Positions 1 to 34,429 of a stretch of DNA of 34,429 bases are shown here, in pieces. The translations under genes and the position numbers were made by a program. Origin of the DNA: Asterionella formosa (taxonomy: Eukaryota); contig NKIB01000223.1 of assembly GCA_002256025.1 (NCBI GenBank), forward strand, positions 1-34,429, read 5' to 3'. The notes beneath the pieces are model-generated. The model was not told the DNA's origin, made no database searches, and saw only the letters and a program-made list of their open reading frames with translations. The first letter of the stretch is position 1; every line of letters starts with the position of its first letter.

Positions 1-591
1 CAAAAGTGCAATGAAACCATTCCTGCTCTGATCGAACTGTAAAGTAATCGACTTGATCTGTTTTAGAAGCCAAAAACAATCGTTGTTGGCAGTCTTGTCC
101 TTGTAGTCATCGTGCGTTTTGACCTTTACCTTCATGTCATCACTACACTGGCCCCAAATCACTGTTGCTAGGTTGCTCTTCAGGGTATGATTGCGCTTGA
201 CATACGCTTTTACTTCTTCTGCGAAAATCATTTTCATGGTCAGTCCTGCATCGTCATCTAGGTCATCTGGCATGTCTACCACGGGAACCGCCATGGTGTT
301 GGCAAACAAAGGGGCAAGGTCTTAAGAGTACTTCAGTGTTTTCCTCACATATCCGTCTAGAACTTCTAACGTTTTGGCGTACTGGCGTCTGTCACTTTGT
401 TCTTCATAGCATTCAAATACATTTCCGTTCATGCCCTCTGTGCTGCCCTTAAAAATGCCACGGTTGTTGCTTGTCGCTTGTGTCCTTGCCCGGCCGCCAC
501 GGCTCCCGCGCGGACGGTTGACCCTTCGCCCGGTGCTGCCGCGTCCACTCGCTAAGCTGCCGCTTGTCGTTGCGTCTGGGGTGGCGCTCAT
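1..591 (-). pseudogene. Gag N-terminus of a diatom Copia-type (CoDi-like) LTR retrotransposon; in-frame TAA at 322-324; runs off the left edge
   Basis: ORF 322..591 (RG-rich start, FKGSTEGMNGNVFEC...QYAKTLEVL) continues in the same frame past the TAA as DLAPLFANTM...LATVIWGQCSDDMKVKVK...NDCFWLLKQIKSITLQFD, which resembles diatom Copia gag. It lies directly downstream of a TG...CA LTR. No pol is in the window, so the Copia call rests on gag/LTR resemblance. Confidence 0.8.
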
Positions 592-735
592 GGGGTTCGT
601 TGGTTCCTTGATTGGTGGCTGCGGCCTTCAGCTGTGCTACTCGAATCTATAAAGTGTTCAAAACTTCGATTGAAATGTCGAAACTCCAGCCTTCCATGTG
701 AATGGCTGTTCCTTTTGTTTTATTTTATTTTATTT

Positions 736-749
736 TTATCTCGAAACAA
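736..749 (-). promoter_or_regulatory. Primer-binding-site position of the element, non-tRNA type (TTGTTTCGAGATAA), complementary to the element's own LTR
   Basis: Directly follows the LTR terminal CAACA and lacks the TGG expected for pairing with a tRNA CCA end. Its reverse complement occurs in the LTR at 882-896 (1 mismatch) and in the second LTR copy at 1365-1379 (perfect). Confidence 0.65.
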
Positions 750-1104
750 TGTTGTAACAACAACCATATTCGACCGTATCGTAGGCCTTGAACCTAGTAG
801 TACTGTGTTAATCGAATACAGTTGATGAAATTGATAGCAACGAGGAAGTTGTCAAACTTAAACTTTCACTTTACTAACTGGATTGTTTTGAGATAATGGT
901 CTCGAAACACTCTTATTACTCACATTGCATTTTAACATTTTTTCCTGACCTCTGATTGCTTTTCCTTGCGTTGTGCCTTTTACCACGTCAGCCCAGGTAA
1001 ATCTTGGTAGCAGCTGTACGGTTTTAACTGTAGTACTGTTCTCTCTCGTGTCTACTATACCCTTCACGCCTGTCCTGTGGCAGTCAGCTCGCATTTTTCC
1101 AACA
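750..1104 (-). mobile_element. 5' LTR (355 bp) of the Copia-like element
   Basis: TGTTG...CAACA inverted termini (tgttgtaac at 750, ttccaaca ending 1104). Upstream of gag. Its 3' part is duplicated at 1233-1508. Confidence 0.85.
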
Positions 1105-1233
1105 GTACCGGCACACGCACAGGATTTCAGGATCAATGATGCTGTACCGTATTATTATTAGTCGACTTATGCTGACCACGGCGTTGCTTGTTCGCTCCCT
1201 TAGATATCAGATACAGTTCCCGGCAATTCAATG
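1105..1233 (+). repeat. Duplicated copy of the CBP20 upstream/5'UTR segment (1661-1790), ending exactly at the copied ATG
   Basis: gtaccggcacacgcacagg...ggcaattcaatg occurs at both 1105-1233 and 1661-1790. There are 2 mismatches in the first ~89 bp and more divergence in the last ~40 bp. Confidence 0.9.
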
Positions 1234-1508
1234 TTAAAACCGTACAGCCGCTACCAAGATTTACCTGGGCTGACGTGGTAAAAGGCAAAACGCAAGGAAA
1301 AGCAATCAGAGGTCAGGAAAAAATGTTAAAACGTAATGTGAGTAATAAGAGTGTTTCGAGACCATTATCTCGAAACAATCCAGTTAGTAAAGTGAAAGTT
1401 TAAGTTTGACAACTTCCTCGTTGCTATCAATTTCATCAACTGTGTTCGATTAACACAGTACTAGGTTCAAGGCCTACGATACGGTCGAATACGGTAGTTG
1501 TTACAACA
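1233..1508 (+). mobile_element. 5'-truncated LTR copy in inverted orientation relative to 750-1028
   Basis: Near-identical reverse complement of 750-1028 (scattered substitutions, one 3-bp indel), ending ...gttacaaca at 1508. Explains the twin ORFs 858..1136(-) and 1188..1403(+). Confidence 0.9.
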
Positions 1509-1787
1509 AACAGTGTTGTCATTCTAATTTCTGTTGAATCTCACAGCCAGAAATTTGACACCCATCAAAATAGTGCTGTTATATTAATATTCGGCGTAAT
1601 AAATATACTCTTTATATTATGTATTATAATATATCATATGATATATACCCAAACGAGGTGGTACCGGCACACGCACAGGATTTCAGGATCAATGATGCTG
1701 CACCGTATTACTATTAGTCGACTTATGCTGACCACGGCGTTGCTTGTTCCCTTCCTTTTGACATCATATCTAGTTCAAGGCAATTCA

Positions 1788-2420
1788 ATGGAGGTTCAAA
1801 GCATGCTGCCTCCACCCATGATGGCTGCTGACTTGCTCTTTGCCAACGCTGAAGAGAAGAAGCTCTATTGGGATCGATCTCATTACGACTCACCAGAGGC
1901 ACAAATCAGAGCTCTCGCGAAATCAAAAACGCTGTACATTGGCAATTTGGCCTTTTCCACTAGATCTTCTCACATAATGGCGCATTTTGGTTTGGTCGGG
2001 CCCGTCAAGAAGGTGCAAATGGGCCTGGATCGCTTTCGCAAAACGCCCTGCGGATTTTGCTTCGTCGAGTATGTCTACCGAACCGATGCCCTCTTCGCAG
2101 TGGCCAACCTATCTGGGACGAAGTTGGACGGTAGGATTATTCGGGTGGAGCTGGATGCCGGATTTCAACCCGGCCGTCAATATGGACGTGGCCAATCGGG
2201 AGGGCAAGTGCGAGATGATCGGCGTCAGACAGTGGATCCGGCGAGGTCTGGCAAGTTGAAGTGGGTACCACCTCAAATAAAGACCGGGGAGTTTTCGCAT
2301 TATGGACCTGCTGATGCTGGAAATACTAAACGAGAGCGTGAGCATGACGACGATGGTGACACTAATATGGATCAGCCTCTCAAGAGTGGGAGGTACAGGG
2401 AAGGTGAAGGTACTATGTAA
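1788..2420 (+). CDS. NCBP2: Nuclear cap-binding protein subunit 2 (CBP20), RRM protein, 210 aa
   Basis: YWDR...TLYIGNLAF (RNP2), KTPCGFCFVEY (RNP1), LDGRIIRVELDAGF..GRQYGRGQSGGQVRD are CBP20 hallmarks. Start at ATG 1788 (M51 of ORF 1638..2420) is inferred; the upstream extension is not CBP20-like. Confidence 0.95.
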   Translation: MEVQSMLPPPMMAADLLFANAEEKKLYWDRSHYDSPEAQIRALAKSKTLYIGNLAFSTRSSHIMAHFGLVGPVKKVQMGLDRFRKTPCGFCFVEYVYRTDALFAVANLSGTKLDGRIIRVELDAGFQPGRQYGRGQSGGQVRDDRRQTVDPARSGKLKWVPPQIKTGEFSHYGPADAGNTKREREHDDDGDTNMDQPLKSGRYREGEGTM

Positions 2421-2954
2421 CCAGGATACTGGTATTTGCATCTAGTGCCTACCGTATTATAGGTATATTCATTTGTGTCATCCTTCCACCTGAATGTGTG
2501 AAGACAAAGTGTGTCACAGAATTAAATGATTACAACTGTAGTCTCAGATAGCAGGGCGGAACAGAAAAAGAAATTCAAAGGTAGGTTTTCGCAGCTGAGA
2601 GTGAGATTGGAAAATCAGTACCCACAATAGTGGTATTGAGAAACAAGTGTACAATGCATAATTCATGAAGAGTGCATGCTTCAGATTTGTCCATTTCATC
2701 TCAAGGTTGATGCTTTCATAGTAGTACGGAGATATGGGCATGAATTTCGACAAGTCTTTGGCTGCTATTGAGGAGTTAAGTGGATTTAAGGCTTTCATAA
2801 AATTATTGTAGAAATGGAATAATCTACTAGTCTTGAGCAATCCGGTAATCAAGTCAGAGAAGAGACTTTCCACAAGCAGGGGGTACAAGTGGAAACAAAA
2901 ACAGTATGTGGGGTAAGGAGGAATTGGGTTGAACCAGAATAATGAAATAAACAT

Positions 2955-4145
2955 TTAGATACCTTGTTGAGCAGGAATCGGAGCATTCCATCCATCACAG
3001 CCAAGTTCCAAAGTGACCTTGATGTAGGGCTCGGTCCTTCTAGCAATTTGAGTAAAGTATAAAGGCATGAGAGCAACCAACAGCATCCAGATGCGATCAG
3101 CTAGATGAAATAAACGAAACCATGTCGCAGATAGAATGGGTTTGGTATGGTCGTGGTTGGAAAGGATAATGACGCAGCTGTAAATCTTGAAAAAAGTGAC
3201 ATATACAATGCAGGCCAAGTAGAAGTAGCTTCCAATAGCTGTTCCTCTTTCTCCAAGGTATGGATATGAGACCCGTGTTGCAAGAATGTAGAAAACATTC
3301 TGGAAAGCGACTAGAATGAGACAGAATTGCATTCCAAAGAATCCGAGACTGTGCCCGACGACACCAGGCGGCATTATGTTATGATAGGGTGGCTCATAAA
3401 CTGGTGGAGGCATGTTTACCTGGTAGACAAAGATCATTCTAAACCAGGCAATAAGAAGAATCTTGATTGGAAGAGTATAAAGGGCAAACCGATGGAACAA
3501 AGGCTTATCATTCATGAAGTAAAGGCGCGTTTGGATGTAGTCAAAGATCACGTAGAAGAGGAAGGAATACTCAAAGAGAGGGTAAAACATGGCTGTGAGT
3601 TCACGGCTGGGAGTATAGTCCCAGAAAGCACAAATCTGCGAGAACGAAATATCATGCAAGGAGAGGTGCGTGAGGAACGTTGCACACCAATGTTAGTTCC
3701 TGACAACGAGGCAATAAACTTACATTGTTAAATCCAAACGTTTTCATCAGATCTGAATTTTTGATTATTTCCGGAGGTATGAATCGCTTGGTAAATAAAA
3801 AGGCTAGAAGGCACATAATCCAGAATGTCACATATGCAATGAGGCGAATAGATTCGGAATGAACAGGAATGACGACAGAATCTGGATGTTGCGGTTGTCG
3901 GACATTAGCAGTTTGTTGGCCTTTGAGGAATCTTCCGAAACAGCCAAGTCCTGCTTCTGGCTCCTGGACTACCGGTACGCCGTCGACGGCGTTCGAAATA
4001 GTATCGTAATTTGAACTAAAAAAGAACAACAATTGTAAGTGCTAATTCCAGCGTTACAATAGATTTCACATTCGTTGTACTTGCTTATATGATAGCTTCC
4101 GAGAAAAACATCAACAACCCAAGTAACAACGCACCTTCTAAACAT
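2955..4145 (-). CDS. Uncharacterised multi-pass membrane protein, spliced: exons 4145-4135 (tentative), 4015-3724, 3635-2955
   Basis: Intron 3723-3636 (GTAAGT...TTCTCGCAG) joins ORF 3652..4032 to ORF 2955..3659 in frame (…TFGFNN|ICAFWDYTPSRE…). About 6 hydrophobic segments. An acceptor at 4016 and a phase-compatible mini-exon MFR-S with a GTGCGT donor at 4134 are tentative. Confidence 0.75.
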
Positions 4146-5013
4146 CTAAACATCAGCCCATCAAAGTATAGAAAGCTTTCTTATCACGCATTACGGGTAC
4201 GTTGAGAAAGCTAGGAGTACCCGGTACTGCACGCACTGACAAGATAGTAAATTTGGTTACGATGTTTTGATTTCCTTCTGGTGTCGTCGACTTTCCAGAG
4301 AACAATTATGACGACCAACGGTACGACCAGCTCGACCGCGTTGGTACCAGTACAGTAGTGAAAACAATTGTCTGTACATGCAGGGTGCACCGCACAAGGG
4401 CCACGATAATTGCAAAGGCTGATGACGGACTGTCGATGCGCGACTTGCTGTGTTCACAATAGCAAGCGCTCTTCCACGACAAGGGTAAAATTTGGCTCGT
4501 TTTCTTGATATACCACACAATTGCCTTCAATGATGCGAAGACGGTTTTGAGCCATCAACTCGACATCACGGCCATGATTATGATCGCGTGAACATTCGAT
4601 TGGATTGCATGACGTACATGGTACCAGGTCCCAGGGGACCTTTCTTGTATCGTGCGTGATCGACTCAAAATTAAAATTGGATGTCCCTTCTTTTGTTGTC
4701 ATTCTTGTGCACATGCAACATTTGCCGCATTCGTATTTGATTGTTTTAGCCTTTTTGTCCTATGTATACGGTGTATTTCTTCGTCACACCCTGAATTTTA
4801 GGTCAAACCGACACCCTAATATATCGTGATTACAAAACGCACACACGCGAATGACGTCTAACGCGGGCGGACCACACCCATCCATACCTAAGACAGAAAT
4901 ACTGATGATATATTGCAGGAGGACAAATATTAGTTTGTCCCTATTACACAGACAATTTGTAACTTACTACTCCGTCACTTCCCATCACTTCAATTCAACC
5001 TCTACCAAACAAT

Positions 5014-5163
5014 AAAATGTTGATGAAATGACTCATGAATATTAACAGGTGATGTATGACAAAAATGTTGATGAAATGATTCATGAATATTAACAGGTAA
5101 TGTGCGTGGTATGACAAAAATGTTGATGTTGATTCACGAATATTTACAGGTGATGTATGACAA
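5014..5163. repeat. Minisatellite, ~3 copies of a ~48-bp unit
   Basis: aaaatgttgatgaaatga(c/t)tcatgaatattaacaggtgatgtatgac is repeated three times with small indels. Confidence 0.85.
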
Positions 5164-6289
5164 TAAAATATTTTTGGTGAACTTATATTGTTCCCTGTTC
5201 TAGCTTTACCATGATGTTCATATCAGCAAGCAAGAAGAGAACAAAGTCTACAAAGTTTTCTTGGGTTGTAAGAATATATGAGAAATAAATCTCCGAGATT
5301 ATGAAATCACCTACCTTCTTCATCTCTTGAATCAGAAAGCTATGAACTGGAATGCTGCCAAAATTTGCGAAGAGATGAAGGATTTTAAAATCGAAATGAC
5401 AGTGATCAACCCCACATTTGGCATTGCTTAATTGGCATCATGAAACAATATTATGTTAGCTAAGAAAACACAAGAAGCTTAGGATTTCACTTTTTTAGGA
5501 TTTGGTCAAAACAGGAGTGGAAAGAGTGGGGAAAAATTCGACTCTTGATATAAAAATTCTTGACCAAGCATGTTTTTTGATAATTTCAACTTCAAGTGGC
5601 TTTGGTATTTGTCAATGCAGTGCAGATGCTCTCATACCATATATTTTACAACACTAGGTTCATCAAATAAACAATACCCTGGAGCAGTAGTAGTATGTAT
5701 ATACATAAAAAAAATATATATATATAATTTCACAGGAATTCTATGAAGCTTTTAGTTATATTTTCTGGTACCTGGTGGTTCGACTACTTCACAGTGTTCT
5801 ACTCTGGACAGAGAAAACCTCAGACGAGCAAGGTATGTATTGGTCAATATTTATGTGCTCACTACAAAGTACAAACCACTGCGAATTTCTAGTCTGTAGA
5901 TTACCATATTTTATCTTTTTTGGGAGAATAAAATAACGTGAGATCATACCGGTTTTCTACCCAAGAGAAAAAATTGGATTAGTAGGGTTGTTGGCAGTAG
6001 TATTTTTCGAAAGATCTACTTAAACCATACATAGAACAAGAACCACCATACCATCACCCACTATTGTTGGTAAAGGCACACATACTGGCTTTTGGCTTGT
6101 ATTTCCATTGTGCATCAAACATTTAAATTAAAAAAGAAATGAAAGAAATTTCAAATACAAACAATTTGTTGAATCTGCCCATATGTTGTGCAATCAATGT
6201 TTTGGTGATGCAGTTCAACTTTGCACTACAGAACAGATTTAATTTCCTACATCCAAACTGTACTTCCAAACGGATTACTATACATTTTG

Positions 6290-9200
6290 CTACTGGTTTT
6301 GGCTTTGTTCATTCATTGACCAGAAAGAGAGTGTCCCTTGCAATGTAGCTGTTTGCTTGAAATCAACTTGCTGTGCCATTCCATCACACACAAGTTTTGG
6401 TAAATTATTGGATTCAACCGGTTTGACATTTTTGCGACACCAAAGCGAAATATGGGCAAATGCATTGGATGGTGGGGGCACTGGGATTCCATCAATTGTT
6501 TCAGAGGCCACATCCACAGCAAGGGCAGCAACTTGATCATTCCACAGCAGCCCAAGCAATTTTAGCTCTACTCCTTTGCCTACTAAGTGATTGTATGAAT
6601 GTTGAATGCTTGACTGTAGCATTTCAGAAAAATGAACCATTGTAACATGGGTCTTAGGGACAAAGTCACTGCTTGAGAATTTCCCCTCAGAAAGGACTTC
6701 AGAGTCACTAAGTGCCACCATTTGGAAAAAGCTTGACAATGCACTGTAATTCATCTTTACCACTTCATGGACCTGTATTGCCAAGATATCTAGTGAAACA
6801 ATCTTTATAAAGATAGCAGGTAATCTGTTCAAACTTTCGCTAAACTCATTTGGCTGAGTATCAAGTTCCTTGGCATGCTCAACCACCTGCTGAATAAAGG
6901 ATGCCTGTGATACATCGAAGTTGGCTGTCAATGAAACAAGTAAGTCACGGTGAATCTCCACAGTCTTTTGGAGCATTGACTCCGTTTCCATTACTAAATC
7001 ATCACTTGAATTGCTGGCATTGTCTTTCATAATGTCATATCCATATTGCAGCTGGATCGCTTCAGTTAATGCTTGTTTCAAGTCCTCAGGTAGGTTGGGT
7101 AACAAACCAACTTTGAAGAAGGGAACCTTAATGGGTATGCTAGTTGATATTGCTCCTGAGCCGTCAATGCGCCTTCGAATGTTATCGACGAACTCATCGG
7201 CTGCAATATTGCGGTAGAATGAAAAGAATTTGACTACAATCATACAAGGTGTTGCCGATGCACTGTCCAAATTTCCGGGGTGCGATGAAGGAGTACGTGC
7301 AAGCACTCTTTCAATGCAAACAGCAAGGTAGAATAGCGAGAATGGGTAGGTGTGATTTTTTAATGAGTTTGTCTCCCCATTGGGATAACGGATACCACTT
7401 ACTGAGGTTGTCGACAATGCTTGCTCATCTGGAATAACTGGAACGCTAATTCCCCTGCAAGTTGCTTCTCCAACAGTTCCCCACGACGATGCAGGAGCAT
7501 TCTTGTCTGCAATGTAAATACTAGCAGAATTCAAAGTTCGCATTTCCTTGATGTGATTCCAATACTTTTTGCCGAAAGAATCCCCCCTGAGCAACACAAC
7601 CTGGCGGTGATCTGAAGTACTGCTGCTGTTATTTAACTCATTTAATTTCGAGATGACATCCACATTGCAGAGAGATGATTTCCCTGAGCCAGGTATACCC
7701 GGAAAGAAAATGAGCATCCCTGGTCGATCGTCAACCTTTGGGACAGACTCGGACACCTCTGTCAACTTTGAAATGACACGTGACAAATCATGAGATGCTT
7801 CAAGATCCACACCTTCGGAAATTTCATCTACATATTTACATCTGAATTTCTTCCAAGCTTTGTACATTCCGTGTAGTAATCGTTTTGTCTCAACAGGCAA
7901 CATAGTAGCATCGATATTTTCTTTATTGCAGCCATATATGATCACACAAATGGAATCTGACTGTTTCTTTGTTCGTGGTTTCATTGATTTAAAGCCATTT
8001 TTCAAGTCACAAGAGCATATCAGCCCTCCTCCCTTGGCCGCCTTCATCATGATCAAGTCGTTATCTGAAAGGTCTTGAATATTATTTACCCTTTTGACCC
8101 CTCCCAATTGCATGGCAATAAAGTCTGCTACTTTCTCGGATGCTTCCACCGTTAATGCCACGACAATCACGAGTGCTCGAAATGTTGATTGGGCATACTT
8201 GGACGGGCATTCACTTTCGAGATCAATCTTTCCATCCTCAAATAATGGGGTGAAGTACTGCAAATGAGAAAGATAGAACTGCTCTGTCAATGGAGGCAGT
8301 TTGGGGTTGAAATAAATCTTGGAAAGTCCTTGTAAACAAGCATTCGCATACGACCCCCAAGCCCAGAAAAAGGGCTGCCACTTGAGTTGTGATGTTTGAG
8401 AAATACCCCATTGATCCATCATTTTCAAAGTATGATGAGTGAAGGCGGCAGGACCCTTATTCGCTATGATCCCTAGTCCATTCCTACAACAAAATGTTCG
8501 CACCATGTATGGGAGGAACTTCATCTTGAGCATCAAACTTGCATCTTGATTGGATTCTGGTGCATCGATATCCATTTCTGTAACATCACCACCAATTATT
8601 GTTTCCTTTTTGCCCAAATCAGTCCCTAGCTCAATGCAGAATCCTCGATATAGCTGCATATCATTGCTCTTCATCTGTTGCTGGTATTTTCGAAATGTTT
8701 GGTCATGAAGAATGTGAATCATGCATAGCCATCGGCTTTCATTCTCCTTAAAGATGCTATAGTCAACTCTAGCATTAATTCTTGTGGCTGTTTCAATCAC
8801 CGTTGCAATCCTTTTAGTCTCCTGATCGACATGTTCACAGACAAGCATTTTTCTCGCCAAGGAGGGCATATCCCATTCTGCTTGTTTCCTCTTTTCTATT
8901 TTTCTTCTCAGTCCGTCAGTTTCCAGAAGAATATTGGCAACAGCATCTCCTAATCGCGATATAAGATTTTCGTACCCTCCATTGTCAATACATTGTTGTT
9001 GTAGCCTTCGAATGTCTGTTCTCAAAAGTGGCGATTCCTGTTTCGTTTCGAAAGTAGCAGGTGTACACGGTGGAACTTTTGTCAGTGCTTGCTGCGATGT
9101 TTTCACCAATCCTGCCCAAAGTCCTGATAAATCTTGAAATGCTGTATCTGATGGCACATACCGAATGACAATGCCTTCTAAGATATCTCCCTGAAATACT

Positions 9201-9949
9201 GCATGGGGATACATACTCGAAACATGTACTTCTGCAGATGCATCCAATGCCGCAATGGTATCTTGTGCCAAGCCTGTTTCTCTAGTCGTGTCATGAATAT
9301 GAAATAATTGGTCAACCGACTGTGGTGTTGCAAAGACCCACACGTCATTATGTGGTAATTTGAATTGTTGTGCAAATTGAATAATTTCCACAGTAGTTAA
9401 GAATCGTTGTCTCTTCCTTTCTGCTACAGCTGTGAGTATCAAAAAGTCCCGATGTGGGATATCGCCATGATGCCCCAAGACGGCTGTCACACATTCAAAG
9501 GCCAAAGTCAGTCGTTGTTGTTGTATGTAGTTGCTGCAATTCTGGTAGTAGTCAGTATTATTTTCCCCTTTGTGACCAAGTCTTGCATAGTGCTGTCGTA
9601 ATAGCACTTCACAAATGGCAGTAAAGGCATTGCCAGTGCTATTTTTTGAATAGTAGCGCTGACCGCCACTCCACAATACGAGCGTTCCGGAGTGTTTGAG
9701 GCTGACTTCCAAGTACCCCCTTTGCTTGTCATTAGAGGCTTTGATCTTTTGTATCATAGCCTTTCGGATCTCTTGAGAGGACCGATTCTCATTTTCAAAC
9801 TTTGGATGGAATATGGCCTCCAAGGACAGCCGGCGGATGGCGGGAGTCGTGTCCGCGTCGCTACTAATGGAGTCGACCAAACACGTTTCCTGTAGCTCCA
9901 CTTCGAGGGGTCGTTTGCGTGCCGTGTCCCTTAGTCTTGATGATGGCAT
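6290..9949 (-). CDS. RNL: Plant-type trifunctional tRNA/RNA ligase (adenylyltransferase-ligase, polynucleotide kinase, 2',3'-cyclic phosphodiesterase), 1219 aa, intronless
   Basis: FHPKFENE, motif I EVSLKHSGTL, SKNSTGN, FECVTAVLGHHG, QGDILEGIV and LKMKFLPYMVRTF match Arabidopsis RNL-type ligase motifs. P-loop FFPGIPGSGKS + IADKNAP (kinase). THVTMVH and AHISLW (two HxT/S motifs of the 2H CPDase). Confidence 0.92.
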   Translation of the reverse strand: MPSSRLRDTARKRPLEVELQETCLVDSISSDADTTPAIRRLSLEAIFHPKFENENRSSQEIRKAMIQKIKASNDKQRGYLEVSLKHSGTLVLWSGGQRYYSKNSTGNAFTAICEVLLRQHYARLGHKGENNTDYYQNCSNYIQQQRLTLAFECVTAVLGHHGDIPHRDFLILTAVAERKRQRFLTTVEIIQFAQQFKLPHNDVWVFATPQSVDQLFHIHDTTRETGLAQDTIAALDASAEVHVSSMYPHAVFQGDILEGIVIRYVPSDTAFQDLSGLWAGLVKTSQQALTKVPPCTPATFETKQESPLLRTDIRRLQQQCIDNGGYENLISRLGDAVANILLETDGLRRKIEKRKQAEWDMPSLARKMLVCEHVDQETKRIATVIETATRINARVDYSIFKENESRWLCMIHILHDQTFRKYQQQMKSNDMQLYRGFCIELGTDLGKKETIIGGDVTEMDIDAPESNQDASLMLKMKFLPYMVRTFCCRNGLGIIANKGPAAFTHHTLKMMDQWGISQTSQLKWQPFFWAWGSYANACLQGLSKIYFNPKLPPLTEQFYLSHLQYFTPLFEDGKIDLESECPSKYAQSTFRALVIVVALTVEASEKVADFIAMQLGGVKRVNNIQDLSDNDLIMMKAAKGGGLICSCDLKNGFKSMKPRTKKQSDSICVIIYGCNKENIDATMLPVETKRLLHGMYKAWKKFRCKYVDEISEGVDLEASHDLSRVISKLTEVSESVPKVDDRPGMLIFFPGIPGSGKSSLCNVDVISKLNELNNSSSTSDHRQVVLLRGDSFGKKYWNHIKEMRTLNSASIYIADKNAPASSWGTVGEATCRGISVPVIPDEQALSTTSVSGIRYPNGETNSLKNHTYPFSLFYLAVCIERVLARTPSSHPGNLDSASATPCMIVVKFFSFYRNIAADEFVDNIRRRIDGSGAISTSIPIKVPFFKVGLLPNLPEDLKQALTEAIQLQYGYDIMKDNASNSSDDLVMETESMLQKTVEIHRDLLVSLTANFDVSQASFIQQVVEHAKELDTQPNEFSESLNRLPAIFIKIVSLDILAIQVHEVVKMNYSALSSFFQMVALSDSEVLSEGKFSSSDFVPKTHVTMVHFSEMLQSSIQHSYNHLVGKGVELKLLGLLWNDQVAALAVDVASETIDGIPVPPPSNAFAHISLWCRKNVKPVESNNLPKLVCDGMAQQVDFKQTATLQGTLSFWSMNEQSQNQ

Positions 9950-10169
9950 TATTGCTGCTGCTTGATTCTGCTTCTGTTGGGGAGATATTCTTCTTGAGAT
10001 GAAGATGATGTAAAGGAGGAGTTGAGCTGGGAAGAAGTGAATCCAACTCGATCAAGCTGTGATGGTGGCTGGCGATGACGAGATGCAATGATGTTTGGGA
10101 TTATTTCCTCCTACCGGTATAATATGTACGGATTTATGCATACCGTAGCCAGTCGCAACCGATAACTAT

Positions 10170-10204
10170 GTACCAGGTACCAGGTACCAGGTATCAGGTA
10201 CCGG
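10170..10204. repeat. 5 x GTACCAG heptamer array upstream of the RNA ligase gene; possible cis-element
   Basis: gtaccag gtaccag gtaccag gtatcag gtaccgg. Similar units occur at 33101-33119 and 33165-33183. Confidence 0.75.
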
Positions 10205-10229
10205 ACTTCAAAGAGAAGGTAGATTAACC

Positions 10230-10357
10230 TGAAAGGAGTTCGATTCATTGATTCATGTATGAGTAAAGATTAATTCATGTTCATGACTAGACCCAAAAAG
10301 GTCATTACTGGACTAATTTGGAGACACAAACAAGATTCATTTGACTTGTCTGTTTCA
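10230..10357 (-). mobile_element. Putative short 3' LTR (128 bp) of a decayed Copia element, preceded by a polypurine tract (10359-10369)
   Basis: On the minus strand the RNase H stop is followed by GAGGGGGAGAG and then a segment bounded by TGAAA...TTTCA. Confidence 0.6.
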
Positions 10358-10383
10358 ACTCTCCCCCTCAGCAGAGCAAACAG

Positions 10384-11805
10384 TCACCAACCACATAACT
10401 GCTAGCGTATAGCTGTGAATTTGTCAGCCACAAGACCTTTTGTAAAGATATCAGCAAGGTTGGCTGCAGTATCCACCTTGACAATTTGAAGAACTCCGGA
10501 AAGGACATATTCACAAAACCAATGATAAGCTAAAGCAATGTGCTTAGTACAAGGATTCATCTTTGGCATATTAGCTTGGGAAAGGCATGCACTATTATCT
10601 TCATAGACCTTTGAAAAAGATTGAACAGCTGAACCTTTACCAATGTGTAGGGCTGTAGATGCTTCTTGAATGATATGACAGAGAGGAATGAGGTTCCAAA
10701 AACTGGCAGAAAGAGCCTGATATTCTGCTTCCATTGTAGAAAGTGCAGTGGTAGTTTGTAATTTGGACACCCAGAGGAGGGGACATCCAGTATGGGTTAT
10801 CACATAGACAGTTCAAGAGCGAGAACAGACTGGATCAGTAGAGTCTTCTGAATCAAAGAGCCCAACAAAGTCACTGTCACAATAACATTCAATGTCAAGG
10901 CATCAGGAGTAGGAGTAAAAATAATTCCTTGATCAAAACTGCTTTTAAGATACCGACAAATTTTCTTTACTGCTATTTCATGAGTAGCACAAGGACAATG
11001 AGAAAAGCGAGCACACTGAGCGATGAACAGCAAAAGCAATGTCAGGACGAGAATTAGAGGCCAAGTAAAGTAGCATCCCCACCACAGACCGGTATTTCTA
11101 TGCTTCAGTTGTAGGCAGACCATCCTTATCTGTTCCTAGAGTCTCCTTGTTATTGGCTGGAGTAGAGCTAGCCCGACAGTCTTTGAGGCCAGTGGCTTGC
11201 AGAACACGCTTAATCAGACCCTCTTGCGTAGATGTAAGTTTAAGTGAACCGTTTTCAGTTGATTTGTTAATTTGGATGCCCAGAAAAGCAGCTAGATCTC
11301 CCTCTCAAGTCAATTCTAGGTCAATAAAATTTTCAATCATAGCATCAATCTTGGTTCTATCAAAACCAATAAGAATCGAATCATCCACATATACCAGGTA
11401 GACCATGTCAGCGTGAATAAAAAGGCATGGGTCTAATAATGACTGTGTGAAACCCCGTTGCTCGAGACATTCCTTCAAATTTAGGAACCAAGTCCTAGGT
11501 GCCTGTTTTGTTCCATACAATGATTTATTTAACCAAAGTACCATGTCTCTCCCCCTGGGATGATTACCAAAATCTTTGGGCATTTCAACATATACCTCTT
11601 CATCAATGTCGGCTTGACAGAAGGCATTAATAAAATCGATTTGCTGAGTCGCAAGGTTTAACACAATGGACATCACCAGTAAAGCACAAACTGTGGAATA
11701 TTGTTGGACAACTGGAGCATATGTCTCAAAGAAGTCCACTCCTTCAACTTGTTGGAGATCTCCGCGTACACAAAACCGAGCCTTGCATTTATGTAAGCTG
11801 CCATA
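10384..11805 (-). pseudogene. Decayed Ty1/Copia pol fragment (reverse transcriptase + RNase H), frameshifted, 5'-truncated
   Basis: KCKARFCVRGDLQ, TYAPVV, QIDFINAFCQA, LNKSLYGTKQAPRTW, LVYVDD (RT); ALSTMEAEY, VYEDNSAC, TKHI, NLADIFTKGL...AIR*QLCGW* (RNase H). Split over ORFs 11305..11808, 10800..11123 and 10402..10803. Confidence 0.95.
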
Positions 11806-12524
11806 CATCTATCTTAGCATGATCGTTATTCTCATCGATATAACTGTCTAAAATAGGATGAAATTGATCGAAATTTGGAACTATATTTAAGAATGTTTTT
11901 ATGTACCTTCCCCCCAATCCAATTCTGAAGGTTGTTGTACTGGTTGCCTTTACCTGCCTTATTTCCCTACTTTGTTCCATTTACTCCTGAGGGATCTGAG
12001 TTTGCATTCACGCATTTTCCCAGTTATATTTAATCCGTTTTGTTGTTCCAATCAGCCATACTAACAAAGAGAAGCAATTCATTGTTAGCTGTTCATGTTT
12101 TGCTTACACAATAACATGCATTTTGCTTCTATCTTCACTTACCACAAATTGAGGAAGTAACTGATGCATATTTCTGTAAAATAATGTGCGTGTCAGTTAA
12201 AGATTGAATGAGAAAGTATCGATAAATAAATGGGCCAGAATGCTGCTCTTGTTTGTAACTTACAAATACTGTTTGTCTACCATTATCCTGAAAGAAGCAA
12301 CACATATGTGTCAGTTTTTCTAACAGTTGTGGATTGATCCAAGGATGGCTGATAGCACTTACCGATTTCTTTTGTCCACATTGATGGTTGGCCAGCCACC
12401 AAATCGAAAAGGAGCTATTGAATCACTGAAAGGGGACGAGTCATTCCGTATTTGTAATCCCAGCAATTGATCATCCTGTCATTTACTCTTGACAAAACGT
12501 AATGCTACTATGCACAGCTTGTTG

Positions 12525-12828
12525 ATTCCGCCCTTCTCCATCATATTCACTCATTCTTAGCCGCATGGTGCATCATCGTGCTGTATTGTCACTTCAGTTT
12601 TTCGCATCATGTGTTGCTTGAAATCCTTCATTTCAGGAAGTGGATGCAGCATGACAAGGAACATGAAAGGCATTTGCTCTTGACTTACCATCAAATAATT
12701 CCGCCCTTCTCTTCTAAGCCGCAAGTATCATTGTGCTGTATTATCACTTTCGTTTTCCGTGTCATCATGTGTGATGATCCTTCATTTCAGGAGCAAAGTG
12801 TATGCATGACAAGGAACGCACATGAAAA
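12525..12828. repeat. Degenerate direct repeat, two ~130-140-bp copies (~12525-12668 and ~12698-12828)
   Basis: Shared blocks attccgcccttctc...gtgctgtatt.tcactt...atccttcatttcagga...gcatgacaaggaac. Confidence 0.7.
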
Positions 12829-13471
12829 CATGATTTCAAATGTTTCAGCCATGAATACATATATATAAAGATCTGTAGGATGTTTAAATGTATATATAGT
12901 TGAACATTCGCATAGCTTTAAATACGCTGTGTATACTGATATCAATGTTGATGATTATACATAATTCACATATATAAAATGCATGATGAGTTCAAAGTTT
13001 TCCACAACCTGTTAAATTTTTTCAATTTGTTTTGTGTCAATTCTTGTACCTACAAGTCAGTGGCTGATTTAATTAAGCCCCTTAATAAACGGGAGTCATC
13101 ACCAATTTTTCAAATGGTCGAAATCATACATTTATGTTAATAGAAATATTGACCAAAATTCATATGGCCTACCATTCGTACTGTATAATTGCTGGGAATT
13201 TCTTTTATCATGGAAATACCACAATAGTGCAGCGTAAAACTGAATATGCTCATGTGCTTAGGATCATTTGGTCAAATTTCTAAGATCAATTAATCCTGAT
13301 TCTTGAAAATAAATTTTGATCTTTCATTTTCTTCATCAATGACACCATTTATCACATGATCAATATGTTATGATCAAAGGTATAGGATAAACAAATCAAA
13401 ATTTATTGAGTAAAGATCATAGTTTATACCGGAGTAGTAGTTGCTCATGCATGCAACCCTTTTCCCCCTGT

Positions 13472-13650
13472 ATATAGTACGGAAGTGATAACCCCCAAGT
13501 GCAAGCTACCCAATTTCTATGTCTTGTAAGAATTATCGCAGCATGCATGCATATGTACATGACTCCTACTGGTATATAGCTACTATGCGGAAATGATGAC
13601 CATCAGACTACCAATCCTATAGGTCCTATAGAATTATCGCAACATGGCTG
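13472..13650. repeat. Degenerate direct repeat, two ~75-bp copies
   Basis: tatag...ggaa.tgat...ctacc.aat..tat...gaattatcgca.catg occurs twice. Confidence 0.55.
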
Positions 13651-14009
13651 CATATCTAATGAAATGGCGGGAGGAGTCATCCATGCACCTGTATAGTATG
13701 AAATATGGAAATGATCAAATATAGCTAGTCTACATAAGGAGCAGTGCACCATATATGTCCTGTTTTTTTAATTCCTATGAAATCTCTTGATCTGTTCTGC
13801 GCCTTTTCGCCACCACAATTGTTTTCATTGGCTGTTTCACTGGACAGCATTCGAATTGAATGTGCTTCGAACGAAGCAATGATCAAAGTCCACCCCATTG
13901 CAGAATGGTGAGTCTCACAACGAAGTATCAGTTAGTTGATTAAAATTGGACTGCCTTTTGTGCACCCTTGCTTGTTGTGTTTGTACTTGACTTGGCAACT
14001 GTCAGTCAA

Positions 14010-14770
14010 GAGCAGCCATGGTATGCCTCGTCCATTTATTGTCTATACGAGTTTCGAATGCGTTCAGCTATGATAACTTTTGCTCCCCCTCCTAAACACT
14101 ATCTCACCACCCTTGTCATAAATTTTTCTTTATCTTTTGGCTTCACAGGCCCAGGTTACTCAATGCCTTCATCTGCAAGTTCAGCCACCAAGCACGTTGG
14201 CGTCAAGAAAACCTCAACCCCGATTTTGCTCACATGCTCCACCCATTGACTTCTTCATTGATGAAGTCAAGGTAGCTATATTGACGTCAGGTGGCGCAGG
14301 CTTGTGTACAGATTGATGATACCGAAAGCATTGCTTCCTTTTCCCATAGGTACCTATTGGTCAACATTGTTTGGGTCAATCCATAATTGTTCCCGCAAGA
14401 CCAGAAGCAATTATCCCTTTACTTCTCCCCCCAAGAACCTTCATTTCTCTTTCACAATTGTCCTGGTGTTTGCAGAAAATTTTTAGTTCCCTTTTGATTT
14501 TTCCACTGGTTTCGATCCCTTTTGCATTCAAGTCAAGAAACAAGCAACTCATTGAGATTTCTGGAGGTCTCGGTCAGTGGTACCATGAAGCAACAATCAA
14601 CAGTTCATGGTGCTTGCTGTTTTCCATTTTCTGTAGCAAGTGACAAAGTGACATTCAAGAAGGGTCTGGGATCATTGGGGAGAAGGCCAAAATTTAGTAG
14701 GATTCTCTGTGTTTGCCTTCGCCCGTTTGGCAGCCATTCTACCATTGCTTCCTCTCAATCAATACTAGCT
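14010..14770 (-). pseudogene. Heavily decayed transposase relic of the same family as the element at 20745-22816
   Basis: Minus-strand translation through stops gives KG*LLLVLREQLWIDPNN and KIGVEVFLTPTCLVAELADEGIE*...KDKEKF..VR*CL...ERIR...RQ*M.EAYH. This is colinear with QVLWERGFID and KIGVTVLLTPKCHAELAGEGIEY...KGKENF..VRHCL...RIR...RQYLMAYH in the second element. Confidence 0.75.
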
Positions 14771-16918
14771 AGTATAGCTAATGAAAACCGTAATTAGATG
14801 AAATGTGACTTCCGGTTTCTAATATTTTACATTGTTGCACTACTGAAACTTGAATCCATAAATGGGCACTCAACTTTTTGTGCTTCTTGCATTTTTGCAG
14901 TATAGACTGGCTGGTGGGCGATAGGCCAAGCAACATGTCTCGCCTTTCATGAACATATACAAAGTAGTGCTTTTGTCGAGGTTTGTGTCTAAATCCAACT
15001 GCTTCCGTCCATTGAGCCATTCCAGATACATCAAATAATACGCTCTTGTCTTCATAGGTAAGGAATTAGTATGATTATGACAAAGGAAATCTGATGAGAC
15101 ATGAAAATTACGAAACCAGAATCACTCGGTTACTATAAATAGACAGTCTCCTGCTTCTTTGTGCATATTTCCTGCTTCTATGCTGCGTTTCAATTCTAGA
15201 TGTATTTCGTTATTGTTAGAGAGACGATGTTACGGAAAAGTAGATTGTGCTGTTTTATAATGGATGTTGTTTAGCTATGATTGAGGTTGTAACACTGTTT
15301 GATGCTCTGGTGACAGACCGGCCGGAAATATTCGTCTTGTGTGATGAGCCATTTCGTTTTCATTAGATTTCTTTTCAAGCTCTTAACGGATTGCATACGA
15401 CGAACATACTGTGCAATGTAGATGATGATTCATAGAAGACATATGATGATTTGAACGACAAATGAAGATTTTATCACAAACACTCGTTCCTCTCAACAAG
15501 GCTGCTTTGTCGTTCTTGTTGCAAGAAACAGAGTGAGGACTGGAGAGGATGATGAGCCAAACCAAATAACTTTAACTGTTACATTATCCTACCGAGAAAT
15601 TTAAATAAAGGAACCTAAAAGAAACAATACATATAATGATTAAATTTGCTTCCATAGTCAAACAAAGGGTTGCTATTTAAATTATGAGGGCATTTATCAA
15701 AATTATTAGATGATATAACGAAAAATTATGATCAGATGATCATAATCCTATGATGCATCATAAGAATATGATAGTTTTTATTTGCAGACGTTGTCTGTTT
15801 CAACAACGGGAATGTAGACCAATATATCCAATTGCTTGGTTAGAAACTTGGTTTATGTTATGTCAATTTATTACCTGTTCATACAATAGTGGTACTAGAC
15901 TATCTTGTACTGTATGAACATTGTCTGATGCATCTAGAAGCAGCCTCGCAAACTTGCTTTGCTTCTGGCGACATAGATGCGTTTCTACACAGGTGCATAC
16001 ATACCACATTGGCTGAGTACTGGTATTAGTACTGGAATGATACTAAATACAATTTATTACCCACATTGAACAAAATCCTGATATAATTTGGAACCAAAAA
16101 TGATAAGAAAAAATACCAGTTGGGAGGTTATCGATCTCAATTGGGATTTGGACATTGGGAAAAGTGAGGAAATTCCTCAAAATCCCAATTTGGGTACTAC
16201 ACAATTGTTTCATGGTTGTGACAGAATGTTGTTGGGTGTAACAATAGTCTAAGGATCACTATCAAGCTCAGTGAGCAGCGTGCATCAAAATTTGTACGCT
16301 TGATGAAATCTGTAAAGTGCTGGAGCAGAATTGCAAATGATGCTAGCTAATGAATTGGACAATGATGTGCATATCAGCCACCTCTCTGGAGATGCAAAAA
16401 TGTTCAACACATTTTAGTGATGAGCAACATTTGATGGCTTTAACAACATAGAGTAGCAGGGCAGTGAAAAAATAATTAACAGTCATGTCGAGACATCAGT
16501 GTCAAACTAAAGACACTGGAAGTAAATGAACACTGCTTCTATGAAGTTATAAAGCAATTCAAAACAAAAATTGATCAGTGATGGGTGATTTTTGTGTTTT
16601 CATTTAAATTTTGTCCTCATAATTTGGGTGCGCCAGGAATTCCTAATTTAAAATTTCCATAAGTGAATTTATCTCTTTATCATGGCACATGAGCGAAATC
16701 GCAATGATGTCATAGCCATATTAAATAAATTTTTGGGGATAGTAAACTAGTTTTCTAGCCAAGGGATTCACTCATACCTGTGTACATACATAAAATGTGA
16801 TGCTTGCTCCATAGAGTCAATGTGAAGATTTCGCGTAGAAAGCAACCTTTGGGTGATAATACCTGATTAATAATGGACACACAATGCAACAATACAAGGA
16901 CATAAGTATGTATTTGCT

Positions 16919-17188
16919 ATGATCACAAGCACTCAACTAAATTCATCACTTGCCAGAACCACAACCAATTTGAATGTAACTCCTGAAATACTGAATTCGA
17001 CAGAAGGATATTCTGGGTTGTTGATGGAAAAAATTGTTGCCTTTTGCAAGAGAGAAGATGCAAGGAATGGAATAAATGCTGATGATCAGGCAAGGAAACA
17101 AAAGGAAGCAGCACAGACTGCAACAGATAAACACAAAAGTCAGCAAGACATTCTGGTATTTTGTGATCTCCTTTTCTTTCAGCAATGA
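16919..17188 (+). pseudogene. Isolated coding-like fragment, possibly the C-terminal coiled-coil part of a decayed pogo-like DNA transposase
   Basis: LNSTEGYSGLLMEKIVAF..REDARNG...QARKQKEAAQ has protein-like composition inside an AT-rich tract. The family resemblance is only an impression. Confidence 0.25.
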
Positions 17189-17549
17189 AACATTTTTGGT
17201 CGTCAGCAAGCACGACAGTAAAAGTTTACTGTCGGTACTGTAGTAATATAGGTACTGCATGCACAAATGATCCTCCATCCAGCATCATGCATGATCCCGC
17301 CTGCAGGACAGAGGCTGGCTGAGGTTGAGCGATGTGCGAATAATAAAATCCAACAAAACTGACAAATTGACTACTGGCAACAATCGATGTAATGGAATAC
17401 GGGTAAATCTGAATGTCATGACCCATGTCTAAGCAACGCGCGTCGCTTCGTCCCAAGCATAATCGAGTACTTCAGGGCAGCCGCAGAACCAGAACAGAAA
17501 CGTAGGAGCGTGAAAACTATTCATATACACACGGAGTCCTTTGTACAAT

Positions 17550-18884
17550 ATGCCTCGCATCATGATCTTCCGTACGTCATTGTCATTCCTACATCTTTCG
17601 GCCATGCTACTTATTAGTTCCCTTATTGGTGCATTAATGGCACAACAGAGGGCCATGATTGCAGCCCTAAATGAAATTGCTCGTTCAGAATCTTCCTTTC
17701 GCACTCATTCGGAACGACCACCGCCAGTATTACCACCACCACCACCACCACTATCAACAGCATCAGCATTAGCATTAGCATCAGCATCAGCATCACGGAG
17801 GAGAAACAGTTCTCATCAAAAAGACTACAGCTACAGAACAACAACAACAACAGCAGCCAAAACATGGAACTGTCGTTATCAACAATCCACACTTTCCTTT
17901 CCCGTTGCTCCCAACTTGATTATCATTGGGGCTCAAAAGGCGGGTACCTCAGCATTGGCTGAATTTCTTGCCACGCATCCACAGATGGAACCTCCATCGC
18001 CATTGTCGTCACGAAATTTTGAAGCGCACTTTATGGATTGGACCATACCTCTCAACCAGCAAAGTAGAGAAGAACAGATCAAGAAGGAACGACTTGACAA
18101 TGAAGACGAGCTATTCTGTCGGTACCGGTCAGAATATAGCCACATGTGGAATGACACGAAGCTACTGAGTGACCCAACCAAGGTGTCCTTTGAAAAGACA
18201 CCTTCCTATTTATTCTTGGCATATGCCATTCCAGATATCCTTATACGTGTTTGTCCTTGGAAACCAAAATTGTTGGCCATTTTGAGAAACCCTGTGGACA
18301 GAGCTTGGTCACAATTCAATATGGACAAAAGAATGAAATCCAAATTTATGCGCAAAAATGATACCTTTGAACGAATTTTAGAACGAGAAATAGACGCACT
18401 ACGTCGAAATGGACTTTCTTTTGCACCTACAACCATTGAGGCGGGAGTAAATCGGACGGACCCACGATTTCATCTACCCAATCATAGTGCTACTACTACT
18501 ACTATCCAACAACATCAAGACCAAATTGATATTGCTCATCAGCGAGTGTTTCGGAAAGTTTTTCTATCCAACTATCTACAGAGAGGCATGTACGCTGTAC
18601 AATTAACACGGTGGAAACAAGTCTTCGGAAATGACTTGATGGTGGTTAACTATGATGACCTATTTGGACCACATGCGCAACGTTGTGTCAATTCTATTTT
18701 GAGATTTGTGGGGGTGGAAGAATGGAAACTACCACATGAATTTGGCACACACTGGAGCCGGAACAACTATCGCAGTAAAATTTCAAATACGACCCGGGAC
18801 TATCTCGAATCCTTCTTTCGACCTCATAATGAACAATTGAGTACATTGCTTGGTGAAAGATGGACTGGGGTCTGGAAGACGTGA
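17550..18884 (+). CDS. Type II membrane PAPS-dependent sulfotransferase (heparan-sulfate 3-O-/N-sulfotransferase-like domain)
   Basis: N-terminal TM anchor (LSAMLLISSLIGALMA) and Pro/Ala/Ser/Thr-rich stem. 5'-PSB IIIGAQKAGTSAL, EKTPSY, 3'-PB LRNPVDRAWS, RGMYAVQL..W, FFRPHNEQL. First ATG at 17550. Confidence 0.92.
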   Translation: MPRIMIFRTSLSFLHLSAMLLISSLIGALMAQQRAMIAALNEIARSESSFRTHSERPPPVLPPPPPPLSTASALALASASASRRRNSSHQKDYSYRTTTTTAAKTWNCRYQQSTLSFPVAPNLIIIGAQKAGTSALAEFLATHPQMEPPSPLSSRNFEAHFMDWTIPLNQQSREEQIKKERLDNEDELFCRYRSEYSHMWNDTKLLSDPTKVSFEKTPSYLFLAYAIPDILIRVCPWKPKLLAILRNPVDRAWSQFNMDKRMKSKFMRKNDTFERILEREIDALRRNGLSFAPTTIEAGVNRTDPRFHLPNHSATTTTIQQHQDQIDIAHQRVFRKVFLSNYLQRGMYAVQLTRWKQVFGNDLMVVNYDDLFGPHAQRCVNSILRFVGVEEWKLPHEFGTHWSRNNYRSKISNTTRDYLESFFRPHNEQLSTLLGERWTGVWKT

Positions 18885-19955
18885 TGTTTGGACTTTTCCC
18901 TATTGCGAAAACGGAATTTTCGGCAATCCAACACAACTGCTTTCAACAAACATGGGCTTTGGATATTTTCGTTCACAGATTGTTTCTCGACCGAGGCAAT
19001 TGCTTTCTTTTTACATCACATGATATTGAGACTGTAAACGTTGATCTGTCTACTGTTAGAATCAAATGTTCAAACGTTGATGAACAAACAATGCTTCCAA
19101 CGAGACAAGGGTTGAAGCCAAGGTAATGATTTGGGTAATGATTTGAACATAAATGATGTAATTCACTCGCATGCCCGGATCAATTCGTTCAAGCACTTTC
19201 TACTGGATCTGATTGAGTGTGAAGTGGTCTTCTTCCAAATTTTTGCAAGTCCGTCCCCCTTTGAATATGTGTTGGCCCAAAACATGGAGATTGAAGTTTA
19301 CATCGGTAAGGGAATTCGTACGTTCATCAGCTTGCACCCTATCACCAGATGCTTCCGCCTCCACACAACATATTTTCTCTGCGAAAGACGTCCAAAACCG
19401 AATGGACGTGGATTTGAATGTCAATATCAACAAGGAGATATTCGTCTTGGTGGCCTACAATCAATATTGGTTTGCCCAACCTAATGACATGTTAAAATGA
19501 TTTCTCATATCATTTAACGTGAAATTGTATTCTCGGGGTGACTTTGTCCATGACCATTCCTAATGCCCAAGTTTTGGTGCTACAGCTTATGTAGCCACGA
19601 CATTTGTTATCGATAAATCTTGCTAGCAAAAAACTAATGAAACAATTGTGTATGGGTTTCTCAAGCTACAAAGCAAGCTTGCAAAGCCGTGTCATTCTAG
19701 TTTAGGAATGAATCAGTTGATTACGGTATACAAATGTCAAATGTTTGTATAAATTTAATTCGCAGTCCATTTTGATCGTCCGCGACGGAAAAAAATCATT
19801 TCATATCCTAGTCTTTTCGGTTTGAATGTTTCCCAGTGTTCCTTGGCGTGGTTTCGTCTTTCATTATTGATAATATCTATAAATGTGCATGTAGTCTACA
19901 GATTCATCTTGTTCTGTAATTGCCGTGGCTTTCGTCGCACCATGTTCTTCATAAA

Positions 19956-20192
19956 TCATCCCACAAAATAGCTCTTGGAATGCACTTTATGTATACAACT
20001 TTGACTATTTTCTTGTTTCTCGTCTTGCTCAAAGTTCAGTCGTCTGGTAGGGAAACATGACAAGGGTTTATTTTCGCGGCGAAATGGCTTCCTTGGAGCT
20101 CCTGGACATTGAATCGCCATTTTCTTCTCCTCGCCGCTAGAGAAAAAAGCAGTGTCGTGTAGTTGTTGTGGAGGACTGTCAAATGTGAACAT
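19956..20192 (-). CDS. Small (78 aa) hydrophilic protein with CPGAPRKP and RRLNF motifs; candidate CDK inhibitor/cyclin-binding protein
   Basis: ATG at 20192 in AAAATG context, TACCGGTA just upstream as at other genes here, and two recognisable linear motifs in a short ORF. No homology search was possible. Confidence 0.5.
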   Translation of the reverse strand: MFTFDSPPQQLHDTAFFSSGEEKKMAIQCPGAPRKPFRRENKPLSCFPTRRLNFEQDEKQENSQSCIHKVHSKSYFVG

Positions 20193-20744
20193 TTTCAACT
20201 TCTCTTATACCGGTATCGTAGTAATTTATGTCAAGGTGTGGGTGGCAGATCGTCGGTTTTGGAAACGAGGTCAAGAAAGAGCAGAAATTACGTGACGACA
20301 TCAACTATTTCTTAAATGTCATAACTAAATAATGAGAAGGCAGGTGGGGATCGAACGTTCGAGAGTTATGTATGTATGTAGGTAGATACAGGGTGTTGAA
20401 GAACCTTCCTGCTACAGAAGCTCCCTGCGACTCCCTCATAAGTACCGGTAATACACATGTATACCGGTAATAAATACTCCAGTTGATAGCGCACATGTTC
20501 GGGGTCGCCTTACTCGGAATGATAATTTGAATTTTGCGGGATATCCAATGGGACTGGTGTATGGGCACGACCGAACATGGACGGCAGGCGGAGCTGGGGG
20601 AAATGGTGGACGATGACCACGTATATCGATGATACCAGCCGGGTAGAGTACCGGGTGGTGGTACTTTATGCATGCATGATTTAGTGCGCTGGCACCAGCC
20701 TACGGGTAGTCAGGGTTAGGGATGACAATTGACCTACAAAAGGC

Positions 20745-22816
20745 CACGTTTTTTATGTCGCTATGGCTGGGTGCATGCTTGGACTCGATTGGGTAGCCAC
20801 CGTAGATCTAGTATGCGACGTTTTTGGTCTAAATGAATTACGATATCCAGCTATGTAGTAGGTAAAAGGATTGATGCAACAGGAAACTCAAGACCATCAA
20901 TCATCATTCATCACACTCTGAACGAACTTGTAGTCAAAGTCAAAGGCACATCGATGTGTCTTGAACTCATTGATGAGCCGTGTTAAGGCAACAGGGCCAT
21001 ATTTGGTGGAATAGCCTTGTTGAGTCTGTTGGTCAACTTGACCAGAATTAATGGCATGGTAAGCCATTAGGTACTGACGAGCATGCTGTGCGACCTTTCG
21101 TATTCTTCAAACTGTGATGATTTGCTCTGAAAGACAATGGCGCACACTTGCATTGAAGTTTTCCTTCCCCTTCTTCTCTTTCAAGCTCAAATTTCTGTAT
21201 GCAGCACCCTTGGAACAAGCACACATGTACTCTATCCCTTCCCCTGCAAGTTCAGCGTGACATTTTGGTGTCAGGAGGACCGTGACGCCAATCTTGGTTG
21301 CAATATATTGCAGCATTCCCTCTTCATTTAAAAAGTCAGCACACATTCCCATTAGTATGTGTCTCAAGCTGTTGACATTGTTGACTATTCCGAGTTCTCT
21401 CTTCCCAGTAAGTGTATATTTGTTTAGGTTTGTGCTGTCAATGAATCCTCTTTCCCAAAGAACTTGCAGCTAACCCTTCTCTCTTCTTTCCCATCATTCA
21501 CGAAAATTATCAACAGTTTTGACTGTAGGAATTTCATGCAAAACGCACAGTTGAACTAACTCCTTCTTGTACTTTCCCTTGGTGTTGATTCATTTTGTTT
21601 TCAGGCCTAATTCCAAGGCGGAACGATTTCTTTCATTGGTAGAGGTGGTCCCTAGCTAATTGAATGTCATGTCGTGTTGCTTCCCTCTGTGTCAGTGACA
21701 TCAGAGTGACATCCAGAATGGACCAACATGGCCATTTTCGAAATTCATTTGCTGTGTGTCCCCAACATTCAGTGTCTGTGGGAATAGGCCCAAAAATCCT
21801 TGCTCCCTTTCAATGACCGTTTCTCTCATTGCAGAGTACCTTCCACCAAAACATTTATTCATATGGAGCTGATTGAGGCCATCAATTTGTTGCTTGGAGT
21901 GACCAGCACTGTGATCAAATAGAAAGACAAAGTCGAATGTGGGGTAGAGCACCTGCAGGACATCAACAGCATCTTCGAACTGGAGCACCATGTGGGCATA
22001 GTTCCAGTGTCCCTCTCGGTTTTCTCCATAATCAAACACAACAAGAAATGGAGACTTTTCTGCTGTTAATGGCTTCTTTTGTCTTCCATCATACACTTCA
22101 ATTGCAGCTTCCTAGTCTGTGAAATTCTTCCCAAGGCGACGGAGGTTTATCTCAGCAACGATATTTATTGGTATCTGTTGGAGTAGCCCATGCTTACAAC
22201 AGACAAATGCAGTAATCATTGAGCCTGTACCTTCATCCTTTGGAAGTAGTGGCCGCTCGCCCTTAGGCCCAACCCACATCTTGGATAAAAATAGAAACTG
22301 GATATATATAGCCTCATCTTGTCCAATGAACATTACAGGTCTAGATTCCAAATTTTTCCTTGTCACACTAAGTAGGTTGCCTCCAAATGGGAGCTCATCG
22401 ATCTTGTCATCAAAGCTAAATTAATCTGTGCTGCATCCTCAATTGAGTATTTCTGGAGCATGTATAACCTCAATTGGTCTGCTGGTAGCCAGCGATCATG
22501 AAGCGCATGTTTGCTTATGGCAGCCTTGAAACAAGTCAATATAAACGGATGGGTGCATTGTTTGCTTGCCGTGTGCACCGATGTCTCTTTGGCTCATGAT
22601 GGTCAAAATGGTCAGATACAGCTAGCGGTGCACGTGGCAGACAAAGAAGATCTGGAGATATTCACCGCCATTGTCAGAGTTAATGAAGCAAGTGTAATGA
22701 CATGATAGATTCTGCATCCAACCGAAAGCTAAAAAAATAACATACCAGCTCTACTATGGCTACCCAAACTTTAGTCTGGCCTTGTTCGTGCACACAGCCA
22801 TACTTCTTAGAACGTG
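20745..22816 (-). mobile_element. Decayed DNA transposon (IS630-Tc1-mariner-like DDE) with degenerate ~75-80-bp terminal inverted repeats
   Basis: Left end 20745-20825 (cacgtt...tatggctgggtgca...ttgggtagccaccgtagatctagtatg) is the approximate reverse complement of 22735-22816 (cataccagctctactatggctacccaa...tgcacacagccata...aacgtg). The repeats flank the transposase fragments. Exact ends and TSD were not resolved. Confidence 0.75.
20911..22578 (-). pseudogene. Fragmented DDE transposase
   Basis: FIGQDEAIY (D1), LLPKDEG, YGENREGHW, FVFLFDHSAGH (D2), QVLWERGFID, TPKCHAELAGEGIEY (E), C-terminus FKTHRCAFDFD. Several stops and frameshifts. Confidence 0.8.
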
Positions 22817-23526
22817 AAGTCGAAGCGTCTTACTTAAAGGGAAACAAATTAATTTAGCTTCTCCATCTTTTTTTCCTGTAGTAAATATTTTTTGATATTT
22901 GTGACAGCAGTAGAAACATCGAAACTCCCCTTGCGTACCGGTAGCTAGCTCGACTTTCATTATCGCTGTTGTTTACAAAATAGGAATTGCAACCAATCCA
23001 TCATCTCCACCATGTTAGTTGCACTGAATGAAAGACTATAACAGCTAAAATAAAAAGAGTTTTAATAGCTACAAATGCTAGTCAATTAGAGGCAGATGTG
23101 CTACTTATTGTAATGCCTTTAGTAGATTCATAAAGCATCGAAGCACTGCTCTTCTTTGTTCCAGAGAGTTTGCTTGTGTTGTTGATTTTTGTTCGATTGG
23201 CCAATTGTTGAATCTGTTGCCATTCTTCGTCGTTCCTTGTTTGATCATTCATGTATAGATTCAATCAAAACATTAAAATGATTAAACTTCTACAATGAAT
23301 GCTGAGATCCTGGAGAACCCAAAGCTTGCTTGCTTGGCTTGCTTCTGGCCACCTGCCAGGCAGAGTATCATCAGGTGGTCTTTGAACAGCACTGTTACCA
23401 ATGTTGCCCCAAAAGTTTTGCCCTCCCGCATTTCGAAGATTATATCTAGCTACGTCAACAAGAATGCAATCCCCACAGCATTTCAAATGCCGCTGTCTGT
23501 CATACTAGATTCAAGGACAAGAAGGC

Positions 23527-23860
23527 GGAGGGTTAGTGAATGTTGCTGGGCCTGTCAACAAGAACAATCATCAATCAGCCGGTTCAGTTTCAACCAACAC
23601 ATGCCAAGTTGACAAGGACTTCATCACAAAGCAAAGTCCAACTTTCATCCATGCAAGCATGGTCAGCCAATTGGACATTTCTCTATCCCAATTAAGGAGG
23701 GTTGCTGAGTGAGTGTTGCTGTCAACAAGAACAGTCAACAATCAGCCGGTTCAGTTTCAACCAACCAATGCCAGGTTGATAAGGACTTTATCACAGCCAC
23801 AAGTCTGATTTTCATCCATGGAAGCATGGTCAGCCAATTGGACATTTCTATATCCCAATT
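23527..23860. repeat. Tandem duplication, two ~165-bp copies (23527-23693, 23696-23860)
   Basis: ggagggtt...tgtcaacaagaaca...aatcagccggttcagtttcaaccaac...gcatggtcagccaattggacatttct..atcccaatt occurs twice. Confidence 0.9.
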
Positions 23861-24609
23861 CAACACTTACCTTTAATGGAGTATTGCACCAGCAATGTTG
23901 GAACCCTGCCCTAGTACTATGCTGCACCAGCAGTGCGAAGATTATCAGCAGAGGGCAAAAATGATGATCCCATGGTGCATTTGATTATTATCAGTTTTCT
24001 TTGTGTTTTACTACATCTACTTAGGAGAAAATCATAGATGATAATATTTCACTAATTTACATAGCATTATATACTATGGCCCAAAATTTGGGTTTGTGAC
24101 ATTTGCAGTTTAAAAACAAGCTTGTTTTGATGAAACTGTAACTCCATCAAAAGTATTGAATTTCTTGTAAGTGTTTTCAGGGATGCATCTTGTGGTTACA
24201 GGTAGAGTGCTCAAGGAATGCTTACCAGAAATTCTATACTTTTGACTAAGTTCCATACCTCAAGTTGCTGAACTATTTAAGTTCTCAAAATTTGGGGAGC
24301 ATTTAGGGGATTAGCATACAAATTTCAAATCTGCAAGTGCCCCAGCATCTGAATCCTATCCGCACATTATAAGAACTCCATGTGTTAAAGAAGCAAGAAA
24401 AGAAAGGACAATCGATGACAGCGACACTGTCATCATGATCACCAAGGCAGTGATGACGGCAGCAAGGACATGATTCCCTCCTCTCTATATGATGCATGAC
24501 GCACACAAACATGCAACGCAGAGTATAAATTACATTGTTGTCGACTCCATCCCTCCCCCCTCCGAATCAAAGTACAAGCAAAACACCACAGTAGAATAAT
24601 CTCTGCACC

Positions 24610-25107
24610 ATGTTGAAGTCATTTTTCTCGGCAGTCACGAAGAAACATGTGGAACAAAGGATCTTGAAAACGAATGCCGATCATTTGCTTCGGATCATAC
24701 AAGACGTTGATCGATACAAGGAGTTTCTTCCGTTGTGTACGGAGTCGAAGGTTCTGAGACGATCCGCTTGTGGAGGATACTTCGATGCAACCCTGACGGT
24801 CGGTCTACCACCACTTTTTACTGAAACATACGTATCCAGAGTCCAAGTGAAACCGGAACGGCTCACCGTTGCCACAAAGAGTATACAATCCAAACTATTT
24901 GACTCGCTATCTAGTGAGTGGAAACTTCAAAATGTTTCTACGAACGATCAAGATCTCACTTACGTGGATTTTCAAGTTGAAATGACAGTCACCGACCCCA
25001 TTATTGTCAACATTATCGACCGAGTTCTAAGTGAAGTGGCTGGTCGACAAGTCGATGCCTTTGAGAAACGATGCCAGGATCTGGATATGATACATGGTCC
25101 TACATGA
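24610..25107 (+). CDS. COQ10: Coenzyme Q-binding protein COQ10-like (START/polyketide-cyclase fold, RatA/Coq10 family), 165 aa
   Basis: IIQDVDRYKEFLPLCTESKVL, ATLTVG..LFTETYVSRV, LFDSLSSEWKL, VDFQVEM, AFEKRC match the family pattern. Confidence 0.85.
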   Translation: MLKSFFSAVTKKHVEQRILKTNADHLLRIIQDVDRYKEFLPLCTESKVLRRSACGGYFDATLTVGLPPLFTETYVSRVQVKPERLTVATKSIQSKLFDSLSSEWKLQNVSTNDQDLTYVDFQVEMTVTDPIIVNIIDRVLSEVAGRQVDAFEKRCQDLDMIHGPT

Positions 25108-25125
25108 TGAAAATGTTTCTTCTAT

Positions 25126-27519
25126 CTACTTGTCGCCAGAAATAGCGACACGTTCAACTATTGCCTTTGGATGTAGAGGTTGGGAACGATCGAGGTCTTC
25201 CTCTGGAGTTTCCTTTTTGTCAACAGAAGAATCCGTCTTGTTCTTTCTTTTGGGATTTTTGTCGTTGTCACATTGTTTGACAATGAACTTTGTCATGTTG
25301 CTATATTTGTGGGCGAGATCCCGAAGGAACAGGGGATATAAAGAGTCCATGTTTTCGTGTAACTTGAAATCCTTCACATTGTTCCACGTCTTCTTTGCTT
25401 CAGAATCAGGATGCGGGTGGTGCACGATGAATCCCTCAGGCAGAATGGAGAACTGGTATCCCATGAACCGCAAATGAGAAATCATTTCAATTTTGTTCTT
25501 GCCGTATCCATAGAATCGTTCATCGTAGTACGGAGCGACTGGCTTTGGTACATCCGCATCATGCGGACACCATCGAAGTACTACATAGGGTTCGTAGCGT
25601 AACGAATCGAAACACGAAACGTGGTTGATCATACGTGTTGTAGTGTTGCCTGGTAGCATAATTTCGGGATTGTAAAAATCGCCCTTGAGCCACGAGGCCG
25701 ACCTCGTTGAACAGTGACCTTCCCAATTGTTATTACTCTGAAAGACGGCGCAGTTTGCCTCTTCCACGCATCCCCTCAATTCATTGATTGTTCTAGGAAT
25801 AAAGGTACTGTCTGATTTCAGATGAGCTCCACATTCCTCCGCTGTCGCACAAGGTACCTTCAGGAGTCTTTCAAAGGCAGGGACAACGATAGCATCACTG
25901 TGCTCAGGAATCATTCCATCAATGACAAGCCGTTGCTTCTTCCTTAAGTGCAATATCTCTCGTATGGTATCGTGCAAATTCATTGAAGGGACAAAATCAA
26001 CGTCAACAACCAGAACATGACTTGTATTGACGGTATCAAGACCGACGTTGCGAAGTCGATTCACGGGGTATCCCCATGATTGATCTTCGTCCTTTGCTTG
26101 ATAAGGTATTATTCTCATTTGAGGGCACAACAGTTGCCACTCTCGCAGATTTGGTGCGCTCGCAGATTTAGTAATATAAACCACAGCAACAATTGGATCT
26201 TTCCATCGCTGGCATGTCTCCTTCAAAATCCACATTCGATCCAAACTAAATTGAACCATCAGAGTAGTAGTCAGAATATCGGGAGAAAGATCCACAGGAC
26301 ATGTTGATTGATTTGGAAATTCATCGCTGTTCAACAGGTTCCGCTCGACTGACCTGACATTGGCAACTGTTTCGGTTGAGTCAACCTTCACAGAACCTTT
26401 CTCTGCTGGTATTGCAGTTGCTTTCCCATCCGCTATTAATTTTTCATTCGTTTCAATGTTGGGTTTCGGCGTAGCTAGGGCGGATGTGGTATTTCTTGAT
26501 AAAGTCATCGCTGACGAATCGTGGTGCTTCTTGTCGGCTGCCAATGCTGGAGGCTCTATAGGCTCGATTCTGTCGTTTGTTTTTGGATTGCCACCTTCTA
26601 CTCTCCGCGCTGGGTCACGTACCATGGCGGATTTTCTAGCTGCAGTCATTGACTCGACATTTTCGACCCTTTCTTTGTTTTTAGTTGCATCCTTTTCAGA
26701 ATCAACTTCAATTTCGCGAACAGCGTCGCTACCTTCCAAACCCCCCTCCCTGACCTGGTTCAAACTGCCATTTATCCGTGCATTTATGCTTTTTTGTCCT
26801 TGTCCGTCGTTCGCATCATTGCGCACATCCTTGGATCGCACATTTTCCTCTGCGTTATGGCGTTGATGATGCTCGCCCTTGTGTTCGTTTTCGTCCAAGT
26901 CAGCATCATTCCGATGATACCATGTTGGTACAATTTTCTCCAATACATTATTCCGTGTCGACGACTTTTTCTTTTGCTGTAACCTTAAGCGTTCTTCGTA
27001 AATACGCAGCGATTGTAATTTTTGTTCTTGCAAGGGCGGTAGAACGATGGCAGATAGTAATGAGTGATCAAGTTTCTTCGAGCCCGAAAGGATCTTTCCA
27101 TAATCCATCAATGTTTCAGTGAGTGGTACAACGACATGCCAAAGAAGAAGATAACAAATAATAACAGAACTGAATAGCATCCTCCAAGGAGAGGAGCAAA
27201 AAATGCGATGCCACAGAGTCTTCTTCCTCATGTGTCGACGTTTCTTGTCCTTGCCTGGATAATATTGTCCTCCTAGGAGAAATGAATTGCACGTGGAGGT
27301 CCCCGGACTGGTGTATATTGGAAGATTGCGAGATCCATTGCGCTTCATTGGTGTTGCTCGAGGATAGAAGGAGGCAGGAAGCAGTGTCTCTGTTTCCGCC
27401 GATCGACGGCGAAGGCCATTGTCATTGTGAGCTGCAGAAGCAGAAGAAACAGAATCCTTTCTATCTCCACCTCTGGTCTGTGGCGATCCCTTTCGAGTTC
27501 GTTTGAAGGCTGAAAACAT
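25126..27519 (-). CDS. Type II membrane GT49-family glycosyltransferase (LARGE/B4GAT1-like, putative glucuronyltransferase), intronless
   Basis: TM anchor (MLFSSVIICYLLLWHVVV) and long charged stem. QFSLDR...W, YPVNRLRN, VVDVDFVPS (DxD), VVPAFE, YEPYVV, YYDERFYGYGKNKI, FIVHHPH. First ATG at 27519. Confidence 0.9.
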   Translation of the reverse strand: MFSAFKRTRKGSPQTRGGDRKDSVSSASAAHNDNGLRRRSAETETLLPASFYPRATPMKRNGSRNLPIYTSPGTSTCNSFLLGGQYYPGKDKKRRHMRKKTLWHRIFCSSPWRMLFSSVIICYLLLWHVVVPLTETLMDYGKILSGSKKLDHSLLSAIVLPPLQEQKLQSLRIYEERLRLQQKKKSSTRNNVLEKIVPTWYHRNDADLDENEHKGEHHQRHNAEENVRSKDVRNDANDGQGQKSINARINGSLNQVREGGLEGSDAVREIEVDSEKDATKNKERVENVESMTAARKSAMVRDPARRVEGGNPKTNDRIEPIEPPALAADKKHHDSSAMTLSRNTTSALATPKPNIETNEKLIADGKATAIPAEKGSVKVDSTETVANVRSVERNLLNSDEFPNQSTCPVDLSPDILTTTLMVQFSLDRMWILKETCQRWKDPIVAVVYITKSASAPNLREWQLLCPQMRIIPYQAKDEDQSWGYPVNRLRNVGLDTVNTSHVLVVDVDFVPSMNLHDTIREILHLRKKQRLVIDGMIPEHSDAIVVPAFERLLKVPCATAEECGAHLKSDSTFIPRTINELRGCVEEANCAVFQSNNNWEGHCSTRSASWLKGDFYNPEIMLPGNTTTRMINHVSCFDSLRYEPYVVLRWCPHDADVPKPVAPYYDERFYGYGKNKIEMISHLRFMGYQFSILPEGFIVHHPHPDSEAKKTWNNVKDFKLHENMDSLYPLFLRDLAHKYSNMTKFIVKQCDNDKNPKRKNKTDSSVDKKETPEEDLDRSQPLHPKAIVERVAISGDK

Positions 27520-27815
27520 GAATAAAGGCAAGGTCAAGCCAATTCAGTGGTTGGAGTGGTGAAGCAGAGAGACAAGGATGGCAGCAGAACAAGTGGTTGT
27601 AAAAAATCAGGTAAAAAATCAGCCATAATAACAATGTTATTATCATGGATTATAGCACAACCGGGATGTATATACTGTATACCGTCCTCCATCATGCAAA
27701 ATCATAAGCAATTAACGCTGTACGCATCTTTGCTTGTAAAGAGTTAAATATGACCGGGACCTTGTTTAGAGAACGGTGTGACTTCTGGGAGCTAGTTCGT
27801 CGTCACTATTCGTTC

Positions 27816-29281
27816 TACCTGGTAGACTAGTCTAACTGTATTCTTCCGGGCTGTACTGATTGATCGTAACCGTCAGGTAGTATGTACATCCTATTGTAGT
27901 CTATGTCTATATGCCTCATGCAACATACATACAGTGCACCGGATTACTTATCTGACATTAAATATAAATTTAACTATAATTTACAACAGTTTGTCACCAT
28001 TTCAATTTGGAGGAGTGTTGTGTGCAGATGTGTCTATTTTTGGGCACTGCAAGAGTCTGAGATGGTGGAGTCAAATCCTTCTTTTGCCAACTAGCTATTA
28101 CATGCATTATATTGGCCATTTCGTGAGAGTCTACGAAGGGACAGTGCCTATGTTTGCTTGAGAACGCTTCTGCTGGTCTGCAGACCCATCTAACACCAAG
28201 CTGTAGCTACTTGAATAATGGATGGAAGGTAAAAGATGTACTAGGCCTTTGCTTCTTTGGCACATGATTGCTCAACTTCAAGAGCATGAAGTGAATGATT
28301 CTGAGTGGCCATACAATCGATCTACTGAACATACTGATCAGAAATTGTGACATTTGCTGTTACATGGCTCGAAGTACTAGCTCGAAGTAAAATAAAGAGA
28401 AAAATTGATGAAAAACTCAAATTGATCTTTGCAGCACAAACTACTATGTTTCTGTTAAATGCATTGGTGAATATCACTCAACCAAAGATTGATCCAATTG
28501 GAATGAGTTCTGGACTAGTAGGAAAGCCGATGTCCTCAGGATCTAGCTTCATGAAGATCAGAGCATTCTCTCCTTGGATAGCACCAAAGAATAATACGCT
28601 TTGGAGTTTCTCTAGCTGGCAAAATTGAAAGTCATTTTTGTCACATTATTGGACCATCAATTGCATTAATTTCTTGGTTTTGGCCATCGCTTTGCATGAT
28701 ACACTATGATCGCTTTCTCAAACTATTTTGGAAGGAAGCAAGTTATCACCAAGTAAGAAAATGAACTCCTGCCTGTGTTTCAGTGCTGAGTGAAACCAAG
28801 CTGTCATGCCTTGTCAGCATAGGTCAATCAATACCTCAACCATGTTTCCATCACCATTGTTGCACTTCTTGGACAGAGATGCAGATATTATTCACGCATT
28901 GTACCTAACATACCAGTTAAGTCAATATTTTGTATATGTTCTTTGCTGAGAGCAAGCCATTTCGGGTGTGCAAGCAATTTCAGGGAAATCATATGTAGAC
29001 ACACATGGATAATAATATTTTTATATATTACACCATTATTTTATAACTGTAAAACATTTGTGTTTGTATTGACCAAATTTTGTAACTCTGCTTTGCACCT
29101 CCACAAATGTTGCTGGGGTTATGAGTACAACATGCTATGTTGCAATCAATGGACATGATCTTTTTTGTTTTAAGCGCGCCCAAGTAGCTCCCGGTACATG
29201 AGCTCAGATAACACCGCACGATTTCGGTTTCTTTTTCGAAATGCATACCGCAACGTCCGCACAGGTACCTGGTAGACTAGT
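27816..29281. repeat. Identical 16-bp direct repeats TACCTGGTAGACTAGT at 27816-27831 and 29266-29281
   Basis: Exact match read in the sequence, bracketing an AT-rich decayed tract between two divergent genes. Confidence 0.8.
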
Positions 29282-29826
29282 GAATACTGGAAGTACCAGT
29301 ATGCATTGACAACACATCATCTGGTTCGTGATCGATCACTGTGATTTAGTTATTCATTCCCCTCGCTCTCAACGTCAAGAATTTAGGTCCTTACCACTTC
29401 TGAGTGATGATAACAATACGAGTCAATTATTTATTAGCAAGACTATGGACGAATCCTGTCCGTCAACATTGATTCCTCGCTAAGGAGATTGCCGTTGCCC
29501 AGATCATTTTTCTTCAACAGTTCATTTTTCATGTCGTTCGAACAAATACGTAGAAGAGGCACATACGCAATAAGTATGACATTAGAAGTTGAGCTGCTTA
29601 TTATACAATCGTGTACGAGCAACCGGTACGCCCTCTTCAATTTTTCATAAATAGCTGTTAATAAATATACAGTCTACCGGTATCTGCCATTCTTTTATCA
29701 ACATTCTCACTACTATTTTCCCATTTTGTCCCGCCATAAATTCTTTGTCTTCCTCCGCCCGCTCCTTCACCTGTTCCCTCTTGCACATCACAGGAACCAT
29801 CTGACTGCAATATACTCCCCACTCTC

Positions 29827-31239
29827 ATGTCGGCTTTCGAATCGAAAAAGGCGAAGAGCTTCAGCAGCTTCTTCCGTCCCAAGAAAGAGGCAAGTGAGCA
29901 GGGCTTGGTGCGGAACAAGTCATTCAAACGCATTCGCGGCCTGCTCAAGGGGGAATCCCGAAAGGAACGAAAGGCCAGAAAGGAAAGCAAGAAAGCACAG
30001 GCACTTGCTGCTGCCGCCACTGGTATTACTGTCCCATCGCCAGGCTCGTCGGTGTGTAGAACTGATGACGACGCTGAAACGGTCTATGGCGTTGACGTGG
30101 ACGACTCGGTGGCGTCCTCCTTTGCTCCTTCTCCGCCTCGTCCTGTTCCCTCACCCCTCTTGTCGAAGCACCAATGCACGGAAGAAGATGACACTGACAG
30201 GGAGCTGAACTTTACAGCAAACAAACAAATCTTCCCTCCCATCCAAGTCATTCTGCTTGTCATGGACCCAGCGACTCGTCGTTTCGAACTTGTGCAGCTC
30301 GAATTTGATAGCAACGACGCTCTCGTCAAGGATGTACTGGCACAGATTCCGCACTCAGTGACTTCAAAGGATTTGAGAAAGCGATCATATACGAGTATCG
30401 CGGACTGTCGTGGAACTGAGCTCATCCTTTCCCTTCGTCTATCAACTTTCTGCCCGGCATCCGAAGTTCTTGTTGCTATTCCTGCAGGTATATCGGCCAA
30501 GCGATGTGTTCATTTGGCTCGTCCTATTCTTAGTGATGACAAGGTTATCTCTATGGTAAGTGAATCGCAACAGACTTGACAAAATGTGGTTGGCATATTT
30601 TTTTCTGCTTACACACACAAATGCATTCGGCGTTTCACCTTTTTCCAGCTTCAATCAAGTGGTATTGCGGTCCCATGCTTGATGGAGTCAACAAGTGACC
30701 CACATACAGTCGTTGAGGAGCCTTCTACCCTCATTGAAGAGTCTCCCATCCTCATTGAAGAGTCGTCTGCCCCCATTGCCGAGTCCGGGAAAACGGAAAA
30801 CACAAAGAAGAAATCTGTTTTCAACACTATCTTCACCATACTTCTTATTGCCTTACTGGCCTTTGGAGTCCAAGTCTCGCACTTTTATGTGTCATCGCCC
30901 TTGGAACCTGGACATCGTTTGTCACCTGGGTCCATCATTACAAAGTGCGGTCTCTTGTTCTTCATGCCATCCTGCACCAGTAATCCTAGTTTGGAAATGG
31001 GCATGGACGGAGTCATGACTTTATATGGTGCCGACAAGTTGGTTGAGTGGACAATTGCTGGAGGCATCTGTGAGTCCTTTGAAGGAGGATGCATGAATGG
31101 TGCCATTTTGAACATTGACGGTTCCCTTGTGATTGGTGGCAAGGTTGTTTCGACTGTGACTGCCATGGGTATGGCACCATTGGAACCTTGGCCATTTGTA
31201 GTATCCCCCAAGGTTCGAGTGATTCGGGGAAGAAAATAG
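29827..31239 (+). CDS. Uncharacterised single-pass membrane protein (~439 aa), exons 29827-30555 and 30649-31239; basic N-terminus, globular beta-grasp-like domain, TM helix, bulb-lectin-like C-terminus
   Basis: Phase-0 intron 30556-30648 (GTAAGT...TTTTCCAG) joins DDKVISM|LQSSG. TM IFTILLIALLAFGVQV. C-terminal LEMGMDGVMTLY...W...LNIDGSLVI resembles B-lectin repeats. Confidence 0.8.
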
Positions 31240-31644
31240 CGAACCAACCTTTGTATGTTTTGTATTTTCTTGAATATGTGTACGGGGTCACGGCGACAAA
31301 ATATTTTATTGTCAAGGATTTTAATCCAATGTATGCAAGGAAATACAGTGGAAAATCAAGGAAGCGATGACGATGAACGACAACGTACAACTTGATATAC
31401 ACCAAGGTGCAACTTCACGATAGACGCACGAATACTACTTTTTAAATTGTGAGAGAAGAAATGAAATATGATTCATCGACCGTCTTATACTTTCACCAAG
31501 TCAAATCAAACTAAAAGAGATGTTTTGCTTAAATTTGCTTTGTTTTTATTCGCACTGAATTCTCCAGAAATCTGAGCCGCATATTCCAGTGTCGTAATTT
31601 TTTTGGTTGGTTGCATTTCGTTGAATGCTTCCCACTTATATCAT

Positions 31645-32706
31645 TTATGCCCAAACAGTTGGGGTCAAGTTGCTAGTTCCGAGCTCTTCCAATTTCTGAA
31701 AGGCTTTGCTGAAGTCAGCATTAAACTTGGCACCATCTGATCCATAGAGTTGGACATATTTGAAAAACGACTTGTCTTGGAGGAGTACCACGTCACTGGG
31801 GAGCATCATAAGGTTACCTCCCTTTCCATTACTGTACTGAAATGGACCTTCCCAATCTCGTTCCACCCACTTCAAATTAGCAAGAAGAGTAAAGTAGGCA
31901 TTATTAAAGGTAGTAGGAGTCGGGGTCCATGGACCGTCATAGCCAGAGGCAGTGGTATGACAGCGTCCCAAGGCATGAGCACCACTTAAAGCAACAATTT
32001 CCTGATCATTGAAACCCATGCGACCAAAAATGGCTCTCAAATGATCAGCATCAGCCTTGTCTGCTCCCTTGGCACCACTATCGGCATTGGGAAGGCGGCC
32101 GTCAGGAGTAACGGCCGAAGGGTCTATGGTGTCGACACGGCCACTGCTCCAAGGAATGGTAGGGCCTCCCAAGGTTTTAATGGAAGTAACTCCAGCCAAA
32201 GTGTAAAGATCCGCATACGAGAGGCCCGCATCTGCATACTTTTCATGGATTGGTTCCATCCATGCAACGGCAGTGTCAGGCAGTCCAGCGTTGGCTCCGT
32301 GTGAGAATTCTTCCTTGAATCGCATAGTCCCTTGTTGAGACCCTCCAGTTTTGGACATTTTGTCATAGGTTCCAGATGAGTGCCACGCCAAACGCACCAA
32401 CGTGGGACCCCAATCTGGGTTCTTGGTGATGAGTTCGGCAATGTCCAAAGCCACTGCCTTGTAATCGACACTAGTATCACCTGCATGTGCAGGTGAAGGA
32501 AATAGGGGTGTGGCTACAGATGCAGCAGTACACCCAATGATGGCGAGGAACGCTCGACGATCTGTGCTGCCAATTGTATCTTTGGCACCTGCAATCAACG
32601 TTGTCTTGGATCTTTGGATCGTGGGGATGCTGGAGAATGAGAAGCCTTCAACTTTGGTTCCTGAAAGAGCCATCAGCGCGCAAAGAATACCATGTGAGCG
32701 TTTCAT
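31645..32706 (-). CDS. Class I haem peroxidase (APX/cytochrome c peroxidase family) with tripartite signal/transit/Tat presequence, 353 aa
   Basis: Distal RLAWHSSGTYD, SYADLY.LAG, GRLPNA, proximal LSGAHALGRCH, GPWT, LMMLPSD. N-terminus: signal peptide ending VEG|F, then TDRRAFL...PAHA. Confidence 0.93.
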   Translation of the reverse strand: MKRSHGILCALMALSGTKVEGFSFSSIPTIQRSKTTLIAGAKDTIGSTDRRAFLAIIGCTAASVATPLFPSPAHAGDTSVDYKAVALDIAELITKNPDWGPTLVRLAWHSSGTYDKMSKTGGSQQGTMRFKEEFSHGANAGLPDTAVAWMEPIHEKYADAGLSYADLYTLAGVTSIKTLGGPTIPWSSGRVDTIDPSAVTPDGRLPNADSGAKGADKADADHLRAIFGRMGFNDQEIVALSGAHALGRCHTTASGYDGPWTPTPTTFNNAYFTLLANLKWVERDWEGPFQYSNGKGGNLMMLPSDVVLLQDKSFFKYVQLYGSDGAKFNADFSKAFQKLEELGTSNLTPTVWA

Positions 32707-33222
32707 CTTGGAACTATAATATGTCTGGTCAAGCAGCAGTATTCGCGAGTGCGAGATGTCTTAGGTATTCCGAGTTGAGTGAGGGATGATTCCAGCAGAT
32801 GGCAAGATGTGAAGTTTTTAGACAGAATCGGATTTGATGTGTCGCGGAACCATGGGAACCCCTCCATCACATCGCTGTCAGCCCGCCAGTACGTAAATGT
32901 AGGCGCTCCTGATGGAAGTCCAACAATGATTCGGTAAGCAAGTTGACATTCAAAGATCGCGGGAATGGTACCATTACCTGGTACCAAGGTCAAGTTTCGG
33001 TAATTGTGCTGAAACTAAATACCGGTATGTACATAGCTTTCTTTATCCCGTATTAAATTGTTCATTCAAGCAAAATGTCTGCAACTTGCAAGGAGTACAT
33101 ACCTGGTACCAGGTACCAGCTCAGCTTAGCAGCTACCATACCAACAAGCCGATTGTACTGGACGCTGGTACCAGGTACCAGGTGAAGTATCTAACTAGAA
33201 GTAGTAGTATTTGTTGAATATA

Positions 33223-33377
33223 TGAGCTTATTAATTAATCCTTATGTATAACTCATTTCCTGAACTGACATCAAAGTATAGAATGGGTGTTAGTCGAGTT
33301 CTCTCATTATTGAATTCCGATATATTTGACATAACCCCAACTCTATATATATCTATATCGATGTGCAGGATTGCTCA
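33223..33377 (-). mobile_element. 3' LTR (155 bp) of a Ty3/Gypsy element; PPT at 33378-33386
   Basis: On the minus strand: integrase stop, GTGGGAGAG, then TGAGC...GCTCA inverted termini. The flank reads ATATA (candidate target site). Confidence 0.8.
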
Positions 33378-33403
33378 CTCTCCCACACTTGAGGGAAAAC
33401 CTT

Positions 33404-34429
33404 TTACCTATGAAAAGGTTTGATACGACGAATATTAATTCGTTCGGTAATATGCATAGTGCGTTGAAAAGTAACTGTACCATTGGCATGTACTTGAATA
33501 ATAGTATAAGGACCTCGTCCACGATCATCCAAAGTAGTAGGATTATCCAATAATATTAAAATCTCGTCACCCACTTTGTAATCATAAGATCGACGACGGA
33601 AATTTGCACGACGTAAACGTTCGTCAATTATCACCTGTCGACGTTGATGTATTAATTGTAAATCTGTAATCAAAGGAATATTTAATATCATATCACGTTG
33701 GAAAACCCATGCTCCTGGTGAAATACGTAATATACTATGAATAGTAGCTCGAGCTGCATATGACGCAGCTGCAAAACATGTATCGACAATATTTTGGGCT
33801 TGAAATTCATTGATTGGAGGATGAGCCTTTAACATAACTCGTAGACTATTGCTGATAGATTGATGGAAACGTTCACAGATAGCATTTGCTTGTGGATTCT
33901 TTACTGTGGTAGTCACATCTTTGATTCCATTCAATACTAACATGTGTAAGAAAGGAGCACCAGTAAATTCACCTCCATTGTCATGTATACAACGTTCTGG
34001 ACGGGGATATCTGGCTAACCAATCATTTTCAAATTTCATTGCAATATATTCTGATGTTTTATTGATGATACGTGAAATTTCTGCTAAATTGGTGACTGTG
34101 TCAATACAAGTTAGAGCACGAAATTCAATCGTTTGAGCAGCCACTGTTATCTTCCATGGACCAATTAGATCTACTGCGACTTCTGACCATGGTAATAATA
34201 ATGCATTCCTGGGTGGAAGTTCACCAAAACCAGTACCAGGTAATTTTGTACGTTGACATGCTTCACATACTCTTACAATATGTTCCACTCTTGTTTTTAA
34301 TATAGGGTGATAAAAATGTGTAGCAATTGTAGCATTTAATCTTGTCATACCCACATGAGCTAACATCTGATGATACCAATTAATAATAGGATCCAATAAT
34401 GATGTAGGAATAGCAATACGCCAAGTATC
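33404..34429 (-). CDS. Ty3/Gypsy pol C-terminus: integrase (HHCC + DDE core), uninterrupted, runs off the right edge
   Basis: WYHQMLAHVG...CEACQ, VAVDLIGPW, CIHDNGGEF, NPQANAICERFH, GPYTI..VH.NGTV. Integrase is the last domain before the PPT/LTR (Gypsy order). The frame stays open to 34429. Confidence 0.95.
   Translation of the reverse strand, partial: DTWRIAIPTSLLDPIINWYHQMLAHVGMTRLNATIATHFYHPILKTRVEHIVRVCEACQRTKLPGTGFGELPPRNALLLPWSEVAVDLIGPWKITVAAQTIEFRALTCIDTVTNLAEISRIINKTSEYIAMKFENDWLARYPRPERCIHDNGGEFTGAPFLHMLVLNGIKDVTTTVKNPQANAICERFHQSISNSLRVMLKAHPPINEFQAQNIVDTCFAAASYAARATIHSILRISPGAWVFQRDMILNIPLITDLQLIHQRRQVIIDERLRRANFRRRSYDYKVGDEILILLDNPTTLDDRGRGPYTIIQVHANGTVTFQRTMHITERINIRRIKPFHR

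Follow-up and report, generated by a model that had tools for sequence, protein, structure and literature searches.

A family of diatom LTR retrotransposons of the Ty1/Copia type most likely begins reverse transcription by Tf1-like self-priming, a reading in which the start of transcription, the RNA cleavage, the priming step and the re-templating of the primer site are inferred. The window (the whole 34,429-nt stretch of DNA analysed here) contains the 5′ portion of one such element, a dead copy marked by a stop codon in gag and a decayed base in the primer. Directly behind its 5′ LTR lies the primer-binding site (PBS; arm 2), which is complementary to a segment inside the LTR, the proposed self-primer (arm 1); a PBS-like copy in U3 (arm 0) precedes arm 1 (Table 1). 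The comparisons below directly support the pairing and its location at the edge of the LTR, its retention and covariation among relatives, the order of the Copia domains and the presence of an initiator-like motif.

Architecture of the window copy

The 5′ internal portion of the element occupies positions 1–749 (minus strand) and continues beyond the left window edge. Its gag fragment, read from 591 to 1 on the minus strand, contains a single in-frame TAA (322–324) that is private to the window copy; in contigs assembled from RNA libraries, position 324 is C, giving a GAA codon, in all four of the runs compared. The 5′ LTR measures 355 nt (750–1104) and not the roughly 280 nt of a preliminary description. 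This extent follows from homology: both LTRs of the relative L001, at 98–450 and 5452–5804, are homologous to the window's 5′ LTR, homology to L001 and L002 reaches 1104, and the RNA-library contigs part from the window sequence exactly at that position. The earlier, shorter estimate arose because the comparison had used a second LTR copy (1232–1508), about 96–97% identical to the 5′ LTR, from which the first 76 nt are missing.

Table 1. Coordinates of the element and of the second LTR copy in the window
Feature	Position	Strand	Remark
gag, N-terminal part, running past the left window end	1–591	−	95% identical to the N-terminus of polyprotein P0001
Untranslated A-rich leader, PBS to gag ATG	592–735	−	Same leader in L001, L002 and L004
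Arm 2 (PBS), sense ATTGTTTCGAGATAA	736–750	−	Base 750 is the final A of the LTR
5′ LTR, 355 nt, TGTTGG...ACAACA	750–1104	−	By homology to both L001 LTRs and RNA-library contigs
Arm 1 (proposed self-primer), sense TTATCTCAAAACAAT	882–896	−	One CpG-decay mismatch, at 889
CCA immediately 5′ of arm 1	897–899	−	In the place of the relatives' Inr-like TCA; predicted start at 896
Arm 0, PBS-like copy in U3, sense TGTTTCGAGA	900–909	−	10-bp hairpin with arm 1
Second LTR copy, inverted relative to the element	1232–1508	+	Without the first 76 nt of the LTR and without the following PBS
Arm 1 in the second LTR copy, TTATCTCGAAACAAT	1365–1379	+	Exact match
Arm 0 in the second LTR copy	1352–1361		

A host segment of about 129 nt is present twice, at 1105–1233 and 1661–1790 (91% identity); its first copy adjoins the start of the full 5′ LTR at 1104/1105, and the two copies bracket the truncated inverted LTR (1232–1508) together with 152 nt of AT-rich sequence. 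The segment lies just upstream of a gene that, judged by eye, we take to encode a nuclear cap-binding protein subunit 2-like protein. The duplication could stem from a rearrangement, a second insertion or the assembly of two haplotypes.

Assignment to the Ty1/Copia type

A Pfam search of the window's gag fragment matched no family. The fragment shares 95% identity with the N-terminal end of P0001, a polyprotein of 1642 aa, and has 81 longer relatives; the only homologs that carry an organism name come from the diatom Fragilaria crotonensis. An RVT_2 reverse transcriptase (RT) occupies the last third of pol in P0001, in the L001 ORF and in L064, which belongs to the most distant clade (PF07727, E = 8.5e-19, 9e-19 and 1.4e-21, respectively). 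A zf-CCHC knuckle is present in P0001 and L001, and the LTR ends, TGTTG...AACA, are of the TG...CA type.

The integrase was not detected by sequence, either with Pfam at E up to 10 on P0001 or in the PDB with a polyprotein profile, which returned CCHC-knuckle matches only; in the ESM Atlas, rve and SH3_retrovirus appeared as minority labels only, which we treated as a lead. The polyprotein alignment does contain the D,D35E spacing, with invariant D580, invariant D637 and near-invariant E673. An AlphaFold model of L001 nt 2328–3260 (core pLDDT 85–95) matches the integrase cores of HIV-1, BIV and RSV (E about 3e-7, probability 1.00). In L001 this fold (2328–3260) lies upstream of the RT at about nt 3985–4690, which gives the Copia order. 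The RVT_2 RT and the modelled integrase N-terminal to it thus support a family of the Ty1/Copia type, as the preliminary description had proposed. Membership of the Tf1/sushi clade of Ty3/Gypsy is excluded by the same two features, an RVT_2 RT and an integrase before it.

In L001, coding sequence reaches into the LTR itself. The 1698-aa ORF of L001 extends 248 nt into the 3′ LTR (5452–5699, corresponding to window 858–1104, minus strand) and ends at a TAA 30 nt past arm 1, so that the whole of U3, arm 0 and arm 1 are also coding; if transcription starts at arm 1, R would therefore be at least 45 nt. The TWADVV motif of the ORF tail is retained in the polyprotein alignment, and in the majority clade a similar TYASILKKG appears, by eye, to be encoded at the same LTR position. 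The interval between PBS and gag also varies, from about 90–150 nt in the other lineages to 395–526 nt in L005, L008, L009, L011, L012, L015, L016 and L024. In L008, L009, L012 and L024 it holds an additional ORF of about 130 aa which, by eye, has a coiled-coil-like N-terminus and a conserved C-terminus of the form ...GDRV.I.....TW.A..N...

Pairing between PBS and LTR

On the minus strand the LTR terminates in ...GTTACAACA; the sequence then continues as TTGTTTCGAGATAA and lacks a TGG. The 15-mer TTATCTCGAAACAAT, which is the complement of the PBS and is found as such at 736–750 (plus strand), recurs exactly at 1365–1379 (plus strand), on the sense strand of the second LTR copy, and with one mismatch at 882–896 (minus strand), within the 5′ LTR; at up to one mismatch, no further match exists in the whole 34,429-nt window. 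The observation from which this work departed, a 15-nt complement of the PBS within the LTR and no TGG, therefore stands in both its parts, exact at 1365–1379 and with one mismatch at 882–896. By our own arithmetic, an exact complement of the 15 nt behind the LTR would be expected inside a 355-nt LTR by chance about 1e-6 times.

The single mismatch, at 889, is a CpG-to-TpG change private to the window copy. The undecayed C is present in the contigs of all four RNA-library runs and in L001, L002 and L004. With one private CpG decay and a perfect pair in the other copies, the window copy is thus a slightly decayed member of its family.

By the features covered here, the PBS does not resemble a tRNA complement: none of the PBS types starts with TGG, and the arm 1 variants contain 1–4 G/C per 15 nt, unlike segments of cytosolic tRNAs. 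Rfam, at E up to 1, matched no family, tRNA included, in window positions 1–1700, and neither the window nor 60 of the loci, a very small sample, contain a tRNA gene. These results bear on the alternative that, as in Drosophila copia, Ty5, Osser and Bianca, the PBS pairs with a half-tRNA or another internal tRNA segment, in which case the LTR copy would be incidental. Such priming is established in several Copia lineages and, in the passages of PMC6317226 on which we draw, the PBS of half-tRNA-primed elements (copia, Ty5, Osser, Bryco, Bianca) corresponds to an internal segment of tRNA-Met or tRNA-Ile; like the diatom site, it does not start with TGG. The diatom PBS, however, differs between lineages, at 8 of 15 positions, and each type is matched by its own LTR. 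Together with the low G/C content of arm 1, the absence of a tRNA-like Rfam match and the lack of tRNA genes in this small sample, this variation makes a half-tRNA primer very improbable.

Conservation and covariation among relatives

The comparison rests on 80 metagenome loci picked by gag protein similarity alone, so that their selection was independent of the PBS. Four of them represent the window's own family (85–93% amino-acid identity), and the remainder are 35–57% identical. In 67 loci the sequence upstream of gag was at least 200 nt long, and in each of these we searched for the best inverted pair of 15 nt whose arms are 85–145 nt apart. A 15/15 pair was found in 36 of these 67 upstream regions and a 14/15 pair in another 12 (L032, L034, L044, L056, L062, L063, L064, L067, L073, L076, L077 and L013), at the same place throughout and with a gap of 90–132 nt. 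Among 64 coding control regions of the same size, the best score was 12/15, and none reached 13/15.

The 19 unpaired loci comprise four contigs that begin within the LTR (one of which, L070, reached 14/15 on scoring by hand), seven truncated or recombinant copies with no LTR or PBS upstream, and eight decayed or disrupted sites. Arm 1 carries point changes or indels in L029, L051, L052 and L069, and L060 and L065 carry deletions. In L033 (3840–3890) and L035, which come from different metagenomes, about 40 inserted nt interrupt the PBS and leave arm 1 intact; the two look like a defective subfamily that was nonetheless copied or inherited.

Perfect pairs fall into seven types by arm 1 sequence: TTATCTCGAAACAAT, TTCTCTTGAAACAAT, TTAAATAAAAACAAT, TTATCTTGAAACAAT, TTACCTTGAAACAAT, TTCTTTTCAATTAAT and TTCTTTTTGATTAAT, the last being the majority type with 28 loci. 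We assembled a covariation alignment of 19 rows, consisting of the window and, from the 48 paired loci, all non-majority types and 11 hand-picked majority-type rows. Across these 19 rows, pairing holds in 99.3% of alignment cells. Both-sided changes occur at 8 of the 15 base pairs and one-sided changes at none, and there are no G–U intermediates. When the partner was slid by 1–3 columns, only 42–56% of cells paired, a control that is partly circular because the helix had been found in those same sequences. Independent support comes from the order of discovery: the window first defined the helix, and relatives selected by protein then proved to carry it at the homologous position. RNAalifold predicted the same 15-bp helix de novo. 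A perfect 15/15 pair is also present in L001, the only one of the ten loci with at least 4.8 kb downstream whose gag-pol ORF (1698 aa) is intact. With 48 of 67 loci at 14/15 or better and seven covarying perfect types, the PBS/LTR pairing has the conservation and compensatory change that the preliminary description looked to as its check.

These counts also weigh on the possibility that the pairing has no function and arose by chance or as a by-product of the palindrome formed by arm 0 and arm 1. Such a palindrome, with the motif inside it, is indeed present in the LTR of the window's clade. Yet the pair is also kept in clades that lack arm 0, it is retained in 48 of 67 loci against none of 64 controls at 13/15 or better, and about 1e-6 such matches are expected for the window; we regard a functionless pairing as hardly credible.

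The imperfect pairs are not spread evenly. Single mismatches fall at PBS positions 1–5 in nine of ten distinct arm combinations, seven of them within the PBS arm itself (P = 3.6e-4 in a post hoc binomial test against an even distribution). Positions 1–5 adjoin the LTR end, which corresponds to the 3′ end of the primer, and the mismatches may be errors made at the primer/DNA junction during copying. At the opposite limit, the pairing is longer by 4 nt in L014, where an insertion after the PBS matches the 4 nt before arm 1, and by 1 nt in each of L043, L066 and L080. Extensions of this kind would be expected if the PBS were copied from a primer whose start is at times displaced slightly upstream.

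Position at the LTR edge and predicted start

Arm 2 starts on the last A of the LTR (...AACA) in every case, and the LTR ends were checked in loci with both LTRs present (L051, L063, L064, L073 and L001). In the accepted scheme of LTR-element replication, minus-strand synthesis begins at the U5 edge. Any primer must therefore anneal to arm 2 and hence resemble arm 1, and it is mainly because arm 2 sits at the LTR edge that we prefer priming to a purely structural helix.

At arm 1, TCATT occupies positions −3 to +2 in 42 of 48 loci; three loci, those of the window's family, have CCATT there, and three have another sequence. Kadono et al. (PMC4686930) proposed TCAH+1W as a diatom Inr-like motif. 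TCATT fits this motif, which would assign +1 to the base that opens arm 1. All lineages share one 5′ limit of pairing, apart from the extensions in L014, L043, L066 and L080. Motif and limit together lead us to predict that transcription starts at window position 896 (minus strand), where arm 1 begins.

In an RNA running from this predicted start to the PBS, the 15-bp helix closes a structured R–U5 domain (z = −6.7 in L001 and −4.3 in L017). Contigs from 4 of the 21 RNA-library runs listed span the internal 3′ end, U3–R–U5 and the beginning of gag; these are assembled contigs, in which transcript starts are hence not visible, and the contigs of the four runs contain no joints or poly(A) loose ends. 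The ends of metagenome contigs within R–U5 are scattered, with no pile-up at arm 1.

A well-folded domain closed by the helix would also suit a purely structural role, in packaging, dimerisation, translation control or strand transfer, with a host RNA priming nearby. Long-range pairings of the 5′ leader are used by retroviruses and by Ty1, and priming as such is not observed in the present data. Against this reading, arm 2 begins on the last base of the LTR, where the primer must anneal, and no second PBS-like TGG site follows arm 2. A host primer would moreover need to shift in step with at least seven pair types, and eight pairs that vary on both sides with no G–U fit templated copying better than selection for structure. 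We consider an exclusively structural helix unlikely, though less so than a half-tRNA primer, and favour self-priming.

Proposed course of self-priming

In the mechanism that we propose, transcription would start within the LTR on the opening nucleotide of arm 1, directly after the initiator-like TCA or CCA. The 5′-terminal 15-mer of the RNA would then fold back across about 115–130 nt of R–U5 and pair with arm 2. Cleavage of the RNA after the paired segment, at a conserved site between AAT and CC, would release a 3′ end able to prime minus-strand DNA synthesis. Finally, the plus strand would copy the attached RNA primer and so re-template the PBS from arm 1, which would hold the two drifting arms strictly Watson–Crick complementary. 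The chemistry of cleavage and priming is assumed here by analogy with Tf1.

A PBS-like copy upstream of the predicted start

In the window's clade, arm 0 lies just ahead of the TCA or CCA and forms a hairpin with arm 1; in the window it also appears as a three-mismatch match to the 15-mer at 897–911. Arm 0 tracks the lineage-specific differences of the PBS in L001, L005, L011 and L015 (with one mismatch in L015), is degenerate in L013 and is absent from L010, L016 and the majority clade. We looked for an equivalent in the majority clade, defined by TTCTTTTTGATTAAT, and rejected the candidate: the resemblance in U3 is weak and does not compete in folding, so that arm 0 is specific to its clade.

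With 30 nt of upstream sequence added, the minimum-energy fold places arm 1 on arm 0 and leaves the PBS free. For self-priming to work alongside the arm 0 hairpin, transcription would have to begin downstream of arm 0, at the near edge of arm 1. The modelled folds suggest that arm 0 may mask arm 1 wherever priming would be unwanted.

More tentatively, and as a possibility that we hold to be less probable than its opposite, arm 0 could act as the decoy of a built-in switch, combined with a record of priming in the PBS re-templated at each cycle. In such a scheme, a free primer would be carried only by RNAs whose start lies at the initiator that separates arm 0 from arm 1. In read-through RNAs, in the 3′ copy of R and in plus-strand strong-stop DNA, arm 1 would be locked in the hairpin, a state that would guard against mis-priming and snap-back. 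The record would be written by the RNA primer, which would re-template the PBS every cycle; this would account for the Watson–Crick covariation, the 1-nt and 4-nt extensions and the clustering of mismatches at PBS positions 1–5.

Arm 0 also marks a boundary between sequences. In run X1, two RNA-library contigs share R–U5 and arm 0 with the window and are unrelated to it upstream of arm 0 (909), which suggests a subfamily with a different U3, joined exactly at arm 0.

Relation to known systems

Self-primed reverse transcription is described for Tf1 and Tf2 of S. pombe, Tj1 of S. japonicus and the Tf1/sushi group of Ty3/Gypsy elements in the passages of PMC4600332 on which this comparison is based. 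As far as these passages go, the diatom family resembles the Tf1 group in having a PBS right after the 5′ LTR that is complementary to an LTR segment taken as the mRNA 5′ end, and a folded R–U5 between the two arms; the Tf1-group PBS is without tRNA complementarity, and the diatom PBS is without a TGG start. Unlike the Tf1 group, which is of the Gypsy type with RT before integrase, the diatom family is of the Copia type, with RVT_2 and integrase before RT. The paired segments differ in length, 11 nt in Tf1 and 15 nt in the diatom family. A further difference, confined to the window's clade, is the PBS-like decoy just upstream of the proposed start.

Within Copia, self-primers have been predicted for the TAR lineage of plant Ty1/copia elements (Houba, Osr-1), according to parts of PMC6317226. 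The novelty that the preliminary description implied for self-priming in Copia was therefore overstated. The TAR elements, as presented there, share with the diatom family both the superfamily and a PBS predicted to be self-complementary and not tRNA-complementary. They differ in their hosts, which are land plants, and we met no covariation analysis in the passages of PMC6317226 that concern them.

In fungal GalEa Copia elements, a Conserved Hairpin Site takes the place of the PBS. As described in the relevant passages of PMC5445492, this site lies just downstream of the LTR and consists of a palindrome of 9 bp, which includes the last A of the LTR, and an adjacent hairpin; its authors found no complement in the LTR. 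To judge by these passages, GalEa and the diatom family have in common a Copia element with no tRNA PBS and a conserved non-coding structure at the PBS position. A site of the GalEa type was rejected for the diatom family, in which the site is non-palindromic and its partner lies 90–132 nt upstream in the LTR.

Searches of the openly accessible full-text literature returned no report of self-priming in diatom elements. In the main text of Maumus 2009 (PMC2806351), tRNA and priming are never mentioned and the lone 'PBS' denotes a buffer; the corresponding parts of Benachenhou 2013 (PMC3601003) and of the Cyclotella genome paper (PMC7466962) mention no diatom self-priming.

The family described here would extend self-primed reverse transcription to a stramenopile Copia lineage, the prior Copia case being the prediction for plant TAR elements, and its comparative support, with seven covarying pair types, is unusually clean. 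To our knowledge, self-priming has so far been demonstrated only in Tf1-type Gypsy elements. Our results suggest that self-priming is of multiple origin or old within Copia, and either case bears on an idea under discussion in parts of PMC3601003, namely that self-priming was the mode of the earliest LTR elements.

An intact member, L001, and the presence of the family in RNA libraries offer a possible experimental system in diatoms. There may also be consequences for annotation. For Cyclotella cryptica, annotated with LTRdigest, LTR candidates were retained only if they had a PBS, according to passages of PMC7466962; pipelines of this kind may drop the diatom family if their PBS detection depends, as it generally does, on tRNA complementarity.

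Further structural observations

Three minor features of the relatives concern the LTR and its borders. The 3′ LTR of L073 (12785–13196) contains a tandem duplication of R–U5, from approximately arm 1 to the LTR end, whose units meet at an ATTCT microhomology between the end of U5 and the start of arm 1. The whole L003 contig and the RNA contigs of X2–X4 are circularly permuted, running from the internal 3′ end through the LTR and PBS into the 5′ leader; possible causes are the collapse of LTRs during assembly, elements in tandem or 1-LTR circles. Immediately before the LTR, both clades share the purine-rich GAGGAGCG, which is likely the polypurine tract.
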